Position numbers and translations under genes: made by a program. This document shows, piece by piece, positions 1 through 64,000 of a DNA stretch of 64,000 nucleotides. How positions within the stretch are numbered: position 1 is the first letter of the stretch; each line of letters opens with the position of its first letter. The notes under the pieces are model-generated. The model was given only the letters and a program-made list of their open reading frames with translations. It had not been told where the DNA came from and ran no database searches. Source of the stretch: a phage; assembly GCA_011939005.1 (NCBI GenBank), contig GCA_011939005.1_4858.1, one strand, 5' to 3'.

Positions 1-3000
1 GCCTGGAATAAACTGAATCAGTTCGGTGGCTGGGCGCGCGGTAAAATCGCGGGGATGGGCGGCGGAGAAGGTCCTGGTTTCTTAACCCGGATGCGTGGCC
101 TTATCAGCGGTAGTGTCCGTGGGGGCTTTGAAGCGGTAAGCTCTTTCGGTAAAGGATTGCTGGGTATCCGCGACGTTTACGATGACCACGGTAATGTTGT
201 ACTGCAAGGTGCACGTCTGGAAGCTGGAGAATACTATCAGGTCATTGATGGTAAAATGGTTCAGCTGAAAACGCTGGACGACATCAAACTGGGGAGTGAT
301 ATTGTTGACTCCGCAGGTAATCTGGTATTAGCAGCCGCTGACTTAGCCGCTGCGGGTAAACTCCGCTACTATAAAGGCGGGAAAATCCAAGCACTGACCC
401 AAGGTCTGGCCAGTAAGATTGGCTTAGGCTTTAATAAGGTGGCTAAGCTACCGAAACGGTTCCTGGATTTCCTGTCACCGAAAGCGGGCAGCATCGTTGG
501 TAAGATTAAGGACTGGCTGAACGAGATTCCGGAAGGCGAAGAAAAGACACGTCTCCAGAAAGCGTTCAACCGCGTAACGAGCTTACCGGGTAAAGTGCTC
601 GGTTTTGCGAAACGTGGTGTCGACCGTCTGAAAGACATGATTACCGACAACCCACTGACGCGTTGGTGGAAAGGCCGTAAAGATGGTGGGGGTGGTGGTT
701 TCAGTCTCTTCTCATCAACCGGCAAGAAAACCAACCACATCCTTATCCGTATCTATAAACTGTTGAACCAACGTTTACCGGGCGATCCGGAAGACGAAAG
801 TTGGACAGAAGAAATGGAGAAGGGTGTCGGTGGCGGTGGTAGTACGATCGGCCGTGCAGTTCGCGGGGCGTATAATCGTGCGAAATCGTCGTTGTCTGAA
901 CGTTTTGGTGGACGTTGGTCAAGAACAAAAGCGTTCTTTGGTCGTGGACGTGACCGCCTGCGTGGTTGGTTCAGTGGTTTCCGAGGCCGGGCTGGGGATA
1001 TGCTCGATGGATATCGTGGAGCACGACACGACATTGCTACACGTTACGAAGTTGAACGTCGGTTGGCTGGACGCGATGACGATGTTGCTGAGTTTTATCG
1101 CAGCCATTTGAACGCGAAAGGTGGTCTTTCTGGCCGTAAAGTCTACGGTGACGCGAAGGACGACCTTGAGACCGCGCGCGATGCAGCAGGTCGGGTTATC
1201 AACAAAGGGAAGAATGCTGCCAAGTCTGCAGGTGCAAGGTTATTCGAACGCTTGGACCGAATGATCGGCTTGCAAGAGATGTCATGGTTTAACACCATGC
1301 GCGAATCAGTATCCCGTGCAGGTGGTGACGATGGCATTATTCGTACCATGTTTGCGAAGTTCGGTAAACGTAACAAGCCACCTGAAAGTGATGAAAAACG
1401 CGACTACCTTAACTTCTTCAAACGTTGGCGTGAGAAACGTAAGGAGAAGAAAGAGAAAGCGCAGGGCTCCAAAGGGAAATCTGGCGGTCTGTGGGATATG
1501 GTGAAAGGCTTACCTATCATCGGTCCCATCGTCAGTATCTTGGGAACTGTGGGTAATATACTCGGTTCTATCACGAAATGGGGTGTGTTAAAACCAGTAG
1601 GTCTTTTAGGTAAGGCTGCGTGGAATGTCGGTAAGTTCGCAGTAACCCGTTTGGCGGCACCCGCGGTGTCCGCTGTGGCAACTGCGGCATCTGCCGTCGT
1701 GACAGCAGTGGGCTGGCCGGCAATTCTTATCGGTGGTGCGATCGCCGCGGCTGGTTACGCCGCGTACAGGATTGCAACGACTACCTATACCCAGTACCTG
1801 GATAAGATGCGTTTAGCTCAGTACGGTTTCCGTGATTACGATAAGTGGTCGTCGGACGACGGGGCGAAAGCGCGTTACTTAGAAGACGCATTGCGTGAGT
1901 ATGTGTCTTACGCGGAAGATGGCCAAGCCAGTCTCCGTGGGCTAAGTGGAAAAGACGTTCAGAAGTTAGCTGAAGGGTTCGGTATTAACGTTGAGGAAAA
2001 AGGCGAGATGTTGGCCTTCCAAGCGTTTATGCTTCAGCGCTTTATTCCGATTTATCTCCGCTGGATTACGGCACTGAAGTCAATGCCGAACAGTATCCAG
2101 TTGGCTGACGTCGGCGATGCGAAGAAAGTATCGAAAGAGGACATGCTGACTCTCTTCAACAAAATGAAGATGACTAAGGATGCAAAAGCGTTCTCTTCGT
2201 TAACAGACCCACGCAAAGTCAACCAAGGTTTCTTCTCGAAAGCTTGGGACGTTGTAACCTTTACACCGAAGGAGTTCTTGAGCGGTGAAGAGGTTATGGA
2301 AGTGCAGAATGAAGTCGAGCGTGCAATCAAGTCCAGAATGGACGATAAGAAAGCACGTAAGTACGGAATGGCACCGGCCGTGGAGGGGATTAAGTCCGCG
2401 GGCGTTGATGAAGCTATCAACAAACTTGGACAGTTGGATAACGAACGTAATAAAAATCTGGCGAAGGTAGAAGGTTGGGAAGACGGAACAGAGCAGGTTC
2501 AGATTCAGGTAGACTGGAATGCGGTGCTCGACCAGAAAGACATGAATGCGATGGAATCGGTGCGTTGGAAGACTTACGGCTTTACCACCATCGATAACGC
2601 CACCCGCACTTTGATCACGGTATTCGAGAAGAACGTCATCAAAGACATTGACGTGAAAACCGCAAGCTACAAAGGAGATTGGAAGAAAGCCATCGCCACG
2701 ATGGTTCCAGACGCTATCGGTACACCGAAAGAAGATCGTTTGAAACGGTGGTTCTTTGACCGTTTCTTACCGGTATTCATGACGTATTTGGTTGGGGTGA
2801 AGCGTTACCTGCCAACAGCCGATCCGCTGAACTTGAAACTGACCGGCGGCTACCTGTACGAAATCAGTCTGATGATGTCAACTGCCTACAGCCTGAAAGG
2901 TGGTATAAGACAGTCGGTGTGGGAAGTGAATATCAACCCATTAGGGGGTGAGGCTAACACGAACCCATCATCCATCAAAGCCGAACTGGAAACGCTGAAG

Positions 3001-4578
3001 CTGCTGTCAAAAGAAGCTGACCTTGCCGTGCGTAACATGATTAAAGCCATTAGAAATAATGGCAAGCGTGCGCGCTGGAAGGATCGTAACAAGAACCGCA
3101 GTTCTCTGGAAGTTACCGGTGAGGATGAAGAAGACTCGAACATCAGTTCGGGAGATTCTTTGTCATCTGACGGTGCTCGCGCCTCAGGCTACATTCCATC
3201 GGGTACGAGTGGTGGTGTGCCGGGTAACTTGGGTCAAGTCGTCGATGCGGTTGGTGGTGTGCGGAACTACGCTGCAATGACCACTGGTTCGTCTTCGATT
3301 AACCTGAGTGATGTGAAAGACGGTGATTATAAGTCACTGGCTGAAAAATACCCGATAGAAATGTTGGGTAGAAAGGGTGCGTTGAACGTTCCGAATATCA
3401 AAGCATTGATTACCGATGCGGCGAACATGATGGGCGTGCCACCTGCAGTGGCGTTAGCAATGGCTAAGGCGGAGTCCGGATTTAACTACACCGCTAAAAA
3501 CCCGTATGCTTCGGCGTCTGGGCTGTTCCAGTTCATTGACGGCACGTGGAACGGGATGATGAAGGGGTATTCGCGGAAGTTTGGTATTCCGCGTGTTAAC
3601 CAAATGGACCCGTGGGCGAATGCTATATTGGGTGTACAGTTCATTCGTGACAACATCCAACAAGCACAGCGTGACCTGGGTGGTAAAGCACCACCTCCAG
3701 CCGTGGCTTATCTGTACCACTTCTTGGGTGCAGGCGGCGGTAAGAAGTTCTTGGAAGCATGGAAGCGTAATCCGAATATGGCGGCATCGAGTGCTCCTGG
3801 GATTACATCTGCAATACTGAGAGGGAATGCCAACGTCTTCTACAGCAACGGTCGTATACGTAGCGTAGACGGGGTTATTCAGGAACTGAACCGCCGTATG
3901 GGCGCAATTTCCGCCAACGAAGTCGCTGCCGATCCGAGTAAGACGAAGGATATGGTTGCAGGCTTGTCGCCTAATTCACCAACCAACCCGGCAGCAGCAA
4001 TGGGTGCACCGGCCGCTAATGATCCGAGTCTGTCGCCAGCAGATAACCTGCCAGCAGATAATGCTAATCGTCGTGATGACGCATTGACGCAGAAAGGGGC
4101 CATGGCGGCACAAGATGCAATGGCTACCGCCGCAGGTAATGTAGGACCAGCAGCACCTACACCAACCACAGGCGGTACCGGAACATCCGATGCCTCAACA
4201 ACGGCCGAAACCGTAGCGTCGCAAGCTGCAGCAGAAGGATTGTCTGCGACGGATGTTGCTAAAGTGAAAGCAGGCGCGGAAGCGCAGGTTAACGCAGCAG
4301 CTCGTCCAGTTGCCGCTCCAACTTCTGATGCTACAGCATCGACGCCAACGCTGAATGGTGACCCGATGGATGTTCAGCAGCTCAAGGTACTGATTCAGTC
4401 TCGCGATTACTTGAAAGAGATTCGTGATATTTTGAAATCAAATCCGAGAGCAGCAAACGACACGCGTGGTGGTAGTATCCAGCAAGCGGCAAATGTGGCT
4501 CCTCCGGGCTCAGCTGCACGTAGGCAGGAAATAACCCAACCGACACCGTCGTTAAACGTAAGTCGGAAAGCAAGCTAA
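1..4578 (+). CDS. virion tape-measure-like / ejection protein with lytic transglycosylase (SLT) domain; 5' partial
   Basis: Frame 1 is open from base 1 (first in-window ATG at 55) to TAA at 4576-4578. Gly-rich linkers, hydrophobic helices (about nt 1510-1770), SLT motif ESGFN..AKNPYASASGLFQF..DGTW (about nt 3440-3560), Ala/Pro/Thr-rich linker near the C-terminus. Confidence 0.65.
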   Translation, partial: AWNKLNQFGGWARGKIAGMGGGEGPGFLTRMRGLISGSVRGGFEAVSSFGKGLLGIRDVYDDHGNVVLQGARLEAGEYYQVIDGKMVQLKTLDDIKLGSDIVDSAGNLVLAAADLAAAGKLRYYKGGKIQALTQGLASKIGLGFNKVAKLPKRFLDFLSPKAGSIVGKIKDWLNEIPEGEEKTRLQKAFNRVTSLPGKVLGFAKRGVDRLKDMITDNPLTRWWKGRKDGGGGGFSLFSSTGKKTNHILIRIYKLLNQRLPGDPEDESWTEEMEKGVGGGGSTIGRAVRGAYNRAKSSLSERFGGRWSRTKAFFGRGRDRLRGWFSGFRGRAGDMLDGYRGARHDIATRYEVERRLAGRDDDVAEFYRSHLNAKGGLSGRKVYGDAKDDLETARDAAGRVINKGKNAAKSAGARLFERLDRMIGLQEMSWFNTMRESVSRAGGDDGIIRTMFAKFGKRNKPPESDEKRDYLNFFKRWREKRKEKKEKAQGSKGKSGGLWDMVKGLPIIGPIVSILGTVGNILGSITKWGVLKPVGLLGKAAWNVGKFAVTRLAAPAVSAVATAASAVVTAVGWPAILIGGAIAAAGYAAYRIATTTYTQYLDKMRLAQYGFRDYDKWSSDDGAKARYLEDALREYVSYAEDGQASLRGLSGKDVQKLAEGFGINVEEKGEMLAFQAFMLQRFIPIYLRWITALKSMPNSIQLADVGDAKKVSKEDMLTLFNKMKMTKDAKAFSSLTDPRKVNQGFFSKAWDVVTFTPKEFLSGEEVMEVQNEVERAIKSRMDDKKARKYGMAPAVEGIKSAGVDEAINKLGQLDNERNKNLAKVEGWEDGTEQVQIQVDWNAVLDQKDMNAMESVRWKTYGFTTIDNATRTLITVFEKNVIKDIDVKTASYKGDWKKAIATMVPDAIGTPKEDRLKRWFFDRFLPVFMTYLVGVKRYLPTADPLNLKLTGGYLYEISLMMSTAYSLKGGIRQSVWEVNINPLGGEANTNPSSIKAELETLKLLSKEADLAVRNMIKAIRNNGKRARWKDRNKNRSSLEVTGEDEEDSNISSGDSLSSDGARASGYIPSGTSGGVPGNLGQVVDAVGGVRNYAAMTTGSSSINLSDVKDGDYKSLAEKYPIEMLGRKGALNVPNIKALITDAANMMGVPPAVALAMAKAESGFNYTAKNPYASASGLFQFIDGTWNGMMKGYSRKFGIPRVNQMDPWANAILGVQFIRDNIQQAQRDLGGKAPPPAVAYLYHFLGAGGGKKFLEAWKRNPNMAASSAPGITSAILRGNANVFYSNGRIRSVDGVIQELNRRMGAISANEVAADPSKTKDMVAGLSPNSPTNPAAAMGAPAANDPSLSPADNLPADNANRRDDALTQKGAMAAQDAMATAAGNVGPAAPTPTTGGTGTSDASTTAETVASQAAAEGLSATDVAKVKAGAEAQVNAAARPVAAPTSDATASTPTLNGDPMDVQQLKVLIQSRDYLKEIRDILKSNPRAANDTRGGSIQQAANVAPPGSAARRQEITQPTPSLNVSRKAS

Positions 4579-4582
4579 TCGT

Positions 4583-4602
4583 AGGGGGTGGCAACACCCC
4601 CT
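4583..4602 (+). promoter_or_regulatory. stem-loop in the junction between first and second virion genes
   Basis: agggggtg-gcaa-caccccct, perfect 8-bp stem immediately after the stop codon of the first gene; not followed by a U-run. Confidence 0.4.
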
Positions 4603-4626
4603 AATCATCTTACAGAGAGGTTTTAC

Positions 4627-6849
4627 GTGGAAGCAAGACAACTAAAAGATTCAGGATGGGTAACCGGCCTGTTTGGCGGTACAACCGCACAGCGCGATGA
4701 GCGCTTCCTGGGTTTGCGTCGTTACTCTAACGCGATGCTCTCGTTTGAAGATACCACGATGGGTGGTTCGCAAGCGTTAAATGCGCCGCCGCAGTTTACG
4801 ATGTTTGCTGATCCGAGTTCAACAGGTGCTTTTGCACAACCTGATGCAGGTCGTGGCTCGTACTCAAAGTACGTTAAAGGTCAAGACCAACGTGGTTCCT
4901 ATCGTTTAGGGACTTTCTATTACGAAGCTATTAACCAAAACAGTTTTTATCTTCATTGTCGTTTCGGTAAACCTCGATATATCGGGGTAGCTGCATTCTT
5001 CGCGAATATGTACGATTCCAACCTAGCGTATCTGGCACGCACAGGTGACTACCCAGGTATGTTACGTGCGATGGGGACGTATGTTGCCGCCGCAGCAATA
5101 TGGGCCGCAGTAGGTACGGTTGCCTTTGCGGTTATTCTAATTACACCACGTATGTTGAAGATGGTGCTGAACAAGCAGACTTCTCGCTACTACTACGTGA
5201 AACCGACAATGCACTTGTATCTGCGCGCTGTGCAGAATATGGTCAACACCCAGTTAGTTTATCGCCGATTGGTACCAACGGGTGTGTTAGGGACTTTCCA
5301 GCTTGCTAATGCTGTAGATGGGTCTGAGAAAGGCGGTACTGCTAATAAGTACAACGGCGACCGTAAAGAGTGGTACTCCATGCTGCCAGAAATCTGGACA
5401 GCTGATGGTGAGTTCGATATCTATCGAATGATTAACCGCTACCAAACATTAGCCAACTACCAGGCGAAAACCATCGATAAAATTCGTAAAGAGTCGAGTA
5501 ACGAAGAGGACATGGCTCGTCGTTTGCGAAACTTCTATCTGGAAGCGACGTACTCAACAACCCATTTGGAGAAAGCTGCGCAGTACGAGGTTTCTTTACG
5601 TAACCTTGAACATGTAGCCAAAGCTGGTAAAGGGTACGATGCTGGTTTTGAAAACGTCGACAACAAAGAAGACGAACTGGTAGCAGGGATGAACGGCAGC
5701 ATTCAGGATGCTCAGTCACAAGGGGGTAAGGCTGAAAACTTCGAAAACGAAGGTGATGCGCAACGTAAAGAGCTTGCCGAGCGTATGGCACAGGTTGAAA
5801 AGAACCAGGCACAGGTTGCTAAAAGTCAGACCGAAGCAAACTCAATGGATGAGAATAATCTCGACATTGGGAAGATTGAAAACTGGATGGACCAAGGCCA
5901 GAAAGAATCTGTCGGTAGCGTCTTCAAAGACTATATCGATATTTTAGAAGGCGCTATGGATGGGTTAACTTCGAACATCGCTTCGGAGATACGCAATGGT
6001 TCGCAGTGGATTACTTGGCGTGTTGATGGACGTGATACCGTAGGGCGTTCGTTCTCCAACACCACCAAAGAACCTGAAATCTCTGGCACGGTTAACTCCG
6101 CCACACAGAAAGCACGTTCTTTGGAAGTAAACCTCTCTGGTGGTAAGACTGGTTTCGACGCAGTCGATGGTCTCATTACTGGGTTGAAGTCCGCCTTTAC
6201 AGGCGCACTCGATTTCTTACATTTATCAGGGATTATGTCACTGTACAACTCGTCGGTGATTGACTTCCCGGAAGTGTGGGACTCCTCAGACACCTCAGGT
6301 GACGATATCTCGCTAAGTATTCCCCTTCGCTGTTGGTCGGGTAATGACTTAGATGTGTTTCAGGATCTGATTGTCCCGTTGTCGTTCTGGTTAGCGGCAG
6401 TTTGTCCGTTAGCAACCGGTAAACAATCGTTTACACACCCGTTCTATCTGGAGTGCTATTCTCGCGGTCGTTATTCCATGCGTAATGCCATGGTAACTAA
6501 CTTGAGTCTCCAGTTTGGTACAGGTGGGTTAGGGTGGCGTGCTGACGGTCTGCCGTTGTCGTGTGATATACAGGTAACTATTCGTGACCTGTCACGCGTT
6601 ATGTACATGCCGATTGTAACCGATATTGGTGTGTTTGATGATGATAACAAGTTCAGTGAATTTATGTCTGTGTTGGGTGCTGCCACGCTTTACGAGCGTA
6701 CCAACGGTATCGCGCAGGCTAAAATCAACGCGTCTATCTGGGCGCAGAACTGGGCAAGTGCCTGGTCACAGGGCAGCATCGTCAACGCCGCATTAGATAT
6801 CATACCGGCACGACAAATCGCGAACATTTTCCTACCACAAGCGCGATAG
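4627..6849 (+). CDS. hypothetical virion-associated protein with one predicted transmembrane helix
   Basis: ORF track gives a GTG start at 4588, but 4583-4602 is a stem-loop; in-frame GTG at 4627 is preceded by RBS agagagg. Hydrophobic segment GTYVAAAAIWAAVGTVAFAVILI. Start uncertain. Confidence 0.55.
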   Translation: MEARQLKDSGWVTGLFGGTTAQRDERFLGLRRYSNAMLSFEDTTMGGSQALNAPPQFTMFADPSSTGAFAQPDAGRGSYSKYVKGQDQRGSYRLGTFYYEAINQNSFYLHCRFGKPRYIGVAAFFANMYDSNLAYLARTGDYPGMLRAMGTYVAAAAIWAAVGTVAFAVILITPRMLKMVLNKQTSRYYYVKPTMHLYLRAVQNMVNTQLVYRRLVPTGVLGTFQLANAVDGSEKGGTANKYNGDRKEWYSMLPEIWTADGEFDIYRMINRYQTLANYQAKTIDKIRKESSNEEDMARRLRNFYLEATYSTTHLEKAAQYEVSLRNLEHVAKAGKGYDAGFENVDNKEDELVAGMNGSIQDAQSQGGKAENFENEGDAQRKELAERMAQVEKNQAQVAKSQTEANSMDENNLDIGKIENWMDQGQKESVGSVFKDYIDILEGAMDGLTSNIASEIRNGSQWITWRVDGRDTVGRSFSNTTKEPEISGTVNSATQKARSLEVNLSGGKTGFDAVDGLITGLKSAFTGALDFLHLSGIMSLYNSSVIDFPEVWDSSDTSGDDISLSIPLRCWSGNDLDVFQDLIVPLSFWLAAVCPLATGKQSFTHPFYLECYSRGRYSMRNAMVTNLSLQFGTGGLGWRADGLPLSCDIQVTIRDLSRVMYMPIVTDIGVFDDDNKFSEFMSVLGAATLYERTNGIAQAKINASIWAQNWASAWSQGSIVNAALDIIPARQIANIFLPQAR

Positions 6850-6871
6850 TACACCACAGAGGTAGCGCATT

Positions 6872-7411
6872 ATGAGTTTATTTGGAAAGACCGCAAAAGA
6901 GTTGGTTTACGATCTTATCGTGTCCCAGAATCCCGGACTGGCTGGTAAGGGCGTGACCATCGATAAATTGTCGTTCGGTAACCCGTCGCACATCACCGCA
7001 GCCGATCCTGACCCAGAACAGTACACCAGACTGAACACCAGTCTCGATGTTTCTGGTATCGTTGAGAAAGGTACGTTTGGTAAGATGGGTCTTACTTACC
7101 GTCGACTGGACGTAGCCCACCTGTTTGAAAACGTGGTGCTGTCTGTAGATGGTAGTAGCGCATCCACTGCTGCTGATCTTGTCCCGTTATTGCAGGCTAA
7201 GTATAACTGGATGATTGACACATCGGAGATCTATGCAAACGAGTCAATGACATCTTCCACGAAACACAATTTGCGTTTCAATGGCAAGTCTTTGGCTTGG
7301 ACTGGCACGGTTGAAGTTTATCTAACCGAAGTTCCAAGTGATGGCGTCGATATCAGTAAACTGATCACTGTTACTGAGCTGAATGGCTTGGTTTATGAAG
7401 TCTCGATATGA
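6872..7411 (+). CDS. hypothetical protein (last gene of structural operon)
   Basis: 179-aa ORF, ATG with RBS agagg upstream; followed by terminator. Confidence 0.6.
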   Translation: MSLFGKTAKELVYDLIVSQNPGLAGKGVTIDKLSFGNPSHITAADPDPEQYTRLNTSLDVSGIVEKGTFGKMGLTYRRLDVAHLFENVVLSVDGSSASTAADLVPLLQAKYNWMIDTSEIYANESMTSSTKHNLRFNGKSLAWTGTVEVYLTEVPSDGVDISKLITVTELNGLVYEVSI

Positions 7412-7420
7412 CGCAGGCGT

Positions 7421-7476
7421 AACAAAAAATAAGTATTACGAGTACCCCGTCGGGGTACTCGTTTGCTTTATTTTTT
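7421..7476. terminator. bidirectional rho-independent terminator
   Basis: Perfect 11-bp stem acgagtacccc/ggggtactcgt (7438-7462) flanked by A-run upstream and ttgctttatttttt downstream; sits between convergent genes. Confidence 0.75.
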
Positions 7477-7897
7477 AGCGTTCAATAATCACTCTTACGA
7501 TATCTTCTACCGGAGGGTAATACCACAGAACCACGCTGTTTCGTCCCAAGTCTTTTGGAAACGTTTGACAGTACGCAATGTCGGTGCCGAAGCGCTCAGA
7601 GAGCTTTAAAACGTTCTCTGGGAATTGACAGCCTCCTCGCCAATCATGCGTATAGAGTACCTGCTGTAGTAACTTCACATTAGCATCGAAGAAGTACAGA
7701 TTTTCCACTGGCGCAATATGTGGTACCGGAATTGGCGTGTCTGTAAGTACGAACTCCAAACCACCACATTGTTCTGAACGCTCCGCTAGGAGTTTCAGAT
7801 GCCATGGCATTAGACCGTGGTCTTCCCAGACGATATTGTTGACCAGTAAACGATCAACGTATTCATCGTAATCAACCGTGAACAGTTTCTTCGCCAT
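7475..7897 (-). CDS. hypothetical protein
   Basis: Minus-strand ORF; ATG at 7897 has RBS gagg, whereas track start 7912 lacks one. No motif recognised. Confidence 0.5.
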   Translation of the reverse strand: MAKKLFTVDYDEYVDRLLVNNIVWEDHGLMPWHLKLLAERSEQCGGLEFVLTDTPIPVPHIAPVENLYFFDANVKLLQQVLYTHDWRGGCQFPENVLKLSERFGTDIAYCQTFPKDLGRNSVVLWYYPPVEDIVRVIIER

Positions 7898-8813
7898 CGG
7901 TAAACGCCTCATCTTTTACAGTAAGGGAACCGTTTACTTCGATTTCAGCGGCGGTCATGTCTGCTTCTTTAACGAATATACCGTCCGCGTTCAGGAAACC
8001 CTTACGGTCTTTGATTTCATCCCACGCCAGAGAGAAACACTGTTCCAGAGTCATATCGTACGCATTAGCCAGCGCATTGGCGTATTCGACCATCTGCGCG
8101 AAGTGACATTCGATCATTACCGCGTCGCTGTTCTCGAAGTGTTTATATTCGAGTTGCTTAGCTGAGTCGATGCCGGCTTGATCCCAGATGTAATCAACAG
8201 CTGCTGTGAGATGGAAACGCATTTTGTGGAACAAGTAATGACTGTTCCCGGCGTGTGGTTTCTTTGAACGTGCGTCGTTGACGTATGTGCTGATATCGGT
8301 TGAGTCAAACTTAATGAGTTCCATCAAGTTAACCAACACGACCAGAGCATCACCGATACCGTCCATGATGTAACGACGTTTGTTTTTACTGATACCGGTT
8401 GCCGCTTCACCGTCTTCTTCGTAGAGTTTGGTGGCTTGGCTATACCAGACGCCGTTATCCAGAATACCACGCGCTTTAGACCAACCCATAACGTTAGTAA
8501 TACATTGTGGGATGGTGTACAAAGGTACGTAACGCGGACGATCAACCGTACCACGATACTCGACACCTTCCAACGTCCACGGCATTTCGAAATCATTTAT
8601 TTCCAAACGATGGTCGCCTGTGAAGACTTTACCTTCGACGTAAGTGTGACCGGTTTCACTGTTCACGCACAGGGTGTACAGTTTCTCAAAGGACCACGGT
8701 TTAACAAACTGACGTTGGCAGAATCCAGCCAGAAGCTCATTAATCTGTGCCAGGTACTGGTTAGGTTCAACAATAACGTTATACGGAATCTGGATAGTGA
8801 AACGATCGCCCAT
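7872..8813 (-). CDS. hypothetical protein; C-terminal half possibly MazG-like all-alpha NTP pyrophosphatase
   Basis: 313-aa ORF, ATG with RBS aaggag; MazG assignment rests only on an acidic helical segment (GIGDALVVLVNLMEL) and is weak. Confidence 0.55.
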   Translation of the reverse strand: MGDRFTIQIPYNVIVEPNQYLAQINELLAGFCQRQFVKPWSFEKLYTLCVNSETGHTYVEGKVFTGDHRLEINDFEMPWTLEGVEYRGTVDRPRYVPLYTIPQCITNVMGWSKARGILDNGVWYSQATKLYEEDGEAATGISKNKRRYIMDGIGDALVVLVNLMELIKFDSTDISTYVNDARSKKPHAGNSHYLFHKMRFHLTAAVDYIWDQAGIDSAKQLEYKHFENSDAVMIECHFAQMVEYANALANAYDMTLEQCFSLAWDEIKDRKGFLNADGIFVKEADMTAAEIEVNGSLTVKDEAFTDGEETVHG

Positions 8814-8830
8814 TTTGATAGCTCCTTAAA

Positions 8831-8864
8831 CAAAAAAATAACTAGGGTGTCCATATGGACACCC
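8831..8864 (-). terminator. rho-independent terminator
   Basis: Perfect palindrome agggtgtcca-ta-tggacaccct (8843-8864) with A-run 8831-8838 on plus strand (U-run on minus transcript). Confidence 0.55.
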
Positions 8865-8875
8865 TAATACGTATT

Positions 8876-9064
8876 TTAAATCTTGCACGCACCACCGGTG
8901 CAGTTGTCGTCGTCTTTCGACGGGTCAACGCCACCTTCCACACCTGCATCCGGGTCAAGTCCAGGGATAACCATCTCGTCATCCGGAGACATGTTTACAT
9001 CCGCACTTAACCCATCACGATACATGAACGTTGTGGCTTGCCCACGACCGAGTTCTCCAGCCAT
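8876..9064 (-). CDS. small acidic hypothetical protein
   Basis: 62-aa Asp-rich ORF, ATG with RBS gaggaaa, fits gap between neighbours. Confidence 0.35.
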   Translation of the reverse strand: MAGELGRGQATTFMYRDGLSADVNMSPDDEMVIPGLDPDAGVEGGVDPSKDDDNCTGGACKI

Positions 9065-9076
9065 ATTTTCCTCTAC

Positions 9077-9556
9077 TTAATTAATCAGGTGTATCACAAC
9101 GTCTGTCGTTACTACGTCGACCAGACTGCGATAGATTTTATCGTAACTGAACTTGTTGAAGAAGAAACCCGCTTCGTCGACAATAACCAAGCCGAATTTC
9201 TCGTAGCCGGATATACCAGCACCCGTCGCGCGTTTCCAACCCTCGGGCAAGTAGTTACAGTGTACGGTCAACCAACCGTTCCCGGCAGCCTTTTCATGGA
9301 ACTTCTCCACTACTTCGTTTCGTAACGATTCATTGTGGACCAGATACAGAACGCTGCCGTGGAACTTTGCTGACATATCAACGGCGTGTGTTGTAACGCC
9401 CTTCTGACGACCGGCACCGTAACGGATGGTACGGAACTCACTCAGTGCAATATGCGGTAAAAAGCCACAGCTGCGGGCTTCATCGGAGTCCAGTTCGATA
9501 AGACCTTTGGACAGTTCTTTTACCACGGCACGATAATCGATCCGAGTTATAGACAT
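9077..9556 (-). CDS. hypothetical protein with NTPase-like motifs
   Basis: 159 aa; Walker B-like GLVIVDEAGFF and degenerate P-loop-like GAGRQKGVTT; no canonical GKS/T. Confidence 0.5.
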   Translation of the reverse strand: MSITRIDYRAVVKELSKGLIELDSDEARSCGFLPHIALSEFRTIRYGAGRQKGVTTHAVDMSAKFHGSVLYLVHNESLRNEVVEKFHEKAAGNGWLTVHCNYLPEGWKRATGAGISGYEKFGLVIVDEAGFFFNKFSYDKIYRSLVDVVTTDVVIHLIN

Positions 9557-9567
9557 CTGTTTTCACC

Positions 9568-10335
9568 TTATTTGTAGTTAACCATATACGGCGCGCCCTG
9601 CTTAGTAAAGCCAACCGTCAGCTTGCTCGCCTCTTCTTTTACCCATGCGGGTAATTCTTCACGGAATGCCGGATTCAGGAACCAAATCTGCTCATAGCGC
9701 CCGTCAATCTTTTCAACAACACGTTCCCAACCTTCGACGTACGTCAACGAGAACCATTTAGAACGCGCCTGGCGTGCCCAGTAGTGGTATTCGATGGTTC
9801 GACCGACGTGAGTCAAGACATCAATCAGAACTTGGTAGAAGCTCGGCTTTCCGATGACATGGCTATACTCGAAGATAACAGACTCTTCGCCAGGGACGAA
9901 GTTATCTTCAAAATTCTTCTCCCCTGTTAACGGTACCATTATCGTGTCGTCGTTGATACATAACAACCAGTGCTTATTCGAAAATGTCGGCGTGTCGCCT
10001 GAGAAACGAGCCCAGCGATAATTTTCAATCGCGACGCCAATCTGTGGCCGTAGTGTATCGACCACCTTCGCTATCGCTGCAGGGTCTATCGGCTCATAAA
10101 CCAGACAAATCGCTTGCGCTTGCTCTCTTTCCTGCTCAGGTTCCGCAGGTCGTGGTCGCCGCCCCAGCATCAAAATACCACTAAGATTAGTTTCCCCAAT
10201 CTCAATGATTTCTATTTCGCTAGTGGGAAGCTGCCGTTTAGCGTCCTCCATGTCGACGGCCCCTAATAACCCGTATTCGTAGTCGTCAAATTCCACTGTG
10301 TAGAATTCATCGGAGAACGCAAAGAGTTTCATCAT
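9568..10335 (-). CDS. hypothetical protein
   Basis: 255-aa ORF in co-directional array, ATG start; no motif recognised. Confidence 0.55.
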   Translation of the reverse strand: MMKLFAFSDEFYTVEFDDYEYGLLGAVDMEDAKRQLPTSEIEIIEIGETNLSGILMLGRRPRPAEPEQEREQAQAICLVYEPIDPAAIAKVVDTLRPQIGVAIENYRWARFSGDTPTFSNKHWLLCINDDTIMVPLTGEKNFEDNFVPGEESVIFEYSHVIGKPSFYQVLIDVLTHVGRTIEYHYWARQARSKWFSLTYVEGWERVVEKIDGRYEQIWFLNPAFREELPAWVKEEASKLTVGFTKQGAPYMVNYK

Positions 10336-10336
10336 C

Positions 10337-10588
10337 TTATTTCTCCATTGTTTTAAAGAGAACGTCTACGCTGTTACGGAGCATATTCAATTCTTCTTCT
10401 TTCTTACGCAGCAGCATTTCAGGAGCGTTCTTTGCAAACTCTTTCAATGCCATTTGGACGACATGCGAATCGGTTTCGTCCGGGAACAGGGCCTTTAATG
10501 CAACCCATTCTTCCGCCGTGAAAACATCGCCTTTGCGAACATTACGCTGTTGTGGTAGTCGAATTGTTTTACTGAGTCGGTCAGTCAT
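10337..10588 (-). CDS. hypothetical protein
   Basis: Track start 10600 is TTG; first ATG at 10588 overlaps upstream stop (ATGA) and has RBS ggtggag. Confidence 0.45.
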   Translation of the reverse strand: MTDRLSKTIRLPQQRNVRKGDVFTAEEWVALKALFPDETDSHVVQMALKEFAKNAPEMLLRKKEEELNMLRNSVDVLFKTMEK

Positions 10589-11121
10589 AGCTCCACCCAA
10601 ATCAGTTTAAAGGTATCACCTTCTAAGCCAGTCGGATGAATAATCATCGCTTCGGTATAGATAGGCTCTTCTTCTGCAATGCGGTGTTCAGCTGCTAAGC
10701 CTGAAAGGTGCATGTAGAGGTCTTCATCCATATCCCCGTTAAAAGATGAGGTCAGGATGAAAGGTGTGGATTCTGCGATTTGCAAAAGCGTTTCTTTGCT
10801 AATCTGCATCTCCATTGTCCGACGTCGTTCCATCCAACTGCCTTGTTCGTGGATATACGGGTCGGTATTAATGCGAACGACAGGTTCCGTAGACACACCC
10901 AGACCACGCGACATCATCTGGATAGCCAGAAGCGTCCACCATTCTTGTTCAGCTATCGGGAAACCGATAGCTTTCATCGTCCCGTCCGGTTGTGGAACGT
11001 GCAGTTGTCCACGATGTTCGTCTGGAAATTCGATGATCTTCTGACCATTGACAGGAATAAACGGCGGTTCGTCCGTAGCAACCACCACTTTAGGTTTGAA
11101 TGGAACGACGTTGTCAACCAT
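10585..11121 (-). CDS. hypothetical protein
   Basis: 178-aa ORF, ATG start, coupled to downstream gene. Confidence 0.55.
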   Translation of the reverse strand: MVDNVVPFKPKVVVATDEPPFIPVNGQKIIEFPDEHRGQLHVPQPDGTMKAIGFPIAEQEWWTLLAIQMMSRGLGVSTEPVVRINTDPYIHEQGSWMERRRTMEMQISKETLLQIAESTPFILTSSFNGDMDEDLYMHLSGLAAEHRIAEEEPIYTEAMIIHPTGLEGDTFKLIWVEL

Positions 11122-11133
11122 AAACGCTCCTAA

Positions 11134-12171
11134 TTAGATAGCGACAGGCGCAGATATTTTTTCATGGGACTGATACCCGACGATTTCGAAATCTTCGAAC
11201 TTATAATCGAAGATAGAATCCGGTTTACGCTTGATGACCAGTTTCGGTAAAGGTAAAGGTTCGCGCGTCAGCTGCAATTTAGCCTGTTCCAGATGGTTGG
11301 AGTACAGATGTACGTCACCACCACTCCAAACGAAATCGCCTGGAACCATGTTAACTTGCTGAGCTACCATGTGTACGAGTAATGCGTAAGACGCGATGTT
11401 GAACGGTGTTCCCAGGAAGAAGTCTTGGGAACGTGCATACAGCTGACATGAAAGAATGCGGCGAGGTATTTCAAGTGCGTCCATCTCAACGTGGAACACT
11501 GCGTCGTCTGCAACAGCTTCATTACTAAAGCGGGAATCGTTAAATTGATCTGGAAGGTTCTTTTCAAACCAATCAAGACGCTCGTCGATAGACAGCTCAC
11601 GAGTGTAGAACTGAAAGAACGCATGACACGGAGCTAACGCCATTTGATCCAACTCACCCACATTCCATGCGCTGACAATAATACGGCGACTGTCAGGATC
11701 GTTACGCAGTTGGTCAATCACCTTAGAGATTTGGTCGTGTAGTTTCAGAAGTACACGCGCATCGAACATTTGTGAACCGTCGTCCGCGTCGCCATAATCC
11801 ACGTATCCTGCATCTTGCAGTTTCTCGAGTAAAGCTGCATTTTTCTTAGGCACCAGTTTCACATCTTTCCAACGTCTCCACTGTTCCCCATACAGGGGGC
11901 CAAGGTTCCCATTTTCATCTTGCCACTCCCGCCAAATGGTAACGCCGTTATCTTCCAGATATTTGGTGTTGGTATCGCCACTAAGGAACCACAGCAGTTC
12001 GTGAATAATAGAACGCAGGTGGAGTTTTTTAGTCGTGACTAGTGGGAAACCTTTGCGCAAATCAAAACGCATTTGGCGACCAAAGACGGAGAGCGTCCCT
12101 GTTCCAGTACGGTCGCCTTTAACATGCCCTTCATCCAGAATATTCTGCATCGTTTCAAGGTATTGCTTCAT
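11134..12171 (-). CDS. thyA: thymidylate synthase (ThyA family) with two insertions
   Basis: Near-complete ThyA signature: [94 protein letters not shown]-terminus APVAI; 345 aa versus about 264 in E. coli. Confidence 0.95.
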
Positions 12172-13031
12172 TAGATACTATCCCTCTTTAAGCTTTCAAA
12201 TAAGTAAAGTAGATCATCATTCATCACCACATTCACACCGCCATCTGTGTAGGCTGCGGTTATTTCAGGTACACGTTCGAACAGGATACGATTCCAGCGC
12301 ACTGAGTCACGAACATATTTGTCCAGCAGTTCGTTTAACGTAGTTGCGAGTGCAGCATTGATTGTCGGCAACTCGTCGCGTTTAAACGGCCGGTGGCAAT
12401 AGGGCGCAAGGTGCGTAGCGACACAACTGTCCAGGACAGTCTGGAACATCAGACAGATGGCTGGCCCAGCCATCTGTCTAGAACCAGGCAATTTATCGCC
12501 AGTAAAATCATCAGACGCGGGAACAAACAACCCGATGCCGTTCATTTCACCTTTCGTGTTGATTAGCACACGATGTCCGTTGTATATTACACGGCCGAAT
12601 TCCAGGCCGCAGATACGCGCCAACATTCGGTATTGTCGCGCCAAACTATGCAGCTCGGTAACGTAGCTGTGGGGCTCGTGCTCATCTTGCAATATGAGTC
12701 CAACCACTTCGGTGGCAACAACAAAAAGGTTATGAAGACGGAACTCTTTGGTGTTTCCCGTGGTGCGGTCTTTTATAGCTGCATCCAGTGGAATAACGAA
12801 ATCTCCCACGTTCGTGTGCTTGCCGAAGTGCAACAGACCAACGAACGCCCAAAGAGAGCGACCCATGGCCGCCGCCACTTTCAAGTTGTCCATCTTCTGC
12901 ACACCTTCAGCGACGTCGCCTAATGTGCGATAGAACTTGGCTAGCTGCTGCTCGCGTGTCCCGTATTGGTAAATCTTCGCTTGCCGGTACCAATCATCAA
13001 CCGCCTGAGTCTGCTGAATAATACTAAGCAT
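12171..13031 (-). CDS. hypothetical protein, translationally coupled to thyA
   Basis: Stop overlaps thyA start; ATG at 13031 has RBS aggagg (track start 13097 would overlap upstream gene by 74 nt). Possible MazG-like helix pattern, weak. Confidence 0.55.
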
Positions 13032-13443
13032 ACTCTTCCTCCTGATACGCGTAGCAGATTGCAAAGTTAAGCTGGCCGGTTGCGCGAGAAACGACAACGG
13101 CGATAGTCTGGTCTTCTACACCCGACATCGGTGTGCCCTGGTTAACCATTTGACCTGCGGCTTTACTTACCGGACCCAGCAAACGCCAGCTGTACAGACG
13201 GCTACGTAACGCGGCGTTTTGTAAGAAAGCGGAGCCGCAATCATAGTCGATGTTAAACGCCGCAAACATTGGACCACAGTTTGCCATCGTGCCGTTTAAC
13301 GGCAGCTCGCTCGTTACCACAATCTTCACAGGCTTGTCTTTGAGACGTTGTGCTAACGCTTCCCAGTTAGCGTTATTAGTGCCAGCGACGATGGTGTTGT
13401 TCAGAAGTAAGCCAACGCCTTTTTCAAACGCGATATTGTTCAT
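13024..13443 (-). CDS. hypothetical protein
   Basis: 139-aa ORF, ATG start; no motif recognised. Confidence 0.5.
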   Translation of the reverse strand: MNNIAFEKGVGLLLNNTIVAGTNNANWEALAQRLKDKPVKIVVTSELPLNGTMANCGPMFAAFNIDYDCGSAFLQNAALRSRLYSWRLLGPVSKAAGQMVNQGTPMSGVEDQTIAVVVSRATGQLNFAICYAYQEEEYA

Positions 13444-13491
13444 TATAGTTCTCCTTGAGGTCTTTTACATACGTACAGCCGTGGCCGTAAA

Positions 13492-13854
13492 TTATCGAAG
13501 AATAAGAATTTGACTACTGTCGTGCACATTGTACGTATTCATCCTGGGCTTGCTAGGCGGGTTGAATCCCATCAATAATTCGCACAATACACGACCAGGC
13601 TGCCCACTGAAGATAACCAGATGCGTGGTGTCTTCGCCGTCTCCAAGTCGGGAGAAAGCCACGCGTGGTGATGCAGCTTGCGTGTAGAGCTGCAGCAGTT
13701 GAAACTTACCTTCTGCGAAGGGAGCAAGTTTCTCTTTCCACTCGACCATAGATGATTCGTCGAGTTCTAACGTGCGTACACGTCTCCCGGCGCTATCCGC
13801 AACTCCACAAACAAACACGATTCCGTGACGATTAAAGAAGAAGCCGATTTGCAT
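13492..13854 (-). CDS. hypothetical protein
   Basis: 120-aa ORF, ATG start, RBS aaggag. Confidence 0.5.
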   Translation of the reverse strand: MQIGFFFNRHGIVFVCGVADSAGRRVRTLELDESSMVEWKEKLAPFAEGKFQLLQLYTQAASPRVAFSRLGDGEDTTHLVIFSGQPGRVLCELLMGFNPPSKPRMNTYNVHDSSQILILR

Positions 13855-13872
13855 TTACATACTCCTTAAGAT

Positions 13873-13908
13873 AAAAAATGAAGATACCCTCTCCCGAAGG
13901 AGAGGGTA
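13873..13908 (-). terminator. rho-independent terminator (UUCG-loop hairpin on minus transcript)
   Basis: Stem taccctctcc / ggagagggta with loop cgaa on plus strand (13885-13908), A-run 13873-13878. Confidence 0.6.
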
Positions 13909-13912
13909 CGAC

Positions 13913-14575
13913 TTAGATGCGGGTTTCATTATCCCAGTAGTTCCGAATGACTTCCTGGGCTTCAGCATCCGACGGGTTGCCTGGAATAGCGTCTTCTACT
14001 GCAAACGGCAATACGTCCTTGATAGACGTCAGCTCAAATCGCTCAACTTCCAGTTCGACTTTTACCCACTCGCCGAATGTCGTGGAGTCGCGCAGTTCGT
14101 TGACAAGGTCTTCGAAACCTGCCTGCGATTCGATAACTGGGTGACCTGCCAGTTTAAAGAACAAGTCGATATCCCAATGCTTCGCACCTTGCTCTGCCAG
14201 TTCACCTGGTTCGAGTTTGATACGACGCACGAGATGTGCAAGATTGCCATCTTCGTAGAAGGTCAGACCCGAAGCAAACCCGATATCCGAGTTCTCTTCG
14301 ATACGACCATCAGATGCTTGTCGTTTTAACGTTAAGACTGCGGTTTTATCGGTGGACAACCGCACGCGACGTTTGCCGTTAACGACCGGCATAATGACAT
14401 CCAGGAACGTTTCACCTGTCTGACCAAACAGCCATTGCCAACCTTCTTCAGTGGGTTTAACCCACATGCAATACTCACGTTCCTTCTCCGTAGAGATGGA
14501 CTCACGCGCAACAGTAATGACTTCTTTTTCCTGCTGCTCGTCTAAGTTTTTGAGAATATCAAATAGTCCCATCAT
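13913..14575 (-). CDS. hypothetical protein
   Basis: 220-aa ORF, ATG start. Confidence 0.55.
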   Translation of the reverse strand: MMGLFDILKNLDEQQEKEVITVARESISTEKEREYCMWVKPTEEGWQWLFGQTGETFLDVIMPVVNGKRRVRLSTDKTAVLTLKRQASDGRIEENSDIGFASGLTFYEDGNLAHLVRRIKLEPGELAEQGAKHWDIDLFFKLAGHPVIESQAGFEDLVNELRDSTTFGEWVKVELEVERFELTSIKDVLPFAVEDAIPGNPSDAEAQEVIRNYWDNETRI

Positions 14576-15410
14576 CGATTCCTAGTTTCTTCAAAAGTTC
14601 GGTTCGATCAAACGTACTGTCCTCAGGATCGATATGTTCAGCTATCATCTCAATCAGATTTGGTAGCCAGTCCCAGTGTGCTGGGAATATCTTACGCCCT
14701 TGCATCATGTAATAATGCTTAAGCGGGATACGTGCTCGCAGAATCTCTGCAAATACATTACCTAACGATGTCCCGTCGACCGACAGTATAAAGAGTTTAT
14801 TTACCAGCGCATGGATAAAACGGCTTTCTGTAACCGGGGTAAATGAACCGGGCTTATAGCTGGTTCCTCCGTAGATTTCCGCTTTCAGATTACGACCTAA
14901 CCGGATACAGTCGGTGCCATCCAGTGCACGCAACTTCTCAATATCAGGCCAGGTGTTCACTGCCTGTCGCATGATATCAAATTCCATCACCAAAGTGCGG
15001 TTATCAATTTCACGCATTAAGTAATCCAGAATACGCAGGTAATGATAATAACCTTCGAGCGTCCGGAAAGGTCCGTGGGGGGTAACAAAATACTCACCAG
15101 GGCGAGCATAGAAGTTACTCGCCATCCGACCTATCTCAGTTCGCCCCTGCGAATAGATGTTGAAGTGATTCAGACCGTCTGTAGACGGCGTGATATCCAC
15201 CAAGGTACTCTGGTAACCCATACGCAGTAAATAGCGTACAAAGGCTTCCTTTTCTTCTGGTGGTAGGATGGGACGTAAAACAGGATATGTGGCTTCTACC
15301 GAGGCGGGCAACGTAAACCCAAAAGCAGCCGCCAAAGCATCCACCGATGCACCATCGACACGTAGACGTTCCAACGCACTACGCAAAAACTTACCTTCAT
15401 CTTTCGACAT
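14559..15410 (-). CDS. hypothetical protein
   Basis: 283-aa ORF, ATG start, overlaps downstream gene by 17 nt. Confidence 0.55.
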   Translation of the reverse strand: MSKDEGKFLRSALERLRVDGASVDALAAAFGFTLPASVEATYPVLRPILPPEEKEAFVRYLLRMGYQSTLVDITPSTDGLNHFNIYSQGRTEIGRMASNFYARPGEYFVTPHGPFRTLEGYYHYLRILDYLMREIDNRTLVMEFDIMRQAVNTWPDIEKLRALDGTDCIRLGRNLKAEIYGGTSYKPGSFTPVTESRFIHALVNKLFILSVDGTSLGNVFAEILRARIPLKHYYMMQGRKIFPAHWDWLPNLIEMIAEHIDPEDSTFDRTELLKKLGIDDGTI

Positions 15411-15419
15411 AGAGGTACC

Positions 15420-16694
15420 TTACAAGGCGAAATAGCTCTGCACCAGCGTACTGGCAGACTGATATTGGACACTACCACCGGCGATAACGTACGGACGTTT
15501 CTCGGTGGTCAGGAGTGCTTGAATCGCATTACTGTTGGCGTAAGTGTAAAGTTTAAGCTCAACCATTCCAGGATTCGTTTTAGAGATATCCCAGTTTGGA
15601 TTAAGCGCATTAAACAACGTCAACAGTCGCTGACCGTAGGTGCTGTAACCCACACCCGGCTCAACGTTAAGGTTCATCAGAAGATTCTGAATAACAGTAT
15701 CTGCAATCTCAGCACCTTGACCTGGCTGTAGTTTAGGCAAGTAATACTCAACAGAATTGAGATTGCCCGCAGCCGCAGCCTGTATCATCAGTTCGCCGTA
15801 CAACGCTTGTTGTGCAATAGGATCGGTGATAGCCTGAATCATCGGATCGATGCGATTCGGCAGACCGTATTGATTGAGCTTCGTGGACATACCGTATATC
15901 AACGCGGACGAGGTGTTGATATCCAGCGAGGAGAAATTCCCACTCCCGCCCGTAAAGCTATCAATGATCCCGTCGATAGACAAGAAGTCGTCCAGGTCCT
16001 TAAAGCTATCAAACGTGTGCGTAACGTCGTCAATCAGTGCGGTGACTTGCCACTTGGCGCTATTGGCCATATCGACGTAGTTACCGATTTCACGCTGTAC
16101 CTCACCAGGCAGTTTGGCAAGCTGTCCCGCGATGTTCATCGTGGACTCCAGGCGAGCTTTCACTGACGCATAATCTGTCCCGACCGCGCTTAAAGCGCTA
16201 TCGCGAAGATCAGTCAGTGTATCCCATCCCTTACTTAACAGACTACCTGCGCCGCCCGGTGAGAGATAGCTCAGTGCAGTTTTCCCTTCCTGGTTTACCT
16301 TCTGAAAGGGTTCGGACACATCGCGCTTCTGTGGATCGATAACTGGCAGCGCTTCTTTCGTGTTGGAAGCAAAAGTAGGCACACGTTGTGGCGGCGATAC
16401 TCCGGAAGCCGCTGAACCTGCTGCCTTTTTACCACCTACCGTGACTTGGTCGCCACCCCCGAACACGTTACCAAATTTTTCACTTATCGTGTTGCCAATG
16501 TTGGAGATCTTGTCGAAAGTTTCCCCTGCTTTGGCGGTTACGTTATTGTACAAATTTTGAGCACTTTCAATACCGCGCTCGGCATTACCGATCGTTGACT
16601 GGACACGGTTTTGAACATCGTTAACTTTGTTCTCTATTGCGCCCGTTGTGTTGCTTATCTGGTTGGTAATCCCATCAAGGTTGTTCAGTTTCAT
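15420..16694 (-). CDS. hypothetical Ser/Gly/Asn-rich protein
   Basis: 424-aa ORF, ATG start; low-complexity Gly/Ser stretches; possibly structural or injected, unproven. Confidence 0.55.
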   Translation of the reverse strand: MKLNNLDGITNQISNTTGAIENKVNDVQNRVQSTIGNAERGIESAQNLYNNVTAKAGETFDKISNIGNTISEKFGNVFGGGDQVTVGGKKAAGSAASGVSPPQRVPTFASNTKEALPVIDPQKRDVSEPFQKVNQEGKTALSYLSPGGAGSLLSKGWDTLTDLRDSALSAVGTDYASVKARLESTMNIAGQLAKLPGEVQREIGNYVDMANSAKWQVTALIDDVTHTFDSFKDLDDFLSIDGIIDSFTGGSGNFSSLDINTSSALIYGMSTKLNQYGLPNRIDPMIQAITDPIAQQALYGELMIQAAAAGNLNSVEYYLPKLQPGQGAEIADTVIQNLLMNLNVEPGVGYSTYGQRLLTLFNALNPNWDISKTNPGMVELKLYTYANSNAIQALLTTEKRPYVIAGGSVQYQSASTLVQSYFAL

Positions 16695-17553
16695 TGGAAC
16701 TCCAGAATCTATACGTCGCTAACGGAACGTTGTCGCTGACCTCATATTCTCTACCACTACGATGGCGAACTTTGAAAGTGATTTCGAACTCACGTACGTC
16801 CAGCGCTTGTAAGATTATTAGAAACCAACGCCAGGTGATTGCCTCGGTGTGACGCATCGCCTGTTTCATGTTGTTTCGTCTGTCCCCACGTTTGGATGAT
16901 GTGCCTGGGCACAACTTAGGGTTGTTGACGTAGTTCGTCGTCCACCGTTCCAGTTTATCACCATCGATTTTATACCCACGAATAATTTTGTAGATTAAAC
17001 GCAGGAGAATATGCTTCATCACATGTTCGATGGTGTGATCGATGTTCGCGATATACTCGTTAACGTCGTGAGATGCAGGATGCTCGAAACGCTCTTTACG
17101 TTTCTTCCTGTTCTCATTACGTAAGTTCTTAATGAAGTCCTCACGCACAAACGTACTGTCGAATACAAAACACTTCGTGTCAAAGCTTCCCCGCTTAGTC
17201 AGCATGGTGACTGTTAGCGTTTGCATCTCCAGGATAACTAATCCCTCGATGAAACGTTTCCACGTAAAATCGACTGTCAGGTTACGTACCGAACCACCCG
17301 TAAGTGAGGTGTTCAGCCGGTTAACGCGGTCGGTCATCGTGGTCAGTTTGCTGTCACGAAACTGTTTCAGATACTCCGGGTCGTTGACATGTTGACGGAT
17401 AAGGTCTTTCCATATCCCGTCGCTAATACCCATCAACTTAACCAGATTCCAATAAGCATTCCTTAACGGGTAGCTGGAATCCGACGCTGGTGGCGTACCG
17501 TGCCAAATTTGCTCGCGTGTGCTATTCAGCGGCGGCTTTTTCTCATCATCCAT
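16675..17553 (-). CDS. hypothetical basic protein
   Basis: 292-aa ORF, ATG start. Confidence 0.55.
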   Translation of the reverse strand: MDDEKKPPLNSTREQIWHGTPPASDSSYPLRNAYWNLVKLMGISDGIWKDLIRQHVNDPEYLKQFRDSKLTTMTDRVNRLNTSLTGGSVRNLTVDFTWKRFIEGLVILEMQTLTVTMLTKRGSFDTKCFVFDSTFVREDFIKNLRNENRKKRKERFEHPASHDVNEYIANIDHTIEHVMKHILLRLIYKIIRGYKIDGDKLERWTTNYVNNPKLCPGTSSKRGDRRNNMKQAMRHTEAITWRWFLIILQALDVREFEITFKVRHRSGREYEVSDNVPLATYRFWSSNETEQP

Positions 17554-17586
17554 ACATCACCTTGTTACAAGGGAATAGATTAAAAG

Positions 17587-18117
17587 TTAGAGATAGTGTT
17601 CCACTATCACTTCTAACTCGCGGAAGATATGTGCGGTTTGATTAAACAGCGTATCCTGTTCGGGTGTTTGTTTATCAAATGCACGCTGATACAGTTCTAA
17701 CATAGCGAAGACTGTGCGCAGTTTATCACGCGCGACTTCAGGATCGGATGCACCGAAATAATGATCAAGCCATCGTGGTTCTGAACTCTCTCCTTTTCTA
17801 TCGATTGCCTCAGGCAACTCTAACCAACGCTGATTGGGAATGTTGCTACTGGATACACGGTTATACTCAGAAATGAAGAATTCCAATCGCTCCACCAACG
17901 TGTCAAAATCTCGAATACGTAATTCGAGTTGTCCACGCAATGAAAAAGGAAGGTATTCTTTCCCATTATATTCCAGAGGCTCTGTAATGAGTTCTAAGCC
18001 CACCATCACTCTGTGCAGGGTGTTATGGGTATTCTTATGAAACTCAGCCTCCAAAGAGCGTCTGCGAGCTTCTACAGCCTTACGACGCAGGAGTGTTGAA
18101 AGCCATTTAAAAAGCAT
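17587..18117 (-). CDS. hypothetical protein
   Basis: 176-aa ORF, ATG start; divergent from plus-strand gene at 18194. Confidence 0.5.
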   Translation of the reverse strand: MLFKWLSTLLRRKAVEARRRSLEAEFHKNTHNTLHRVMVGLELITEPLEYNGKEYLPFSLRGQLELRIRDFDTLVERLEFFISEYNRVSSSNIPNQRWLELPEAIDRKGESSEPRWLDHYFGASDPEVARDKLRTVFAMLELYQRAFDKQTPEQDTLFNQTAHIFRELEVIVEHYL

Positions 18118-18193
18118 AGGTGTTATCCTATTATGAGATGTTGTCTCGGATAGATAATATCTGTCTGAGTTCTTTTTGAGATGAGGTTATCCC
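18118..18193. promoter_or_regulatory. divergent intergenic region carrying motif TAGATAATATCTGTCTGAG
   Basis: 76-bp gap between divergently oriented genes; contains near-palindromic AT-rich motif (18151-18169) shared with two other intergenic sites. Confidence 0.4.
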
Positions 18194-18664
18194 ATGAGCG
18201 AAGAAGTGAAATACCAAGCGTTCGACGGAGATGTGGACAACGAAGATTCGCTTCTCCGCCAAACACAACAGCTACGCGTTAAGCTCGTCACAGATATGGT
18301 GAACGACGGTGAAGTACACAAAGACTTAAAAGCCGTCGACCGAATCGAACGCCTAATCAACGGCATCGACAAACAGGTCATGACGAAGCGGAAAATTAAA
18401 GCTGCTGAGAAAGGCGCTGAGGCGACTCAAGATTTGGCCAACAGTTTAAACGGCTTCTTAATGACCCGTGCTGGCGTTGGTATCAAACGTCACGACGATG
18501 AAGAAGATTTAAATAACGGATACCAACCCACCGTCCCACAGATTGCCGCAGTACGGCCTCCGAAAGAAGGTGAGTTGGCACCAGTAGGCGAAAAGATTGA
18601 CGTTGACCAGATCATGGCGTCTGCGTTTGCGAGTCGTCGTCCTGCTGATGACGACGAAGACTAA
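18194..18664 (+). CDS. hypothetical acidic protein (plus-strand island)
   Basis: 156-aa ORF, ATG with RBS gaggt; acidic C-terminus ending DDDED; 3' end overlaps convergent gene by 53 nt. Confidence 0.45.
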   Translation: MSEEVKYQAFDGDVDNEDSLLRQTQQLRVKLVTDMVNDGEVHKDLKAVDRIERLINGIDKQVMTKRKIKAAEKGAEATQDLANSLNGFLMTRAGVGIKRHDDEEDLNNGYQPTVPQIAAVRPPKEGELAPVGEKIDVDQIMASAFASRRPADDDED

Positions 18665-19340
18665 ACAGCGCAGTGTCCTTTACGTCAGTACCGACGTATT
18701 GAGCAAGAAAACGGGTGGACTCCTTAAAGGGGTTCACCTTATCTCTTTTTATTTGCGCGATTGCTTCTTCCGTTAATTCGCTGGTCAGCATACTCGGTCG
18801 GGTAATCGTAAAATCCGGAATCGGTTTCTGGAAATGGCTCGCGTGTTGTTCTATCCACGGATACCAATCGTACATTATCCAACCATCCCATGCAGAAGCA
18901 AGTCGTCCTGGTGTAAGATCGCTGTGAGGAATAACAACGACGTCTACTTGCACTTCGTTGTAGTAGTAGCGCAGTTCTTCCAAAAACGCATGACGTTCTT
19001 CATCATCGAGATCAGCGTATGGCCACAGGTTAAACGTTAAGACAGGTCGCTCGATAGGAGCGTGCATCTGTATCGTCATTAACATTGCCTGTACTTCGTT
19101 CTTTAGCGTAAGCAACATTTCTGTTGGCTGCGCGTTCTGCAACGCGCGTTTATCACGCTCCGCGAACTTTTTATTCCAGTCCTGAATTCCTACCACTTCG
19201 GCCCACGCATCCGTGAACCGCATCCGATACACTTCTAAATCAAGCTTCTCTAATACATCAGGCTGCAACACTTTCGCCCAACCAATTCGTGTATCGAAGA
19301 TTGTGTCGATATCGACTAAGAAACGGCGTCCTAATCTCAT
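18612..19340 (-). CDS. hypothetical protein
   Basis: 242-aa ORF, ATG start, ATGA-coupled to upstream gene. Confidence 0.55.
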   Translation of the reverse strand: MRLGRRFLVDIDTIFDTRIGWAKVLQPDVLEKLDLEVYRMRFTDAWAEVVGIQDWNKKFAERDKRALQNAQPTEMLLTLKNEVQAMLMTIQMHAPIERPVLTFNLWPYADLDDEERHAFLEELRYYYNEVQVDVVVIPHSDLTPGRLASAWDGWIMYDWYPWIEQHASHFQKPIPDFTITRPSMLTSELTEEAIAQIKRDKVNPFKESTRFLAQYVGTDVKDTALFSLRRHQQDDDSQTQTP

Positions 19341-20005
19341 TCCGGGCGTCCTAAGTTGTTACCGATGTGCATTGCTTTAAAGTACGAAGACCATGTACGC
19401 GGCGCTTTTGAACTGGTACGCTCAGCCCCTTCCAGGTTGATGCGACCTTTACCGGTTTGCCGTAGCGATTGATAGAACGCACGTTGTAACGTATCGTTAC
19501 CACCACGCGCCCACAGGAACTCCTGGAGCGTTGAGTCGTGTCCATCCGAGTACATGATGTACGCTTCTGGAAACGAAACACCCGAAGCTTTGGAAGGCCC
19601 TACTACCTGACCTGAGAGTTTATCGCGGACTTTATCGTTCTTCGCCACCGCCATTTTCTTCTCATGCATCTGCGTCTGGCGACGTGCAGGCAGGCGGAAG
19701 ACTAAATGGGGGTAACGGGTACGCTGTAGGATACCGGTTTTCGGTTCCGTGAGCCACAGGCGCTGACACAAGCTCAGTCCCATCGCTTCGCAAATTTTAA
19801 TATTGCGCATATGGTCAATTTTGACCTTGCCACCAGTTGGGTTGTAAACAGGCAACCCTTCGCGCAGACGATTGAACTCTTCGTCAGACATTCGCGAGAA
19901 AGCGCGCTTGGCAGCTTCCGCGTTAATCCCGGTCGGGTCAACTAAGTTCAGTAACTGTAAAGCATAAGCTTCTGCTTTTTTTCGCCGTGCCGGGTCTAAT
20001 CTCAT
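19337..20005 (-). CDS. hypothetical protein
   Basis: 222-aa ORF, ATG start, coupled on both sides. Confidence 0.55.
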   Translation of the reverse strand: MRLDPARRKKAEAYALQLLNLVDPTGINAEAAKRAFSRMSDEEFNRLREGLPVYNPTGGKVKIDHMRNIKICEAMGLSLCQRLWLTEPKTGILQRTRYPHLVFRLPARRQTQMHEKKMAVAKNDKVRDKLSGQVVGPSKASGVSFPEAYIMYSDGHDSTLQEFLWARGGNDTLQRAFYQSLRQTGKGRINLEGAERTSSKAPRTWSSYFKAMHIGNNLGRPE

Positions 20006-20277
20006 TTTTTCATCCTCTCGCGGAGCACTGGAAGAACCACACGTTCCAGGTCTTCAATCCAGTACGGGATATCTTCATTGTGTTCAGGCACACCGACCGC
20101 ATCAACCTTCGGTTTATCATTAATCAGGTTGCCGTAATGGGCATTTACCTGATGACTAAATTCAGACAGTGCATGTCGCGGTGCTGAGAACTCGTTATGG
20201 AACGCGGTGCTAAGTTCCTGGCTAATACCAGCGAGACCCAGACACAGACGCTCTACAATATCTTTCTGATAACGCAT
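20002..20277 (-). CDS. hypothetical protein
   Basis: 91-aa ORF, ATG start. Confidence 0.45.
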   Translation of the reverse strand: MRYQKDIVERLCLGLAGISQELSTAFHNEFSAPRHALSEFSHQVNAHYGNLINDKPKVDAVGVPEHNEDIPYWIEDLERVVLPVLRERMKK

Positions 20278-20322
20278 CGCTAATCCTCAGGGGGGAAAAC
20301 AGGCGGGTTGCCCCGCCCATGC

Positions 20323-21816
20323 TTATTTCTTCTTAGTCAAGAACTTAGGTTCCAGACCATCCACGGCCATCGCCAGTAATGACATTGCTGTTAAGCAACG
20401 CTTACCACCTTTGACTTCCTGATCCTTGAACATCCAGTATTCCACTGTATTGTCCAGAATTTCATTCCAGTCCCACTTTTCGTCGATAACTTTATAAAGC
20501 TCCGCCGGTGAGAGATGGTACTTCATTTCCAGTCGGTGGTAGTTATTCTGCATGTACGCTAATGCGGCGGTGATTTCCAACGCACGGCGCAAACGCGGGT
20601 TGCTGTCACACATGTCGCGAATCGTGGTACGCATGAAAGATGTACCAGGTAGCAAATCGAGGGTATAGTTAGCACCACTACGTTTGTAGCCCCATTCATC
20701 TTTCAGTGTGTCGCTCAGGTAATGCCACAGAGAGAGGTGATAAAGCAGACCCATCTCCTGCGAGAAGACCATTTTGAACTTAACGCCTGTGTGACCACCC
20801 TTCGCACGGTACTGCGTGAAAACAATTTCTTTCAGGTCGTTCACCGAAGCATTCATTGCTTTCGAACGCGCAGTCGGGTATTTCTCTTCGTTTACACCGG
20901 TCTTCGCGTTGTAAGTCTGATCCTGCTTCAACTCACCAGACTTGGTTGCAACCAGCAGGGAGTTAGTTAAGAACGACAACTGACGGCGCGGGATACCCGC
21001 AAACTTCAGATCATCGCCTGCATCGTCCAACAGTTTACCGTTCGCCTTCGGTCCACCACGGCCACCTGCCGCCATTGCTTTACCCGCATCGTCGGCCAAC
21101 TGAGCAACGAAGCCCATATAGAAACCACCACGCGCAAACGCAGACGGCCAACGGCTCATCATATTCGATTTCTGCAGGGCATCGTGGGCGTTCAGGATGT
21201 TCTGTTCAGAATCACCGACTTCCGATTTGGCATGTTTCTCTTCCAGAGAAGAGGTGTGCCATTCGGACAGGGAGTCAATCGAGTACAACCACGGGTCGAG
21301 AATCTTTTTCGCAGAGCGACGGATTGGGTCAGGGAATGGTGTTTCGCGTGCCTTACCAGCCATATACTCTTTGAAACGTTTTTCGACTTCGTCACGGATA
21401 TAAGCAGAGTAATACTCCTCACCCGCCATGATATCCGAGCCAACCATGTTGTAACGACCTTCGTGGATCAGGTCCAGCACGCCGCCCGTTGGTGATACTT
21501 CTAATCCGTTTGCTTTCGCTGCGGAAATGTACCCCGTTTCCAGACGACTTAATGCTGCCGTAACTTCGGTATCGTATTTCGATCCCCAGGCTGCATTATA
21601 ACGTTGCAGAATCATGAAAATGCAGAAGTCTAATAAGGTAGACTTAAAGGTGTTCCCACGACCTGCGAAGCCCATGATGTGGGCAAAACCACCGTTGAGG
21701 TAGTACAAACCATCTTCCCCGCGCTCGTAGTTACCGAGAGCGTGGTCCATGATGGTATATACGTTAAAACGAGGGCGAATTACTTCACCCATGACTTGTT
21801 TAGCTGGACCTGCCAT
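20323..21816 (-). CDS. putative RecA/UvsX-like recombinase-type ATPase
   Basis: 497 aa; motif GGFAHIMGFAGRGNTFKST resembles the UvsX P-loop region (...AGPSKSFKS as I recall it) and a downstream IDSL resembles the RecA/UvsX Walker B (IDSLGNL). Motif-level only. Confidence 0.5.
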   Translation of the reverse strand: MAGPAKQVMGEVIRPRFNVYTIMDHALGNYERGEDGLYYLNGGFAHIMGFAGRGNTFKSTLLDFCIFMILQRYNAAWGSKYDTEVTAALSRLETGYISAAKANGLEVSPTGGVLDLIHEGRYNMVGSDIMAGEEYYSAYIRDEVEKRFKEYMAGKARETPFPDPIRRSAKKILDPWLYSIDSLSEWHTSSLEEKHAKSEVGDSEQNILNAHDALQKSNMMSRWPSAFARGGFYMGFVAQLADDAGKAMAAGGRGGPKANGKLLDDAGDDLKFAGIPRRQLSFLTNSLLVATKSGELKQDQTYNAKTGVNEEKYPTARSKAMNASVNDLKEIVFTQYRAKGGHTGVKFKMVFSQEMGLLYHLSLWHYLSDTLKDEWGYKRSGANYTLDLLPGTSFMRTTIRDMCDSNPRLRRALEITAALAYMQNNYHRLEMKYHLSPAELYKVIDEKWDWNEILDNTVEYWMFKDQEVKGGKRCLTAMSLLAMAVDGLEPKFLTKKK

Positions 21817-21831
21817 TTAGCGCTCCGTCAA

Positions 21832-22131
21832 TTAGCGTTTTTTCAGTGGGAGTAACAGACGACGTTTATGCCAAACTTCGAAATGCATTTCTGCCCACTC
21901 GGTGACTTGACTGTCATCTTTAGGGTTGATATTAGAAATGCCCTTGAAGCGGTTACGGTTACGTTCGTCGATTTCGATTTCCAGAACGCGCTGACCATCA
22001 GCACGAGTGGTCACGTTCAGGATTTTACCAACCACGATCGGACTACCATCGGTATTCTTCTTCGTCGGGGTGGTGTAAATCTCAGGTTCGATACGAGAGG
22101 TTAAAGCGCGAGTCAGTAATTTGATTCTCAT
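21832..22131 (-). CDS. hypothetical protein
   Basis: 99-aa ORF, ATG start, immediately upstream of the recombinase-like gene. Confidence 0.45.
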   Translation of the reverse strand: MRIKLLTRALTSRIEPEIYTTPTKKNTDGSPIVVGKILNVTTRADGQRVLEIEIDERNRNRFKGISNINPKDDSQVTEWAEMHFEVWHKRRLLLPLKKR

Positions 22132-22229
22132 CAGGTGTTACCTTTTTGCAGTTCTCGTACATAAGGTTTGGGTGATACGTAAAAGACTTACTATGTAGCC
22201 CAATCCCTTATATATTCGAGGTTGATAGA
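22132..22229. promoter_or_regulatory. divergent promoter region
   Basis: 98-bp AT-rich gap between divergently transcribed genes. Confidence 0.35.
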
Positions 22230-22985
22230 ATGAATGTTAATCCACTTGCAGCGTTGTCGGGCTTTGTTGCCAAAGCATCCACGATTCTGCCTAAAGCCTT
22301 TAGCGGCTCTCAACAGGAACTCGCGCTGACCACCTATGACGACATGTCTGATGTGTCCAAGTGGATGCAGCAAGAGAAGTTTTTAAACTTTACCGGAATG
22401 CTTGTACCCGTACCTCCGGGCTTCAACACGTATGTGATGGACCACATAGAACGGTTGGAATCTGTATGGGCTGTGCTCCAGAAGATTCAGGAAGGGGTTT
22501 TAACACCCATCGACAAACGTTTCGGTGCGATGACCCACGACCTGGGCATGTTAACTCTGCCGATTGGGTTTAAGTTCAAAGACCTGAACTACCCACTGAA
22601 AAACATTAACCCGAAAGACCTGGTTGAGAAACTGGCGAAGTCGTACACCAACAATGTGATCGACCAGCGTGCGATTGAAAAGACCTACCACAGTGCAGGT
22701 GAGATTGACGTTGCGTTTAATCGTGCCAAAGCGCTGAACCTGGAAGTGACTAAGAAACTTCAGAAAGGTATTGATCGTACAGTTGAAAGCATCAATGTCT
22801 CTGTAGACATTATCTCTAATTCACAAGTCCATCCTAATGTGGCGGCAGAGTTAGTGAAAATGGCTGACATGGGTGCTGACTGGGTTGAGCTGTTCGGACT
22901 GTTTATGAAACAGATTAATGAACTGACAGAATGCCTGAACGTAACCGGTGATCGCCTCAAGACCCTGAAAGCAAACAAAAAATAA
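22230..22985 (+). CDS. hypothetical protein (plus-strand island)
   Basis: 251-aa ORF, ATG start with RBS gagg; bounded downstream by a bidirectional terminator. Confidence 0.55.
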   Translation: MNVNPLAALSGFVAKASTILPKAFSGSQQELALTTYDDMSDVSKWMQQEKFLNFTGMLVPVPPGFNTYVMDHIERLESVWAVLQKIQEGVLTPIDKRFGAMTHDLGMLTLPIGFKFKDLNYPLKNINPKDLVEKLAKSYTNNVIDQRAIEKTYHSAGEIDVAFNRAKALNLEVTKKLQKGIDRTVESINVSVDIISNSQVHPNVAAELVKMADMGADWVELFGLFMKQINELTECLNVTGDRLKTLKANKK

Positions 22986-23040
22986 AAAGTAAGCAGTACC
23001 CACTCCCCTTACGGGAGTGGGTAGGCTTTATTTTATTTGC
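22985..23040. terminator. bidirectional rho-independent terminator
   Basis: Stem tacccactccc / gggagtgggta (22997-23023) flanked by A-run and ggctttattttatttgc. Confidence 0.7.
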
Positions 23041-23956
23041 ATTTAGAACCGTTGACAAATGTCGGCGGTATCCATTTCAAAATCTTTGTCCGATTCCCGT
23101 CACGTGGACCGAGCCAGTAAGTACACCAGTGTGCACGACGCATATGCGCACATCTGCTACCTTGTGTTCTTTTCTCCGTATCAGTATCAAATTCTTCAAG
23201 ATACTCGCTTTGTGCTTTTACGGTGGAGAGGACAGTCGGTTTAGATTTTGGTTCAATGTGGTAATTGGCGATACGTTTCTTTCCAGTTAATTGTCTCAGT
23301 TTGACGGGTGTAGGGTTGTGCGGGATCAGTGAGAATGTAAACATGGTAGCGCCGACAATGCGTAACGTTTTCTCATTGGCCGGCGTACCAGTTTCCGCCA
23401 CACGCAAGGATACAAAGCCGTCACCCACGTCCACGATTTCAAAGGTTTCCCCCTCGATACGTTTTCCAAAAATCATCATTGTTAAACAATCTTTCCCTTT
23501 AAACATTCGCCGACCGAAAACGTAAGTCTTTTCTTGGATACCGATATCTTTAGCGCGATAGCACACTGAAAAGGAGACGGCCCAACCGGGAATCTTGTCT
23601 ATCCAGCTGCGTGGTATCTCAGTGAGAACGTCGCCAAGTAGAACTTGTTCAAAAATATTAAGATCAAATTCCATTTGGATACCCCCGTATCGCCAGCCGT
23701 AGGCAAGAGACAGGAAGTCTGCGGTGCATTCTTCGGCGAAGCAGTTCTTTAGGAACGCCTCAATCGGTATAAAGTGCTGGCCTATCTCGCCACAATGGGC
23801 TATTGCGTATTGCTCGATGATGGCGGGATCTCCACTTCTGGATTTCACACGTTCGTCGATTTTAGTAAGACCGTTTAAGAAATTACTCGGGGATTCGCGC
23901 ATACCGATTACATCTACATTTACCGATTCTGCCAAATCAAAAAGAAAGCTGTCCAT
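23033..23956 (-). CDS. hypothetical protein
   Basis: 307-aa ORF, ATG with RBS aaggag. Confidence 0.55.
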   Translation of the reverse strand: MDSFLFDLAESVNVDVIGMRESPSNFLNGLTKIDERVKSRSGDPAIIEQYAIAHCGEIGQHFIPIEAFLKNCFAEECTADFLSLAYGWRYGGIQMEFDLNIFEQVLLGDVLTEIPRSWIDKIPGWAVSFSVCYRAKDIGIQEKTYVFGRRMFKGKDCLTMMIFGKRIEGETFEIVDVGDGFVSLRVAETGTPANEKTLRIVGATMFTFSLIPHNPTPVKLRQLTGKKRIANYHIEPKSKPTVLSTVKAQSEYLEEFDTDTEKRTQGSRCAHMRRAHWCTYWLGPRDGNRTKILKWIPPTFVNGSKCK

Positions 23957-23985
23957 TTAATACTCCTTTAGATTAATGGTCGATT

Positions 23986-24020
23986 AAAATAAAACTACGG
24001 ACACCCCGAAGAGTGTCCGT
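23986..24020 (-). terminator. rho-independent terminator
   Basis: Stem acggacac / gtgtccgt (23997-24020) with A-run 23986-23995. Confidence 0.55.
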
Positions 24021-24024
24021 TTAA

Positions 24025-24567
24025 CTAGAAATTGCCAATAGTGATGGGCTGCGTTGGCTCGACCACAATCAGTATTTCTTTCAGACGTGAAACGATATGC
24101 TCCCAGATCTGTGCTTCGAGGTGACGTAGCATAGTGGTGAACTCCTCCATATACATCTTTTTATACTCGTCGCGGTTGAGATGTTCCCACGCTTCTTTCA
24201 ATGGGCCTGCTTCCGGTCCAGACATCTTAATCATCATTTCGATGTCCTTCATTTCATCAAACGCTTTACCGACCTTATCAATAACCTCATCGGTCTTGAG
24301 TTCGAGTGAGAAGCGACCCATCTTAGACTGCAGGAAGCCGTCTTCAATGTCTTCGTCGTTGTATTCGAAACACGCAATACGTTGCGCGAGTTGATGAACT
24401 TCATTTACCGCGATATTGACGTACGCCGCAGAGATAAGTCCAGCGAGGTGTTGACGATCGATATTCTTCGGTATCAGATAGTCTTCACACTTACGCTTAA
24501 ACTCGAACAACGCCGCTGGAAATATTTCACGAAATTCGTCATCGAGTAAATCAATGAATATTTTCAT
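24025..24567 (-). CDS. hypothetical protein
   Basis: 180-aa ORF, ATG start. Confidence 0.55.
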   Translation of the reverse strand: MKIFIDLLDDEFREIFPAALFEFKRKCEDYLIPKNIDRQHLAGLISAAYVNIAVNEVHQLAQRIACFEYNDEDIEDGFLQSKMGRFSLELKTDEVIDKVGKAFDEMKDIEMMIKMSGPEAGPLKEAWEHLNRDEYKKMYMEEFTTMLRHLEAQIWEHIVSRLKEILIVVEPTQPITIGNF

Positions 24568-25103
24568 TCAACAGGTTTCCCATATTTCTCGCCGAGATAC
24601 AGCAGTTCGCGACGACAGATAGCCAGCACCTTCATCTCCGCCTCACGATACAGCTTGGTGATTTTGTCAATGATTGGCTGGTCAACGATATCGGACCATG
24701 TTACCGTATCCGTAACGTTCGACGTTTGCCCGTTAATGACCACAGCAACATATGTCTCGCCCAGGTTCTCTTGATGTAACCCCGCCAGAGATTCACCAAC
24801 CTTATCAAAGGCTTCACTCAATAAGTCGGTGATTTGGTCCGTCCCTTCTACCAGTTCAAAACGATGGGGATAGTTCAGAATGTTACGCAGCCGCGTGAAC
24901 ATACGCTCAATAAGCTGATTTACCATATCCCCAGTGTCACAGATAGTCACATCTACACCCGAACCTATTTCGTCAGACAAACGATTTTCGTGGACGGCCA
25001 ACGCATCGTGAAGTTCAAATTCCACGTCACGTTTTAATCCTAACAGAATTTCATCTAGCTGACGTCTCGACTCCGACAGAGCGAAGTCAATTACGATTTG
25101 CAT
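24564..25103 (-). CDS. hypothetical protein
   Basis: 179-aa ORF, ATG with RBS aaggag, ATGA-coupled to downstream gene. Confidence 0.55.
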   Translation of the reverse strand: MQIVIDFALSESRRQLDEILLGLKRDVEFELHDALAVHENRLSDEIGSGVDVTICDTGDMVNQLIERMFTRLRNILNYPHRFELVEGTDQITDLLSEAFDKVGESLAGLHQENLGETYVAVVINGQTSNVTDTVTWSDIVDQPIIDKITKLYREAEMKVLAICRRELLYLGEKYGKPVE

Positions 25104-25113
25104 CTAATGCTCC

Positions 25114-25521
25114 TTAAAAGTTACTTAACTCGGGCTGCGTATACCAGTATCTGCACGCTACGAGATCCACAACGTTATATTTCAGTTGTCCACCGTGCTG
25201 TGACGTGTCTGCCAATTCATGCGCAAGCTTGTACGCCAAGTCTTCACGGTTGTCGAGGATAAGCAACACAACACGCTGCACCTCATTAAAGATATCCGGT
25301 TCACGTAAACAACTGTAGCGCTCGCTAAGATGCTTAATAACGCCTTTATAAACATCTTCTGGTACAGCAGTGCCATTTTCTGCTACGTGGAATGAAACAA
25401 GCACGATTTTAATTAAAATCTCGACAACCATGGAGTATATCATTCCACGGTTGCCGTTAATTTCCACATGCTTTAGATACTCTTGCAAGTCCATCAATGA
25501 CTCGCTATACACCTTTAACAT
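25114..25521 (-). CDS. hypothetical protein
   Basis: ATG at 25521 has RBS aggtgg; track start 25587 would overlap the upstream gene by 55 nt. Confidence 0.5.
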   Translation of the reverse strand: MLKVYSESLMDLQEYLKHVEINGNRGMIYSMVVEILIKIVLVSFHVAENGTAVPEDVYKGVIKHLSERYSCLREPDIFNEVQRVVLLILDNREDLAYKLAHELADTSQHGGQLKYNVVDLVACRYWYTQPELSNF

Positions 25522-25532
25522 AGCGACCACCT

Positions 25533-25904
25533 CTAGTTGGTTGCCGGCCACACCCCTGGCGATGGGATTGCATCGTATCCACGCCATTTCTTAATGGCAA
25601 CAAGGCTAGTGCCTGGGGAGCCGTCTAAATCGAAACCGACGGTTGCAACCACATCAACTTCGGTTTCTAAGTTAGAGTGGCCGATCGGAGAGAGGTGGGA
25701 GAAGCTGACGACTTTACCGCCCTGGATGGCGGTATCTCGAACTATACGAGCCATCTGTCTTATTTCTTGAGAAACTGGGCCGCGTAGGGTGGTTACCCGC
25801 GACGATAACGTCAACCAGTTTTCGCTCTCGGGTGCGACTATGTACAGAATAGTCCCTTCTTTAAAGTATTGTTTAACCAGTGTTTCAAATTCGTCTTGCG
25901 TCAT
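25533..25904 (-). CDS. hypothetical protein
   Basis: 123-aa ORF, ATG with RBS aaggag. Confidence 0.5.
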   Translation of the reverse strand: MTQDEFETLVKQYFKEGTILYIVAPESENWLTLSSRVTTLRGPVSQEIRQMARIVRDTAIQGGKVVSFSHLSPIGHSNLETEVDVVATVGFDLDGSPGTSLVAIKKWRGYDAIPSPGVWPATN

Positions 25905-25917
25905 GTTAAATACTCCT

Positions 25918-26652
25918 TCAGTAGTTTAGTTTCTCAGCGACTTCTTTACGGATGCGACACATCACCACCATCGCACCATTCGGAATTTGGCTCACGCAGT
26001 TATCCGTGTAAAACTTACCTTCACAGAGATAAAAGTCCAGACACATGGCATCGGTCAGTTCGTGCCACAGTGTGCCGAAACCATACTGCCAAGGGCCGGA
26101 ATGAACGACATCGTAATCGCCATCAGTTATGCCAAATGCGGCAGTAGCGGAAGACCACAGTGTTGAGGAGGTGGTATAAGTGTCATACCAGTAACCGAGC
26201 AGTCGATGGTTACGACGTATCTCAGCTAACCGCTCGTACATTGGGATGAATACGTCCTCCACTTGCGTGACAAAATCAGCCAGCATCAACTTTTCCGTGA
26301 ACCACTCGATCCACGCAAAGATTTGTTCTTCAACGTCTTGTTGGCTTAACCCCGTGGCAGTAATGCCTTCTTCGTAGGTGTAACCTTCGTAGACGTCAAC
26401 AACATTAATCTCTACATGCTCTAGCGTGAACAACCGTTCGGTGTTGATGCAGTCGTACATCTCTTGTAACCACGCAGTGAAGACTTCTATACAGACGTTG
26501 ATGGCTGTATACTTGAATTCATCGCGCAGAGGATACCACTGTGGGTTATCCTTTAGTTCGTTCTTCGCGAACGCGGGCCAATGCTTTTCGAACAACGCTT
26601 CAAAGAACTGGGGCGTGAGGTTTAAAAGCACCGGCACTTCGACTTTAAGCAT
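25918..26652 (-). CDS. hypothetical protein
   Basis: 244-aa ORF, ATG with RBS aaggaga; preceded by motif TAGATAATATCTATCTCAG. Confidence 0.55.
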   Translation of the reverse strand: MLKVEVPVLLNLTPQFFEALFEKHWPAFAKNELKDNPQWYPLRDEFKYTAINVCIEVFTAWLQEMYDCINTERLFTLEHVEINVVDVYEGYTYEEGITATGLSQQDVEEQIFAWIEWFTEKLMLADFVTQVEDVFIPMYERLAEIRRNHRLLGYWYDTYTTSSTLWSSATAAFGITDGDYDVVHSGPWQYGFGTLWHELTDAMCLDFYLCEGKFYTDNCVSQIPNGAMVVMCRIRKEVAEKLNY

Positions 26653-26685
26653 CGTGAATAAATTCTCCTTAAGGTTACGTCCCTG

Positions 26686-26704
26686 TAGATAATATCTATC
26701 TCAG
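26686..26704. promoter_or_regulatory. conserved AT-rich near-palindromic motif (candidate promoter element)
   Basis: TAGATAATATCTATCTCAG; 13-bp core TAGATA-A-TATCTA is palindromic around its centre; lies between a stop codon and the next RBS. Confidence 0.4.
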
Positions 26705-26705
26705 A

Positions 26706-27446
26706 TTACTTTAAGAGATGCAAGAAGCGTGCTGCCTGTTCTGTAAAGTGAAAATACTCGATGGTATCAGGTTCGTCCGAGTGAATGTCGTCCGGGTCCA
26801 GCAGGTAGCCCGAGATATCATCCGTTAAAACCCAAGCGTCCCCTTGCAGGAAAATACCCATCGGTTTTTCTACCACGGGCATCACTAAGTCCGAATAAGA
26901 GTTACCTTCTGCTACCCTTACAATGTCTTCGCACGGGTCAACAATATACAGGTTGCAGAGACTGCGATCTTTAAGACTGCGATGAAACATCGCTCGATCG
27001 TACCAAATAACCTGAGAACAATTATCTTCGTCACCCGCCACATCGACCAACTCTGTCCAGAAACGATGTAAGAACCAGTTCAACGCACCGGTTATTAGCT
27101 CGTTCGGTTTCAGCATTCTAACGTGTTCGTCGTACAACTCTTCCATTGTCCAGATTCGACATTGCTCACGATCGATTGTCGGTAGCGGAGGTATTTGCGG
27201 CGGGACTTGTTTAGGCATCGGCTCATCACATCTTGCATTGTAACGCGCAATTGTTTCGGTAACCAGCTCTGCCACAACATCACAAGCCGCTTCAAATCCC
27301 CACTTGTACAACACGTCGTAATCTTCCATGGGCGCAGCACCGAACTCACGGTTCGTTGCCATCCACGACATCCATCCGTATTGCTCCACACAGTTAATCA
27401 GACTTTGTGTGTGGAGCGTGAGCGATTCACTCACGACTCGCAACAT
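26706..27446 (-). CDS. hypothetical protein
   Basis: ATG at 27446 has RBS gaagaagaggtg and sits just after the upstream stop; track start 27506 overlaps by 59 nt. Confidence 0.55.
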   Translation of the reverse strand: MLRVVSESLTLHTQSLINCVEQYGWMSWMATNREFGAAPMEDYDVLYKWGFEAACDVVAELVTETIARYNARCDEPMPKQVPPQIPPLPTIDREQCRIWTMEELYDEHVRMLKPNELITGALNWFLHRFWTELVDVAGDEDNCSQVIWYDRAMFHRSLKDRSLCNLYIVDPCEDIVRVAEGNSYSDLVMPVVEKPMGIFLQGDAWVLTDDISGYLLDPDDIHSDEPDTIEYFHFTEQAARFLHLLK

Positions 27447-27447
27447 G

Positions 27448-28962
27448 TTACACCTCTTCTTCTCGCAGTATGCGACGGTTTGCGTAATACGCACACCACA
27501 ACCCATGATACTCTTTACCGATATAGATTAAGAAGTAACGGATGTAGTATTTTTCAGGACGACACACCGCGATGTAATAACGGCCTTCCGGTTCTTTAAT
27601 ACGGTTGATTTCCGTACGCGATGGAATATCGATACCGCGAGTCAAAATAACCGAGACAGGTCGTTTACCCATCGGAAAGTCGATCTTTAACGTTATTGAC
27701 TTATCGACGCTACGGTAGTATTCCTTGACAGGTTTACCTTTGTCGTCGAATAGCAAGTCGGTAATGTCGTTTAAGACATAACCCTTTTCCTGATGCAGAA
27801 CATCTCTCAACGTTGTAGCGAGTTCGTCACGAATATCCAGCGCACGGTACGACAATAAGGGCGGGCGAAGCATTCTGGAGATGGCCAGGTCTTCAAAGAA
27901 CCAGACATTAGAATCCTCCCCACTGAAATGCATCTTGTCTGCCGGCAATCCGTCGCCTGCCACATCAACGAATTTCTTACGCTTAACGAACTCATTGTTA
28001 ACAACGCCAATTGGATCATACTGCCGCATCTTCGGTGTATCTTTCCATGCCAGGGCGGCGTGGTTGTTTACAATCGTGTAGATGTTATCCCACGGTTGTT
28101 TAGTGAACATTACGGAAAAGTGTGCATCGGGAATCATTTTCCCAATAAACACCAAGTCGTCCTTGTTCTTTGCATGGTTGCCACCAAACATGTAATAGAA
28201 AGTTTCATCTTTCACTTTTACAGTAGGATGGTCTTCGTTCACCAACGGATAGCAATATTTAACCGTACAAATCGGCGGATATGCCGCAAGGTTCATCCCA
28301 GCGGCGATGGGCTCGGGTTCCGCGGATGCAGGCAACTCATCCTTCGACCAGTACGGCTGATATGGAACACCGTCGTTGGTCGCGGTGATAGCTGAACCTT
28401 TTCTAGCCAATTCGTCCGCCCGGTCGTTACCGTAGTGGCCGGAGTGTCCTTTGATTTTGATAACCTTAACACCCCGTCCTTCTTTTTTCATCTGCTGTTT
28501 GATTTCCCAGATACGAACAATAAGTTCTTTGTTCGCCAGCGGAGTACCATCAGCACGAACCCAACCACGTTTATGCCAGCCGTCTATCCACTCGTTAAAA
28601 GTGTTTACAACGTAACTGGCATCCACGTAGATGATATAGTTCTTCGCACGGAATGGCGCATTCTCAAACAACGTGATGAAGGCGATTAACTCGCCCACAT
28701 CTGAGTAGAACTCTTTCGGAACGGGAATAACGGCGTCGACAAATTGAACGGTGTCCGGCAACTCCGGACACTTCACATCCTGCGGCACTTTTTTGTATCC
28801 AACAGTGGTAATCCGTTCTGAAACACCCGGATGGCTATAAGCCTGACTGTCTTCCAAATCTCCGTTGTTGAATAAATAACCATGAATACCAGCCCCCGAA
28901 CCTTTCGGGGACTCAGTATGACTACCATCGGTATAAATAACCGCTACGTCGACGTCTTTCAT
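27448..28962 (-). CDS. RNase HI-domain protein with long C-terminal extension of unknown function
   Basis: N-terminal ~190 aa: VIYTDGS, ELIAFI, YVDASYV, WHKRGW, KGHSGHYGNDRADELARKG (RNase HI signature); total 504 aa. Confidence 0.8.
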   Translation of the reverse strand: MKDVDVAVIYTDGSHTESPKGSGAGIHGYLFNNGDLEDSQAYSHPGVSERITTVGYKKVPQDVKCPELPDTVQFVDAVIPVPKEFYSDVGELIAFITLFENAPFRAKNYIIYVDASYVVNTFNEWIDGWHKRGWVRADGTPLANKELIVRIWEIKQQMKKEGRGVKVIKIKGHSGHYGNDRADELARKGSAITATNDGVPYQPYWSKDELPASAEPEPIAAGMNLAAYPPICTVKYCYPLVNEDHPTVKVKDETFYYMFGGNHAKNKDDLVFIGKMIPDAHFSVMFTKQPWDNIYTIVNNHAALAWKDTPKMRQYDPIGVVNNEFVKRKKFVDVAGDGLPADKMHFSGEDSNVWFFEDLAISRMLRPPLLSYRALDIRDELATTLRDVLHQEKGYVLNDITDLLFDDKGKPVKEYYRSVDKSITLKIDFPMGKRPVSVILTRGIDIPSRTEINRIKEPEGRYYIAVCRPEKYYIRYFLIYIGKEYHGLWCAYYANRRILREEEV

Positions 28963-29681
28963 TATTCTCCTCGCAACTGCGGTGGAATGTATTCACCTGT
29001 GCACATTTCGCGGTGAGCTTCTAACATGCGTTCGAAGCCGTACGTACGCGCGACCAGGGCCAAATGATAGATGCGTGCCGTAGAATACGCTTCCTTCGCA
29101 GCATCAAAGTTAGCGTTATGCTCGTACGCTTCTTTGCCGCGGGTCCAATGGTGCGCTTCTGCGTGCCAGTTCGGTTCCAGGCCAAACGCATATGCAATAC
29201 GTTCTGCAGTCCGGTCAGAGTCCAATATAGAAAACTTGCGGTACTTGCCCGGCGGGATATCGCACTGCGCGAATGCGTTCATCAGAATTGGAGCATCGAA
29301 ATCGGGACCACGCATGGTGATAACCATTTTCACGTTGCCCAGATCATCCAACCATTTTTTGGCCGCCCACAGCGCTTCTGGCAGTGGAGTGGTCCCAGAA
29401 AACGCTTCAATACGTGCTTTCTCGCTCGGTGCGTATTCGGGGTCGCCTTTACCTTCCCAATAACCGACCGTTTGTGGATCGATGTAGAAGATTTCTTTTG
29501 CTTTTGCATCATTGGGGTCGATTTTGTGGTAACATGAACCGATCATTTTCATTGTCGGAACATCGAATGCCACGTTTGCCAACGTTAAGATGTAGGCATC
29601 TGGACGTAAAGCCAGGGTCTCTAAGTCCGTCCCAACAACAACGGTGGGCGTTAAAACAGGCAGAATTTTAGGATATGTCAT
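28962..29681 (-). CDS. putative DnaQ-like 3'-5' exonuclease (T4 DexA-like)
   Basis: 239 aa; Exo I-like motif VVGTDLETLAL and further blocks (DFDAPILMNAF, AHHW) aligning by eye to T4 exonuclease A; stop overlaps RNase H start by 1 nt. Confidence 0.6.
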   Translation of the reverse strand: MTYPKILPVLTPTVVVGTDLETLALRPDAYILTLANVAFDVPTMKMIGSCYHKIDPNDAKAKEIFYIDPQTVGYWEGKGDPEYAPSEKARIEAFSGTTPLPEALWAAKKWLDDLGNVKMVITMRGPDFDAPILMNAFAQCDIPPGKYRKFSILDSDRTAERIAYAFGLEPNWHAEAHHWTRGKEAYEHNANFDAAKEAYSTARIYHLALVARTYGFERMLEAHREMCTGEYIPPQLRGE

Positions 29682-29726
29682 TTCAACTCTCCACGAGATT
29701 ATATATCACACTATTGACTATTAACG

Positions 29727-29765
29727 TAAAAAAGGAAATCCCCTCTTACCCGAAGGTAAGAGGGA
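29727..29765 (-). terminator. rho-independent terminator (UUCG loop on minus transcript)
   Basis: Stem ccctcttacc / ggtaagaggg with loop cgaa (29741-29764), A-run 29728-29733. Confidence 0.55.
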
Positions 29766-29769
29766 GTTT

Positions 29770-30249
29770 TCATTGCACAAGGCAACTACTTTTGTGCCGT
29801 TCGTAGGCACGATTAAAAGACTCTCTGTCTTCGCGATAGCCGCGAATGAGAGACTTAATCTGTCGTGACAAATCACGACTAATGTCTTGAGGGCTACGAG
29901 AACCAGGGTCGAGATATATCCCGGAGGGTATACCATGAAGAGTGGGGCGAATAAACTCTTCACAAAGCGGTGCGGTCATCGGGGTGTGCCACCCTTTAGC
30001 TTCTGCATAGTTGTTTACTGACTTAGCGTACAGATAAACGTAATAAGCATAAGCGTTCACATCCGCAACAAACATTTTCCCTGCCAGCTTTTTCGCCTCA
30101 GGACTGTTCCCACCGTTATATACTGGTGGGTGTTCTAAAGGACGAAAAGGCCAATCTCCGGTTGAGGAGTAATCTGGGTCTACGTGACGGATGACCCCAG
30201 GGCATCCTGTCAACAATAGCACCAGTATCGCCACCAAAAATAACTTCAT
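29770..30249 (-). CDS. putative lipoprotein
   Basis: 159 aa; N-terminus MKLFLVAILVLLLTGC has signal peptide with lipobox LTGC; ATG with RBS gaggag overlapping end of upstream gene. Confidence 0.55.
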   Translation of the reverse strand: MKLFLVAILVLLLTGCPGVIRHVDPDYSSTGDWPFRPLEHPPVYNGGNSPEAKKLAGKMFVADVNAYAYYVYLYAKSVNNYAEAKGWHTPMTAPLCEEFIRPTLHGIPSGIYLDPGSRSPQDISRDLSRQIKSLIRGYREDRESFNRAYERHKSSCLVQ

Positions 30250-30258
30250 GTATGCTCC

Positions 30259-30768
30259 TCATGGATTATTAAGCGTCTTGATAATCTCCTGTCGGAAATC
30301 GTTTGCCGCCTGCGACCCCACTGGGCGAGAAGCCGCCTGGTGTTTCTTGGCAGGCGGGCTAGACGGATTTAACGGTGCCTGTGGTGTTACCGGCTTGAGT
30401 TCTTCAGGCGGAACCGCGGCCCCAGTGCCTGTCCCTGTTGGAGATTTGGTACCATCATATGGCGATCGAGAACCCAGGCATGTGAAGAGACGATCGTACA
30501 GCTTATTGTTCTCCACTTCGCCATGATCGGACTTCTCTTTTAGCTCCTTATAGGATATCTCCAGATACTGAGTACGCGATTGGACGCTAACCAGTGTGTG
30601 GTATTGAACAATATAGGCATATGAGACAAATGCAGAGAACGCGACCAGTGCCACTATCACTAGTGTCACTATCTTCCCGGCTCGTGTTACTTTCTCCCCC
30701 TCGCCCGGTTTAAATGCTTCCCACAGCATCTGTAAGAATGGAAGCAGTTTGAAAACTGATGCTATCAT
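30259..30768 (-). CDS. membrane protein with Pro-rich C-terminal region
   Basis: Track start 30774 is GTG; ATG at 30768 has RBS gaggtg. Transmembrane segment IVTLVIVALVAFSAFVSYAYIV, then Pro-rich tail. Confidence 0.5.
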   Translation of the reverse strand: MIASVFKLLPFLQMLWEAFKPGEGEKVTRAGKIVTLVIVALVAFSAFVSYAYIVQYHTLVSVQSRTQYLEISYKELKEKSDHGEVENNKLYDRLFTCLGSRSPYDGTKSPTGTGTGAAVPPEELKPVTPQAPLNPSSPPAKKHQAASRPVGSQAANDFRQEIIKTLNNP

Positions 30769-30792
30769 GCTCACCTCGGAGAGTTTTTAATT

Positions 30793-32172
30793 ATGTATGA
30801 TTTACAAGGCTTTATTCAAATAGCGGCTCTGATTGATAATGGCCCTGGCAACACCGCTCCGGTAGGTGAGTTGTCTGAGCTGTCATATTCGTTCGCTAAA
30901 AGCAAGCAGTATTTTACTAAAGAAAATCTGCAGGTGGAACTGGTTGCTTTTACTTCTAAACGTGACGAGTTGCCTATTAAGACCCCGGCCGTCTTTAGCG
31001 ACCACGTTCTTACTGTTTCCCAATGGATCTACCAACAGTCTATCCTGGGCAACTTAAGAAACGACGAAGTTGAATTCCAGCGTTTGCTGTTGGGGCAATT
31101 TAATAGTGTCATCAGCGGTGTTCAGTCTGGCGCGATGATTCAGACTAACAGTAACTGGTTCCCACGTTGGGTCAGTTGGAAACTTGAAACCACAGCAGAT
31201 AAAGTCGAAGACCCATCTGATGTGAATAACCAGATTATTCTCTGGTTTGCTGATGAAGATTTCAATCAGGACTATACCGGATTTGAAATTGAAGTCCAAA
31301 TGCCGATATTACCGGTTGATACTTTCTTGGCTGTGAAATCTGTAGTCGAAAAGGCAATGGAAGGGTTCAACCTTCCGGATCACCATAATAAGATTAACGA
31401 ATTAGCTGACGGTTATCCGTACACTAGCCTGATTACTAACATCTATACTTGGCACGACCAGGAAGACTTTGATTCCACCTTACCGATACCGATGTCGGTT
31501 ATCATCTACGGCCGCGCAGGTCGTAACCCGAGCAGGATTAAACAAGCGTTACGTGATTACATTTTGGCAAACTCCAGTTTTACTGTGGCGTTGGGTGTCA
31601 AGGTGTTCCCAGAAATCTTTACGACCACCAAGTTCACAATTGTTCCCGGTTGGTCAATTCGTGGGATTCCAAATGAGGAAGATGTTGCGGCATTATACTC
31701 GCCGATTCTCCCATATGATTTCTGGGTCAAAGCAATCTCCCGATTTGGGGAGTGGACTGTTCAAACCATTACGGAAAAAAATAGTGGAGCGATCTCGATT
31801 CCAACTACCGATGTAACGGATTTACCGTCCATCTATAAATCGTTGAACGCCGTGGTTATCGCTGGCCCTGAAAACGATTCACGCAAAACGACCCTGCATG
31901 ACACAATTCCTGACTACGCATTAATCGGCACTAATAATGCGGATATTGCGAGAATGTCGAAGAAAACCACCGAGTGGTTGGATCTGTTCTTCCAGGCGTT
32001 AATTGCAGCCGAAGAGTACCATCCGCACTCCACCCCGTTGGATATCGTGAAGCTCGTAGACGACGTTGATCCTAACGTTTACTTCTACGTCTTCGAATTC
32101 GATAACGTGGAATATCGTGTCTTGGCCCGTAAGGCCATTTGGGATGTTCCTGCGGTAGAGCCAAAAGCCTAA
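30793..32172 (+). CDS. hypothetical protein (plus-strand island)
   Basis: 459-aa ORF, ATG with RBS ggagag; only 24 nt from the divergent minus-strand start. Confidence 0.55.
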   Translation: MYDLQGFIQIAALIDNGPGNTAPVGELSELSYSFAKSKQYFTKENLQVELVAFTSKRDELPIKTPAVFSDHVLTVSQWIYQQSILGNLRNDEVEFQRLLLGQFNSVISGVQSGAMIQTNSNWFPRWVSWKLETTADKVEDPSDVNNQIILWFADEDFNQDYTGFEIEVQMPILPVDTFLAVKSVVEKAMEGFNLPDHHNKINELADGYPYTSLITNIYTWHDQEDFDSTLPIPMSVIIYGRAGRNPSRIKQALRDYILANSSFTVALGVKVFPEIFTTTKFTIVPGWSIRGIPNEEDVAALYSPILPYDFWVKAISRFGEWTVQTITEKNSGAISIPTTDVTDLPSIYKSLNAVVIAGPENDSRKTTLHDTIPDYALIGTNNADIARMSKKTTEWLDLFFQALIAAEEYHPHSTPLDIVKLVDDVDPNVYFYVFEFDNVEYRVLARKAIWDVPAVEPKA

Positions 32173-32182
32173 GGAGGGTTAA

Positions 32183-32806
32183 ATGGCACAACTGTTGCCT
32201 AACACGCCTCAGGTTAACCTTGAGGGGTTGTTCAAGGTTAAGGCACCTTATACGTTGCCAGATAAAGTGATTTACCGTGTTGACGCGGTACAGAACTTTC
32301 CGAAACTCCAACGTAATAATATTGACGTTTATAACAAGTATTATAAACCTGTCGGCCTAACTCGTGACGACTATATCAGCGACGCTAATGTCGAAGCCTC
32401 GATTGTAACATTAAAGTCGAGGGACGGTCAAGTCTACGAGTTGCCTGATACGTACATTGAGACGTATCCTGGACTGAACGGGTTAAATTATAGACGCAAT
32501 GTGGTGGTTATTGACCTGGCATTAATACCCGAATACGTCGATGTCACACTGCTAACGAACGACCTGAAAAGCATTTTAGAACGCGGTTTAGGAATCGAAG
32601 CACGTGTGGACATCACGTCGATGGATTACGAAGGGACGGTGACGGAAGAAGAACACTTGCAAATGGAAGCGGTGCGTAAAGCCAAAATCCGTGAGCAGGT
32701 TCCTCTGACAGAACAAGTTGCAACACTCACTAAGCAGAATCAAGAACTGCAGGCGTTGAATGATGCGATGTTGAAAATCCTGAAAGATAACGGGTTAACA
32801 AATTAA
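32183..32806 (+). CDS. hypothetical protein with C-terminal coiled-coil-like segment
   Basis: 207-aa ORF, ATG with RBS aaggaggg; followed by bidirectional terminator. Confidence 0.55.
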   Translation: MAQLLPNTPQVNLEGLFKVKAPYTLPDKVIYRVDAVQNFPKLQRNNIDVYNKYYKPVGLTRDDYISDANVEASIVTLKSRDGQVYELPDTYIETYPGLNGLNYRRNVVVIDLALIPEYVDVTLLTNDLKSILERGLGIEARVDITSMDYEGTVTEEEHLQMEAVRKAKIREQVPLTEQVATLTKQNQELQALNDAMLKILKDNGLTN

Positions 32807-32860
32807 AGAAAAAAAGAACTACCTACTCCCTTGGGAGTAGGTAGGCTTTTATTTTTTATC
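32805..32860. terminator. bidirectional rho-independent terminator
   Basis: Stem ctacctactccc / gggagtaggtag (32819-32844) flanked by A-run and gcttttattttttatc. Confidence 0.7.
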
Positions 32861-32863
32861 GCA

Positions 32864-33997
32864 TTATTTACCGATGATATCACGGACCATTGCTTTGATT
32901 GTGGCAGCAGTACGTTTCTTTTTCGGCAGCTTGCGGATTTCTGCGTACAGTTTATCCAGGTTCAGCGTTTTCTGTACCTGCGCAACAATCTGCATTTGCT
33001 CTTCGTCGATCTTCACTTCGACGGTTTGTTCCTGCATTTTGCCCAGTTCCTGAATCACACTGGCAACCGACACCGGATAAGCTGTTGATTTTGGACGTTC
33101 GATACCGAGGGTAACAAAGATTTCGTCGTCAATAAACACATTTTCGATATCAGCCAAGTTTTCCAGAATGATTTCATCGTGGTCTTCATCTTCTGACGCA
33201 TTCGGGTATGGACGTTTGTAGGTGTAATCCCACACGTCATAACCGAGTTTATCTGCGAGTTGTACGAAACCTTCCCAGGTTACTTCGCCGGGGTTGATAG
33301 TCTGACCACGGAAACCAGGGTTGGCCGTAAAGACTTTCACCCAGTCGATGTTCGCGATGGTGCGACACTCTTCCAGCGGCGCGTAGCGATCTCCCACTTC
33401 GTCATTGTCAGGCTCTTCAACATGCACTGCTTCGCAACGCTCGAAAGTGACTGAGTGTGGTTTACCGTCACCGAAGATAACGGAGGCAGCACGCCAGTCT
33501 TCGATAGTCCACTGAACATGAGTCAATTCAATGTAACAATGCCCAACTTTAACACGACCATGTGGGGCACTTACTGGTTTAATCAGCTCACCTGGTTCGA
33601 AGAAGAATTCGTCAGAATGTGCAATGGCATACCAGACACCATCAACACCTTCAACGAGAATAGACCAGTTATAAGGCGCGTGGCAATTTTGGAAAGCTAC
33701 GCCCAGCATACTTCCCCAACGGTCATCTGGCGAATATTTCAGTGGCGGCAGGTTATCAAACTGAAGAGTTTGAGAAGAAAGGCACAACTTATTACGCAGG
33801 TGCGGCAGCGGCAGATAAGCCTCCACATTGTTATCGACCAGCGCATTGTAAAGATCCGGGTTGATAACACCGGTGCCAGTGACGTGTTGTGCAATCAGAG
33901 CTTCTGAATATGCACGAATACCTTCGTAGCTAAGCACATACGCACGGTCACGTACTACACGAGCCATATCTTCGATTACGGAAATTGGAAATTTCAT
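32864..33997 (-). CDS. hypothetical protein
   Basis: Track start 34021 is TTG; first ATG at 33997 has RBS aagga. No motif recognised. Confidence 0.55.
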   Translation of the reverse strand: MKFPISVIEDMARVVRDRAYVLSYEGIRAYSEALIAQHVTGTGVINPDLYNALVDNNVEAYLPLPHLRNKLCLSSQTLQFDNLPPLKYSPDDRWGSMLGVAFQNCHAPYNWSILVEGVDGVWYAIAHSDEFFFEPGELIKPVSAPHGRVKVGHCYIELTHVQWTIEDWRAASVIFGDGKPHSVTFERCEAVHVEEPDNDEVGDRYAPLEECRTIANIDWVKVFTANPGFRGQTINPGEVTWEGFVQLADKLGYDVWDYTYKRPYPNASEDEDHDEIILENLADIENVFIDDEIFVTLGIERPKSTAYPVSVASVIQELGKMQEQTVEVKIDEEQMQIVAQVQKTLNLDKLYAEIRKLPKKKRTAATIKAMVRDIIGK

Positions 33998-34057
33998 GTT
34001 AATAGTCCTTATAAAAGTCAATGGTATTTTCAGATGATTAGTTACTGCTGTAAAAAA

Positions 34058-34288
34058 CTAGTTACGGTCGGAATTAAAGACGTGCCAGGTACTACGCCAG
34101 CGAAAGAATCGGGTCATGAAACCACGCACGTGGTAGCCTGAGAACAACATCCAGATGGCAAGAAAGAGTTGCGCCCATGGGGACGTGAGTTCCATCAGAT
34201 GTGCGACAATCGCACCGATTACCAACATTACCGTGGAGAATAGCAAACCGTACATCATCGGAATGTTGTGGCTATAGCGTTTCTCCAT
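34058..34288 (-). CDS. small two-helix membrane protein (holin-like topology)
   Basis: Two hydrophobic helices (GLLFSTVMLVIGAIVAHL; WAQLFLAIWMLFSGY) and basic C-terminus. Track start 34324 is GTG; first ATG at 34288; start uncertain. Confidence 0.4.
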   Translation of the reverse strand: MEKRYSHNIPMMYGLLFSTVMLVIGAIVAHLMELTSPWAQLFLAIWMLFSGYHVRGFMTRFFRWRSTWHVFNSDRN

Positions 34289-34334
34289 CCAGTAGAGAAA
34301 ATTTATTAAACGTTTCACGAGCACACATCCAAGA

Positions 34335-34371
34335 ATTAAATAAAAGGCGGTCAGACCCGAAGGTCTGACCG
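34335..34371 (-). terminator. rho-independent terminator (UUCG loop on minus transcript)
   Basis: Stem cggtcagacc / ggtctgaccg with loop cgaa (34348-34371), A-rich run upstream on plus strand. Confidence 0.6.
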
Positions 34372-34375
34372 TTAA

Positions 34376-34969
34376 TTACGCTTCGGCCTCAAAGAACGGC
34401 TGGTTCGGTACCACTGCATATTCGAGCACGAAAAGATGTTCTGGGGCATCTTCTGCTCGCCACAGTTTGTGACACGTTGCCAGTTTTTCCAGGATGGTCA
34501 ACCAGCTGAGCTGGCAGAAAGCACGGTCGCCGAAGAACAGTTTCTGCAGTGCAATCGACACATCCATATACGCCTGTTTGAAGTCGAGTTCTTTATCGTA
34601 ACCCGCCGACTGTCGCCACGTCAGCACGAAACCTGCTTCGGTTTCGTTAATTGCTGGACGTAAACCACAAATCCACATCAGCGCCAGATTAACGTTCCAG
34701 TCGAATTCGATACCTTCGTCTTCGTCATCACCAAACGCCGCGTTTAACGCATCGTAGAAACCGTGGTTCTCTGCGAACCATTCGCCATACTCAACGTATA
34801 CCGGTGCTTCGACAGCTTCCCCATCGACTTCACCGATAGGACGCTCTACATAGTTCGGGTTGGTTTGAACGTGTTCCGCACCCGCGCGAATTAATTCGTA
34901 GACATCTTTGGCGGTGATTTGTGCGGCTGTTTTAAGACCTGGATACCAGGGGCGTGTTACGAGTGTCAA
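34376..34969 (-). CDS. hypothetical protein (apparent TTG start)
   Basis: 197 aa; no in-frame ATG/GTG near the 5' end; TTG at 34969 has strong RBS aaggag and overlaps upstream stop by 4 nt. Confidence 0.5.
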   Translation of the reverse strand: MTLVTRPWYPGLKTAAQITAKDVYELIRAGAEHVQTNPNYVERPIGEVDGEAVEAPVYVEYGEWFAENHGFYDALNAAFGDDEDEGIEFDWNVNLALMWICGLRPAINETEAGFVLTWRQSAGYDKELDFKQAYMDVSIALQKLFFGDRAFCQLSWLTILEKLATCHKLWRAEDAPEHLFVLEYAVVPNQPFFEAEA

Positions 34970-35688
34970 AGCAATGCTCCTTTCATGATAGTGTTATTTG
35001 CCAGTAGTGTACCGGCCGCAGGTGATATTTTGGTGTACAGCGTATCCCAGATTTTCTGAAGCTCAGCGACGCGTTGGTCGCGGTCTTCCTTCGCAAAAGC
35101 AAGCTGACGTGTTTCAGCTTTCGGTGGCGTCATTTTCGCACCGTAGAATGCTGCGTCTTTTCGGTAGCTGGCCATCCAGCGTTTCCCGACCGATGATTTC
35201 TTTTTAATCATCGCAACAGCAGCGCTCTCACCGAAGCGGTAGCCTAATGCGATTTCGGCTGTGCTCGGCTTGCGTTTGAGTTGTTTTGTCAGATGATCCT
35301 CGATGTGTTTCATGTAAACAGCAGCAAGCTGTACAGCATATTTCGGTTTATTAAGGTCTGCGTTCTTTGGGATGTTAAGTTGTTTCCCATACAGACGTAT
35401 CATGGAGCGTTTAGTGCCTGTCGTCATTTGGACAACACTACTAGCACTGCTCGATTTATTCTTACCCACGTTTTTATTAAAACGGGATTCGCGGTAAATG
35501 GTGGTCGCAAGCATCCCGGCATGTACACCTTGCTTTTGAGATGCAGAGACGATGAGAGGTTTAATCTCATTGAACTGGTCCTGGATAAGGACGAATTCTT
35601 TTTGGTGTTTGTTACTGGTGGTCTGGTAAGAAGCGTTGCTGTTGAATGTGGTCACTGCTACCAGAAGAAATAAAATGGTGCGAAACAT
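34966..35688 (-). CDS. secreted lytic transglycosylase-like protein (candidate endolysin)
   Basis: 240 aa; N-terminal signal peptide MFRTILFLLVAVTTFNSNA; ESRFNKNVGKNKSSSASSVVQMTTGT aligns with the SLT motif of the large virion protein at 1-4578. Confidence 0.55.
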   Translation of the reverse strand: MFRTILFLLVAVTTFNSNASYQTTSNKHQKEFVLIQDQFNEIKPLIVSASQKQGVHAGMLATTIYRESRFNKNVGKNKSSSASSVVQMTTGTKRSMIRLYGKQLNIPKNADLNKPKYAVQLAAVYMKHIEDHLTKQLKRKPSTAEIALGYRFGESAAVAMIKKKSSVGKRWMASYRKDAAFYGAKMTPPKAETRQLAFAKEDRDQRVAELQKIWDTLYTKISPAAGTLLANNTIMKGALL

Positions 35689-35779
35689 GGATGTATCTCC
35701 AAACGGATTTATACTTTTCCGTTCCCAATCCGGGAAGACGGCGCGGACGGCATTGTGCTCCTTTGTAATGTGCCCTGAT

Positions 35780-35791
35780 GATAATATCTAT
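35780..35791. promoter_or_regulatory. conserved motif GATAATATCTAT (third copy)
   Basis: Exact 12-mer also at 26688-26699; overlaps the stop codon of the gene at 35788-36288 and lies upstream of the secreted SLT gene. Confidence 0.35.
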
Positions 35792-36288
35792 TTGAAACTT
35801 TTTGGGATGATTTTCTCTGCTTCCCTCAGCAGGGTGTCCGGTAAATAGAATCGATAAGTCTGCTCCGTGTGCTGTAGTCTTTTCTGTAAGTGTATAAAGA
35901 TTTCCAATCGCTCATGGTAACGTAACCAACCGTTAGCCATCCCTAGGGGCGGTATCGCAATCCCTCCTTCTAAGTCTTCCCCTAGTCGCGCCAGCGCATC
36001 AATGCCGGACGTGACATAGTAAATCTGCGATTTATAGCGAAAATGGGTTTTAGTAGGAAGGAGTATTACCCCTTCCTCAGGATAACAATAGACCTCACCG
36101 ATAACGATTTGCTCTTTACGACATTTCTGGCGATAGTCATTATAAAGCGATGGGAAGCGTTCTCGGCACGCCAAAGCAATGCCCCTTCCCATTGCACCAA
36201 CACAGTTAACTGTAACGACCTTGAAGCGCTCAGGCGCGTTAAACAGGTCGTGGGAGATAATAGCCTCGTCGATCAGTTCTAGTGACAT
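35788..36288 (-). CDS. putative macro-domain (ADP-ribose-binding/processing) protein
   Basis: 166 aa; VVTVNCVGAMGRGIALACRER resembles the macro N-terminal Gly-rich motif and IAIPPLGMANGWL resembles the C-terminal phosphate-binding loop. Motif-level only. Confidence 0.45.
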   Translation of the reverse strand: MSLELIDEAIISHDLFNAPERFKVVTVNCVGAMGRGIALACRERFPSLYNDYRQKCRKEQIVIGEVYCYPEEGVILLPTKTHFRYKSQIYYVTSGIDALARLGEDLEGGIAIPPLGMANGWLRYHERLEIFIHLQKRLQHTEQTYRFYLPDTLLREAEKIIPKSFK

Positions 36289-36487
36289 CTATTGCCATAC
36301 CCCATTGTGAAATAACCGGAGACTGAAGCAACGATTCCAGCTCAGTAAGAACTCTGGCTTTTGCTTCTTCGCGCAACTTACGGACTTCCGGATCGGGTTT
36401 ACCTGCGCCTAAATATTGGGGTTCTGTTTGTGGGGTAGGGAAACCACAGAAAGAACTAACCATTATTCCGATGATTGTTTTTTGCAT
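36239..36487 (-). CDS. small hypothetical protein
   Basis: 82-aa ORF, ATG with RBS aaaggaa; 3' end overlaps the next gene by 50 nt. Confidence 0.35.
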   Translation of the reverse strand: MQKTIIGIMVSSFCGFPTPQTEPQYLGAGKPDPEVRKLREEAKARVLTELESLLQSPVISQWGMAIDVTRTDRRGYYLPRPV

Positions 36488-36910
36488 TTAGCTATTCCTT
36501 TTCACCCAGGTTTGTACCGCTGACTCGAAACCTTCGTGTTCGATACCGAGTCGTTTCATTGCCAACATAGTGTTGAGGCTATTCGTAATTTCTTCACGGT
36601 AGCAATGGTCGTCCATCTTACGCCAACACTTCTCCGGGTCAACACCTAAGCGTTGGAGTAGATACGCCTCACGCACCATACCAGGCCGCCAGAATTTAGG
36701 GCGGGTAATCGCGATTTCAATCATGGGTGTCATGTCCAACGTGTGCGCGAGAATACTAACCGGCGTTTCCCCAACTTTATCACGTAACGCTAAACGTAAC
36801 CACCACTGAACGTTTGCTTTGGTTTCAGGTAACAGATCGTAGAATAAGGCTGTTTCTTCTTCTGATAAATGATCGTATAGTGATTTTGTTTCGCGAATAG
36901 CGGTAACCAT
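36488..36910 (-). CDS. hypothetical protein
   Basis: 140-aa ORF, ATG start. Confidence 0.5.
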   Translation of the reverse strand: MVTAIRETKSLYDHLSEEETALFYDLLPETKANVQWWLRLALRDKVGETPVSILAHTLDMTPMIEIAITRPKFWRPGMVREAYLLQRLGVDPEKCWRKMDDHCYREEITNSLNTMLAMKRLGIEHEGFESAVQTWVKRNS

Positions 36911-36928
36911 TTTAATGCTCCTTTAGAT

Positions 36929-37447
36929 TTAATCAATCTCGCGTTTAGGGCTCCTGTGAAACTTCACTTCAGGATTATCCTTAAATGTTTCCCAGATAAG
37001 GGACGCACCACCAAGCTCTTTGGTTTTCGTGGTGCGCAAGTGTGAGTCGCCGAGCATAACAGCACAACGTCCTTTTGCCATATACTTTTTAATTTTTTCA
37101 ACCATTTTAGCTTCACGAATATAAAAAGAACGGCTAAAGTTTACAGCCATTCCCTTTTTATCCTTGATATCTTTAGCGTAGGTTGCATCGCTCCAGTCAT
37201 CGATCCCAATAGCAGGGATGCCGAGTTTCTTAGCCAACTCCAGCCCCATGGGCCCAATAGAGTACATCTTCTCCTTTAATGCCTTATCTTGCGCTTTTGC
37301 AGTGTGATATTCATACGGCCCCAGTTCTTCACACAGTAAAAAATCGTATGGTTTTTTCCGATGGTTATCGATGATCGCCCATTCAACACGATTACGATCG
37401 GCCGTGGTATGAATTTCCCCATATATGTCAACACGAATGTCCGTCAT
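36929..37447 (-). CDS. hypothetical protein
   Basis: 172-aa ORF, ATG start. Confidence 0.5.
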   Translation of the reverse strand: MTDIRVDIYGEIHTTADRNRVEWAIIDNHRKKPYDFLLCEELGPYEYHTAKAQDKALKEKMYSIGPMGLELAKKLGIPAIGIDDWSDATYAKDIKDKKGMAVNFSRSFYIREAKMVEKIKKYMAKGRCAVMLGDSHLRTTKTKELGGASLIWETFKDNPEVKFHRSPKREID

Positions 37448-37698
37448 TTTAATTCCTCAAAAACTATAGGCACCGGCAGCGTACCAAGCGCTGCTTTAAT
37501 ACACGTACTCAGCGGAGTATCATCGAACGCAACACGACCGATAGTACCCACGTTGATGTGTTTTGGATTTACGGGTAAGAACTCCTTCGCCCGTTCGTAC
37601 TCAGCCCAACAGACATCGGTGTTTAAAGCTGAAAACCCAGGACGGTGAAACATAAATAGCACTCCTCGCGTAAAAATACCCCACTCATAGTGAGGCAT
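37444..37698 (-). CDS. hypothetical protein
   Basis: 84-aa ORF, ATG start, ATGA-coupled to downstream gene. Confidence 0.45.
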   Translation of the reverse strand: MPHYEWGIFTRGVLFMFHRPGFSALNTDVCWAEYERAKEFLPVNPKHINVGTIGRVAFDDTPLSTCIKAALGTLPVPIVFEELK

Positions 37699-37723
37699 AA
37701 TCGTAAGGAGTGCTAAAACAGGA

Positions 37724-38212
37724 CTATGCTACCGCAGTCCTTAAAGGTTCATCTGCTTCCGCAGGAACCTGCTTCGTAAATTCAAGCCATTGTCCGTCGG
37801 TAGAGACTGTCTTGTCAAAACCGCGAGCGGTAAAGAACGCAATACCAGCTTCCTGGCAAGCGTATATTCCCCCATGCGCATTGGTGAACTGTTCGTTCAC
37901 TTCAAGCGCATCAAAAATCTGCGTCATCGTTTTACGACGGCGTGCCATTTCAGACACGAACATCGTACGAATCTTCAGAACCCCAGCGATTACGCGATAC
38001 AAACAGTAACCAACAGGGGTACCCCCTTCCAGAGCAACACAAGCACGGTTCCCCGCCAACAGTTTCTCCAGAGTGAGGTTCGGAATCTCACCTTTTTCGA
38101 TATGGAGTATGGTACGTTGGTGGTTCAGAAATTTATAATGCAGCCCCAACAGCTGTTTATTTTGTGCTTCCGTTAAATCTGAAGATGAGGAAAGAATGAC
38201 AATTTCGGCCAT
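37724..38212 (-). CDS. hypothetical protein
   Basis: Track start 38239 is GTG without RBS; ATG at 38212 has RBS agga. Confidence 0.5.
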   Translation of the reverse strand: MAEIVILSSSSDLTEAQNKQLLGLHYKFLNHQRTILHIEKGEIPNLTLEKLLAGNRACVALEGGTPVGYCLYRVIAGVLKIRTMFVSEMARRRKTMTQIFDALEVNEQFTNAHGGIYACQEAGIAFFTARGFDKTVSTDGQWLEFTKQVPAEADEPLRTAVA

Positions 38213-38655
38213 GAGCTGAATTCCTAAGTGAGCTTTCACCTGCGATGAAAGCGAGTAACGAAGAATTGCGTTTGTGTTTTCTTAAGTTTACCGGTAAAGC
38301 TTAGCGGTGTATACCGCTGCAGGTAAAGACCAGTTCTCTATCGGAACCGTGTCTTTGATCAACAACGTCGTTGAAAACGCTGCGATGCTGAGGTAACCTT
38401 CCGTCGCCACATTCGCTCATGGCGCTTCTGATTACCACGCCAGTCTTCCCCGACTGTACGTGAAACTGCAAAATCATCCGGCCCGCAGACTTCCGCGATG
38501 TCTGCTAGAAGGTTCTTTGAAGACCCTATAGCCATCCCCGCGCTCGAAAGAACGATACGCCGGGTTGACACGGCCGCCCCTGAACCCACGACCACGGGAT
38601 CAGAGACTGTTTCACTGTTACATGATACTTCTCCCACTTCGTAATTACCCTCCTG

Positions 38656-38763
38656 TTAAAACCAACCTTGCATCAATGCAAGGATTGCGCCTAGGGCGTA
38701 TGCGCCCGCTCCTAGTATCAGGCTACAGACGATACACCCAACCCTTTTCACTAAAATAACCAT
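38656..38763 (-). CDS. tiny hydrophobic peptide (35 aa)
   Basis: Hand-translated MVILVKRVGCIVCSLILGAGAYALGAILALMQGWF; below ORF-track size cutoff; overlaps next tiny ORF (ATG inside the upstream stop region). Confidence 0.3.
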   Translation of the reverse strand: MVILVKRVGCIVCSLILGAGAYALGAILALMQGWF

Positions 38764-38882
38764 GTTGCTACAAACGCTCCGATTGCGCAAATGATAAGCG
38801 TGATACCAACATCTGTCCATGTGGCACCGTCATACGCACCTGTTGCAATCATGGCTGCGTTGACACTATTCACGACTGTCAT
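38751..38882 (-). CDS. tiny hydrophobic peptide (43 aa)
   Basis: Hand-translated MTVVNSVNAAMIATGAYDGATWTDVGITLIICAIGAFVATWLF; below ORF-track size cutoff. Confidence 0.3.
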   Translation of the reverse strand: MTVVNSVNAAMIATGAYDGATWTDVGITLIICAIGAFVATWLF

Positions 38883-39069
38883 AAGCCGGGTCCCTTAAAC
38901 GCGGGGGCTTGCTCCACAGATTACCGAAGTAAACCCCTTCTAAGAACACCAAAACAACTAAGCCCCAAAAGGCAGGCGTAGCGCGAGACATGAAAATACC
39001 GAGTAGCACCACAGTGTGCATTACCACAACTGCCCAAAACTTTAAACGACCAGGTTTACGTCTTGCCAT
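38866..39069 (-). CDS. small membrane protein
   Basis: Track start 39114 is GTG; ATG at 39069 has RBS aaggatgg. Two hydrophobic helices. Confidence 0.4.
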   Translation of the reverse strand: MARRKPGRLKFWAVVVMHTVVLLGIFMSRATPAFWGLVVLVFLEGVYFGNLWSKPPRLRDPAYDSRE

Positions 39070-39156
39070 GGAATGCCCATCCTTTCGTGCGGATAATCCA
39101 ACCCCAGGCACCACGAATCAACCACAGTGCAATACCGGTTAATACGATACCTTCAA

Positions 39157-39348
39157 TCATGTCCGTTCTCCTATATCTCGCCACTCACAACGCGTGTCGA
39201 ACAGACGTTCTTTAAGAGCAGCAGCTAAATAAACGACCGCAGCGATAACCACTACGGTTGCACAAAAGGAGAGGTACAGTACCATCACAACAAACTGAAG
39301 GAACTGAAAACCCCACCAAGCCCATAAGCGCCAACCTTTATGATGCAT
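39157..39348 (-). CDS. small membrane protein
   Basis: 63 aa, Trp-rich N-terminus and one hydrophobic helix (VVMVLYLSFCATVVVIAAVVYLAAAL); start overlaps the stop of the Rad50-like gene. Confidence 0.45.
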   Translation of the reverse strand: MHHKGWRLWAWWGFQFLQFVVMVLYLSFCATVVVIAAVVYLAAALKERLFDTRCEWRDIGERT

Positions 39349-41848
39349 ATTTGATTATTACCCCTTCGTTATACACCGGTGGAAGCGTTACACCTTCTGG
39401 TTCCACGACACAGTAGGTGGCTTCGTTAAGTTTAGAATGAACTTCCGCTTCATGCGAAACGACCAGCAATTGAGAAAACTCTCCCGACAACGCCAACGAT
39501 TTAATGAAGTTAACTAATCGGTTTTTGTGTTCTTCATCCATGCCTTCAGATGGTTCATCCAATAACAAAGGATAATTTTGTAAACCAAGTGCTTTATACG
39601 CCGTTAAACGAAACATCATGTTGAAAATGATACGCTGTGCTTTTGAACCTTTCTTCACGTCAGGCACCAGTTCTTCATGGTCTTTTAATCGCACTGGGAA
39701 TGTATAATCCAAATCCCCGTCGGTTAGATCGCATGGAATAACCTGCATCGGATATGCCCACACCATTTCGATATACCGATTCATTAAATCCATGATGCGG
39801 GTAATCGCAGCATAAAAGTAACGACGCAATAATCCTTTTTCGGGTGAGACGGCATTGATAATCAATCTGGCATGATGGTGTTCTTTGAGCAACTCAGCTT
39901 GCTCTTTTTCCAGTTCCGCTAAACGTGCAATAGCCCCTTCCATTTGACGAAACCGTTCACGAGCTGAAGTATACGCATCGAGCTTCGCTTCGCGTCGGTT
40001 TAACAACTCGCGAACCACGACGTTGTTAACGGAGATGTTCATTTCCGATACCAGATGTTCGTAGCCCTTTTGGAAACGTTCGATTGCTTCTTTGGTTTGT
40101 TGCAGTTGGGTGGTTTCGCGTTCCAGCTCATTGGCTTGTCTGCGGTATTCTATCAGTCGTCGGTTAGCCCCGTCCAGTTGTGAACGGATATGTTCAATTT
40201 TCTGGCTCAGCGCACCATCAACGTTACCTACTGCAGCAACAGCCTCTTGCCATTCCCGTTCCGCTGTTGCAAGCTTCGCCGATTGACGCAGATACATCAT
40301 GGCCGAATCTAACTCTTCAGTAAAGGCACGTGCAATGGCACCGTAACGATCCCGCGCCGTGGTGAAGATATCCAGCTCCTGCAGTTTACGGAAAAACAAA
40401 CCGATAACGGGATGATTGGAATACGACATGACGATTTCGCGAATCGTACGTAAGCTACGGACGTCCTCTTCAATCTCTTTGCGGTCACGCAAAAGACTAT
40501 CCATTTCGTCTTTCAGCTGTTTTTTCCAACCTTCATTATCGTTGATGGCCTTTTCAATTTCAGGTAACGACTTACGAATCCCAGGACGGAAACGGTGGTT
40601 ACACTGTGGACAATCAACTTCTGCAGTTTCTAAGAAGTGTTGACGGTCGTGGTATAAACCGTGTAGCACATTCTCACAACGTTGCAACTTTTCAGATAGA
40701 CCCGCAGAGGTTAAATCCATACCCTGTAAACGCTTCTCTAACGCTCCCAGGCGCTCTGTTGTCTTTAACTGGTCCAGATGCATGGACAACGGTAAATTCC
40801 AGTTACAGGCGTCGTTTAACGCGTTCTGAATGCTATCCACGTCGATGCGGGTACCTTCAAACAGAGCCGGGAACATCCAGTTCTGTTGGAATGTTGCCAG
40901 TTCCTGTTTTAAGCTGTCGATTGTTTGTTTTAGACCGGTATGGTTGCGCATCAGATACGCTTGACGCGACTCCTCATCCAGTAGCTGTGACAACTCTTTA
41001 TTGTACATGTTGCATTCAGTTTCAGCAGAGGCAGCTTGCTCGCGCCAGGCAACCACACGACTTTGAAACTCGTTAATCAGTTCGTCAGAAGGCAGAACGC
41101 CATAACGTTCCATAATGAGTTTTACAGCCGGTTGCAACGAAGCAATGCGTTTCCGGATACTATCAACCGAAACGGCGTTATCTAAACCGGGTCTCGCTTC
41201 AATGGTGCGGTTTAGTTCCTGAAGCTCAACGTCCAGTTCTTTCAAACGAACTTCCAAACGTGCACGATCTTCTTCATCGTCAACGACGCGCATTTTTGCT
41301 TCGCCGATTTTTCGTCCGGTGTGCTCAATGGCCCCACTTAAACTGGAAGCGAGTTTACGCAGACGACGATAACAACCAACAACGTACGTCAGATCAGATT
41401 CTGACATTAACGTAAACCATTTACGACGAACTTCAGTGGTGGCGTCTGTTAATAAGGTCTCACCATTAATTAACTCTTTGATTTCTTTGGTGATTCCGGT
41501 TAATTGCTCCACCATGGAGTTGTAAACTTTAGCGTTTACTGAATCTACGATGGAAACACCTTTAGTGATGTTGAAGATACTACAAGACAAAGAAGACCCA
41601 CGTCGCAGGACTTCAAACTTAAGACGGTCGTCCCCAACTAACGCGTAGTTAGTGTAGGAACCACCTTCACGGAATTCTGATTTTGCTGGAGCTAAGGGGA
41701 GAAAAACAGATAGGAGGCTTGTTTTACCGCAGCCGTTGCCACCGAGGATGATGGTAACGGTTGACTTAAGGGTGAAATCAAACGTTTCGATTTCATGTAA
41801 CCCCATGCCGGTAAATCCTTTCAAAATGATACGTTCGACCTTGAGCAT
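39338..41848 (-). CDS. Rad50/SbcC-family ABC-type ATPase with coiled coil and zinc hook
   Basis: 836 aa; Walker A ILGGNGCGKTS; long Glu/Leu/Arg-rich central region; CxxC hook DCPQC; C-terminal Walker B LLLDEPSEGMD and H-loop VVSHEAE. Confidence 0.8.
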   Translation of the reverse strand: MLKVERIILKGFTGMGLHEIETFDFTLKSTVTIILGGNGCGKTSLLSVFLPLAPAKSEFREGGSYTNYALVGDDRLKFEVLRRGSSLSCSIFNITKGVSIVDSVNAKVYNSMVEQLTGITKEIKELINGETLLTDATTEVRRKWFTLMSESDLTYVVGCYRRLRKLASSLSGAIEHTGRKIGEAKMRVVDDEEDRARLEVRLKELDVELQELNRTIEARPGLDNAVSVDSIRKRIASLQPAVKLIMERYGVLPSDELINEFQSRVVAWREQAASAETECNMYNKELSQLLDEESRQAYLMRNHTGLKQTIDSLKQELATFQQNWMFPALFEGTRIDVDSIQNALNDACNWNLPLSMHLDQLKTTERLGALEKRLQGMDLTSAGLSEKLQRCENVLHGLYHDRQHFLETAEVDCPQCNHRFRPGIRKSLPEIEKAINDNEGWKKQLKDEMDSLLRDRKEIEEDVRSLRTIREIVMSYSNHPVIGLFFRKLQELDIFTTARDRYGAIARAFTEELDSAMMYLRQSAKLATAEREWQEAVAAVGNVDGALSQKIEHIRSQLDGANRRLIEYRRQANELERETTQLQQTKEAIERFQKGYEHLVSEMNISVNNVVVRELLNRREAKLDAYTSARERFRQMEGAIARLAELEKEQAELLKEHHHARLIINAVSPEKGLLRRYFYAAITRIMDLMNRYIEMVWAYPMQVIPCDLTDGDLDYTFPVRLKDHEELVPDVKKGSKAQRIIFNMMFRLTAYKALGLQNYPLLLDEPSEGMDEEHKNRLVNFIKSLALSGEFSQLLVVSHEAEVHSKLNEATYCVVEPEGVTLPPVYNEGVIIKYAS

Positions 41849-41901
41849 GTTTGCCTTCTAATGAGAAAGTATTAGTCGTTCATATCCAAAAGGTCATGCG
41901 T

Positions 41902-41934
41902 AAAAAAGAAGAAATGGAACCCCGAAGGGTTCCA
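41902..41934 (-). terminator. rho-independent terminator
   Basis: Stem tggaaccc / gggttcca with loop cgaa; A-rich run 41901-41914. Confidence 0.55.
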
Positions 41935-41944
41935 GAGAGGAGAG

Positions 41945-42571
41945 TTACTGCGGAATAAACTTACGGTGTCCGAGCGATTCCCAAAAACTGTCGGTGCGCT
42001 CTTTGGTTAATTCATACCACGCACGCCCGGCATCAGAATCGACAACCTTTAACGTTTCAGTAAGCAGGAATTTGAACAGTTCAGCGCTACGACCGGGTGC
42101 CACGCCGTCGAGATATATCGGGATTAAATAACCGGTTTTGATTTCTTCGTACGGTTGCGATTGGTGCTGGCCAACAACCCAGGCATCAGCAGCGCTACCG
42201 ACCAATGTGGTGTTTACAGTTAACTCATCAGAAATCCAGTTAACTGTATCAGCCATTATTGAATCGCCATTGACGTAGAAGAAAACTAAACGTTTAGGTT
42301 GCTCCACCGAACCAGCCAAATCTAATGCAGTAGTTCCGGTGAAGATCGTATTATTGGGATTACGTTCTGCAATAGGTAGAGCAAACCACGCTTCGAGCTG
42401 CCCCCAGCTACGCGGCAGTGCTTCTTTAAACCACTTCACCAATCGCGGGTATTCCAGAAACCCTTCTACCTCTTCTTCCATCAGATTGATACGCAGTTTG
42501 GTATCCTGACGATTCGCTTTCTGACACGTCACCATGTCGTCGATGAAACGAATCAGGGTAATCTCGTTCAT
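41945..42571 (-). CDS. hypothetical protein
   Basis: 208-aa ORF, ATG with RBS gaagga; no metallophosphatase motifs (not an obvious Mre11/SbcD). Confidence 0.55.
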   Translation of the reverse strand: MNEITLIRFIDDMVTCQKANRQDTKLRINLMEEEVEGFLEYPRLVKWFKEALPRSWGQLEAWFALPIAERNPNNTIFTGTTALDLAGSVEQPKRLVFFYVNGDSIMADTVNWISDELTVNTTLVGSAADAWVVGQHQSQPYEEIKTGYLIPIYLDGVAPGRSAELFKFLLTETLKVVDSDAGRAWYELTKERTDSFWESLGHRKFIPQ

Positions 42572-42589
42572 GTTTAATCCTTCTTCAAC

Positions 42590-42618
42590 AAAAAAAGAAG
42601 GTAGCCCGTAGGCTACCT
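42590..42618 (-). terminator. rho-independent terminator
   Basis: Stem aggtagcc / ggctacct with loop cgta; A-run 42590-42596. Confidence 0.55.
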
Positions 42619-42625
42619 CTCGTAT

Positions 42626-43126
42626 TTACAGCCCCATATGCATAAGGGAAATGATTGGGACCTTACGGCCACGAATCATTGCATACGGTTCGTACATTTG
42701 TGCGTTAGTTTCGAATAACTCACAGGCCGGAATACGGTCACCGGTAGAGAGTTGTAAGACCTCAATTTGGTCGCCCCAGAAGTTATTCACTAATACGTGG
42801 TCGACAGTGTTGTCTTCACGACCTTCAGGGGTTTTGCAATAAGTGGCTGCATCGTACCAACCTTTGCGGTATACTTCATATCCCGCATGAAGCATCCGGT
42901 AGTACGGACGTAGCTGTGGGGCATTCAACGCAGCATCTAACCATTCGCTGTGGATGCTGTTAATCAGTACGGTTGCTTCTGCTGGCCAGTCGGTGCGATT
43001 GAGGGTTAACTCGCCTAACAACTTCAACTTCCAACCAGTAGAAAGAATAGCACGGGTACGTTCAGGGTTAACGTTCATCTGAGTAAAGAAAGAAGAACGG
43101 GTATCGTCGAGAATGTTCATGTTCAT
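42626..43126 (-). CDS. hypothetical protein
   Basis: Track start 43192 is GTG; ATG at 43126 has RBS aagga. Confidence 0.5.
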   Translation of the reverse strand: MNMNILDDTRSSFFTQMNVNPERTRAILSTGWKLKLLGELTLNRTDWPAEATVLINSIHSEWLDAALNAPQLRPYYRMLHAGYEVYRKGWYDAATYCKTPEGREDNTVDHVLVNNFWGDQIEVLQLSTGDRIPACELFETNAQMYEPYAMIRGRKVPIISLMHMGL

Positions 43127-43255
43127 TTGCTTAATCCTTACGGGTAATAGTCGATTAAAAAGGACCCTGCGGCTAAGTGTTGGGGAGATCACCGCAGGGC
43201 CAAAGTGAGATGGGTCGTCATCTCACGTTATAACATCTGTCTGAAAACTTTTCGG

Positions 43256-43639
43256 TTACTGGTCGAGCGCTATTGAACCACGCACTTCGCCTTGTTGTTC
43301 AATAACCAGGAGGCGCTGTTTGGTTTTCGTATTGTAAGCGAGCGACGCGCGAAGCGTCGGGTCGCACGTTATTGTCTCTACCGGCACAATCTCTTGTGCC
43401 TTTGAGTTCAACAGAAAGTAGTAACCTGCCGGACAAGTTTCCTCGCCCTTTGCGTGGACTAGGATGTACTCGTCGTGCCGGCTGACTTCTTCACATCTAC
43501 CATCGTCGCCAGTACAGACTTCGAATGAAGGCGGGTTGTACTGATACGGTGTGCCCGGCAGTAAATCTTCTACGCTGGTTGTAGCTGAAGCGGAAGCGGT
43601 CAAGAACACCGCCGCGATAATACCCATAAATCCACGCAT
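43256..43639 (-). CDS. secreted Cys-containing protein (paralog family member 1)
   Basis: 127 aa; signal peptide MRGFMGIIAAVFLTASASA; motif ETCPAGYY; ATG with RBS aaggaaa. Confidence 0.5.
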   Translation of the reverse strand: MRGFMGIIAAVFLTASASATTSVEDLLPGTPYQYNPPSFEVCTGDDGRCEEVSRHDEYILVHAKGEETCPAGYYFLLNSKAQEIVPVETITCDPTLRASLAYNTKTKQRLLVIEQQGEVRGSIALDQ

Positions 43640-43652
43640 GTTGTTTCCTTAC

Positions 43653-44063
43653 TTAAAAGTCGAGTTTATTGATGCCTACGTTTTTCTTAATCGTAGGGTC
43701 GTACATGATAACCGTCAGGGCATTGTCGCCTGGGTCGCGAGTAAACTCGGCAACGGCTTCACCACTGCAGGCTTGGTTATCATTATAGTTCATGGATTCG
43801 GCTTGCCCGGTTGCCATGTTAATAACCCCGTATTCAGGGTCGCCACATGCGACACCGCCCATCGTTTTCACTAACAGGTAACGGTTGTTATCGGACATCG
43901 CAACGATCTGGCAGCTACCGCCTTGTACGTCAGAGTTCTGGCACCAGAACTGTCCGCCGTATTCGTGATCGTTAACAACTTTTGGTAACTCGATACTTCC
44001 AGCGCGAGCGAAGAAGCTAATGGCCAGAGTAGCAAGTAAAACTGGTAATAAAAAATGTTTCAT
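43653..44063 (-). CDS. secreted Cys-containing protein (paralog family member 2)
   Basis: 136 aa; signal peptide MKHFLLPVLLATLAISFFARA; motif VACGDPEY; RBS gaggtg. Confidence 0.5.
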   Translation of the reverse strand: MKHFLLPVLLATLAISFFARAGSIELPKVVNDHEYGGQFWCQNSDVQGGSCQIVAMSDNNRYLLVKTMGGVACGDPEYGVINMATGQAESMNYNDNQACSGEAVAEFTRDPGDNALTVIMYDPTIKKNVGINKLDF

Positions 44064-44085
44064 AATAGCACCTCAATTTTTTGAG

Positions 44086-44577
44086 TTATTCTGAATAGTC
44101 GATTGTTTTGATGGTTTCCATACCGTAGTACATAGCGATGGAGGCCAGAGTTTTGGTATCAGGTCGCTGTACAAAACCGGCCCTGAAATCTTTGCTGCAA
44201 ATTTTCTCCACTGATAGTTCATCACGATTAGGGATAAGCCATAACGCGTCACCGTTGTGACGGTCGACTGCACCCCACCAACCACCTGGGCAATCTTTAT
44301 CGCCCGGACGGTGTACGATAGCGACACGTCCGTTGAAGGATATGTCAACTACACGACACTGTTTCTTAAGCAGCTTACGCGCATTGCACCAGAACGGCTT
44401 ATCATTAAGATTGATGGTGCGGGTATATGCTGGAATGCTGCCGTTAATACTGCCCTGGAACCCGCTGAATTCGTCAGCGCGTGCCTTAGAAATCCGTAGC
44501 CCAACAACAACTGCCATCAACAGCACAGTAAAAAGCACCACCTTAATCAGGTGGTGATTAACGTTATTGCATTTCAT
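44086..44577 (-). CDS. secreted Cys-containing protein (paralog family member 3)
   Basis: ATG at 44577 (RBS ggaga) gives N-terminus MKCNNVNHHLIKVVLFTVLLMAVVVGL; motif KDCPGGWW. Confidence 0.5.
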   Translation of the reverse strand: MKCNNVNHHLIKVVLFTVLLMAVVVGLRISKARADEFSGFQGSINGSIPAYTRTINLNDKPFWCNARKLLKKQCRVVDISFNGRVAIVHRPGDKDCPGGWWGAVDRHNGDALWLIPNRDELSVEKICSKDFRAGFVQRPDTKTLASIAMYYGMETIKTIDYSE

Positions 44578-44965
44578 TTTTGATATCTCCACGAATGAGG
44601 GTGATGCGACCAACGAGCACATCGTTGTGATAAAAACTCACAGCAACCAGATCTGGCAATTCCAACGGCGATACGCTGACCGAAGTGACTTTTGGTTGAT
44701 CGCACGATATGTCGATTAATCGCTGATACATTTTCAGTTTCTTATCAGCGATAACCAGCCCTGTGCAGTTCTTACCATCCGTCAGTTTGTAGATTTGTAA
44801 CTGTTCGACCTCACGCATCAGTTCCGGTTTTTCATTCGGTGCAATGCCATAATCCGAATCAGCTGATGTGTATTCAGTCACGTCTGGCTTATCGAAAGCA
44901 TAAGTTGCTGCGATACCACATGCGGCCAGAACTACTACTGCTTGTAAGAACTTCTTGATAGTCAT
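44564..44965 (-). CDS. putative lipoprotein (paralog family member 4)
   Basis: 133 aa; signal peptide with lipobox VVLAACG; motif KNCTGLVI. Confidence 0.5.
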   Translation of the reverse strand: MTIKKFLQAVVVLAACGIAATYAFDKPDVTEYTSADSDYGIAPNEKPELMREVEQLQIYKLTDGKNCTGLVIADKKLKMYQRLIDISCDQPKVTSVSVSPLELPDLVAVSFYHNDVLVGRITLIRGDIKNEMQ

Positions 44966-44990
44966 GTTTTACTCTATAGTCGATTGGTTT

Positions 44991-45020
44991 AAAAAAGAAT
45001 AGGCTACCCGGAGGTAGCCA
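44991..45020 (-). terminator. rho-independent terminator
   Basis: Stem taggctacc / ggtagcc(a) with loop cgga; A-run 44991-44996. Confidence 0.5.
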
Positions 45021-45069
45021 TTGAGTTAATCTCTTAACTCTCACCTAAGTAATATATATCTGAGATATT

Positions 45070-45657
45070 TTACAATGTGAACGTTGTGTTAAGAATACGA
45101 AAACCCAATGCTCGCTTAGCGATTTGCATATTTGCAGGCGTGAAGTCCACCAGTTTGATTTGAACGATCGATAAATCGTAAAGCTTGTGAAGCACTTCGA
45201 TTTTGTGTCGCCAATCTGTTTTTTGGTGCAGCTCTATCGTCGTTGGTATCTCGCCTAGTCTCGGCAACTGTGCTCCAAGTAAACGATGATGGACTTTACC
45301 GTTTATAGTTGGGGTGCCTTCCGTGACCATCAGTCGCGCATCGATGTAGTTATTTCGCTTAGCGTACTCCATAAAAGTTTTGACATTTATCTTTTCCTCG
45401 TATAGAATGCTGCGAAAGTATTCGTAAATGATGTGTCCTGCCTCCCTACCGCTTTCCGAGTCCGGAATAACCTTATCGATGAAAATCGCAGAGACCACTT
45501 CGTTCCCACGCGAATGCATTGTAATGACCCTGTCCCCGTGCTGCGCAGAAGTTATTAACCCACTTACATCAAGCCCCACTGGGAACAAGCCGCGACTACG
45601 CATTACGTGCAGGTCTTCTAACCTGTTCTCTTGCAGTCGTAAAATACGTTCTGTCAT
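45070..45657 (-). CDS. hypothetical protein
   Basis: Track start 45666 is GTG; ATG at 45657 has RBS gaggtg. Confidence 0.55.
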   Translation of the reverse strand: MTERILRLQENRLEDLHVMRSRGLFPVGLDVSGLITSAQHGDRVITMHSRGNEVVSAIFIDKVIPDSESGREAGHIIYEYFRSILYEEKINVKTFMEYAKRNNYIDARLMVTEGTPTINGKVHHRLLGAQLPRLGEIPTTIELHQKTDWRHKIEVLHKLYDLSIVQIKLVDFTPANMQIAKRALGFRILNTTFTL

Positions 45658-45690
45658 ATACCACACCTCAAATTAATTTGAGTTAAGTGT

Positions 45691-45731
45691 AAAAAATAAG
45701 AGGACTCCAGTAACCCTCGTGGTTACTGGAG
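45691..45731 (-). terminator. rho-independent terminator
   Basis: Stem ctccagtaacc / ggttactggag (45705-45731); A-run 45691-45696. Confidence 0.55.
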
Positions 45732-45736
45732 ATAAA

Positions 45737-46267
45737 CTACACACTCAACGTTTCGATGAAAGTGATGCGCGCTGGGTGAAATGTGTGATAAGCAGTCACC
45801 GGCGTGTGCGGGCCTTCGGCTGCGTGTATTGCGCCATCGTATCCGCTCAACAACAGATGGTCATATATCCCACTGCAGTTATACGCCACCGATGCCCACA
45901 GAGGTAACTTGTCAAACTCTTTAGGGTGTTGGTGATAAATTTCCATTAAACCCTTTTCAGGATGACGCTCTTGGATACGCACCCACTCATTCGTTTTAGT
46001 GAGCAGCCTCCCTTTCTTCTGTGCCACTGTCTGGTATTGATGCGGGGAAAGAATATCGCGGAAATTACCCATGTCGACAAATGGGTCGGTTGGATCGTTG
46101 ATAAACGGATTGGTGATTTCCAAAGAAACGTGGTTGATTAGCCAGCTGGGATTCGCTTTAACGATTTCGGCAGGCACATCGATGTCTTTATAAACAACCT
46201 GTGAACGCGACAGGTTGGCTTCAGCAAAAGGTTTATCAGTAACAACGTAGCCTTCGAGTTTCATCAT
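45737..46267 (-). CDS. hypothetical protein
   Basis: 176-aa ORF, ATG-ATG start, coupled to upstream gene. Confidence 0.55.
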   Translation of the reverse strand: MMKLEGYVVTDKPFAEANLSRSQVVYKDIDVPAEIVKANPSWLINHVSLEITNPFINDPTDPFVDMGNFRDILSPHQYQTVAQKKGRLLTKTNEWVRIQERHPEKGLMEIYHQHPKEFDKLPLWASVAYNCSGIYDHLLLSGYDGAIHAAEGPHTPVTAYHTFHPARITFIETLSV

Positions 46268-46827
46268 AAAGCTCCTTTAAAGTGGTATGTTAAGCTTTCT
46301 ACGAGATGGCAGGTTTGGCTTTCAAAGAAGTGTAAAATGGGCTCAATGGGCACACCGCCGAGATTATAGACGATTACGTCCTGCTTTAATCCGGCATCGA
46401 CTTCGCTAAGAAACGATTCGGTTGCGAGTTCACTCTCTGACGAGGAAAGGGTAATCGTTGTTTCCCCATCGTCGCTACTACCAGACGCATCCTGTAAACG
46501 CAAAACGGTCGGTACGGTTTTACTGATACGAATATCTGGCGGGAGTGTAACCTCCAGTAGCGGTGTACGGACTTTACGCGCAAGATAGTTGGTGAATAGA
46601 TTGGGATCAAGCTCACTGACGCCACAGCAAATGCAGTTCAGTAAGGTCGACAAGCTTGTCGTTTTGCGTTCAAATATCCCCTTGATCTGTTTGGCCTTAT
46701 CGCTATAAAGGAACACCAACAGCTGGTCGGGGTTATCCGGTAAATCACTTTCAACTCCTTCCCACTCCGGATCGTTGCGGATGTGCTCTTGCCAGATATC
46801 GTTTCGAATTTCTAGTAAACGGAACAT
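46264..46827 (-). CDS. hypothetical protein
   Basis: 187-aa ORF, ATG start. Confidence 0.55.
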   Translation of the reverse strand: MFRLLEIRNDIWQEHIRNDPEWEGVESDLPDNPDQLLVFLYSDKAKQIKGIFERKTTSLSTLLNCICCGVSELDPNLFTNYLARKVRTPLLEVTLPPDIRISKTVPTVLRLQDASGSSDDGETTITLSSSESELATESFLSEVDAGLKQDVIVYNLGGVPIEPILHFFESQTCHLVESLTYHFKGAL

Positions 46828-46836
46828 ACACTCACC

Positions 46837-47418
46837 TTACGCAATGTAAATACCACGGTGGTTACGGAAACCGTGTTCTTCGGTAAGGTAGCGCGCATAG
46901 GTGTGCTCGACGGATGGGGTGTAGCAAACCAGATGCAATTCCTGACCTTCAGCTAGGCCCGGTAACATGACGTTTAGCCAATCCATCCCGCCGTTCTGCT
47001 GTAACGTATCTTGCGACAGCGTTAGTGGCTGAACAATATGCGCTGGGTTACTGTCGTCTTCGCTTTTCGTAAAACGAAGAATAGCCGGACGGGAACCATC
47101 TACTAGTACCGTGCGTGGTAAGTCAAAAGCAACCACCTTCGCTTTCTGTTCGTAGGATGATTTATAACGACGTAACAGTCCAATATCGGTATCTAGTACG
47201 GTAGCCATCACGTTATACAACATCACTAGACGGGCGTCGTTATCGATGGTGACGTGTTTTACGAACACCATCATCGGAATACCTTCGCGTTGGAATACCA
47301 CGAAGTCTGCTTCTTTGTATTTCTCGCAACCTTCTACTACCCGTGGGGCTTTCACGCGATAGCGGCGGGTCAGTTCTTCGTAGTTCATTTCATGTTGTTC
47401 AATAATTGGTTGTGGCAT
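46837..47418 (-). CDS. hypothetical protein
   Basis: 193-aa ORF, ATG start. Confidence 0.55.
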   Translation of the reverse strand: MPQPIIEQHEMNYEELTRRYRVKAPRVVEGCEKYKEADFVVFQREGIPMMVFVKHVTIDNDARLVMLYNVMATVLDTDIGLLRRYKSSYEQKAKVVAFDLPRTVLVDGSRPAILRFTKSEDDSNPAHIVQPLTLSQDTLQQNGGMDWLNVMLPGLAEGQELHLVCYTPSVEHTYARYLTEEHGFRNHRGIYIA

Positions 47419-47438
47419 GGTTAAATACTCTTTACGGT

Positions 47439-47468
47439 TAAAAAATAAGAAGGGGGTACAAGACCCCC
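47439..47468 (-). terminator. rho-independent terminator
   Basis: Stem gggggt / accccc with loop acaag; A-run upstream on plus strand. Confidence 0.5.
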
Positions 47469-47478
47469 GATGGCGAGA

Positions 47479-48717
47479 TTACAGTAAACGCAAATCTGCG
47501 ACAAACAACAGTTGACGGCCGTACTTAGTCACTTCTTTCCAGCCATTGTTAACACCCCATTTGATGATAGCGTCGTAATGCCACTGTTTCAGTTCGTTGG
47601 TACCCCACGCATCCCGTACCGCCTTCGCCGACATCAAATAAGCAGGTTCGGCAACGGAGCGCATTTCAGAATCTGGCAGGCGAGAAACAACGGAACTGTT
47701 CACGCGCTGCAGTGTACCGGACACCTGTATCCAGAACGCAGGCGATATTGTATTTGTCGGTCGACAGTCAAATACCCAGGCCGTGTCATTTTCACTGGCC
47801 GGGGTCTTGCGTTTATAGATGCTTAACAGTATTTCTGACTGGATAACTTCGCGGAAAACAGCAAGAAGTGCGATGACTTTCTCATTAACCACCTCATCCT
47901 TTTCGACCTTATAGTAATCTTTAAGGTTTCCGGGCTCTGCTATCGGCATTACTGACCAAACATCGGCGTCTAACATCTCACCGAAATAATGGTTAGCGTT
48001 TTCATCAGATGTCCAGAACATCGTATTACCGTCATTGGCAGTGGTGGCTAGATCACGCAGTGCTTCCTTGGTGTCTTCGTCAATTTCCACAGGTTTGGCT
48101 GCTTCACGCGGTGCGTTTTTCGTGTAGAATCTGCGCTTGCTTACCGCTCTATTCCATACGGTAGTAATTTGGTACGCAGTGAATTCGGGGAACTGCTGCA
48201 CCAACACTTCCGCATCAACATCAAGCCGCTCTGAATTAAAGTTTTGTAATTTCTCATTAAACCCTGTATTCAGCTCTCCGCCAGTCCACCAGTTGCTGTC
48301 GCTTAGTGCAGGCATGTCAGGTGTTAACTCGAACACCGGTTTACCGGTCAGCAGAGTAAGAATGTAGTGCACCCACATTGTGTTACCCTCAGCAATGGCG
48401 CGTCCGATGTTTTGATTACCCGATAGGTAAGCTACACGCGAATCCCCTTCGAATGTCATGGTTAACTCAACCCACGGCGCTAAGTCAGAGACGTGGTGGC
48501 CTAAACGGCACTTTACTTCCCCTTTGTCAAGCAGCCGCTTTTCGACAACGGTTGAGAGCTTTTGTGGCAGGCACGCACAATCCTGCCACGTTACGTCGCT
48601 GTAAGCCATACTCCGAATATTGAACTGCATTCCCAACAGTACAATTGTGTTAGTAATTACTGCATTAAAGAATGCTTCTTTCGGTGTCTGGTAAACTAAT
48701 TCGTATTCGTTATACAT
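47479..48717 (-). CDS. hypothetical protein
   Basis: Track start 48753 is TTG without RBS; ATG at 48717 has RBS aaggaaa; about 412 aa. Confidence 0.55.
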   Translation of the reverse strand: MYNEYELVYQTPKEAFFNAVITNTIVLLGMQFNIRSMAYSDVTWQDCACLPQKLSTVVEKRLLDKGEVKCRLGHHVSDLAPWVELTMTFEGDSRVAYLSGNQNIGRAIAEGNTMWVHYILTLLTGKPVFELTPDMPALSDSNWWTGGELNTGFNEKLQNFNSERLDVDAEVLVQQFPEFTAYQITTVWNRAVSKRRFYTKNAPREAAKPVEIDEDTKEALRDLATTANDGNTMFWTSDENANHYFGEMLDADVWSVMPIAEPGNLKDYYKVEKDEVVNEKVIALLAVFREVIQSEILLSIYKRKTPASENDTAWVFDCRPTNTISPAFWIQVSGTLQRVNSSVVSRLPDSEMRSVAEPAYLMSAKAVRDAWGTNELKQWHYDAIIKWGVNNGWKEVTKYGRQLLFVADLRLL

Positions 48718-48838
48718 TTGGTATTTCCTTTTAAAGTACACTAAAGTGACCAAAAAATGTTACTAAAGAACAGTTGGTGTTTAAGCGACTGTGGGTTTAT
48801 ACACAATGCTCACTAAGATGACATCTATCTGTAAAAAC

Positions 48839-49156
48839 TTAGTATACGACCAGTACGATGCAGTCATCGATAGCCAGATTCAGTAATGAGTAGTCGTTAC
48901 TTAACCGCTGGTAACGCATCCCTTTTTCAAACCGACTTAGTTGTTCAGTCGGCATGACGTATACCGCGCTTTGCACTACTCCCGTAAACAGTTCGTCGTA
49001 GAACTGGTCTACTTCCCCGACTTTGTAAAAGCGCATTCTTTGATTGTTAGCAAAGACGCTATCTAGCTTCCCGTTACTGGCTTTCTGTAACGCAGTAAAG
49101 GCACTGTCTGCATCATTACGCTCTAATGCACTTTTAATGGTTTGAAATAAAGACAT
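48839..49156 (-). CDS. hypothetical protein
   Basis: 105-aa ORF, ATG start. Confidence 0.45.
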   Translation of the reverse strand: MSLFQTIKSALERNDADSAFTALQKASNGKLDSVFANNQRMRFYKVGEVDQFYDELFTGVVQSAVYVMPTEQLSRFEKGMRYQRLSNDYSLLNLAIDDCIVLVVY

Positions 49157-49340
49157 GGTACTGCACTCCTCGTTAGGTTAAAAGTCAAGGTCAACTACAA
49201 AACAAAAGGATGTCGGTATCCTACGGATACCTCCGTTTATGTTCGCATCCAATACATAAACCCCCTTACCCCCGTACTCTCCTCGATTGTCAAACGATGA
49301 GATCGAAACGTAAAAAAGTGTAGTATGAGAGGAGGGTGGT

Positions 49341-50273
49341 ATGAACAAATCTAAGTCAGGGTTGCACATCTTCTCGATAGGTATCGTCGCGGAAGATAAA
49401 CCTCGTGGTGCCACTCGAGTTAAAGTCATCCCTATCGAAGTTAACTTTATTAATCCAACAGCTGTCGATGCAACAGAGACGCCTGTAGAGAAGCAACACA
49501 ACAGTTTAAGTGGTACTGACAACCTTACTGTAAAGCAAGGTAATGCCATCACTGCAAAATGGATGAAGTCCAACAGCAACCGGGTTAACCCTCCGGATGT
49601 GAAAAAAGAAGACTACGTAAGAATCTGGCGTATCGGTGAAACCGATATGTACTTCTGGGAAGATTTAAACAACAGTAACGTTAAGCGACTGGAAGATGGG
49701 GTATACGCCTGGTCTGCTGACCCAGTAAACCAGATGGCCGATGACCTCTCTAACGCCTACGTACTGAATATCTCCCCGATGGATGGTCACGTTACTTTAC
49801 GTACCAGTATGACTAACGGCGAGAAAAATGCGTATTTGCTCCAGCTGAATACCCGTGACGGGTTTTGCCAGTTAGTGGATGACGAAGGGCGTAAGTTCTA
49901 CCTCAACTCTCCAGAGGATGACTTAGGGTTTGAAAACGCCTGCCGGTCGAAGATTAATATCAATAAAGAGGACGCTTTCATTTATGCTAAACGTTCTATT
50001 AATCTCGAGACAAAGACGATTAACGAGAAGTGCGAAACTCGCAACTCTACAGCGTCGAAAAACATGGCATGGAAGACTGAAGACTGGAAGACCACATGCC
50101 CAACGAATCTATTTACCGGTAACCTGGAAGTAGGTAAAGATTTCCTCTATAACGGCAAAGGTGAAGGTAAGGGCACATTCACAGTTACCGAATCGGTTAT
50201 CGGCGGCATCACCTTTACTCTTCACGTACATACTGGCCATGGTCCGGGCAACGACACCAGTACACCACACTAA
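49341..50273 (+). CDS. hypothetical protein (plus-strand island)
   Basis: 310-aa ORF, ATG with RBS gagaggaggg; preceded by a 184-bp intergenic region. Confidence 0.55.
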   Translation: MNKSKSGLHIFSIGIVAEDKPRGATRVKVIPIEVNFINPTAVDATETPVEKQHNSLSGTDNLTVKQGNAITAKWMKSNSNRVNPPDVKKEDYVRIWRIGETDMYFWEDLNNSNVKRLEDGVYAWSADPVNQMADDLSNAYVLNISPMDGHVTLRTSMTNGEKNAYLLQLNTRDGFCQLVDDEGRKFYLNSPEDDLGFENACRSKININKEDAFIYAKRSINLETKTINEKCETRNSTASKNMAWKTEDWKTTCPTNLFTGNLEVGKDFLYNGKGEGKGTFTVTESVIGGITFTLHVHTGHGPGNDTSTPH

Positions 50274-50480
50274 GTTATTTACGTGTGTGGGGTATAATGT
50301 GACAATAAACCCCTAACTGTAACGATAACCCGAATCGCTTGTGCACAGTTAGCCACTTTTTTCGCACAAAAGCCGGTTTATTGTCAACTAATTTACGAGT
50401 CGGGGCAGTTAATATGCCTTGAAGTACAAGTAGTTGAACATAGGGTTCTTCTGCTATCATTTGTTAATGGAGATAAGTAA

Positions 50481-50690
50481 ATGAGCATTCGTGAAATCAC
50501 CGCAGGCAGCGACGTTTCTGGTCTGGTAGAAGCAGGCACCGTTCAGGTTTCTGGACTGAGCACCGTTACCGAAGTTACCGAAGCGCTGGCTAAGAAAGCC
50601 GAAGCTGAAGGCGGCGTAGCATTTAAAGTTACCGCTTGCGGCGGCAACAACAAAATGTTCGGCAACGCCATCTATTACGTAAACGCGTAA
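50481..50690 (+). CDS. DUF1471 (YdgH/BhsA/YjfY)-like small protein without signal peptide
   Basis: 69 aa; VSGLSTVTEVTEALAKKAEAEGGVAFKVTACGGNNKMFGNAIYY fits the enterobacterial DUF1471 pattern; an in-frame stop lies immediately upstream of the ATG; RBS ggagataag. Confidence 0.6.
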   Translation: MSIREITAGSDVSGLVEAGTVQVSGLSTVTEVTEALAKKAEAEGGVAFKVTACGGNNKMFGNAIYYVNA

Positions 50691-50703
50691 TCGGCCTGCA
50701 GGC

Positions 50704-50762
50704 AAAAAAAGATATAGGTACCCTACTCCCGTTGGGAGTAGGGTTTACCTTTTATTTTTTTC
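50704..50762. terminator. bidirectional rho-independent terminator
   Basis: Stem accctactccc / gggagtagggt (50720-50744) flanked by A-run and ttaccttttatttttttcg. Confidence 0.7.
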
Positions 50763-52014
50763 GTGCTTTGTAGCGATGCATTTCAACAAATGGCTTACCC
50801 CAAGCCCCGAAAGGCCCGACGATTGCCTGCGCGTCGTTTACCAAATTCTGGTTATACCAACGCGCGTTCCCCAACAAAAAGTTTTCCCGGTCGAAGAATG
50901 TGGTATTAAAGACCCACTCCCCTTCTTCCCAGGTCGGCCAGTACCCTACACATTTACCAATACGGTTAAAGATAGGACCTAGCGTCTTCTTCCCATCTGG
51001 GTCAGTCGGGTCTTTTAAATAGAACCGGCCCCAGATAGCGTTGTGGCTTATTCCGTGAATCTCTTTTTCGAGATACGGGTTGTCTATCGTAAAGATAAAC
51101 GAGGATTCGTGCGTCAGCAACGCTTTTAACGTTTCTGAGTTACGAATACGTTGAACGGACGTAGGCGTACTTAAATCACCTACACCGATGGCGTCCCAAT
51201 CGTAATAGCGACGGGTTTCCAATACAATCTTCGCCACGCTAAGGTTTGGCAGACTCAGCATAATCGCACGGTCGCTGAAATAGCCCTGCGGTGGCAACCA
51301 ATGCAGAATACCCCCGATGACGAACCCAACGGTTTTCCCTGTAATGGAATCGGGTAAGGTCAACATTAACGAAGAATAGTAATCTCGCGTAGTATCGAGT
51401 TTGTTCATCGTTAAACCGGATATGGGGTAAGTCTTCACTTTACCAATATTCGCCATCACTAGACAGCCGATGTCGGGTGTGTTGGCTCTCCGCACGATGT
51501 TACCAGCACCGGTTAAGCGAACGCCCACAGGGTCAGATTGGTGCGGTACCCACTGACCGTTGATGTTGTACAGTACCCCGGTACGGTATTTTTCTTTCCA
51601 CTCATCGTCGCAGACTACAACAACGTCGTGCGCATCATCAGGGTTGAAGTCCTGAGTGTAATGGTACCCAGGAGGGCACAGGTGCGTTTCTACGGGCACA
51701 TCTGCATTAATAGACTGGTAATGTGCCTCAGCGAATTCTAACTTCGGTAGGCCTTTCCCAAGCGTTGGAATTGCGATTCCTGACTTGGTGTTTAACCAAT
51801 CTTGCAACGTGTCCGTACGGTTTTGTAAATCAGCCAGGTGATACTGGCTATAGAAGGTATATTCGGCACCTAGTGCTTCTAGTCCTACTTCGAAAAAGTG
51901 GTAGTTAGCACAAAGGGTATTTAAGGGCTGCGTGACATCGATGGTTCCCCAAGTTCGGGTGTCTCGAGAGAAGCCAAAAGCGCTGTCGGCCCGCACTTGA
52001 TAAGCAGTAGTCAC
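50752..52014 (-). CDS. hypothetical protein, divergent from tail-fibre operon
   Basis: 420-aa ORF with GTG start at 52014 and RBS gagga; no motif recognised. Confidence 0.55.
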   Translation of the reverse strand: MTTAYQVRADSAFGFSRDTRTWGTIDVTQPLNTLCANYHFFEVGLEALGAEYTFYSQYHLADLQNRTDTLQDWLNTKSGIAIPTLGKGLPKLEFAEAHYQSINADVPVETHLCPPGYHYTQDFNPDDAHDVVVVCDDEWKEKYRTGVLYNINGQWVPHQSDPVGVRLTGAGNIVRRANTPDIGCLVMANIGKVKTYPISGLTMNKLDTTRDYYSSLMLTLPDSITGKTVGFVIGGILHWLPPQGYFSDRAIMLSLPNLSVAKIVLETRRYYDWDAIGVGDLSTPTSVQRIRNSETLKALLTHESSFIFTIDNPYLEKEIHGISHNAIWGRFYLKDPTDPDGKKTLGPIFNRIGKCVGYWPTWEEGEWVFNTTFFDRENFLLGNARWYNQNLVNDAQAIVGPFGAWGKPFVEMHRYKARKK

Positions 52015-52081
52015 TGGCTGTTTCCTCTAAGGATTCGGGTCATAGTATGAACTCGACGCCCTCAGAGAAAAGGAGTGTAAA
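52015..52081. promoter_or_regulatory. divergent promoter region of the tail-fibre operon
   Basis: 67-bp gap between divergently oriented genes; contains TAGTATGA, also present upstream of the plus-strand gene at 49341. Confidence 0.35.
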
Positions 52082-55000
52082 ATGGCTGTCGTCCCTGACC
52101 CGCACTATCAAGAACCGGGGAATATGCAGACCGGTGAAGCGGTAACGCCGATCGGTACTAAGTACCGGATGCTGTTCCCCGCACACGCCCCCTTTTATAC
52201 CACATCCCTGGTGGTCAAGAGTGGCGGCAAGAAATTAACATTAGGTGATGATTACGTCATCACCCATGCGTACGTTACGGGCATGGCACGCACTGGCCAT
52301 GTTTGTCACGGCGGCGTGTGGATTACCAACCCGAAATATCAGAGTGGCTTTACACTCGATTACCACGCAATTGGCATCGGTGAAGCCACTGCAGAAATGA
52401 TCGCCGCAGAACGAGAAGCGAATAAAGATCGCTATCCCGTGGACTGCCAATGGGATAACGTCATTGGGGATTTATATTTCCCACCGGTCGATATTAAGTT
52501 CGATTGGGAAAACTGGCGTGGCGAATCTGAGTTGATGGAAGCCATTGTTGCGGTTGGTGCTAAGCTCGGTGAAGCGATCAGTCGCGTTGACCCGATTGCT
52601 CGTAACACGTTAGACCTTCAATATCGCGCCGGCGTCACGCTTATCACGTCCGAGCAGTATGCGACGTACGACGGTACTGGCGGCTACACGTATAACGCGT
52701 CACGTCGTCGTTATTCGTTATCTTACCAGAACACGACATTCGATGCGTATTCGTTAGCGGTAAAATACCGTTTACCGAGCATTCCACCGGAAACAACGTT
52801 GAACCCAGGCGAGTTGATCGATTGGATGCTCTGTTACGCAAACGGTGGGACAAGTATCCTGCGTCTTCAGTTGAAGCAACGCGCGATTTATCTTACCTTA
52901 ACGACAGCGATTGGTTCCGGTTCGTCCAATTACAGCTATACGTTGACGACTGGCCTGACTGATACCGAGTTGGCGGGTGAGGTTGAGTTTAGCGTGGTCA
53001 GACGCGAAGGTAACGGCGTTTACGACATCACCGTTAAAACAAGCAAGCAAACCGTTAACTACAGCTTTAACGTTGACAACCCACCGAGCGAATTTGCACC
53101 AGGGTATCAGAAAACTGATGTCGCAAAATGGTTGAAGTTTAAATCGGGCGTCAACCTAAACTGGTGGGCAGGTGAGAACGATTACGTCCAGATTCGTTCA
53201 TTACCAGGCGCACCGGCACCTGACGTTAACAATGACGTGTACCAGCTGCTGGTAAAATATCACCAGATTGTCGATAAACTGTACCGTGATGCACCGGCAC
53301 ACACACACGTGCCGCGCAAGGATAACCCGCATCGCGATTCGTGGGGCGCAATCCGTGCTTTGGAGAATAACGGTATTGCTTCGGACGCGACACTGGTATA
53401 CGGAAAAACGCAACCGCAGCTGACAGATTACGTTAACAATCTGTTGCCGAAACTGTCAACGCTGGCGAATAAGCTTTTACGTTTACCGGCGGCTGCACAG
53501 TCTATCATCGGCACGTTCGGCATGAAGCCTGGCCTGACTTCAATAACGTCAGCAGTGGGTACCGATGAGTCTGAAGGCGTGGGTGCACAATTCACGGTTG
53601 ACCCGAGGGTTATCCGTTTTATTGGCCGCGATTCGCAAACCGTTAACGCCGGGAACAATCCGATTACATGGCAAGGTGGGGCTAACCAACTCATCCTTTA
53701 TCCGGATTCCCGTGGATTGGAGTTCAACGGTAAGAAACTGTTGGACCCTACTACGGTCGGGCCGTACCTGCCGGGTAACGAATCAGGTGGTGATGGACTG
53801 TTTTACGGAACATCCACAGCTACTGTAACCATTAACGGTAACGGTATTCAGTCTGTTCCGTTCATTTGTACCTTTGTTCCACCGGAGTCCGATGACCTTG
53901 GCCTGATGGCTGTCCGTTTGTTGGCTACTGAATTCGGCGATCGTGAGGACTTGGCCGCAACGCCGGCACTCATCAAGAAATTGGATCAGCAGTTTACGGG
54001 CAAGTTGGTTGCCGTTAAATCGTACATCAACGACATGCCACTGACGAGTTCTATTTACATCGATAAAACTAACTTCGGCTTATCGAACGTACAGAACATC
54101 CCAGATGTACAATTGCCGATTTCCCCGCTCCAACAAGCTGAGCTGGACAAGTATGCAGTCGTCGGTCACAAACACACTTCTGCCGCGTTCGGGATTAAGC
54201 GTGCAACAACGACGGAGTTCGGTTTAGTACAGTTCGGCACCGCGGTTGACGATGCCACTCTGGCATTAGACGGTGGTGAGGTCATCCGACAGGCGGACGC
54301 CATCACAGAGATAGAGAAGGTTGCGAAGACAGTCGACTCTGGTGCTTCAATCAACATTATTCGTTACGGTTTACCCGGCACGGATATCATTGAAAACGGC
54401 ATCACTTACACCGACTGGATGGTTACTATTAAAGCGAACGATTATTTCGTTGGTCGCGAGTACAAAGTACCTCTCTCCACATTTAACTTGGCGGAGCTAT
54501 TCCCAGCGACGCACGAAGATGCTGAGTTTGGCGTGTATGTTGACGCGGCGGGCGATGACGGCAAGTACATTATCTACGAAAATCCAAACACGGCAGAAAC
54601 TGAGACGATGACCAAAATAGGTTCCATCATCACCAGTGAAACCGGTGTGGTTTTTGTAGAAATCCGCAACGTGACGCGTTTAGGTGAGTTCCGTGAATTA
54701 GGCGAGCATATCGAGGATGATAACGCCCATATTCGTCGGGGCATGACGCAAGCTGAATTCGGATTTACTTACGGTACGGGCGGGCCTGTGTGGTCCACGG
54801 GCGCACCGGGTACAAAACGTATAGATGCTGATTGGCGTTACGCGCAGGCTAGCGGCTATACGCCTATGTTGAAAGCGGACTACGATCCGGCTGCTGATAA
54901 ATGGACGTTTAAAACAACCAGTTTATCTGTAACCGATTATCGTTTTGTCCACAACACGTTCCCGATGTTCCAGAATAACGGCATTACCGCAACGTGGACA

Positions 55001-55795
55001 CCTTTAACCGCAACAGCGGACAGTGTGCTAGAAACGGTAATTGGGTGTTGTCATCACTCGGCCACGTTCATGCACCGTATTTCTGTACTCGTCGCACGCA
55101 CCGCAGGACGTATTACCACTCCAGGCGGTGTGAGCACGTATGCGGGAATCGCGGTTAACTACGGACGTGCTGCGCAGGTTGTTATTGGCTTGAACGGCGT
55201 TACTGGTTCCGGCCATGACTGGACGGCACTTAATCCATCGGTGCGTTTCAGCCACGCGCGAACAGCGGACGGTATTTCGTTCGTGGGAACGATTAACATC
55301 GATTCCAAAACGATTAACTTTGAGCTGACGCTAACCGCGACAACAAAGACGCTGAAATACACCTTGCAGTCGACCGGCGAGTCGTGGACTGAGGATTTGT
55401 CTACCCGTCTCCGTCCTGACTATATCGACTTGACGAAACTGATTACCGATCCGAGTACGCCGATTTATCACGGCGTGGGTGGTTTGTTTAGTTCCGACAC
55501 AGAAGCGCGTTTGACCTACGCTAACCTGAACACGATGCCGACAAAGAATCGTTATTACGCCACGTTCCTTGACTATGCGATTAACTATTCCGGCTTAAAC
55601 CGCGCAAGATTCTTTACTGGCGTGGTGGATGCAGGTTCAACGATTAATGAGATGAACAGCGCGATGAGCAACTATTCATACAGTTCGTTCCGACCAGTGG
55701 ATACAGGTAAAATTCCACTGGTGGCACACCCATCCAAGATGATGACGTTCAATCCGAAAAACACGTCAGCTCGAACACTTATTATTCGTGATTAA
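52082..55795 (+). CDS. long tail-fibre protein (1237 aa)
   Basis: ATG with RBS aaggag; fibre-repeat motif HTSAAFGIKRATTTEFGLVQFGTA of the T4 gp34/gp37 type; Thr/Gly/Asn-rich beta-type composition. Confidence 0.75.
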   Translation: MAVVPDPHYQEPGNMQTGEAVTPIGTKYRMLFPAHAPFYTTSLVVKSGGKKLTLGDDYVITHAYVTGMARTGHVCHGGVWITNPKYQSGFTLDYHAIGIGEATAEMIAAEREANKDRYPVDCQWDNVIGDLYFPPVDIKFDWENWRGESELMEAIVAVGAKLGEAISRVDPIARNTLDLQYRAGVTLITSEQYATYDGTGGYTYNASRRRYSLSYQNTTFDAYSLAVKYRLPSIPPETTLNPGELIDWMLCYANGGTSILRLQLKQRAIYLTLTTAIGSGSSNYSYTLTTGLTDTELAGEVEFSVVRREGNGVYDITVKTSKQTVNYSFNVDNPPSEFAPGYQKTDVAKWLKFKSGVNLNWWAGENDYVQIRSLPGAPAPDVNNDVYQLLVKYHQIVDKLYRDAPAHTHVPRKDNPHRDSWGAIRALENNGIASDATLVYGKTQPQLTDYVNNLLPKLSTLANKLLRLPAAAQSIIGTFGMKPGLTSITSAVGTDESEGVGAQFTVDPRVIRFIGRDSQTVNAGNNPITWQGGANQLILYPDSRGLEFNGKKLLDPTTVGPYLPGNESGGDGLFYGTSTATVTINGNGIQSVPFICTFVPPESDDLGLMAVRLLATEFGDREDLAATPALIKKLDQQFTGKLVAVKSYINDMPLTSSIYIDKTNFGLSNVQNIPDVQLPISPLQQAELDKYAVVGHKHTSAAFGIKRATTTEFGLVQFGTAVDDATLALDGGEVIRQADAITEIEKVAKTVDSGASINIIRYGLPGTDIIENGITYTDWMVTIKANDYFVGREYKVPLSTFNLAELFPATHEDAEFGVYVDAAGDDGKYIIYENPNTAETETMTKIGSIITSETGVVFVEIRNVTRLGEFRELGEHIEDDNAHIRRGMTQAEFGFTYGTGGPVWSTGAPGTKRIDADWRYAQASGYTPMLKADYDPAADKWTFKTTSLSVTDYRFVHNTFPMFQNNGITATWTPLTATADSVLETVIGCCHHSATFMHRISVLVARTAGRITTPGGVSTYAGIAVNYGRAAQVVIGLNGVTGSGHDWTALNPSVRFSHARTADGISFVGTINIDSKTINFELTLTATTKTLKYTLQSTGESWTEDLSTRLRPDYIDLTKLITDPSTPIYHGVGGLFSSDTEARLTYANLNTMPTKNRYYATFLDYAINYSGLNRARFFTGVVDAGSTINEMNSAMSNYSYSSFRPVDTGKIPLVAHPSKMMTFNPKNTSARTLIIRD

Positions 55796-55807
55796 GGAGA
55801 TTTTTGA

Positions 55808-58800
55808 ATGAAAACGTATCCTTACGATCCTCGGGGTGTAAATCCTGAGTGTCACTTCATCGAGGAACGTATCATCGACTCCGACAATCCTAACGATCGG
55901 GTGGTGATGCTAGATCATCGCCCGTTTTTCGAAGGATTGGTGGTAAGGCTCGCCGGCTCGTCCATACCGCTTACCCGCGGGACGGACTATGAGCTGGAGT
56001 ATGCTTTAACACCGTTGGACGACTCGGTGACGACCCCGGTGTTTTGCGGGGTGCATCTTATTAACCCTAAACTGCGTGGTGCGGTGGTCTTTGAAGGCCA
56101 GATGCTCGGGGGTACGTTTTACAGTGGTTTGATTGAGATGTTGGATGAGCTAGTTAAGGCACTCAACAATCCAACGGCTGCAGATTGGCTGCTTTTAGGT
56201 AATCGACCTTCCCTGTACCCAGCCACCCCTGCAGCGGTGGCTTGGTCAGACATGCTGAATAAAAAGTATGTTGCCTCTGCAGTGCATGATGTGGAGTTAG
56301 ATGCCGGGGCGGCCAACGAGCAGATTCGTGAAAAGCTTACTGAGCTGAAAGATGCGGTTTTGGGCTTAGGAACTGAAATCGCCGCATTTAACTACCCCGG
56401 ACACATTGCGTCGACTAACCCTCATGGGACTACCGCGGCGCAGGCCGGTGCGCATCCTGTCAACCTGAAAACGCCAGATACTTTCCTGGCGTATGGAAAG
56501 ACGTTGCGTCAGTTAACCAGCGAGGTCCGTGCACTGGGTCTGCAACAATCGGATATCGACAAGTACATTTCTAAATGGGTATCGAAAGAATCCAAAGGGG
56601 TGTTTAATGCGACGATATCCGGTACTCGTGCCCTGTTCCGTTCTCCTGCTGGTGAATCCGAAATTGTGTTCTCTGCTGAGGCATTCACTCTTAAATCTAA
56701 TGGCTCTGTTGTGTTGGCGTGTGGGTATGCCGACACTACTGGAACCGTCCGGTTTATGGAGTGGAAAGCAGGCATCAATACATTACGTATTGAGTCGACT
56801 GGCAGTGCCTTGGGGATGGATAAGCTGACGCTTAATGGTACGACGTTACTGACCACAACTGCTCTCATGGGCTATCAACAAGACCCTGGTACCGGCGGTG
56901 GTACCGTTGACCCGGATGACAACAAACTGTACATTAGCGGGGTGAACGGCATCACTTTCACGGGTAAAGGGTCAAAAGCCGATCCCGTCACCGGGAAGGT
57001 CACAGCCAAACCCGCGACGACCTCTGAACCAGGCGTTGTGACGCTGACTGATAAGCCGAGCGATGTAGTCAAAGGGCAAGCAGCCACCCCGTCGGCGCTT
57101 TTGCCGTATGAGGGCGACCTGTCTTCGTACGTCAGGAAGACAACGCTGCTGAATAACCAGCCGATGAACACTGGTAGTCGAACGCTGACGAAAAAGGATT
57201 TAGGTTTAGACTTGGCTGATAACACAGCTGACGTCGATAAACCACTTTCTGATGCGTTGGCAGAAGCAGTTACCGGTCTTAGTGATAAAGGTCACCATCA
57301 CAACTTCGCTGATTTACAGATTCCAACAGCCTCTCAAACTGTGCCAGGTATCGCACGATACTCTACCAACTTAAACGGCTTGGCGGATAATCGCGGCGTT
57401 ACCCCGAATGTTCTGAACGATCTGTCAAAACGTTTAGACGTAGTTGCAGCTGCGCTAGCAAACGCGAAAGAGGATTCCGTGACCGATTTTGCCGCTGTGC
57501 GTGGTAAGACTTGGACTGTGGGATCTACACGTACCACCCTCGCCGTAACGGATTTGAATTATTTCTATCTGTTAAATGGTGCACGTAAAGAGGGGACGGT
57601 ATCTGGTTCGATAGACCTGCAAACCACCCCGATGTTCCAGTGGTTCTCTCCAGATAACCGTATGGAAAGAACGTGGCAGAACGCGGTAATTAATATCGGT
57701 GACGGTATTGATTTTAGTGGGTTTGAGGTTGCCGTCCCGGAAACGAACTACGGTGCGCAGATTGGGTTAACGGCAACCGGCATGGGTGACTTATCGGTTG
57801 TTAACCTTTTAGCAAAAACGTGGGTTCGTTGCGATACAGGTAAACTACGTATTTGGGTTCGTGGCGGTGGTGCTGTTTCTGTTTATCTGGACGGTGTAAT
57901 TATCGGTGCGGGTATTACAGAAGCGGGGTATCTGGAGGCGACTGTCAAAGAGGGGTGGAAGCAACATTGCCTGGCGTTTCGTGCGGAATGTAACAATAGC
58001 GCGAAAGCAGCTGCTATACGCTTCACCATTTACGATGGTGATTACCCGGTTGCGGTGTCGGACAAAAACACCAAAGTTGCCCGCCTGCAGGAGTTTGTTA
58101 AGACCGCGAACGGTTTACGACATTATCTTTACGTGAACATGATAACCAACGCATTGTATTCACGTGCGGAACCCATTGTGGACACGGAAGGTATTAACCT
58201 GGAGCGTGGGTACATTGGTTACATTGATGTACCCGAGACGGGATTGGTTGCAGGTACGACTTACGAGTTTGAAACGACGTTTGATTTTGGCATGGCGTCC
58301 GAACTTAAACGGCACTTCGAAACACGTCTGGCGCACGGAGTGAGTAATGCCGACTGGTCGTTGACGGATAACCCAAAAATGTTACCGCTAAACAAAGTCG
58401 ATCCGTTGCCTAAACAGTGGCTTTATGCGTACCCTAATAGTCCAGTTTCTGGTAACCACTATATTCGATTAGACCGAGGGTTATTCGATTATAAATTTGA
58501 TAGTACCATTTCAAGCCTAGTGTTTGTTGGAGCGGTTGTCTCCACAGAAAGCGCATCACCGTACTGCTGGTTTACACCAAGCAACCCGAAAGAAAAAGGG
58601 ATGGCGACGTTTGAAGGTTCTGTGGTGGTCGATGTTGATTTGTCGGAAGCACAAACAGTTCGCGTTCGCGATATCACATTAAACTTCATGGCCCCGTCTG
58701 CAGATGATAAAAGCAAGACCAGGGTACTGAGATGGAGTGGCAATCGTCCAGAATTGAATTGTGGCTTCATCACGTCTCCTTATAACCAAGCAACTGGAGG

Positions 58801-59938
58801 CATCATCTCGACCACGCAGGGCAGTGTTACAAATAAGGTGCTTGAAAATCCGAGGGTAATTAAAAACCTGACGAGCCAATCTACCGAGTGTTTAGATTTT
58901 CTTTCGGTTCATACCGATAGTGAGCTTGCGCCGCTTGGAGATCGTTGGCTTGTACGTTATCGATACATTGTTGATACGCAGGTACTGCGCATCTCAATGG
59001 TTTCTAAGTTGATAGCCAATCCGCTGGTGCAGGTTTACGAAATGGAATACGACATTCCGTTTGATGCGATCGATTACTTTAAAGGTGGGGCGCTAGCCAT
59101 CCACGTTTCCGGTATTGAAACTGGAGACAACGTGACTATTAACCACGGTTTGATGCAGCCGATCATCTCAGATGTGGATATAAATCGTTTCCATTATTTA
59201 CGTTCACTGTTTGAGTCGTATATTGAAAGGACACCAGATAGACAGTCTTCCGGCCACGAGGAGATGACAGTAACAACGGTACCTTTTGCGTCATTTGGAG
59301 ATAACGTTGATCACCCGGTTACGGAATACATCACGATGTCTGCTGCAAGTGAGGGTTATCCGGAACTTGCACCGAACGGTAAACTCCCAGCGCCGTTTTA
59401 TAAAGGGCTGCAGAAACGTGGTGCTCCGCTACTTGAGTCGGCTCCTGCCGACTATACGTCTAACGGTGGTGAATGGAAGTACGGCTTTATGCGGACTTAT
59501 CGCCCGACTCAAACTGAGCGTTTTGTGTCGGTAAATGGGACAATGCTCTCTAACTACCCCGGATATATCGTCGTGGGTAGTGAGAAAATTCCGGGTAATG
59601 TTATACCTTTCAGTGCGTCGACAACAGCTGTTCGGATATCCAGGACTCTTGCCCGCACGAAACCGATGCAGCCAATTCACATCGTGTTCGTGCCTCCGGA
59701 AGGTTCTGTGCCGCCGCTGCAAGCGAAGTTCACTATTAATGGTGTGGGTAGTAGTGGTAATCCGATGTTCGTGATTACTGAAACGACACCGGTGGAACTT
59801 CGCACGGGTGGCGAGACGATTCTCATTGAGAAGCGTAATCCATTCCACATCCCCACCAGGACATGGGATTGGATTTTACAAACGTTGGATACTGAACGTA
59901 GAAACGAAGGCAACAACTCGGGTGAGTGGGCCTCTTAG
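55808..59938 (+). CDS. long tail-fibre protein (1376 aa)
   Basis: RBS aaggaga; fibre repeats KPATTSEPGVVTLTD and TASQTVPGIARYSTNLNGLADNRGVTPNVLND; His cluster GHHHNF. Confidence 0.75.
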   Translation: MKTYPYDPRGVNPECHFIEERIIDSDNPNDRVVMLDHRPFFEGLVVRLAGSSIPLTRGTDYELEYALTPLDDSVTTPVFCGVHLINPKLRGAVVFEGQMLGGTFYSGLIEMLDELVKALNNPTAADWLLLGNRPSLYPATPAAVAWSDMLNKKYVASAVHDVELDAGAANEQIREKLTELKDAVLGLGTEIAAFNYPGHIASTNPHGTTAAQAGAHPVNLKTPDTFLAYGKTLRQLTSEVRALGLQQSDIDKYISKWVSKESKGVFNATISGTRALFRSPAGESEIVFSAEAFTLKSNGSVVLACGYADTTGTVRFMEWKAGINTLRIESTGSALGMDKLTLNGTTLLTTTALMGYQQDPGTGGGTVDPDDNKLYISGVNGITFTGKGSKADPVTGKVTAKPATTSEPGVVTLTDKPSDVVKGQAATPSALLPYEGDLSSYVRKTTLLNNQPMNTGSRTLTKKDLGLDLADNTADVDKPLSDALAEAVTGLSDKGHHHNFADLQIPTASQTVPGIARYSTNLNGLADNRGVTPNVLNDLSKRLDVVAAALANAKEDSVTDFAAVRGKTWTVGSTRTTLAVTDLNYFYLLNGARKEGTVSGSIDLQTTPMFQWFSPDNRMERTWQNAVINIGDGIDFSGFEVAVPETNYGAQIGLTATGMGDLSVVNLLAKTWVRCDTGKLRIWVRGGGAVSVYLDGVIIGAGITEAGYLEATVKEGWKQHCLAFRAECNNSAKAAAIRFTIYDGDYPVAVSDKNTKVARLQEFVKTANGLRHYLYVNMITNALYSRAEPIVDTEGINLERGYIGYIDVPETGLVAGTTYEFETTFDFGMASELKRHFETRLAHGVSNADWSLTDNPKMLPLNKVDPLPKQWLYAYPNSPVSGNHYIRLDRGLFDYKFDSTISSLVFVGAVVSTESASPYCWFTPSNPKEKGMATFEGSVVVDVDLSEAQTVRVRDITLNFMAPSADDKSKTRVLRWSGNRPELNCGFITSPYNQATGGIISTTQGSVTNKVLENPRVIKNLTSQSTECLDFLSVHTDSELAPLGDRWLVRYRYIVDTQVLRISMVSKLIANPLVQVYEMEYDIPFDAIDYFKGGALAIHVSGIETGDNVTINHGLMQPIISDVDINRFHYLRSLFESYIERTPDRQSSGHEEMTVTTVPFASFGDNVDHPVTEYITMSAASEGYPELAPNGKLPAPFYKGLQKRGAPLLESAPADYTSNGGEWKYGFMRTYRPTQTERFVSVNGTMLSNYPGYIVVGSEKIPGNVIPFSASTTAVRISRTLARTKPMQPIHIVFVPPEGSVPPLQAKFTINGVGSSGNPMFVITETTPVELRTGGETILIEKRNPFHIPTRTWDWILQTLDTERRNEGNNSGEWAS

Positions 59939-59940
59939 GA

Positions 59941-60013
59941 CGGACTGCCTACGGGCGGGTAGTCCGTAGGTAAACCGCCCTTCCGTTATTGGGAGGGCGG
60001 TCTCCGTTTTATT
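59941..60013 (+). terminator. tandem hairpins / partial terminator between fibre genes
   Basis: Stem accgccct / agggcggt (59974-60001) followed by ctccgttttatt; a second imperfect hairpin at 59942-59970. Confidence 0.45.
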
Positions 60014-60033
60014 ACAGATTAGGAGTGTTTGCA

Positions 60034-63000
60034 ATGCCGAGAGAAGATGCGGCGCAGTTTAACGGTACCCTCAGTACCGCTACTTACCCGAACCGTTATT
60101 CGACGGTCATTCCCGTCGAAGCACCGTTCTATCGCATCGGGTTAACGTTAACCGTTACCGATAAAACAACCGGAACCAAACGCAAGTTAATAGAAGGTCT
60201 TGATTATTTCTTAGGACATTACTTCCAGGAATTAGCCGAGGCTGAGAACGATGCAATATACGGCAGCATAATGCTGCTGAACGCCACAGAGGTAGAATAC
60301 GAGTTATTGTCGGTTGGTCGACAGTATCGCATCCCTGCTTCTGAAATCGGCAAGTATCTGGTTAAGACGGATATGAAAGACCCGCGCAACTGCGATTGGT
60401 CTGAGCTGATGAAATATCCGCCGATTATCTCGCCAATCGACCCGCCAAAAGATCTCGAAGAAGCCATCCTTCGCGATGAAATCGTAAAGGCGTTGGAAGA
60501 TATCCGTCTGGGTATTTTAGAACGTGCCCACGAACTGGATGAGGCTTTTGCGGAAGTTACTGATTTGATTTATCAGAACGGTAAAAAGGTGTTTGATGAC
60601 GAAATGTATCAACACCACCTGATTAAAAATGCACATGGTTACACCTGCGGTGACATTGGCGCTCTCCCGGTACTCGGCAAAGCCGTAGATGCGACTAAGG
60701 CATTCGGACGTACCCTGGCAGAGCTAGTGACGTTAATGTCTACCAGTGGCATCCAACAGAAACACGTTGACATGCTTCTGGATAATACCCTGGGTGATTT
60801 ACTGGGCCGTATGCGTGTTCTGAATAACGACGCGATTACGTTCCAAACAACGTCTGGTCACGTTATCAGCATGAAGGGTGAGAAGTTCATCATCACCTCG
60901 ACAAAACCGCTGGTATTAAAAGCTGACCAGGATAACAACGAACCGGGTATCGCTACGGAGTTCAGTGCTGGTCTGAACACGCTTTGGGTTCACTCGGGTA
61001 AAGCAGGTGACAAGTGGGGCGCTTATGATGCAGGTGTGCTTGCACCTGTGTATAACAGCGTGTATCTCGTTACGCCGGATATGGTTAAGATGTACTTGAC
61101 CTCGGTGAAGATACTTCCAGCAAACGCCTACTTCAAGTCCAGCGACACGTTGAAGATTTACGGCTCTGGTAAAGAAACAAACAAACTTTACATGAATGCG
61201 GAGCTGCCTGCAGCAACCACAACTGTGCAGGGTTTGTTTGCGATTACTAACCTTTCGGCGTCCGCTGCAGCATCCACAGCGATTTCCCAAAAAGCTGTTA
61301 CTGACTTGAAGAACAAACTCGACGGATATGTGGACGACACGTATACAGTCAACGGTAAAGGGTTTGTATTAGATTCAAACGGGCAGATGCATCTGACCTT
61401 AACCGCGGCAGATTTCGGTATTGAGAAGATGAACAATACCGGGCCGCTGGAGAAACCGGTTACTAATGCGTTGCGCACCGTGCTATCTGGCAAAGCGCTT
61501 ACAACGCACACCCACACCATTGCCGATCTCGATAACGTGCCGTACGCATCCACGTCTGTTACAGGTTTGGCTAAACTGTGGGATGCTATTGACACCACAA
61601 CAGATAAGATGGTTACTTCGCGTCAAGGCTTCTTGCTTGAACAGAAGATTGACACGCTGAATGACAAGATTGCTACGTTATTACCGGCGTGGACTGTCGG
61701 CGGATCATCGTACGGCAACAATAACTTCTTGCCTATACCTGTCCAGGGGAACTACGAAGGGTATACCAAAAACCAAACCTGGCAGAAAGGTTTGGCGCGT
61801 TACGAGTCTGGTAAGGTTTACTCGCTCCGTAACGGTTCTAACGGGAACCCACCAGGTGACTGGGCTATCTATTACGCCTATGCTGATGTGTCGCCAAGCA
61901 ATACGCTGGAAAATATGCAGCAGACGTCCGTACGCTATCGACCCGCTGGAATGTCGGCGTATCCTGGGGTGAATCTGGTTGCTATTGTGATTACCGGTAC
62001 CGATGCAATGATCTGCTTAGGCAGTGACGGTGCGTACTACCTGGTCATCTTCGATGGGACGATTGACCATGCAAAACATCATCGTGTTGTTAAAGTGGTG
62101 TTGGGTGATTACAAGAACGGTAATGGTGCGGGCACAGTAACGACAGCACCGTGGGCTCCAAACGCTTCTACAGACGATTTGATTGTTTGTAATGAACGTG
62201 TCTACCTGTTGCGTACGGTGCTTACCTCCGGTAACTATTTCGTGAGTATGCGTAGCATCGCACTCAACGAACTTAATCTGGGTGGCAGCAACACGTTTGT
62301 GGCGGATGCGTTAACAGGCGGGATATTAACGTCGGGTGAAAACGTTTATCTGCGACAGGGACAGAAACGTGCACCTTCCGATGCGCTCCCAGCACCAGTT
62401 ACACAGATCTACGCAGACGCGTTAGCGAAGTGGAACAATGCAACCAACTTTGTACATGGTCCTGAGTGTAATCACGCGATTGGTGTTGATGGGCTGAGCT
62501 TTCGTGTTGGTTTAACTCCAACGGTTTGGTTTGCTTCTACTACAGGGCAAACTATTAACTTTAAACAATGGGTGTCAAGCTTTGTTGTCGACTGTAGCGC
62601 ATTAACGGTAACGCTGGAAGGGGCTGATCGATTCCCTATTGTGGCTGATCTTACCACGGTTCGTTATAACGGTGGTACTGAGATTGGGATTCCAAGCCGG
62701 AAGTGGGGCGAAGGTCAAGCTAATAACCGAACCTTTGCAACATCGCAAGACAAGTATATCGTTTCGCAGGGACATGCAGGCGATCGCGACCTAATGCCAA
62801 TTGTCACGATTACCACGTTAGACGACGGTGTGAGTTGGTACGAGTACCTGTCGTGCGACTACAACTTCACTGCCAGAAGTTTTAGTGCGGTAATGTTAAA
62901 CCAAGGTCGTGGTTCTATCTACGAGCTAGGTATGGCGTATCCACTGACTCTGGGAGCGAATTCCAGACTTATCTGGTTGTCACAGCCACGTTCCCGTTTG

Positions 63001-64000
63001 GCAATTGAAGTTGAGTTTGATCCGAACACCACTTACTCAGGTAAGGTGGGGTATGGCCCAACTAACAATCGTCGTGTAGTAGATTCTATCACGTATGAGA
63101 ATCTGTCGCAGATGTGCCACATTGTTACACCGGCGTCGCCTGGTACAGAGTTAAACGGCTGGTATTGCACAGGGCCAGAAACATTCCCTTACCACAACGT
63201 TTCTGGCACTTTCACGATTCATGCCGATCGGTTGACGCTGTCACAGGCCGAATGGGATAAGATGAAGCAGATGATCATCGACGGTGCACCGGCAGGCGCT
63301 GCGAATGGTTATGCTTCGGAATTTATCCTTGCCGCAAATAACGCAGGAAAGGCATTGTTCTCCGTTTGGTTCATCGGCATTGGTACGGCCACACCGCTCA
63401 CGTTAGCACAAGTAGCATGTACGCGTACTGTGAACAACGTTAACGTGTTGGATATCTACTACTTTACACTGAAACCAACAATCAGCAACGGGCAGGTAAC
63501 ATTCCCCGCAGCGATATTGGCTTTGTTTGACTTCTATAACAACCTCGACTATAGCTTGAACTATGCTACGTTGGGTGAGATAACGGGAGGAAAAACACGC
63601 CGGCCGGGACAACCTACCTTGGTGTCAGTAGATGGTACTCAGTTCGGGTTGTATCTTCCACACACGTTAACCTTGCGCCAAATTGGCGACTTGGGTGCGC
63701 TTAACTACGCTGTTGGTCTTACGCTGTCTAATGGTACTTGGACGCGTTCTTCTGCTCCACACGGCGTTGGACGTATGGCACCGTCACACACTCCAGTCAG
63801 TCCAGCTTATCTGGCACATCGCGATCAAGTGATGTTACACAACTCATCTCTCGACTACGTCTATTGTGGTGGTATCGCAACGCCGTCGAGAGATTTTGTC
63901 GCGGCTCCTAATTTTAGTGGCCCGACTGAATCGGTTGTCATTGCTGGTGTGGAAACAGCTGAAGGTTGGCTGGTATATGTGACTGAGGAAGTTGACCTGC
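60034..64000 (+). CDS. long tail-fibre protein (>1322 aa), 3' partial
   Basis: ATG at 60034 with RBS aggag; frame open to window end; fibre repeats AATTTVQGLFAITNLSASAAASTAISQKAVTD and His motif LTTHTHTIADLD. Confidence 0.7.
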   Translation, partial: MPREDAAQFNGTLSTATYPNRYSTVIPVEAPFYRIGLTLTVTDKTTGTKRKLIEGLDYFLGHYFQELAEAENDAIYGSIMLLNATEVEYELLSVGRQYRIPASEIGKYLVKTDMKDPRNCDWSELMKYPPIISPIDPPKDLEEAILRDEIVKALEDIRLGILERAHELDEAFAEVTDLIYQNGKKVFDDEMYQHHLIKNAHGYTCGDIGALPVLGKAVDATKAFGRTLAELVTLMSTSGIQQKHVDMLLDNTLGDLLGRMRVLNNDAITFQTTSGHVISMKGEKFIITSTKPLVLKADQDNNEPGIATEFSAGLNTLWVHSGKAGDKWGAYDAGVLAPVYNSVYLVTPDMVKMYLTSVKILPANAYFKSSDTLKIYGSGKETNKLYMNAELPAATTTVQGLFAITNLSASAAASTAISQKAVTDLKNKLDGYVDDTYTVNGKGFVLDSNGQMHLTLTAADFGIEKMNNTGPLEKPVTNALRTVLSGKALTTHTHTIADLDNVPYASTSVTGLAKLWDAIDTTTDKMVTSRQGFLLEQKIDTLNDKIATLLPAWTVGGSSYGNNNFLPIPVQGNYEGYTKNQTWQKGLARYESGKVYSLRNGSNGNPPGDWAIYYAYADVSPSNTLENMQQTSVRYRPAGMSAYPGVNLVAIVITGTDAMICLGSDGAYYLVIFDGTIDHAKHHRVVKVVLGDYKNGNGAGTVTTAPWAPNASTDDLIVCNERVYLLRTVLTSGNYFVSMRSIALNELNLGGSNTFVADALTGGILTSGENVYLRQGQKRAPSDALPAPVTQIYADALAKWNNATNFVHGPECNHAIGVDGLSFRVGLTPTVWFASTTGQTINFKQWVSSFVVDCSALTVTLEGADRFPIVADLTTVRYNGGTEIGIPSRKWGEGQANNRTFATSQDKYIVSQGHAGDRDLMPIVTITTLDDGVSWYEYLSCDYNFTARSFSAVMLNQGRGSIYELGMAYPLTLGANSRLIWLSQPRSRLAIEVEFDPNTTYSGKVGYGPTNNRRVVDSITYENLSQMCHIVTPASPGTELNGWYCTGPETFPYHNVSGTFTIHADRLTLSQAEWDKMKQMIIDGAPAGAANGYASEFILAANNAGKALFSVWFIGIGTATPLTLAQVACTRTVNNVNVLDIYYFTLKPTISNGQVTFPAAILALFDFYNNLDYSLNYATLGEITGGKTRRPGQPTLVSVDGTQFGLYLPHTLTLRQIGDLGALNYAVGLTLSNGTWTRSSAPHGVGRMAPSHTPVSPAYLAHRDQVMLHNSSLDYVYCGGIATPSRDFVAAPNFSGPTESVVIAGVETAEGWLVYVTEEVDL

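Follow-up and report, generated by a model that had tools for sequence, protein, structure and literature searches.

Genes gp204 and gp205 of SPN3US-like jumbo phages as a probable two-component spanin

Spanin systems that can be compared with the locus

The known spanin families include lambda Rz/Rz1, P2 LysB/LysC, T7 18.5/18.7, T4 PseT.3/PseT.2 and phiKZ gp141/gp141.1. In lambda, Rz is a type II inner-membrane protein with a helix-linker-helix layout in which C99 ends the first helix. Its partner Rz1 is a tiny, unstructured outer-membrane lipoprotein with a Pro-rich region, encoded by a gene embedded in Rz. T4 PseT.3/PseT.2 is the prototype of the "separated" spanin: the two genes are adjacent and separate, with a 4-nt overlap in most family members, and lie apart from the holin and the endolysin. 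The T4 i-spanin (117 aa) has no cysteine, and the T4 o-spanin (83 aa; Fig. 8 legend) is larger than Rz1, with a predicted C-terminal helix and two conserved periplasmic cysteines which are essential in T4. Close relatives of the T4 o-spanin reach about 99 aa including the signal peptide. The jumbo phage phiKZ encodes gp141/gp141.1, a 168-aa type II membrane protein and a 120-aa outer-membrane lipoprotein, which were validated as spanins by lambda complementation (Manohar et al. 2026). With an overlap of 116 nt, their genes are immediate neighbours of the holin, the regulator and the transglycosylase endolysin, and share the strand of the endolysin.

SpaninDB (Kongari et al. 2018) gives the ranges within which such systems fall. 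The periplasmic parts of the two proteins together total 62 to 300 residues, a periplasmic cysteine is present in 507 of 528 spanin systems, and more than 120 of the i-spanins are without a predicted coiled coil. SpaninDB also lists CR5_183/CR5_184 of Cronobacter phage CR5 as a separated i-/o-spanin, an assignment which is a computational, bioinformatic call.

The 64-kb stretch of DNA analysed here (the window) belongs to a Seoulvirus, an SPN3US-like jumbo phage, and is 99.3% identical to Escherichia phage EC001 and 97.2% identical to SPN3US. Two neighbouring genes on its minus strand, the counterparts of SPN3US gp204/gp205, encode a 169-aa membrane protein (100% identical in EC001 and 95.9% in SPN3US) and a 159-aa lipoprotein. 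Genes of this type are "hypothetical" in all the records and PHROGs examined, and in the literature no paper was found that assigns a function to SPN3US gp204/gp205, Asesino gp223/gp224 or phiKZ gp156/gp156.1. We suggest that the pair is probably a two-component spanin with the separated architecture. A spanin would be an ordinary phage function of a known kind. The features discussed below are:

29728..29765, minus strand: intrinsic-terminator-like hairpin (11-bp stem, UUCG loop, T-run), from a consensus scan
29770..30249, minus strand: gene of the 159-aa lipoprotein, the o-spanin candidate (PHROG 8165; orthologue of SPN3US gp205 and CR5_184, homologue of phiKZ gp156)
29779..30102, minus strand: conserved C-terminal domain of the lipoprotein, from invariant columns and a low-confidence AF2 model (pLDDT 59)
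30103..30201, minus strand: Pro-rich, poorly conserved tether of the lipoprotein, aa 17-49, below the lipid anchor
30202..30249, minus strand: signal peptide and lipobox LLTG/C, from the sequence, with the Cys16 codon at 30202-30204
30250..30261, minus strand: gene junction, from the sequence, made of the TGA stop and the 9-nt spacer GGAGCATAC
30259..30768, minus strand: gene of the 169-aa inner-membrane protein, the i-spanin candidate (open reading frame, PHROG 8719; orthologue of CR5_183 and SPN3US gp204)
30268..30312, minus strand: C-terminal amphipathic helix of the membrane protein, aa 153-167, motif FRQEIIKTLN (AF2; hydrophobic moment 0.48)
30334..30477, minus strand: Pro/Gly/Thr/Ser-rich flexible linker, aa 98-145, from composition and low pLDDT
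30478..30600, minus strand: periplasmic heptad (coiled-coil-like) helix, aa 57-97, ending in Cys97, from AF2 and the heptad register
30601..30672, minus strand: transmembrane segment, about aa 33-56, from hydropathy, N-in/C-out by the positive-inside rule
30712..30765, minus strand: N-terminal amphipathic helix, aa 2-19, from AF2, predicted to be cytoplasmic or at the membrane surface
34966..35688, minus strand: SLT-type transglycosylase, the putative endolysin equivalent to SPN3US gp198 (PHROG 4067 transglycosylase, E 1.9e-57)

The two genes and their predicted transcription unit

Both open reading frames are real genes and not chance ORFs, because they match PHROGs and are constantly adjacent in 73 phage records. 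The membrane-protein gene matches PHROG 8719 (E 3.5e-73) and the lipoprotein gene matches PHROG 8165 (E 1.3e-59), families which carry unknown function only. Each gene was found in 73 phage records, with an identical breakdown by organism and host, and the lipoprotein gene lies next to and directly downstream of the membrane-protein gene every time, down to about 28-34% identity. Such a position fits the rule for spanins, by which the o-spanin gene is embedded in the i-spanin gene, overlaps it or follows it directly. The phages with the pair infect Salmonella, Escherichia, Erwinia, Cronobacter and Proteus and keep it in a fixed position, and the pair is also present in uncultured relatives known from metagenomes.

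A sequence-only reading of this DNA had described a 169-aa protein with one transmembrane helix and a Pro-rich tail, followed after 9 nt by a 159-aa lipoprotein with the lipobox LTGC, whose ribosome-binding site overlaps the upstream gene. All of this was borne out. The membrane-protein gene begins with an ATG at 30768, preceded by a GAGGTGA Shine-Dalgarno 3 nt upstream, and ends with a TGA at 30259-30261; an alternative in-frame GTG two codons 5' of the ATG would give a 171-aa protein. The spacer, together with the GA of the TGA stop, forms a GAGGAG Shine-Dalgarno which lies over the upstream stop. A Shine-Dalgarno at or over the upstream stop is kept in all ten of the diverged phages compared, where the genes are separated by 2-9 nt or overlap by 4 nt. 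Judging by this junction, the two genes are translationally coupled.

The terminator-like hairpin begins 4 nt past the lipoprotein stop and has a predicted RNA fold of -22.1 kcal/mol (z = -3.1). A hairpin with a T-run is found at the matching place in 10 of 10 diverged phages. The hairpin is kept while the stem sequences differ, which points to compensatory changes, and the hairpin is predicted to close the two-gene unit. At the other end, a divergent virion gene begins at 30793, 24 bp from the membrane-protein gene. A scan for sigma-70 promoters returned 2 matches against 2.4 expected, which is no excess over chance; for context, SPN3US-like phages use their own RNA polymerases.

The two proteins and the case for a spanin

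Hydropathy (Kyte-Doolittle peak 2.46) marks a single strong hydrophobic stretch in the membrane protein, at about residues 28-58, with K20, K26, R29 and K32 on the N-terminal side of the transmembrane segment. The predicted topology, one N-terminal TMD with the N-terminus in and the C-terminus out, is that of an i-spanin. AF2 monomer models of the two proteins are of low confidence (pLDDT 63 for the membrane protein and 59 for the lipoprotein). The former shows a continuous helix from 29 to 97 which includes the transmembrane segment. Its periplasmic part, residues 57-97, keeps one heptad register, with LIVMFYW at 60% of the a/d positions versus 31% overall. Cys97 (codon 30478-30480) stands at a d position, is invariant in 10 diverged phages and ends its helix as C99 ends the first helix of lambda Rz. 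The periplasmic domain of an i-spanin is expected to be mostly alpha-helix or coiled coil; here the heptad helix covers only about 40 of the 113 periplasmic residues. It is followed by two short C-terminal helices, and a Pro-rich disordered linker makes up about half of the periplasmic domain. The linker (10 Pro in 48 residues) differs in length among phages and has a mean pairwise identity of 31%, and residues 105-138 have pLDDT below 50. Past the linker, even the remotest metagenomic partners retain the C-terminal motif (F/L)RxE(I/L)(I/L)xx(L/I)N(G). In its helix-linker-helix layout the protein resembles lambda Rz, and on this analogy helix 153-167 is proposed as the contact site for the lipoprotein.

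Conservation of the membrane protein is strongest elsewhere. Its N-terminal helix and TMD, and not the periplasmic domain, are the best-conserved parts: residues 1-28 have a mean pairwise identity of 68%, versus 31-45% in the periplasmic parts. A part that did no more than anchor the protein would not be expected to be so strongly conserved. One candidate explanation was the promoter of the divergent gene, which has to be as close as 24 bp; it was rejected, as synonymous-codon identity at the N-terminus is not above that elsewhere in the gene. The constraint therefore acts on the protein.

The conserved cytoplasmic end and TMD would also suit a second explanation, in which a holin or pinholin, the membrane protein, controls a signal-bearing endolysin, with the lipoprotein in an accessory role. 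The putative endolysin does have such an N-terminus (MFRTILFLLVAVTTFNSNAS), a signal or SAR-like sequence, and the endolysins of CR5, Asesino, Phobos and three metagenomic relatives carry comparable signals. In CR5, Asesino and Phobos the endolysin has no annotated holin near it. Against this, a 113-residue periplasmic domain with a heptad helix, a Pro-rich linker and a C-terminal helix is not holin-like, and in SPN3US-type phages a separate small ORF with two TMDs (34058-34318) lies just downstream of the endolysin. The phiKZ holin gp142 is similar to nothing in the EC001 genome. Altogether a holin role seems very unlikely.

The lipoprotein starts with MKLFLVAILVLLLTGC, in which Cys16 sits in a canonical lipobox, and some UniRef members of its family are named "Lipoprotein". 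Its signal sequence, MKLFLVAILVLLLTG, runs up to this cysteine, and the residue at +2 is Pro and not Asp, so outer-membrane sorting is expected. The predicted SPase II lipobox and outer-membrane sorting signal are those of an o-spanin. Cys16 is invariant in 10 phages, where the lipobox reads LTGC, LTSC, LVGC, LVAC, LTAC, LAGC or LCSC. The lipobox pattern was matched by 29 of 34 family representatives, none of which has Asp at +2, and three more have a lipobox-like cysteine. Below the anchor, the tether (6 Pro in 33 residues) has a mean pairwise identity of 24%, and residues 11-44 have pLDDT below 50. The C-terminal domain consists of a helix at 50-84 with the motif VNAYAYYVY, a loop with Cys96, and a helix at 120-157 with Cys156. 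Both Cys96 (29962-29964) and Cys156 (29782-29784) are present in all 34 family representatives.

Taken together, the periplasmic parts come to 113 + 143 = 256 residues, which lies within the SpaninDB range. All three periplasmic cysteines, Cys97 of the membrane protein and Cys96 and Cys156 of the lipoprotein, are invariant, and spanins nearly always have at least one. A cysteine pattern of 1 + 2 is common among spanins. The lipoprotein resembles the T4 o-spanin in being larger than Rz1, in its predicted C-terminal helix and in its two conserved periplasmic cysteines. As for lambda Rz and Rz1, homotypic disulfides may be expected here. The Pro-rich region of the lipoprotein is another likeness to Rz1, which differs in that the window lipoprotein has a separate gene and 143 mature residues, about half of them helical.

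The sequence-only reading had raised two objections to a spanin, that both proteins are larger than Rz/Rz1 and that they lie about 4 kb from the candidate endolysin. The distance itself is right: the endolysin at 34966-35688, which tblastn with phiKZ gp144 also matches (E 2e-10), is 4.2 kb away. Neither objection carries weight, as large spanins are the norm in jumbo phages, the validated phiKZ spanins are of similar size, SpaninDB totals extend beyond the 256 residues found here, and the T4 spanin genes likewise lie apart from the holin and the endolysin. The window pair shares with phiKZ gp141/gp141.1 the predicted architecture of a type II membrane protein plus an outer-membrane lipoprotein, the jumbo-phage setting and the strand of a transglycosylase endolysin, and it differs from that pair in being separated and in having two inverted virion genes between itself and the endolysin. 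The order of SLT endolysin, two inverted virion genes, TM protein and lipoprotein is conserved, and it is tighter in distant metagenomic relatives, where the two inverted virion genes are the only genes between the endolysin and the pair.

CR5_183/CR5_184 are orthologous to the window pair, with 32% and 29% identity in full-length alignments and tblastn E values of 7e-11 and 1e-5; these identities are below the 40% cut-off for family clustering in SpaninDB. The gene order and the 9-nt spacer are those of the window, with a virion gene upstream on the opposite strand and an exonuclease and RNase H downstream. The CR5 proteins have the same TMD, Cys, lipobox and C-terminal Cys, and Pepcoil predicts a coiled coil at 66-99 of CR5_183. 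The C-terminus of the CR5 i-protein differs and is longer (DRMDKITRHINN).

No sequence or profile similarity to any validated spanin was found with Pfam, PHROGs, tblastn or hhalign, and by these searches the pair does not belong to the lambda, P2, T7, T4 or phiKZ gp141/gp141.1 sequence families. Undetectable similarity to validated spanins is usual for spanins. Neither window protein matches Pfam Rz/Rz1, and the T4 pair shows no sequence similarity to the window pair. In tblastn and hhalign searches with the spanins of phiKZ (gp141/gp141.1), Ea35-70, EL and 201phi2-1 there was no similarity either, with hhalign probabilities of 0.1% and 5% for the phiKZ proteins. For both window proteins nothing in Pfam, NCBIfam or PADLOC was above threshold. 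The sub-threshold matches (FtsH_ext, 19.8 bits versus a cut-off of 25.5; PhrA; a T6SS-immunity lipoprotein) were dismissed because they are driven by hydrophobic segments. When the two AF2 models, both of low confidence, were searched against BFVD with Foldseek, nothing beyond the family matched significantly.

The search for a competing spanin covered the window and the whole EC001 genome. A strict six-frame lipobox scan of the window had this lipoprotein as its sole match. A looser rule was run with positive controls; it admits LNGC-type boxes as in phiKZ, which the strict rule would miss, and it demands Lys or Arg in the n-region and so misses CR5_184. It added one weak match in the window, at 44564-44965 (LAAC), which has no upstream membrane partner. 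The pair at 44086-44965, a TM/signal protein and the LAAC ORF, was rejected as a rival, as its gene order is wrong and the four ORFs in that neighbourhood belong, as distant paralogues, to one secreted family with Cys residues. In EC001 and the window there are just two other credible lipoproteins, ACEC001_1580 and ACEC001_1395, and they were rejected as two-component or unimolecular spanins, having no upstream TM partner and no C-terminal TMD. No homologue of the phiKZ, 201phi2-1, EL or Ea35-70 spanins was found anywhere in the EC001 genome. The sequence-only reading had named what would count against a spanin: no periplasmic coiled coil in the membrane protein, together with a canonical spanin elsewhere. 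What was found instead is a periplasmic heptad helix, a Pepcoil coiled coil in the CR5 orthologue, and no other spanin candidate in the 99.3%-identical genome.

The same scans bear on a third explanation, raised earlier, in which the lipoprotein blocks a receptor or excludes superinfecting phages in the manner of T5 Llp or Cor, perhaps with help from the membrane protein as in T4 Imm/Sp, and so protects the infected cell or the released virions from the receptor. It is true that this is an outer-membrane lipoprotein of a lytic phage without functional annotation from sequence. The pair nevertheless keeps its one position in phages of five or more host genera, and it extends to uncultured relatives and to Pseudomonas phages. 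This makes a receptor-specific blocker unlikely, since such a blocker should track host and receptor, and the earlier view that exclusion is "equally possible" was too generous. The lipoprotein is also always paired, and translationally coupled, with a type II membrane protein, and it is far larger than Llp or Cor. Searches of Pfam, NCBIfam and PADLOC place neither protein in the T5 Llp, Cor or T4 Imm/Sp families. The solitary, opposite-strand lipoprotein ACEC001_1580 of EC001 is a better fit to that role. We consider exclusion of this kind very improbable for the pair.

If the pair is a spanin, as seems probable, the following sequence of events may be proposed. One small transcription unit would start just after the divergent virion gene and end at the hairpin terminator. 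The first product would insert into the inner membrane with its N-terminus inside, and its periplasmic heptad helix of about 40 residues would probably form a dimer locked by a Cys97 disulfide. After this helix would come the flexible Pro-rich linker of about 50 residues and then the short amphipathic C-terminal helix. After export, the second product would receive its lipid at Cys16 and be sorted to the outer membrane, in whose inner leaflet it would be anchored and from which its helical domain with two invariant cysteines would hang by the Pro-rich tether. Contacts between their C-terminal parts would hold the two proteins together as a bridge across the periplasm. Lysis would end with the loss of the outer membrane: after removal of the murein by the exported SLT endolysin, the spanin would collapse, oligomerise and draw the two membranes together, and so destroy the outer one. 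We infer complex formation, disulfide bonding, membrane fusion and the timing of expression.

The gp156 family of phiKZ and other nucleus-forming phages

A more serious alternative comes from Pseudomonas phages. The family HMM of the window lipoprotein matches phiKZ gp156 (E 3.7e-10, 34.3 bits), against a top score of 6.8 bits among 200 shuffled sequences of gp156 and gp241. The hhalign comparison with gp156 gave a probability of 90.9% over 66 columns, and both Cys96 and Cys156 align with the two cysteines of gp156, within a homologous C-terminal domain. From Met5, gp156 reads MSRKFFLILLPLISGC. The genes for gp156.1, a TM protein, and gp156, annotated by number only, occupy a syntenic slot between a gp157-type virion gene and RNase H, in the same order as in the window, with a 20-nt spacer and no strong terminator after them. 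A gp156-type lipoprotein is present in 61 Pseudomonas jumbo-phage records. Foldseek matched the window lipoprotein best, though weakly (E 0.2-0.3), to "Lipoprotein" entries of Psa21, Noxifer and SL2, all Pseudomonas jumbo phages. Membership of the gp156 family is possible for these entries, as the SL2 protein has 133 aa, the length of gp156 from Met5.

For the TM partner, the similarity between the window protein and phiKZ gp156.1 is not statistically significant. A similar N-terminal motif is found in gp156.1, 201phi2-1 gp242, Goslar gp189 and a PCH45 protein. With 96 aa, gp156.1 has about 35 periplasmic residues and lacks the Pro-rich linker and the FRQEII-type C-terminal helix.

The validated spanins of phiKZ are the other pair, gp141/gp141.1, and this opens a possibility which we hold to be less likely than a spanin, though not remote: that the genes form a trans-envelope module of nucleus-forming jumbo phages (Chimalliviridae) whose job is not disruption of the outer membrane. 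The module might exclude superinfecting phages at the envelope, sense or pass on a signal for lysis timing or lysis inhibition, or regulate the exported endolysin. Several observations are in its favour. Besides phiKZ, 201phi2-1 has the pair gp242/gp241 at this position plus a separate spanin. EL, Goslar, PCH45 and Special G keep the TM protein alone here, without the lipoprotein; EL has a spanin located elsewhere, and so does Ea35-70, a relative of Special G. In trimmed phiKZ TnSeq data, gp156 and gp156.1 are insertion-free, and a single 3-read insertion remains in each of gp141 and gp141.1. That both phiKZ pairs are near insertion-free argues against simple redundancy. Conservation peaks in the cytoplasmic N-terminal helix and TMD, as described above, and spanin-less phages do exist, 91 of 677 in one survey (Kongari et al. 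2018). We also put forward, more tentatively still, that the gp204/gp205 family including phiKZ gp156.1/gp156 is a second, previously unnoticed trans-envelope module with a role other than outer-membrane disruption, which would act through its highly conserved cytoplasmic helix and anchor, in exclusion or the relay of a lysis signal.

Other observations weigh against such a module. Pfam, NCBIfam and PADLOC gave no match, and no positive support for a specific alternative function was found. The long linker and conserved C-terminal helix of the SPN3US clade suit a fusion protein that spans the periplasm, and it is phiKZ gp156.1 that is without them. The data also fit an ancestral spanin which was displaced and reduced where an overlapped spanin was acquired. 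Polarity on the essential RNase H gene downstream (gp155) may explain the TnSeq result, and homology of the TM partners is not supported statistically. The reading of the pair as spanin-like held on nearly every feature open to computation, and, with a homologous phiKZ pair beside validated spanins, a non-spanin role is a lesser possibility.

SPN3US is the genetic model for the giant phages of Salmonella, and its relatives are under development for biocontrol. Its lysis genes beyond the endolysin have been without annotation so far, and naming the pair as a probable spanin would complete most of the lysis gene set. Were the trans-envelope module true, SPN3US-like phages would be without a canonical spanin and would need a different route through the outer membrane. 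The gp156 lipoprotein family occurs in phiKZ, PhiPA3 and about 60 other Pseudomonas jumbo phages, beside a small membrane protein and validated spanins. Either nucleus-forming phages carry two spanin-like systems, or the gp156 family acts otherwise at the envelope, and both outcomes bear on how lysis is timed and executed in nucleus-forming phages.

Genomic setting and transcription of the gene pair

Over positions 29000-32500 the window is 99.3% identical to Escherichia phage vB_EcoM_EC001 (EC001) and 97.2% identical to Salmonella phage SPN3US (genus Seoulvirus), and by this sequence comparison the phage is a phiKZ-related jumbo phage of the SPN3US type. In SPN3US numbering the two genes studied here are gp204 and gp205. 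They are flanked by the divergently transcribed virion gene gp203 and by the exonuclease/RNase H genes gp206/gp207, with the putative endolysin gp198 on the same strand at a distance of 4.2 kb. Both genes are labelled "hypothetical protein" in every record examined. Their products match PHROGs families 8719 (membrane protein) and 8165 (lipoprotein), both of unknown function, and Pfam, NCBIfam and PADLOC scans of both gave no match above threshold.

Features of the gene pair (residue numbers within each protein; secondary structure of both proteins from AlphaFold2)
30259-30768 (-): membrane protein, 169 aa counted from the ATG
aa 2-19: N-terminal amphipathic helix
aa 29-97: long helix, the transmembrane domain (TMD) plus about 40 periplasmic residues
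aa 105-138: Pro/Gly/Thr-rich disordered stretch, pLDDT below 50
C-terminal part: two short helices, the final one at aa 153-167
29770-30249 (-): lipoprotein, 159 aa, begins MKLFLVAILVLLLTGC
N-terminus: signal peptide and lipobox
aa 17-49: Pro-rich tether, poorly conserved
aa 50-84 and 120-157: two predicted helices of the conserved domain, with invariant Cys96 and Cys156

The sequence-only reading had described a protein with one transmembrane segment and a Pro-rich tail, followed after 9 nt by a lipoprotein whose ribosome-binding site overlaps the upstream gene, and this description holds. The membrane protein has one strong hydrophobic segment (about aa 28-58) and ten prolines at aa 98-145. 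Its TGA stop is followed by the 9-nt spacer GGAGCATAC and the lipoprotein ATG; the last two bases of the stop and the spacer together contain GAGGAG, so the ribosome-binding site of the lipoprotein overlaps the upstream stop. Directly 3' of the lipoprotein stop is a hairpin (11-bp stem, UUCG loop) followed by a T-run. All ten phages compared have a hairpin with a T-run at this position, with differing stem sequences, and these compensatory stem changes are good evidence for a real terminator. With the conserved terminator and the stop-overlapping ribosome-binding site, the pair is a discrete, translationally coupled two-gene unit.

About 25-40 nt past the terminator, a similar AT-rich motif (TGTGATATATA, AATGTATAC or TGTGTATATA) occurs in all ten phages; in the window it falls within 29682-29740 (-), in the stretch that separates the terminator from the exonuclease gene. 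A related sequence, TTGTA(A/T)ATC, lies upstream of the membrane protein gene. Both may be phage-polymerase promoters.

Architecture and conservation of the two proteins

AlphaFold2 confidence was low (pLDDT 63 for the membrane protein, 59 for the lipoprotein), and the models were used for secondary structure only. In ten diverged phages the periplasmic helix of the membrane protein keeps a single heptad register, its a/d positions are 60% large hydrophobic residues (31% overall), and an invariant Cys97 sits at a d position at its end. The most conserved parts are the cytoplasmic amphipathic helix (68% mean pairwise identity) and the TMD (58%), against 31-45% for the periplasmic parts. Synonymous-codon identity is no higher in this N-terminal/TMD region than elsewhere, and the conservation therefore reflects a constraint on the protein. 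The C-terminal motif (F/L)RxE(I/L)(I/L)xx(L/I)N(G) is retained even in the most distant metagenomic partners.

A GAGGTGA Shine-Dalgarno sequence 3 nt 5' of the membrane protein ATG is kept in all relatives. The GenBank start of SPN3US gp204, 13 codons further in, is probably wrong, since the 13 residues that it leaves out are conserved among ten diverged phages. The codons omitted by the GenBank and RefSeq annotations (156 aa instead of 169 aa) correspond to window 30730-30768 (-); the 169-aa form has the strong Shine-Dalgarno sequence and the conserved N-terminus. The annotations of phages SEGD1 and Proteus phage 7 each miss one of the two genes.

A profile search for the lipoprotein found only 38 relatives among 1.8 billion representatives, and 34 were kept after fragments, garbage and already represented sequences were set aside. 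The lipobox pattern is present in 29 of the 34, with a lipobox-like Cys in three more, and in all 34 the mid Cys is kept, as is a second Cys three residues before the C-terminus. The +2 residue is Pro in the window phage and Asp in no family member, so the protein is expected to be sorted to the outer membrane. When all six frames of the window were scanned with a strict lipobox rule, 29770-30249 was the only lipoprotein.

Both proteins occur in 73 phage records apiece, and the two sets agree in organisms and hosts (34 Erwinia, 33 Salmonella, 2 Escherichia, 2 Cronobacter, 1 Proteus and 1 "Enterobacteria"). The genes are adjacent and in the same order throughout, with a gap of 2-9 nt or a 4-nt overlap. 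Four distant metagenomic members share the gene context, and three have the SLT-type transglycosylase (the putative endolysin) near the pair: two with only two inverted virion genes in between, the third with two further genes. In several SPFM Salmonella phage records (LR5359xx) both genes match only partially or in 3-6 broken pieces (SPFM5-9, 12 and 14 by tblastn), and SPFM10 and 20 show odd protein lengths; this looks like frameshift-type assembly errors rather than real gene decay.

Comparison with known spanins and lysis proteins

The Young laboratory describes two-component spanins as a type II inner-membrane protein and an outer-membrane lipoprotein with periplasmic cysteines, 62-300 combined periplasmic residues and helical or coiled-coil periplasmic content, the lipoprotein gene being embedded in, overlapping or immediately downstream of its partner. 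The pair fits this description with one reservation. Its combined periplasmic length is 256 residues and its cysteines follow a 1 + 2 pattern, but the agreement in helical content is less clear, the heptad helix taking in no more than about 40 of the membrane protein's 113 periplasmic residues. The spanin-like arrangement first proposed was a reasonable reading, and the two objections raised with it lose their force. The proteins are not too large, as the validated phiKZ spanins have 168 and 120 aa and those predicted for Ea35-70 have 154 and 167 aa. The distance of about 4 kb from the candidate endolysin is correct, but it does not weigh against a spanin, as the T4 spanin genes do not lie beside their holin and endolysin either.

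In the SpaninDB supplement of Kongari et al. 2018, CR5_183 (171 aa) and CR5_184 (148 aa) of Cronobacter phage CR5 appear as a "separated" i-spanin/o-spanin pair, for which Pepcoil predicted a coiled coil at residues 66-99. The window pair is orthologous to them (32% and 29% identity, same spacer, same neighbours). SPN3US has no entry among the supplement rows listed.

A missing coiled coil, combined with a canonical spanin at another locus, would have undercut the sequence-only reading; the heptad helix is present, and EC001 offers no other candidate, so the reading is not refuted. The rest of its genome was scanned in six frames with a looser lipobox rule, which in positive controls recovers the phiKZ and Ea35-70 o-spanins and misses CR5_184 (n-region without Lys or Arg). 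Only two further credible lipoproteins were found, ACEC001_1580 (163 aa) and ACEC001_1395 (44 aa), neither with an upstream membrane partner or a C-terminal TMD. ACEC001_1580 (MN445185 136417-136908 (-), MKRLFIVFAFISLLTGC) is solitary and on the opposite strand; ACEC001_1395 (117487-117621 (+)) has the lipobox VCSC. For an exclusion or receptor-masking role ACEC001_1580 would be a better candidate than the pair, and we regard a receptor-blocking function of gp205 as very improbable. EC001 has no homologue of the phiKZ, 201phi2-1, EL or Ea35-70 spanins, nor of the phiKZ holin or regulator. A holin role for the pair itself is about as improbable.

The SLT-type putative endolysin at 34966-35688 (-) has a signal-peptide or SAR-like start, MFRTILFLLVAVTTFNSNAS. 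Such an N-terminus is present in all SLT proteins examined, including those of CR5, Asesino, Phobos and three metagenomic relatives, so lysis in this clade appears to use an exported endolysin, unlike phiKZ with its cytoplasmic gp144.

Two ORFs lie downstream of the endolysin. The 197-aa cytoplasmic protein at 34376-34969 (-) (PHROG 8114, unknown function; 4-nt overlap with the endolysin stop) is a candidate lysis regulator. The 86-aa ORF at 34058-34318 (-), which matches no family and has roughly two hydrophobic stretches, is a candidate holin or pinholin; it is unannotated in CR5, Asesino and Phobos. Four ORFs in a row at 43256-44965 (-), of 127, 136, 178 and 133 aa, all carry a signal-like segment at the N-terminus and have Cys positions in common; PHROGs 5248, 8968 and 17072 cross-match three of them. 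They form a small family of secreted paralogues without an assigned function, and one (44564-44965) has a weak LAAC lipobox. The 1507-aa ORF at 55-4578 (+) contains a second transglycosylase-like region, especially 3424-3906 (tblastn with phiKZ gp144, E 4.6e-18), and may be a virion-associated cell-wall hydrolase.

The phiKZ counterpart and the role of the pair

The gp203-like divergent virion gene has 288 records among phiKZ-related jumbo phages, including phiKZ gp157 (29.6% identity). Between gp157 and the RNase H gene gp155, phiKZ has two genes, gp156.1 and gp156 (AF399011 160184-160896 (-)). gp156.1 (96 aa) combines a TMD with an amphipathic motif at its N-terminus. The annotation of gp156 begins at a TTG codon; read from Met5, which has a GGTGGA Shine-Dalgarno sequence, gp156 begins MSRKFFLILLPLISGC and is a lipoprotein with the lipobox LISGC and two further cysteines, one in the middle and one close to the C-terminus. 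By profile comparison the window lipoprotein family is homologous to gp156: hhalign gave 90.9% probability (E 1e-6, 66 columns, both Cys aligned), and the family HMM scored gp156 at 34.3 bits (E 3.7e-10), against at most 6.8 bits for any of 200 shuffled sequences of gp156 and gp241. The membrane partners are alike in architecture and in an N-terminal motif, with sequence similarity below statistical significance. Phage 201phi2-1 has the same kind of pair (gp242/gp241), whereas in EL, Goslar, PCH45 and Special G the slot holds a longer coiled-coil membrane protein alone, without a lipoprotein. Conservation of gp156 extends to 61 records of Pseudomonas jumbo phages, each labelled "hypothetical", and our literature search found no paper mentioning it. 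With gp156.1 it forms a spanin-like pair that had gone unrecognised.

phiKZ, 201phi2-1, EL and Ea35-70 each have an additional "overlapped" spanin pair elsewhere, and that of phiKZ (gp141/gp141.1) was validated by lambda complementation. That phiKZ has two pairs leaves room for a different role for the window pair, as a distinct envelope module in a clade that would lack a canonical spanin. In the phiKZ TnSeq data, after trimming, gp156 and gp156.1 had no insertions and gp141 and gp141.1 one each (three reads), which argues against simple redundancy of the two pairs; the TnSeq authors put emphasis on polar effects, and RNase H, encoded just downstream of gp156, is likewise free of insertions. 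The strong conservation of the amphipathic helix and TMD points the same way. We nevertheless consider such a module rather unlikely.

We lean instead towards the pair being the ancestral spanin of the group, kept as the only spanin by the SPN3US-related clade, because the SPN3US-type proteins carry the spanin features, the EC001 genome has no alternative candidate, and the pair stays close to an exported endolysin. Lineages that acquired an overlapped spanin beside the endolysin would then have reduced the ancestral pair, as in phiKZ gp156.1 without linker and C-terminal helix, or lost the lipoprotein, as in EL, Goslar and PCH45.

As a spanin, the pair would be an unannotated member of a family that is catalogued but only computationally assigned, and its biology would be ordinary; the gain would be an annotation fix for the SPN3US group. 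The link to phiKZ gp156.1/gp156 is apparently unreported, and it poses the question of whether these phages have one spanin system, two, or a new envelope function.

What the first reader, a model, noticed from the sequence alone, without database searches (positions are those of the whole stretch)
30793..32806. Plus-strand gene islands embedded in the minus-strand block
Four islands (18194-18664; 22230-22985; 30793-32806; 49341-50690) run opposite to about 60 surrounding genes, and three end at bidirectional terminators. The 30793 island starts only 24 nt from a divergent gene, so promoters must lie within coding sequence. These may be late or structural genes interleaved with early genes, or independently acquired morons; TAGTATGA occurs upstream of both 49341 and the fibre operon at 52082.
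Basis: inference. Interest (0 to 1): 0.45.

Follow-up and report, generated by a model that had tools for sequence, protein, structure and literature searches.

The report
Opposite-strand late virion gene islands
The four plus-strand "islands" are real but ordinary: they are ancient, conserved transcription units of an SPN3US-type jumbo phage, and four of their six genes encode virion (baseplate, spike, head) proteins, so they are not recently acquired morons.

Summary
The window is an SPN3US-like jumbo phage (97-99% identical to SPN3US and JN03). All four islands exist as described. They correspond to SPN3US gp220, gp214, gp203-gp202 and gp173-gp172.

The flagged island (30793-32806) encodes homologues of phiKZ gp157 (baseplate brace ring) and gp161 (baseplate "horn"). 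Both are tail proteins in published SPN3US virion proteomics, and gp203 is essential.

The layout is conserved: the four islands keep place and orientation in three more genera, and the gp203-gp202 module does so in every chimallivirus lineage examined, including phiKZ, Goslar and OBP. Base composition is not atypical. The moron reading is therefore rejected, except possibly for tiny gp172.

It is a conserved footprint upstream of gp173 and gp170/gp171. Related TATG footprints lie upstream of gp214 and gp172. Published phiKZ RNA-seq shows gp157 rising late, like the capsid gene.

Three islands end in symmetric hairpin terminators, as does nearly every convergent junction in the SPN3US genome.

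The 24-nt divergent gap is real and conserved, and holds only two ribosome-binding sites. The gp203 promoter must lie elsewhere, probably inside gp204, but this is unproven.

This is known biology and of low interest.

The parts
30793..32172 (+). gp203 homologue. Orthologue of phiKZ gp157, the baseplate outer "brace ring" protein. Essential tail protein in SPN3US.
   Evidence: phrog_3293 E 3e-176. PDB 9xqd PHIKZ157 E 3e-49. phiKZ structural atlas. SPN3US proteomics and amber mutant.
32183..32806 (+). gp202 homologue (DUF7194). Orthologue of phiKZ gp161 "horn" (ring HR2) and of Goslar gp187, a lower-wedge inner baseplate protein. The 10-nt gap to gp203 implies one operon.
   Evidence: Pfam DUF7194 E 2e-71. 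PDB 11lx, 9xqs and 36za.. Tail protein.
30769..30792 (.). 24-nt divergent gap between gp204 (-) and gp203 (+). It holds only two back-to-back ribosome-binding sites: GGAGAG at 30778-30783 for gp203, and GAGGTGA (complement of 30771-30777) for gp204. It has no TATG and no early motif.
   Evidence: Gap of 23-24 nt in Asesino, ChrisDB and Phobos.
30259..30768 (-). gp204, the divergent neighbour (169 aa from ATG 30768). Its coding sequence must carry, or be crossed by, the gp203 promoter or 5' UTR.
30620..30623 (+). Candidate embedded promoter core TATG(AGA), with the G at 30623, 170 nt upstream of gp203. Present in Seoulvirus, shifted 6 nt in ChrisDB and Phobos, absent in Asesino. Inferred only.
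30456..30461 (.). CATATG palindrome inside gp204 (TATG on both strands; + strand G at 30461, 332 nt upstream of gp203). It lies within TCATATGGC, the longest invariant run seen in the 1.1-kb six-phage, four-genus alignment (by inspection). Candidate bidirectional embedded promoter. Inferred only.
32819..32844 (.). Symmetric hairpin terminator between convergent gp202 (+) and gp201 (-). A-tract at 32809-32815, T-tracts at 32847-32857.
   Evidence: -21.9 and -21.5 kcal/mol.
18194..18664 (+). gp220 island. Homologue of phiKZ gp169, not a virion protein. Its 3' end overlaps convergent gp219 by 53 nt. A hairpin that folds better on the + strand lies at 18713-18739.
18151..18166 (-). Early-promoter-like palindromic motif AGACAGATATTATCTA driving gp221. 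Its mirror image lies in the 5' region of gp220.
22230..22985 (+). gp214 island. Homologue of phiKZ gp153. Essential head protein.
22192..22195 (+). Conserved TATG (TTACTATGTAGCCC) 35 nt upstream of gp214. A second conserved TATG on the - strand (22160-22163, preceded by TTTTACG) faces gp215.
22997..23023 (.). Symmetric hairpin terminator after gp214.
   Evidence: -26.9 and -26.1 kcal/mol.
49341..50273 (+). gp173. Orthologue of the phiKZ gp164 central spike.
   Evidence: phrog_3216. PDB 6orj E 3e-27..
49321..49328 (+). TAGTATGA, with the predicted +1 G at 49327, 14 nt before the gp173 ATG. The leader carries GAGGAGG. TATG is conserved in four genera.
50481..50690 (+). gp172. A 69-aa DUF1471 (YdgH/BhsA-like) protein with no signal peptide, not detected in virions. 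Found only in the SPN3US clade. It has its own conserved TATG (50413-50416).
50720..50744 (.). Symmetric hairpin terminator between gp172 (+) and gp171 (-).
52041..52050 (.). Palindromic CATAGTATGA in the 67-nt gp171/gp170 divergent gap. It gives back-to-back TATG cores: + strand G at 52049 for tail-fibre gene gp170, - strand G at 52041 for tail gene gp171. GGTCATA(G/A)TATGA(A/C)C is conserved in four genera.

Best explanation
The islands are old, conserved, self-contained transcription units of a chimallivirus (phiKZ-like, nucleus-forming jumbo phage).

What is shown. Four of the six island genes encode virion parts: two baseplate proteins (gp203, gp202), the central spike (gp173) and a head protein (gp214). 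They sit on the minority strand between majority-strand operons for replication, nucleotide metabolism and unknown functions.

What is inferred from sequence and from phiKZ. Transcription starts at phiKZ-type promoters for the phage's non-virion RNA polymerase. The core of these promoters is TATG, with the G as +1. Transcription ends at a G+C-rich hairpin flanked by A and T tracts. The same hairpin also stops the converging majority-strand operon.

Opposite orientation plus a two-way terminator insulates these genes from read-through. That read-through would come from the early promoters (motif AGATAGATATTATCTA), which occur only on the majority strand.

For the flagged island, the ancestral TATG promoter seen just upstream of the gp203 homologue in other lineages has been squeezed out of a 24-nt gap. 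The promoter is inferred to lie antisense inside gp204. Candidates are the G at 30623 and the G at 30461.
For: Identity and function.
- Searches give the gene assignments, virion proteomics, essentiality and solved structures.

Deep conservation of place and strand.
- All four islands are present in Asesino, ChrisDB and Phobos.
- The gp203-gp202 module, divergent from the RNase H cluster, is present in the Vibrio phage, phiKZ, Goslar, PhiPA3, PhiEaH1, RAY and OBP.
- gp203 homologues occur in 288 phage records.

Promoters.
- Literature: phiKZ late promoters are T(-3)ATG(+1), and all four bases are needed in vitro.
- TATG footprints are conserved across four genera upstream of gp173, gp172, gp214 and gp170/gp171.
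- Goslar, OBP, RAY, phiKZ and the Vibrio phage have TATG 14-40 nt upstream of the gp203 homologue; Goslar reads GATAGTATGAAA.
- In SPN3US, sense TATG density is 10.1/kb in intergenic regions upstream of virion genes and 3.96/kb upstream of non-virion genes.
- The early motif has 7 hits in the window against 0.37 expected, and 27 in SPN3US. Apart from palindromic mirror images and two weak intragenic matches, all face majority-strand non-virion genes.

Timing.
- phiKZ gp157 RNA read counts are 1563, 1761, 2463, 5195 and 15696 at 5-30 min. The rise is abolished by ChmA knock-down and parallels the capsid gene.

Terminators.
- for the folds. Bidirectional terminators are reported in phiKZ and 201phi2-1.

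Embedded promoters.
- The 450 nt upstream of the ten tight-junction genes hold 14 antisense TATG against 4.2 expected (P = 1e-4).

Enrichment for virion genes.
- 4 of 6 against 5 of 59 in the window (p = 0.0024).
- 19 of 33 against 64 of 231 genome-wide (p = 0.001).
Against: - There are no transcript data for this phage or for any SPN3US-clade phage in the searchable library. The SPN3US time-course proteomics paper could not be read.
- TATG is only 4 nt. In phiKZ it is necessary but not sufficient.
- TATG also precedes non-virion genes (gp215, gp186, gp227). It therefore marks transcription by the non-virion polymerase, not strictly "late" timing.
- gp220 and gp172 are not virion proteins, and the gp220 TATG is not conserved.
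- The majority strand carries 64 virion genes, so strand is not a clean proxy for timing.
- For gp203, neither candidate promoter is proven. The -170 TATG is missing in Asesino. The -332 CATATG overlaps a conserved Pro-Tyr codon pair, which could explain its invariance.
Confidence: 0.75

Rival explanations
1. The islands are morons: small cassettes with their own promoter and terminator, acquired independently by horizontal transfer. Putzeys et al. 2024 suggested this for the phiKZ orthologues PHIKZ153 and PHIKZ169.
For: - Each island has its own predicted promoter and terminator.
- gp172 carries a bacterial-type DUF1471 domain, is restricted to the SPN3US clade (32 phage records against 288 for gp203), and sits where phiKZ has an unrelated PAAR protein.
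Against: - Place and orientation are the same in at least four genera for all islands, and across every chimallivirus lineage examined for gp203-gp202.
- gp214 matches PHIKZ153 and gp220 matches PHIKZ169. Any acquisition therefore predates the split between phiKZ and SPN3US.
- gp203 and gp214 are essential.
- Four of the six are virion parts.
- GC3 lies within 1.2 sd of the block.
Confidence: 0.05
2. The orientation is a neutral relic of ancient local inversions. The islands are expressed with the same timing as their neighbours, and strand has no regulatory meaning.
For: - The majority strand also holds 64 virion genes.
- gp220 and gp172 are non-virion proteins.
- TATG is also found upstream of majority-strand non-virion genes.
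- Virion genes gp171, gp193, gp218, gp223 and gp225 lie inside the block.
- In 201phi2-1, several virion genes use middle promoters.
Against: - Orientation is preserved over a divergence down to about 25% protein identity.
- Minority-strand genes are enriched for virion proteins.
- No early motif faces an island.
- phiKZ gp157 follows a late profile, whereas neighbour phiKZ155 is already highly expressed at 20 min.
Confidence: 0.15
3. gp203-gp202 is not driven by a TATG embedded in gp204. The alternatives are an unconventional element overlapping the junction (for example the conserved CTATCATG at 30762-30769) or a long antisense transcript from far upstream.
For: - GCTATCATGCTCACCTCGGAG is conserved in three genera, and its G at 30769 would give a 23-nt leader carrying the ribosome-binding site.
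- The promoter rules of the SPN3US non-virion polymerase have not been tested.
- 32 of 149 phiKZ start sites have no recognisable motif.
Against: - The conserved string is also the start codon and second codon of gp204 plus its ribosome-binding site. Phobos lacks the ATG there.
- A + strand hairpin with a T-run at 29741-29764 would stop transcripts coming from further upstream.
- Single substitutions in TATG abolish phiKZ transcription in vitro.
Confidence: 0.2

Closest known systems
phiKZ single-gene and short opposite-strand transcription units (TU118 PHIKZ153, TU123 PHIKZ169; the gp157-gp163 cluster), mapped by ONT-cappable-seq (Putzeys 2024, PMC10914365)
   Same: The genes are orthologous: gp214 = gp153, gp220 = gp169, gp203 = gp157, gp202 = gp161, gp173 = gp164. 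Orientation relative to neighbours is the same. Each has its own start and terminator. Bidirectional terminators lie between convergent genes.
   Different: In phiKZ the gp157 island has grown to seven genes and its divergent gap is 178 nt, with TATG at -14. Here it has two genes and a 24-nt gap with no TATG. No start sites have been measured for this phage.
phiKZ late promoters for the non-virion RNA polymerase, T(-3)ATG(+1) (Ceyssens 2014; Yakunina 2015, PMC4666361)
   Same: A TATG core sits 14-65 nt upstream of late virion genes, with little other conservation.
   Different: This clade tends towards a longer core, (A)GTATGA(C). Function here is inferred from conservation only.
AR9 late promoters inside early operons and inside ORFs (Lavysh 2017, PMC5312081)
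   Same: Late units are nested within early operons. Thirteen late promoters are internal to ORFs and seven drive antisense RNA. This is a precedent for promoters inside coding sequence.
   Different: AR9 uses a different motif (AACA-N6-TA/G), has uracil DNA, and is not nucleus-forming.
T4 strand segregation of late genes (own knowledge; not checked here)
   Same: Late structural genes are largely transcribed from the strand opposite to early genes.
   Different: T4 uses the host polymerase with gp55/gp33. Here the phage encodes its own polymerases, and strand segregation is only partial.

Membership tests
Chimallivirus baseplate proteins (PHIKZ157 brace ring; PHIKZ161 / Goslar gp187 horn or lower wedge) | Full-length sequence homology to the structurally assigned proteins | tested here: met
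   gp203 against 9xqd_J: E 3e-49 over residues 1-449. gp202 against 11lx_n: E 3e-28; against 9xqs_E: E 2e-20.
Chimallivirus baseplate proteins (PHIKZ157 brace ring; PHIKZ161 / Goslar gp187 horn or lower wedge) | Present in the virion and dependent on the tail | tested here: met
   From the literature: SPN3US gp202 and gp203 were detected in virions (38-54 spectra) and were absent from tailless particles.
phiKZ-type late promoter for the non-virion polymerase | TATG core upstream of the gene, in sense orientation | tested here: met
   Met and conserved across four genera for gp173, gp172, gp214, gp170 and gp171. NOT met within the 24-nt gap of gp203.
phiKZ-type late promoter for the non-virion polymerase | Transcription starts at the G of TATG and depends on the non-virion polymerase | not testable with these tools
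   Needs 5'-end mapping or in vitro transcription.
phiKZ-type late promoter for the non-virion polymerase | Late accumulation of the transcript | tested here: inconclusive
   Shown only for the phiKZ orthologue gp157. There are no data for this phage.
Moron | Own promoter and terminator | tested here: met
   Predicted only.
Moron | Sporadic presence among relatives | tested here: not met
   Present at the same site in all relatives examined. gp172 is clade-restricted but fixed within the clade.
Moron | Dispensable accessory function | tested here: not met
   gp203 and gp214 are essential, and four of the six genes are virion parts.
Moron | Atypical base composition | tested here: not met
   GC3 z-scores range from -0.32 to +1.22.
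Bidirectional intrinsic terminator | Stable G+C-rich hairpin with an A-tract 5' and a T-tract 3', between convergent genes | tested here: met
   Three sites, -21 to -28 kcal/mol on both strands.
Bidirectional intrinsic terminator | Termination measured in both directions | not testable with these tools
   Needs 3'-end mapping.

The most novel reading that the evidence does not exclude
Two linked ideas that the evidence does not exclude.

1. At tight divergent junctions (gp203/gp204, and also gp49/50, gp73/74, gp81/82 and gp239/240), the late promoter is a TATG embedded antisense in the 5' part of the neighbouring gene. The late baseplate transcript would then begin as an antisense RNA of 170-330 nt covering the neighbour's ribosome-binding site. 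Switching on the late gene would also switch off the earlier neighbour, by collision or RNA pairing. This would be a built-in temporal toggle.

2. Because the promoter core is only 4 nt, the whole genome has been purged of TATG, most strongly on the antisense strand of genes. This would keep the promoter specific.
Probability: 0.2. Interest if true: 0.5.

Novelty: already known. Interest (0 to 1): 0.2.

Why it matters
- It explains an eye-catching layout as a conserved way of organising genes, not as recent gene gain.
- It corrects a published suggestion that the phiKZ counterparts PHIKZ153 and PHIKZ169 "were acquired individually".
- It gives a testable promoter and terminator map for SPN3US-type phages. 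No transcript map for this clade was found in the library. The map has three parts: an early motif (AGATAGATATTATCTA), a TATG late core, and symmetric hairpins. This is useful for engineering and annotation.
- The TATG purge and the embedded antisense promoters are modest leads on how a 4-nt promoter can be specific.

Tried and rejected
- Host sigma-70-type promoters. Consensus matches are no more frequent than in shuffles (19 against 23.5; 14 against 22.2). They are not relevant here.
- The GTATGA that overlaps the gp203 start (ATGTATGA). This is coding sequence (Met-Tyr-Asp) and is not conserved; Asesino and ChrisDB read ATGTTAG.
- The - strand TATG at 30884-30887 as the gp204 promoter. It is present only in Seoulvirus.
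- The "CGTAAAAAAG" element upstream of the gp173 and gp214 TATG. It is the reverse complement of the TTTTTTACG element belonging to the divergent gene, so it is not part of the island promoter.
- gp172 as the spike tip. It has no similarity to the phiKZ PAAR protein gp163.1.
- Rfam and tRNA scans of the window found nothing.
- An apparent truncation of gp239 at the window start is only the window edge.
- Papers that could not be read: Ceyssens 2014, Weintraub 2019, and the supplement of Putzeys 2024.
- The stored phiKZ time-course table was cut, so only gp157 could be read.
Full report
**What the window is.** A 5-kb stretch around the finding is 98.8% identical to Salmonella phage JN03 and Escherichia phage EC001, and 97.5% identical to SPN3US. 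The window is therefore an SPN3US-type jumbo phage of genus Seoulvirus, a phiKZ-like phage. It is read as the reverse complement of the reference record.

**Checking the observation.**
- They map to SPN3US gp220 (18194-18664), gp214 (22230-22985), gp203 and gp202 (30793-32172 and 32183-32806), and gp173 and gp172 (49341-50273 and 50481-50690).
- Each matches a phage protein family strongly.
- The block is flanked on both sides by + strand tail operons: gp239-gp237 on the left and gp170-gp168 on the right.

**The 24-nt gap.**
- gp204 has in-frame starts at 30774 (GTG), 30768 (ATG) and 30729 (ATG).
- ATG 30768 is preceded by GAGGTGA. The stretch GCTATCATGCTCACCTCGGAG is conserved in Seoulvirus, Erskinevirus and Machinavirus.
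- JN03, Asesino, ChrisDB and Phobos annotate gaps of 23-24 nt. The SPN3US reference start is probably 39 nt too short.
- The gap is filled by the two ribosome-binding sites.

**The terminators.**
- Hairpins at 22997-23023, 32819-32844 and 50720-50744 have 11-bp G+C-rich stems, an A-tract before and a T-tract after.
- They fold at -21 to -28 kcal/mol on either strand, and no shuffle did as well.
- gp220 instead overlaps convergent gp219 by 53 nt. Its hairpin lies inside gp219 and folds better on the + strand (-20.0 versus -13.6 kcal/mol).
- In the whole SPN3US genome, nearly every convergent junction has such a hairpin. The feature is generic, as also reported for phiKZ (6 bidirectional terminators) and 201phi2-1 (15).

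**What the genes are.**
- Thomas et al. 2016 (PMC5105663) detected gp173, gp202 and gp203 in virions but not in tailless particles, so they are tail proteins. gp214 was present in both, so it is a head protein.
- gp203 and gp214 were hit by amber mutations and are essential. gp220 and gp172 were not detected.
- The paper's Table S1 pairs these genes with phiKZ ORF164, 161, 157, 153 and 169. I confirmed the weaker pairs directly.
- Solved structures exist for the phiKZ and Goslar homologues.
- In the phiKZ structural atlas (PMC13250141), gp157 forms a ring of 18 dimers bracing the outer baseplate. gp161 is the "horn" of ring HR2. gp164 is the central spike.
- Goslar gp187 is a lower-wedge protein.
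- The flagged island is therefore a two-gene baseplate operon.

**Morons or core genes?**
- gp203 homologues occur in 288 phage records spanning all chimallivirus lineages.
- All four islands sit in the same place and orientation in Asesino, ChrisDB and Phobos.
- The module [quoted passage not shown] is also present in a Vibrio phage, phiKZ, Goslar, PhiPA3, PhiEaH1, RAY and OBP. In most of these a convergent gene follows directly; in phiKZ the cluster has grown to seven genes.
- GC3 of every island gene lies within 1.2 sd of the block.
- This also contradicts the suggestion in Putzeys 2024 that PHIKZ153 and PHIKZ169 "were acquired individually". Any such event would have to predate the phiKZ-SPN3US split.
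- Only gp172 keeps a moron-like flavour. It has a bacterial DUF1471 domain with no signal peptide. It is restricted to the SPN3US clade. It occupies the place of the phiKZ PAAR spike tip, to which it is unrelated.

**Promoters: the literature.**
- phiKZ early genes use an AT-rich motif near -10, read by the virion polymerase.
- Late genes use T(-3)ATG(+1), read by the non-virion polymerase. All four bases are needed in vitro, but they are not sufficient.

**Promoters: the early motif.**
- A palindromic motif AGA(Y)AGATATTATCTA occurs 7 times in the window against 0.37 expected.
- Six of the seven hits are on the minus strand, and five of those lie upstream of block genes. The seventh is the mirror image of the palindromic site upstream of gp221.
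- In SPN3US it occurs 27 times. Apart from mirror images and two weak intragenic matches, all hits face majority-strand non-virion genes.
- No island has one facing it.

**Promoters: TATG footprints.**
- Alignments of island upstream regions across four genera show TATG footprints at gp173 (TAGTATGA, G at 49327), gp172 (G at 50416) and gp214 (G at 22195).
- The palindrome GGTCATAGTATGAAC between gp171 and gp170 supplies TATG on both strands.
Its count (2) is not above chance. Its placement and conservation are what matter.
- In SPN3US, sense TATG density is 10.1/kb upstream of virion genes and 3.96/kb upstream of other genes. Many sites read (A)GTATGA(C).

**Timing.**
- No transcript map of an SPN3US-clade phage was found.
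- In published phiKZ data (Gerovac 2025, PMC12571901, source data), gp157 RNA is flat to 15 min and rises about 10-fold by 30 min. This parallels the capsid gene, and ChmA knock-down abolishes it.
- The neighbour phiKZ155 (RNase H, equivalent to SPN3US gp207) is already highly expressed at 20 min.
- This supports late expression distinct from the flanks, by orthology only.

**The gp203 promoter.**
- In Goslar, OBP, RAY, phiKZ and the Vibrio phage, a TATG lies 14-40 nt upstream of the gp203 homologue in a gap of 50-178 nt. Goslar reads GATAGTATGAAA.
- In the SPN3US clade the gap has shrunk to 24 nt and holds none.
- Between the + strand hairpin at 29741-29764 and the gp203 ATG there are only three + strand TATGs: 30254, 30461 and 30623.
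- The CATATG at 30456-30461 lies in TCATATGGC, the longest invariant run I could see in a 1.1-kb alignment of six phages. It also encodes a conserved Pro-Tyr.
- TATGAGA at 30620 is conserved in Seoulvirus, shifted 6 nt in two genera and absent in Asesino.
- Genome-wide, the 450 nt upstream of the ten genes at tight divergent junctions hold 14 antisense TATG against 4.2 expected (P = 1e-4).
No single site is proven.

**How general is "opposite strand means structural"?**
- In the window, 4 of 6 island genes are virion proteins against 5 of 59 in the block (p = 0.0024).
- Genome-wide, the figures are 19 of 33 on the minority strand against 64 of 231 on the majority strand (p = 0.001).
- This is an enrichment, not a rule. 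Large virion operons also lie on the majority strand. The block holds virion genes gp171, gp193, gp218, gp223 and gp225. Some block genes have TATG sites of their own.

**By-product: TATG depletion.**
- TATG is depleted in the window: 254 observed against 437 +/- 20 in dinucleotide shuffles.
- The depletion persists against a synonymous-codon null: sense 145 against 221, antisense 64 against 106. Similar tetramers are not depleted.
- Density per kb is 2.75 on the coding sense strand, 1.09 on the antisense strand and 3.31 in intergenic sequence.
- Observed/expected ratios are 0.54-0.70 in the window and three other chimalliviruses, against 0.85 in an E. coli control.
- This fits selection against stray promoter cores, but one control is thin.

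**Verdict.** The "late structural genes" reading is largely right and the "moron" reading is wrong. The phenomenon is already described for phiKZ-like phages. Interest is low.

Noticed in passing
Whole window; also L003 (phiKZ), L010, L012: TATG is strongly under-represented. The window has 254 against 437 +/- 20 in shuffles, and the depletion holds against a synonymous-codon null. It is strongest on the antisense strand of genes (1.09/kb against 3.3/kb in intergenic sequence). Observed/expected is 0.54-0.70 in the window and three other chimalliviruses, against 0.85 in an E. coli control. One possible cause is purging of stray late-promoter cores.
   Followed up: partly
Window, - strand: 18151-18166, 26686-26701, 35778-35793, 45046-45061, 48815-48830, about 29700: A palindromic AT-rich motif, AGA(Y)AGATATTATCTA, lies 30-100 nt upstream of block genes (7 hits against 0.37 expected). 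SPN3US has 27 copies. Apart from mirror images and two weak intragenic matches, all face majority-strand non-virion genes. It is probably the clade's early promoter for the virion polymerase.
   Followed up: partly
Window 22990-24020 (ORF 23033-23956, - strand): A segment of about 977 bp carries a 307-aa ORF (phrog_6160, function unknown). It is present here and in JN03, and a gene of matching size and position is annotated in Asesino and ChrisDB. It is absent from the SPN3US reference. The indel lies directly beside the gp214 terminator.
   Followed up: partly
Window 45002-45061, - strand: An early-type motif (45046-45061) is followed about 25 nt later by a terminator-like hairpin with a T-run (45019-45002), all upstream of gp180. 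This looks like a 5'-UTR attenuator or short RNA, as described for phiKZ T102/PHIKZ221.
   Followed up: no
Window 18612-18664 and 18713-18739: gp220 and gp219 converge and overlap by 53 nt. The overlap is 56, 53 and 23 nt in three other genera. A hairpin that folds better on the + strand (-20.0 versus -13.6 kcal/mol) lies inside the gp219 coding sequence.
   Followed up: partly
Window 50481-50690: gp172 is a 69-aa DUF1471 (YdgH/BhsA-like) domain with no signal peptide. It has its own conserved TATG and its own terminator. It sits downstream of the spike gene, where phiKZ has the PAAR spike tip gp163.1. Its function and origin are unknown.
   Followed up: partly
Window 22997-23023, 32819-32844, 50720-50744; SPN3US 137597 and 72441: The terminator hairpins at the island ends share one stem sequence (…ACTCCC-loop-GGGAGT…). 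The same family occurs at the SPN3US gp158/gp159 junction and after the capsid gene. This could be a shared origin or convergence. Such repeats could serve as substrates for inversion.
   Followed up: no
Window, - strand, upstream of gp215 (22179), gp186 (41900), gp227 and gp192; + strand upstream of gp172: A T-run ending in TTTAC(G) lies upstream of a TATG: 14-16 nt at gp215, gp186 and gp227, and 8-20 nt at gp172 across genera. It often also forms the tail of the preceding terminator. It resembles the phiKZ middle-promoter element AAanTTACc at -24.
   Followed up: partly
Window 30729-30768: The SPN3US reference annotation of gp204 probably starts 39 nt too late. ATG 30768, preceded by GAGGTGA, is conserved and is used in the JN03, Asesino, ChrisDB and Phobos annotations.
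   Followed up: yes
Window 35689-35787: SPN3US gp197 (43 aa, opposite strand) is probably spurious, and JN03 does not annotate it. The gap instead holds an early-type motif followed by a 13-codon - strand mini-ORF upstream of the endolysin gene gp198.
   Followed up: no
SPN3US genome (L019-L023): gp49/50, gp73/74, gp81/82, gp239/240: Four further divergent junctions measure 11-29 nt, so the tight gp203/gp204 arrangement is a recurring design. The gp49/50 gap contains the palindrome AACTCCGGAGTT, which supplies both ribosome-binding sites.
   Followed up: partly

Follow-up and report, generated by a model that had tools for sequence, protein, structure and literature searches.

An SLT enzyme with an export signal

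The window, that is, the whole 64,000-nt stretch of DNA analyzed here (contig GCA_011939005.1_4858.1), is ~98% identical to the Salmonella jumbo phage SPN3US, and its source is an SPN3US-like, nucleus-forming giant Salmonella phage. Three minus-strand genes at 34058–35688 are homologs of SPN3US gp198, gp199, and gp200. The order in which they are found, comprising a macro-domain gene, the SLT gene with its export signal, a gp199-like gene, variable two-helix proteins, and a gp201-like gene, was kept in four phages from three genera. The last of these genes (32864–33997, minus strand; 377 aa from the ATG at 33997) encodes a conserved protein, is co-oriented with gp200, and is syntenic in relatives; it had no Pfam match and belongs to PHROG 11818, to which no function is assigned.

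The gp198-like gene (34966–35688, minus strand) encodes a protein of 240 aa that matched Pfam SLT across residues 46–167 with 28.3 bits, above the gathering cut-off of 21.3. A sequence-only reading that preceded our analysis had described a signal-peptide SLT gene here and proposed this search; the ORF, the domain, and the conserved signal (see below) bore it out. A precomputed PF01464 domain is also listed for six of the seven full-length homologs in its cluster. The same reading had matched the motif ESRFN...SSASSVVQM to the SLT domain of the large virion protein encoded at 55–4578, which held up as well (BLASTP E = 1e-7; matching segments ESRFN/ESGFN and SASSVVQ/SASGLFQ). Among PDB sequences, the protein recovered phiKZ gp144 (3BKH and 9XPS_S; E = 5e-7). 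Specifically, Glu67-Ser68 aligned with Glu115-Ser116 of gp144, of which Glu115 is the catalytic residue, and both positions are invariant in seven homologs. At the gp144 Tyr197 position the Seoulvirus enzymes have Ala, and Tyr is retained in other relatives. An AF2 model had a core at residues 30–190 with a pLDDT of ~70–90, for which Foldseek returned 3BKH first, followed by MltE, Slt, MltF, and g-type lysozymes, at probabilities of 0.97–1.0. By its profile match, its catalytic Glu, and its modelled all-helical, lysozyme-like fold, this is a genuine SLT/GH23 lytic transglycosylase, with activity predicted from these features.

Residues 1–19 (35632–35688) form a signal peptide with predicted cleavage at SNA-S, between Ala19 and Ser20 (the hyphen marks the cleavage site here and below). 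The N-terminus of the ORF reads MFRTILFLLVAVTTFNSNA-SYQ and, by inspection, divides into n-, h-, and c-regions of MFR, TILFLLVAVTTF, and NSNA-S. Equivalent sites were recognized by inspection in seven homologs (VHA-S, AQA-S, AAA-I, AHA-S, ATA-S, ALA-S, and VFA-S), and an n-h-c signal with small residues at -3/-1 recurs in eight homologs from several genera, at identities down to about 27%. We interpret the N-terminus as a cleavable Sec signal peptide that would direct export. In a SAR endolysin, the N-terminal helix would be long, weakly hydrophobic, and rich in Gly, Ala, and Ser, and would lack a cleavage site; we rejected this reading, given an h-region of 12 strongly hydrophobic residues and a conserved AxA-type site.

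The alignments indicate that the enzyme shares descent with the catalytic domain of the phiKZ endolysin gp144 and that the signal peptide stands in place of the N-terminal peptidoglycan-binding domain of the latter. SPN3US gp198 has been named 'putative endolysin' in GenBank ever since deposition, and also 'transglycosylase', and was reported as a gp144 homolog by Thomas et al. (PMC5105663). The gp198–gp200 locus is not a new kind of system.

Proteins gp198 to gp201 are missing from the SPN3US virion mass-spectrometry table (PMC5105663 supplement), in which gp193, gp202, and gp203 are present. By this absence, gp198 is a non-structural protein, and its muralytic activity is predicted. It is very improbable that the SLT protein is a virion-associated entry lysin, like the SLT domain of the large tail protein. 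Such a role would suit the SLT motif common to the two proteins, as well as the presence of phiKZ gp144 in the solved structure of the virion neck (9XPS), but gp198, unlike gp144, is not a virion protein, and a Sec signal would take it out of the cytoplasm, the site of virion assembly. We lean slightly toward participation of the SLT enzyme in host lysis.

The partner gene, a variable membrane-protein slot, and a spanin-like pair

The gp199-like gene (34376–34969, minus strand) encodes an acidic cytoplasmic protein of 197 aa. As the sequence-only reading had stated, it lies downstream of the SLT gene on the same strand and begins with TTG; this start overlaps the SLT stop codon (TTGA), is preceded by AAGGAG, and is backed by homolog N-termini of the form M-x-[IL]-V-x-x-x-W-Y. 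The gp198-like and gp199-like genes are co-translated. The gp199-like protein belongs to a narrow orphan family, and its confidently predicted structure had no fold relatives. Comparison of gp199 with phiKZ gp143 by sequence, by profile search, and by search of predicted viral structures exposed no similarity. Going by position only, and by analogy with phiKZ gp143, one might guess that gp199 regulates export or lysis.

Between the gp199-like and gp200-like genes lies an intrinsic terminator (34338–34371, minus strand) with a 10-bp stem, a TTCG loop, and a T-run, which five phages retain, with compensatory changes in the stem. The SLT and holin-like genes had been read as one cassette, a claim that did not survive: the conserved terminator splits the 197-aa gene from the membrane-protein gene, the SLT operon has its own early-type promoter motif (see below), and in Phobos and Moabite the SLT gene adjoins no membrane-protein gene.

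The gp200-like small membrane protein (34058–34324, minus strand) is 88 aa long as an ORF, and homologs favor GTG at 34318 as the probable start, which gives 86 aa. Hydropathy analysis revealed two hydrophobic helices, an N-terminus with four basic residues and one acidic residue, and a C-terminal tail with a net charge of +4. By the positive-inside rule the topology is predicted to be N-in/C-in, so that the protein has the small size, two helices, orientation, and charged tail of a class II holin or pinholin. Homologs were found only in Seoulvirus-like phages and in pEa_SNUABM_29, STsAS, and SPAsTU (39–41% identity), and the ORF is without annotation in many GenBank records. Searches for a matching holin family gave no Pfam match above cut-off, no PHROG, and no NCBIfam match, and gp200 could not be aligned to the phiKZ holin gp142. 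A DUF4231 match was discarded as probably compositional (19.8 bits, cut-off 24.7). Three further small membrane ORFs are clustered on the same strand at 38751–39348.

In related phages, among them Erwinia relatives, the gp200 slot contains zero to two two-helix proteins, which belong to three or more unrelated families. Kwan (in which one is unannotated), Machina, and pEa_SNUABM_29 each have two and ChrisDB has one, and, where present, these genes always lie behind the terminator; in Phobos and Moabite, the SLT gene with its export signal has no neighboring membrane protein. Such swapping of unrelated two-helix proteins resembles the behavior typical of holins and antiholins. The earlier description of a holin-like membrane protein is upheld for the two helices, the basic C-terminus, and the pattern of the slot, but not by a match to any holin family, and we put the chance that gp200 is a holin, pinholin, or antiholin somewhat below even.

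It is also conceivable, though again short of an even chance, that gp200 is one of many small lineage-specific jumbo-phage membrane proteins, serving, for instance, in host takeover or exclusion, that the holin lies elsewhere, and that proximity to the SLT gene is coincidental. Its family is extremely narrow and matched no holin model, it sits in its own transcription unit behind the terminator, the slot is vacant in Phobos and Moabite, and small membrane proteins without signal peptides account for about 4 of the roughly 80 genes in the window, three of them in the cluster at 38751–39348. Coincidence, however, is at odds with the refilling of the slot by different two-helix proteins in Kwan, Machina, ChrisDB, and pEa_SNUABM_29, and with the predicted topology and basic tail of gp200, which fit class II holins.

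The gp200–gp201 unit and a convergent gp202-like gene are closed by a bidirectional terminator (32819–32844). Two opposite-strand virion genes and a terminator set the lysis candidates apart from one another. A pair resembling spanins lies 4 kb downstream. The gp204-like gene (30259–30768, minus strand) encodes an i-spanin-like protein with an amphipathic N-terminus, one transmembrane helix, and a charged, Pro-rich periplasmic part; five aligned phages have an invariant Cys, and the conserved N-terminus suggests that the SPN3US gp204 start is annotated too short. The gp205-like, o-spanin-like lipoprotein gene (29770–30249, minus strand) starts 9 nt after it, and a lipobox scan gave MKLFLVAILVLLLTGC-P, with lipobox LLTGC and Pro at +2; the lipobox Cys16 is invariant in four phages, as are two other Cys. 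This arrangement is conserved in four to five phages (the two genes overlap by 4 nt in Kwan), has the gene order of a type II membrane protein followed by an outer-membrane lipoprotein, and is the sole pair of a transmembrane-domain gene followed by a lipoprotein gene in the whole SPN3US genome. Neither protein matched spanin families, and both fall in PHROGs without function annotation. Homology of gp204 to the phiKZ i-spanin gp141 was rejected (E = 1.1), and the syntenic phiKZ counterpart of the pair is gp156.1/gp156, distinct from the validated spanins gp141/141.1. That gp204 and gp205 are spanins is possible, although we hold it with some doubt. In addition, an ORF at 36239–36487 (MQKTIIGIMVSSFC...) was considered as a lipoprotein or o-spanin and dropped, having a poor lipobox and a pEa_SNUABM_29 homolog with a long N-terminal extension.

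Transcription signals and a second muralytic gene

Upstream of the SLT gene, a predicted early promoter of the virion RNA polymerase type (35774–35793, minus strand) reads AAATAGATATTAT-N6-G, with the presumed start at G 35774, and overlaps the stop codon that ends the macro-domain gene upstream. Three exact copies of the 10-mer AGATATTATC are found on the minus strand of the window, each just ahead of a minus-strand gene; at one mismatch the count is 10, a number reached in 0 of 100 shuffles. In SPN3US, 28 related sites exceeded the scan threshold, and 24 of these share one strand. The promoter 13-mer agrees at 12 of 13 positions with the AR9 early consensus AAATATATATTAT-(6N)-G+1, as quoted in PMC5312081. 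Ahead of their SLT genes, pEa_SNUABM_29, Machina, and ChrisDB retain the motif, and Kwan and Phobos have it in looser form. The SLT-gp199 operon thus appears, by its promoter motif, to belong to the early class, which is unexpected for an endolysin operon.

In the leader, the sequence-only reading had noted a 14-aa upstream ORF with a strong ribosome-binding site. Both exist, as a 14-codon ORF (MPSAPSSRIGNGKV; 35709–35753, minus strand) with AAGGAG five bases upstream, but the start codon is not conserved: the ORF is present only here and in SPN3US, and relatives have ATG, TAG, TGG, TTG, or TCG at its start position within conserved surrounding DNA. The ORF probably does not represent a conserved coding unit. 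The AGGAG is conserved in seven of seven sequences. A conserved leader hairpin (35719–35741, minus strand) has the invariant flanks GCGCCGT...ACGGAAAAG, and RNAalifold on five phages gave 14 pairs, five with compensatory changes. A stable RNA structure for the single sequence found no support, its folding being no better than that of shuffled versions (z = 0.38).

Outside the window, SPN3US encodes a second muralytic protein, gp156, with matches to GH108 (E = 2e-18), PG_binding_3 (E = 4e-19), and a PHROG 'endolysin' family. It is related to the NCBIfam 'holin-associated N-acetylmuramidase', shares 31% identity with the N4 N-acetylmuramidase and about 66% with annotated Certrevirus endolysins, and is conserved in three genera, namely Seoulvirus, Machinavirus, and Wellingtonvirus. 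Based on these matches, gp156 is a canonical soluble endolysin of the N4 gp61 type, unrelated to the gp198-like gene and with predicted activity; because of the Certrevirus identity, it was probably acquired horizontally. Its gene lies inside a tail-fiber module, adjoining that for virion protein gp158, and is followed, in both SPN3US and Kwan, by tiny one-helix ORFs (30–37 aa). The table of virion proteins from mass spectrometry (PMC5105663 supplement) does not list gp156 between gp155 and gp160. Hence, of the canonical endolysin-holin pair elsewhere in the genome that had been named as evidence against the cassette, the GH108 + PG_binding_3 muramidase was found, followed by the tiny one-helix ORFs. 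The proposal of a secreted transglycosylase endolysin accordingly stood with respect to the SLT assignment, the export signal, and gp144 homology, but was weakened by the early-type promoter and this second canonical endolysin.

These observations bear on whether the SLT enzyme is an endolysin at all. It could instead be an early periplasmic wall remodeller that, for instance, slackens the sacculus while infected cells swell around the phage nucleus, or changes the wall to resist superinfection, with gp156 as the true endolysin, released by another holin. An early-type promoter with the expected N6-G spacing, conserved in relatives, would fit this, as would a holin being unnecessary for export because of the cleavable signal peptide, and the family matches of gp156, its identity to N4 and Certrevirus endolysins, its conservation in three genera, its absence from the listed virion proteins, and the tiny ORFs after its gene. 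We nevertheless consider this unlikely. The phiKZ homolog gp144 is an experimentally supported endolysin, the Moabite and Joad stretches examined contained no other small wall hydrolase, and Moabite annotators named the SLT gene 'endolysin'. Moreover, the GH108 gene sits in a tail-fiber module beside a virion protein, and the ORFs of 30–37 aa next to it are shorter than holins are known to be. The lysozyme gene e of T4 is likewise transcribed early and kept untranslated by a leader hairpin; the SLT gene resembles it in having an early-type promoter and a conserved leader hairpin, although no sign emerged here that the hairpin hides the ribosome-binding site, and no late promoter was identified.

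A more elaborate alternative, which we regard as distinctly speculative, is that in enterobacterial nucleus-forming jumbo phages an ancestral gp144-type endolysin turned into an early, Sec-secreted periplasmic transglycosylase, with a novel-fold cytoplasmic gp199 partner and leader-hairpin control, and that the horizontally acquired GH108 muramidase serves as the classical holin-dependent endolysin.

Known lysis systems and a proposed route to lysis

The phiKZ lysis cassette gp141–gp144 was experimentally defined in 2026, including gp144 as an endolysin and a cytoplasmic regulator between holin and endolysin (Manohar et al., PMC12894885). Both phages are nucleus-forming jumbo phages, and both have a homologous SLT catalytic domain with aligned catalytic Glu and a cytoplasmic protein encoded between the endolysin and membrane-protein genes. 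In contrast to phiKZ, the gene order relative to transcription is reversed here, a terminator splits the genes, and the membrane protein has two helices rather than one. Homologs of phiKZ gp141, 141.1, 142, and 143 were not detectable in SPN3US, and tblastn of phiKZ gp141–143 and gp156/156.1 against the whole SPN3US genome yielded nothing significant, such that homology to the phiKZ-type five-gene cassette is limited to the endolysin catalytic domain.

Endolysins with a signal peptide that are exported by Sec are known, for example, Lys44 of Oenococcus phage fOg44. The gp198-like protein resembles Lys44 in its cleavable N-terminal signal peptide and in the implied order of export first and activation upon membrane de-energizing, but it is a lytic transglycosylase from a phage of a Gram-negative host, and its export and activation are predicted. 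Systems that pair a SAR endolysin with a pinholin (phage 21 R/S21-68, phiKMV gp45) would be similar in export without a large-hole holin and in a two-helix, N-in/C-in partner; unlike their long, uncleaved Gly/Ala/Ser-rich anchor, the gp198-like protein has a short hydrophobic h-region and an AxA site.

The course of export, timing, and gene function that we infer would be as follows. The gp198-like protein would be exported by Sec ahead of lysis, be processed at Ala19/Ser20, and wait in the periplasm of an energized cell that is not lysed, until loss of the membrane potential, brought about by a small membrane protein, unleashes it. The best-placed trigger would be gp200, separately transcribed behind the terminator and class II holin- or pinholin-like, and outer-membrane disruption would fall to the gp204/gp205-like pair. 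As a whole, this explanation, in which the 34058–35688 region is part of a loosely organized lysis locus, is plausible, and we place it slightly short of an even chance.

The mapping of lysis genes in jumbo phages is still poor, and SPN3US is the genetic model for the enterobacterial branch; the literature searched contained no description of its lysis genes beyond annotation, and we found no published experimental mapping in SPN3US comparable to that of the phiKZ cassette. Our analysis supplies testable candidates, namely, an exported endolysin, a holin candidate often unannotated in GenBank, a spanin-like pair, and a rival soluble endolysin. The mature gp198-like protein (residues 20–240) and the GH108 protein are also candidate enzybiotics. 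Should early synthesis of the exported enzyme prove real, the view of lysis timing or of wall remodelling in nucleus-forming phages would change. Were two enzymes indeed divided between early secretion and holin-dependent release, these phages would have two wall-degrading programs, differing in timing and export routes, and the secreted enzyme might serve a non-lytic purpose, such as remodelling of the wall around the phage nucleus.

A probably exported relative of the phiKZ endolysin

The window originates from an SPN3US-like jumbo phage of the genus Seoulvirus, with 98.0-98.6% identity to Salmonella phages JN03, EC001, and SPN3US across positions 33000-37000. All ORFs that a sequence-only reading had grouped into a candidate lysis cassette (34058-35688) are present. 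Specifically, the 240-aa product of the gene at 34966-35688 (- strand), the homolog of SPN3US gp198, was recovered as an SLT enzyme (Pfam SLT, 28.3 bits vs. a cut-off of 21.3), and the motif proposed to be shared with a large virion protein (55-4578, + strand) aligned to residues 1118-1206 of the latter, its SLT domain. This large tail protein is SPN3US gp239, which RefSeq names 'tail fiber protein' and Thomas et al. (PMC5105663) the tape measure protein; since the window starts within its gene, the listed 1507-aa ORF is the C-terminal part only.

Among solved structures, the phiKZ endolysin gp144 (3BKH; 9XPS chain S) was the sole match to the gp198-like enzyme by sequence, with Glu67-Ser68 pairing with Glu115-Ser116 of gp144. 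The predicted core was confident, the top fold match being 3BKH, followed by MltE, Slt, MltF, and goose-type lysozymes, while the C-terminal ~50 residues were predicted with low confidence. Unlike gp144, which has an N-terminal peptidoglycan-binding domain, the enzyme bears a classical signal peptide in that place (basic n-region, 12-residue h-region, SNA|S). Similar signals with small residues at -3/-1 were found in pEa_SNUABM_29, Kwan, Machina, ChrisDB, Moabite, Joad, and Phobos, in enzymes with identity as low as ~27%, and this recurrence argues for real, cleaved Sec export rather than a signal-anchor-release domain.

The locus is no new kind of system, and the enzyme had been annotated beforehand: gp198 is a "putative endolysin" in GenBank and a "transglycosylase" in RefSeq, and Thomas et al. 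2016 (PMC5105663, supplement) list it as a phiKZ endolysin homolog. Their virion mass-spectrometry table contains gp193, gp202, and gp203, and gp198-gp201 are absent from it. In contrast, phiKZ gp144 is chain S of the phiKZ neck structure (PDB 9XPS, 2026), making the phiKZ homolog also a virion component.

The partner protein and the membrane-protein slot

The 197-aa ORF downstream (34376-34969, - strand), corresponding to gp199, does start at the proposed TTG, which overlaps the SLT stop codon, is preceded by AAGGAG, and is the position at which 18 homologs begin. The protein is acidic, strongly conserved, and devoid of a membrane helix or signal, and its family is very narrow (24 clusters among 5.8 billion proteins; seven representatives in the full profile search). 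Its model was confident (pLDDT 85.7), and a search with it found no structural relatives. The likeness to phiKZ gp143, a cytoplasmic lysis regulator, is in position only, between the endolysin and membrane-protein genes.

The small membrane protein, corresponding to gp200 (34058-34324, - strand), has the two hydrophobic helices and basic tail first described, and the pEa_SNUABM_29 homolog favours GTG at 34318 as its start. Both gp199 and gp200 of SPN3US, which gp201 follows, are labelled hypothetical, and the conserved gp200-like ORF is unannotated in many SPN3US-like records (including JN03, EC001, several SPFM phages, and SPLA phages). Homologs were limited to SPN3US-like phages, pEa_SNUABM_29, STsAS, and SPAsTU. 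The surrounding order, comprising a macro-domain gene, the exported SLT, gp199-like, the slot, gp201-like, and two opposite-strand virion genes, is kept in Seoulvirus, Wellingtonvirus, and Machinavirus. The slot between the gp199-like and gp201-like genes encodes one two-helix protein in SPN3US-like phages and ChrisDB, two in pEa_SNUABM_29, Machina, and Kwan (one of the latter unannotated), none in Phobos, and none nearby in Moabite, and these proteins represent no fewer than three unrelated families. Turnover beside a conserved muralytic gene is typical of holins and antiholins, and the slot fits this pattern; none of its two-helix proteins matched described holin families. As a candidate holin or pinholin, gp200 is the best placed, though unproven. 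Alternative candidates are encoded just downstream of an SMC-like gene, where three very small membrane ORFs occur (43, 67, and 63 aa; 38751-39348, - strand), and ChrisDB and Machina have a similar run of tiny genes.

Transcription of the locus

The single cassette originally envisaged is countered by a strong intrinsic terminator after gp199 (34338-34371, - strand), kept in five phages with compensatory stem changes, so that SLT-gp199 and gp200-gp201 would be separate transcription units or joined by read-through only. The 14-codon ORF noted upstream of the SLT gene is present in the window, but its start reads TAG, TGG, TTG, or TCG in relatives with otherwise conserved DNA; what these phages retain there is AGGAG together with a short hairpin that carries compensatory changes.

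The element AAATAGATATTAT-N6-G immediately precedes the SLT leader, and its core 10-mer has three copies in the window, each just upstream of a same-strand gene. The broader motif, roughly cAGATAGATATTATCT-N4-G, occurs at 35774-35793, 26688-26705, and 18153-18170, with weaker sites at 48834 and 45065 (all - strand). Of the 28 related sites that passed the scan threshold in SPN3US, 24 share a strand, and several precede start codons by 30-45 nt, including that of an RNA polymerase subunit gene. These elements closely resemble the early (virion RNA polymerase) promoter consensus determined experimentally for AR9, and the 13-mer upstream of SLT matches that consensus at 12 of 13 positions. The paper giving the consensus (PMC5312081) describes the promoters used by the virion polymerases of all phiKZ-like phages as extended and AT-rich, and in the two phages that it studied transcription begins 6 nt further downstream; phiKZ early promoters show the same strand bias, with leaders of 31-40 nt. 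By inference, SLT-gp199 would be an operon transcribed early, and its leader of ~86 nt would be unusually long. Together, the conserved terminator and early-type promoter speak against a simple cassette. This early-type promoter overlaps the stop codon of the macro-domain gene (ADP-ribose-binding or -processing; 35788-36288, - strand), the gene that directly precedes SLT in Seoulvirus, Machinavirus, Wellingtonvirus, and Derbicusvirus.

Other lysis candidates and the reading of the locus

One half of a canonical endolysin-holin pair, which would speak against the sequence-only reading, is encoded outside the window: SPN3US 135425-136042, labelled "endolysin" in RefSeq, encodes gp156, a second endolysin candidate, which is a signal-less GH108 plus PG_binding_3 protein with 31% identity to the N4 N-acetylmuramidase. 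Seoulvirus, Machinavirus, and Wellingtonvirus all keep this protein, and its ~66% identity to annotated endolysins of 150-kb Certrevirus phages suggests horizontal acquisition. As the main rival explanation, this enzyme would be the true endolysin, and the exported SLT, with its early-type promoter, would have an early, possibly non-lytic periplasmic role. gp156 opens a 'muralytic island' in the tail-fibre module (NC_027402.1, 135425-137497), followed by two tiny ORFs (33 aa, cationic, matching PHROG 25143; and 30 aa, one-helix), the DUF1353 gene gp157, and M15-like gp158, detected in virions by Thomas et al. (PMC5105663). Compared with SPN3US, this module has the opposite orientation in Kwan, Machina, and ChrisDB.

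For the outer-membrane step, a lipobox scan exposed a conserved pair ~2 kb beyond the gp201 end, the only membrane-protein and lipoprotein pair of its kind in the SPN3US genome. The gp204-like membrane protein (30259-30768, - strand) is followed after 9 nt by the gp205-like lipoprotein (29770-30249, - strand), with an invariant lipobox cysteine, and the architecture is spanin-like. The annotated SPN3US gp204 start is apparently too short. In Thomas et al. (PMC5105663), the gp205 homolog is given as phiKZ ORF156, and phiKZ gp156.1/gp156 share architecture and synteny with this pair; the validated phiKZ spanins, however, are the distinct gp141/141.1. Separately, four consecutive small exported proteins (43256-44965, - strand; two signal peptides, one N-terminal helix, one lipoprotein with lipobox LAAC) are probably paralogs, given cross-matching of their unknown-function PHROG families.

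The region is most likely a loose lysis locus, in which an SLT endolysin inherited from a phiKZ-like ancestor would be exported, gp199 would act as an orphan partner, and gp200 may serve as holin or pinholin, with the spanin-like pair nearby. Its interest is modest and lies in three features: a signal peptide in place of a binding domain, a promoter of early type, and a partner protein that is an orphan.
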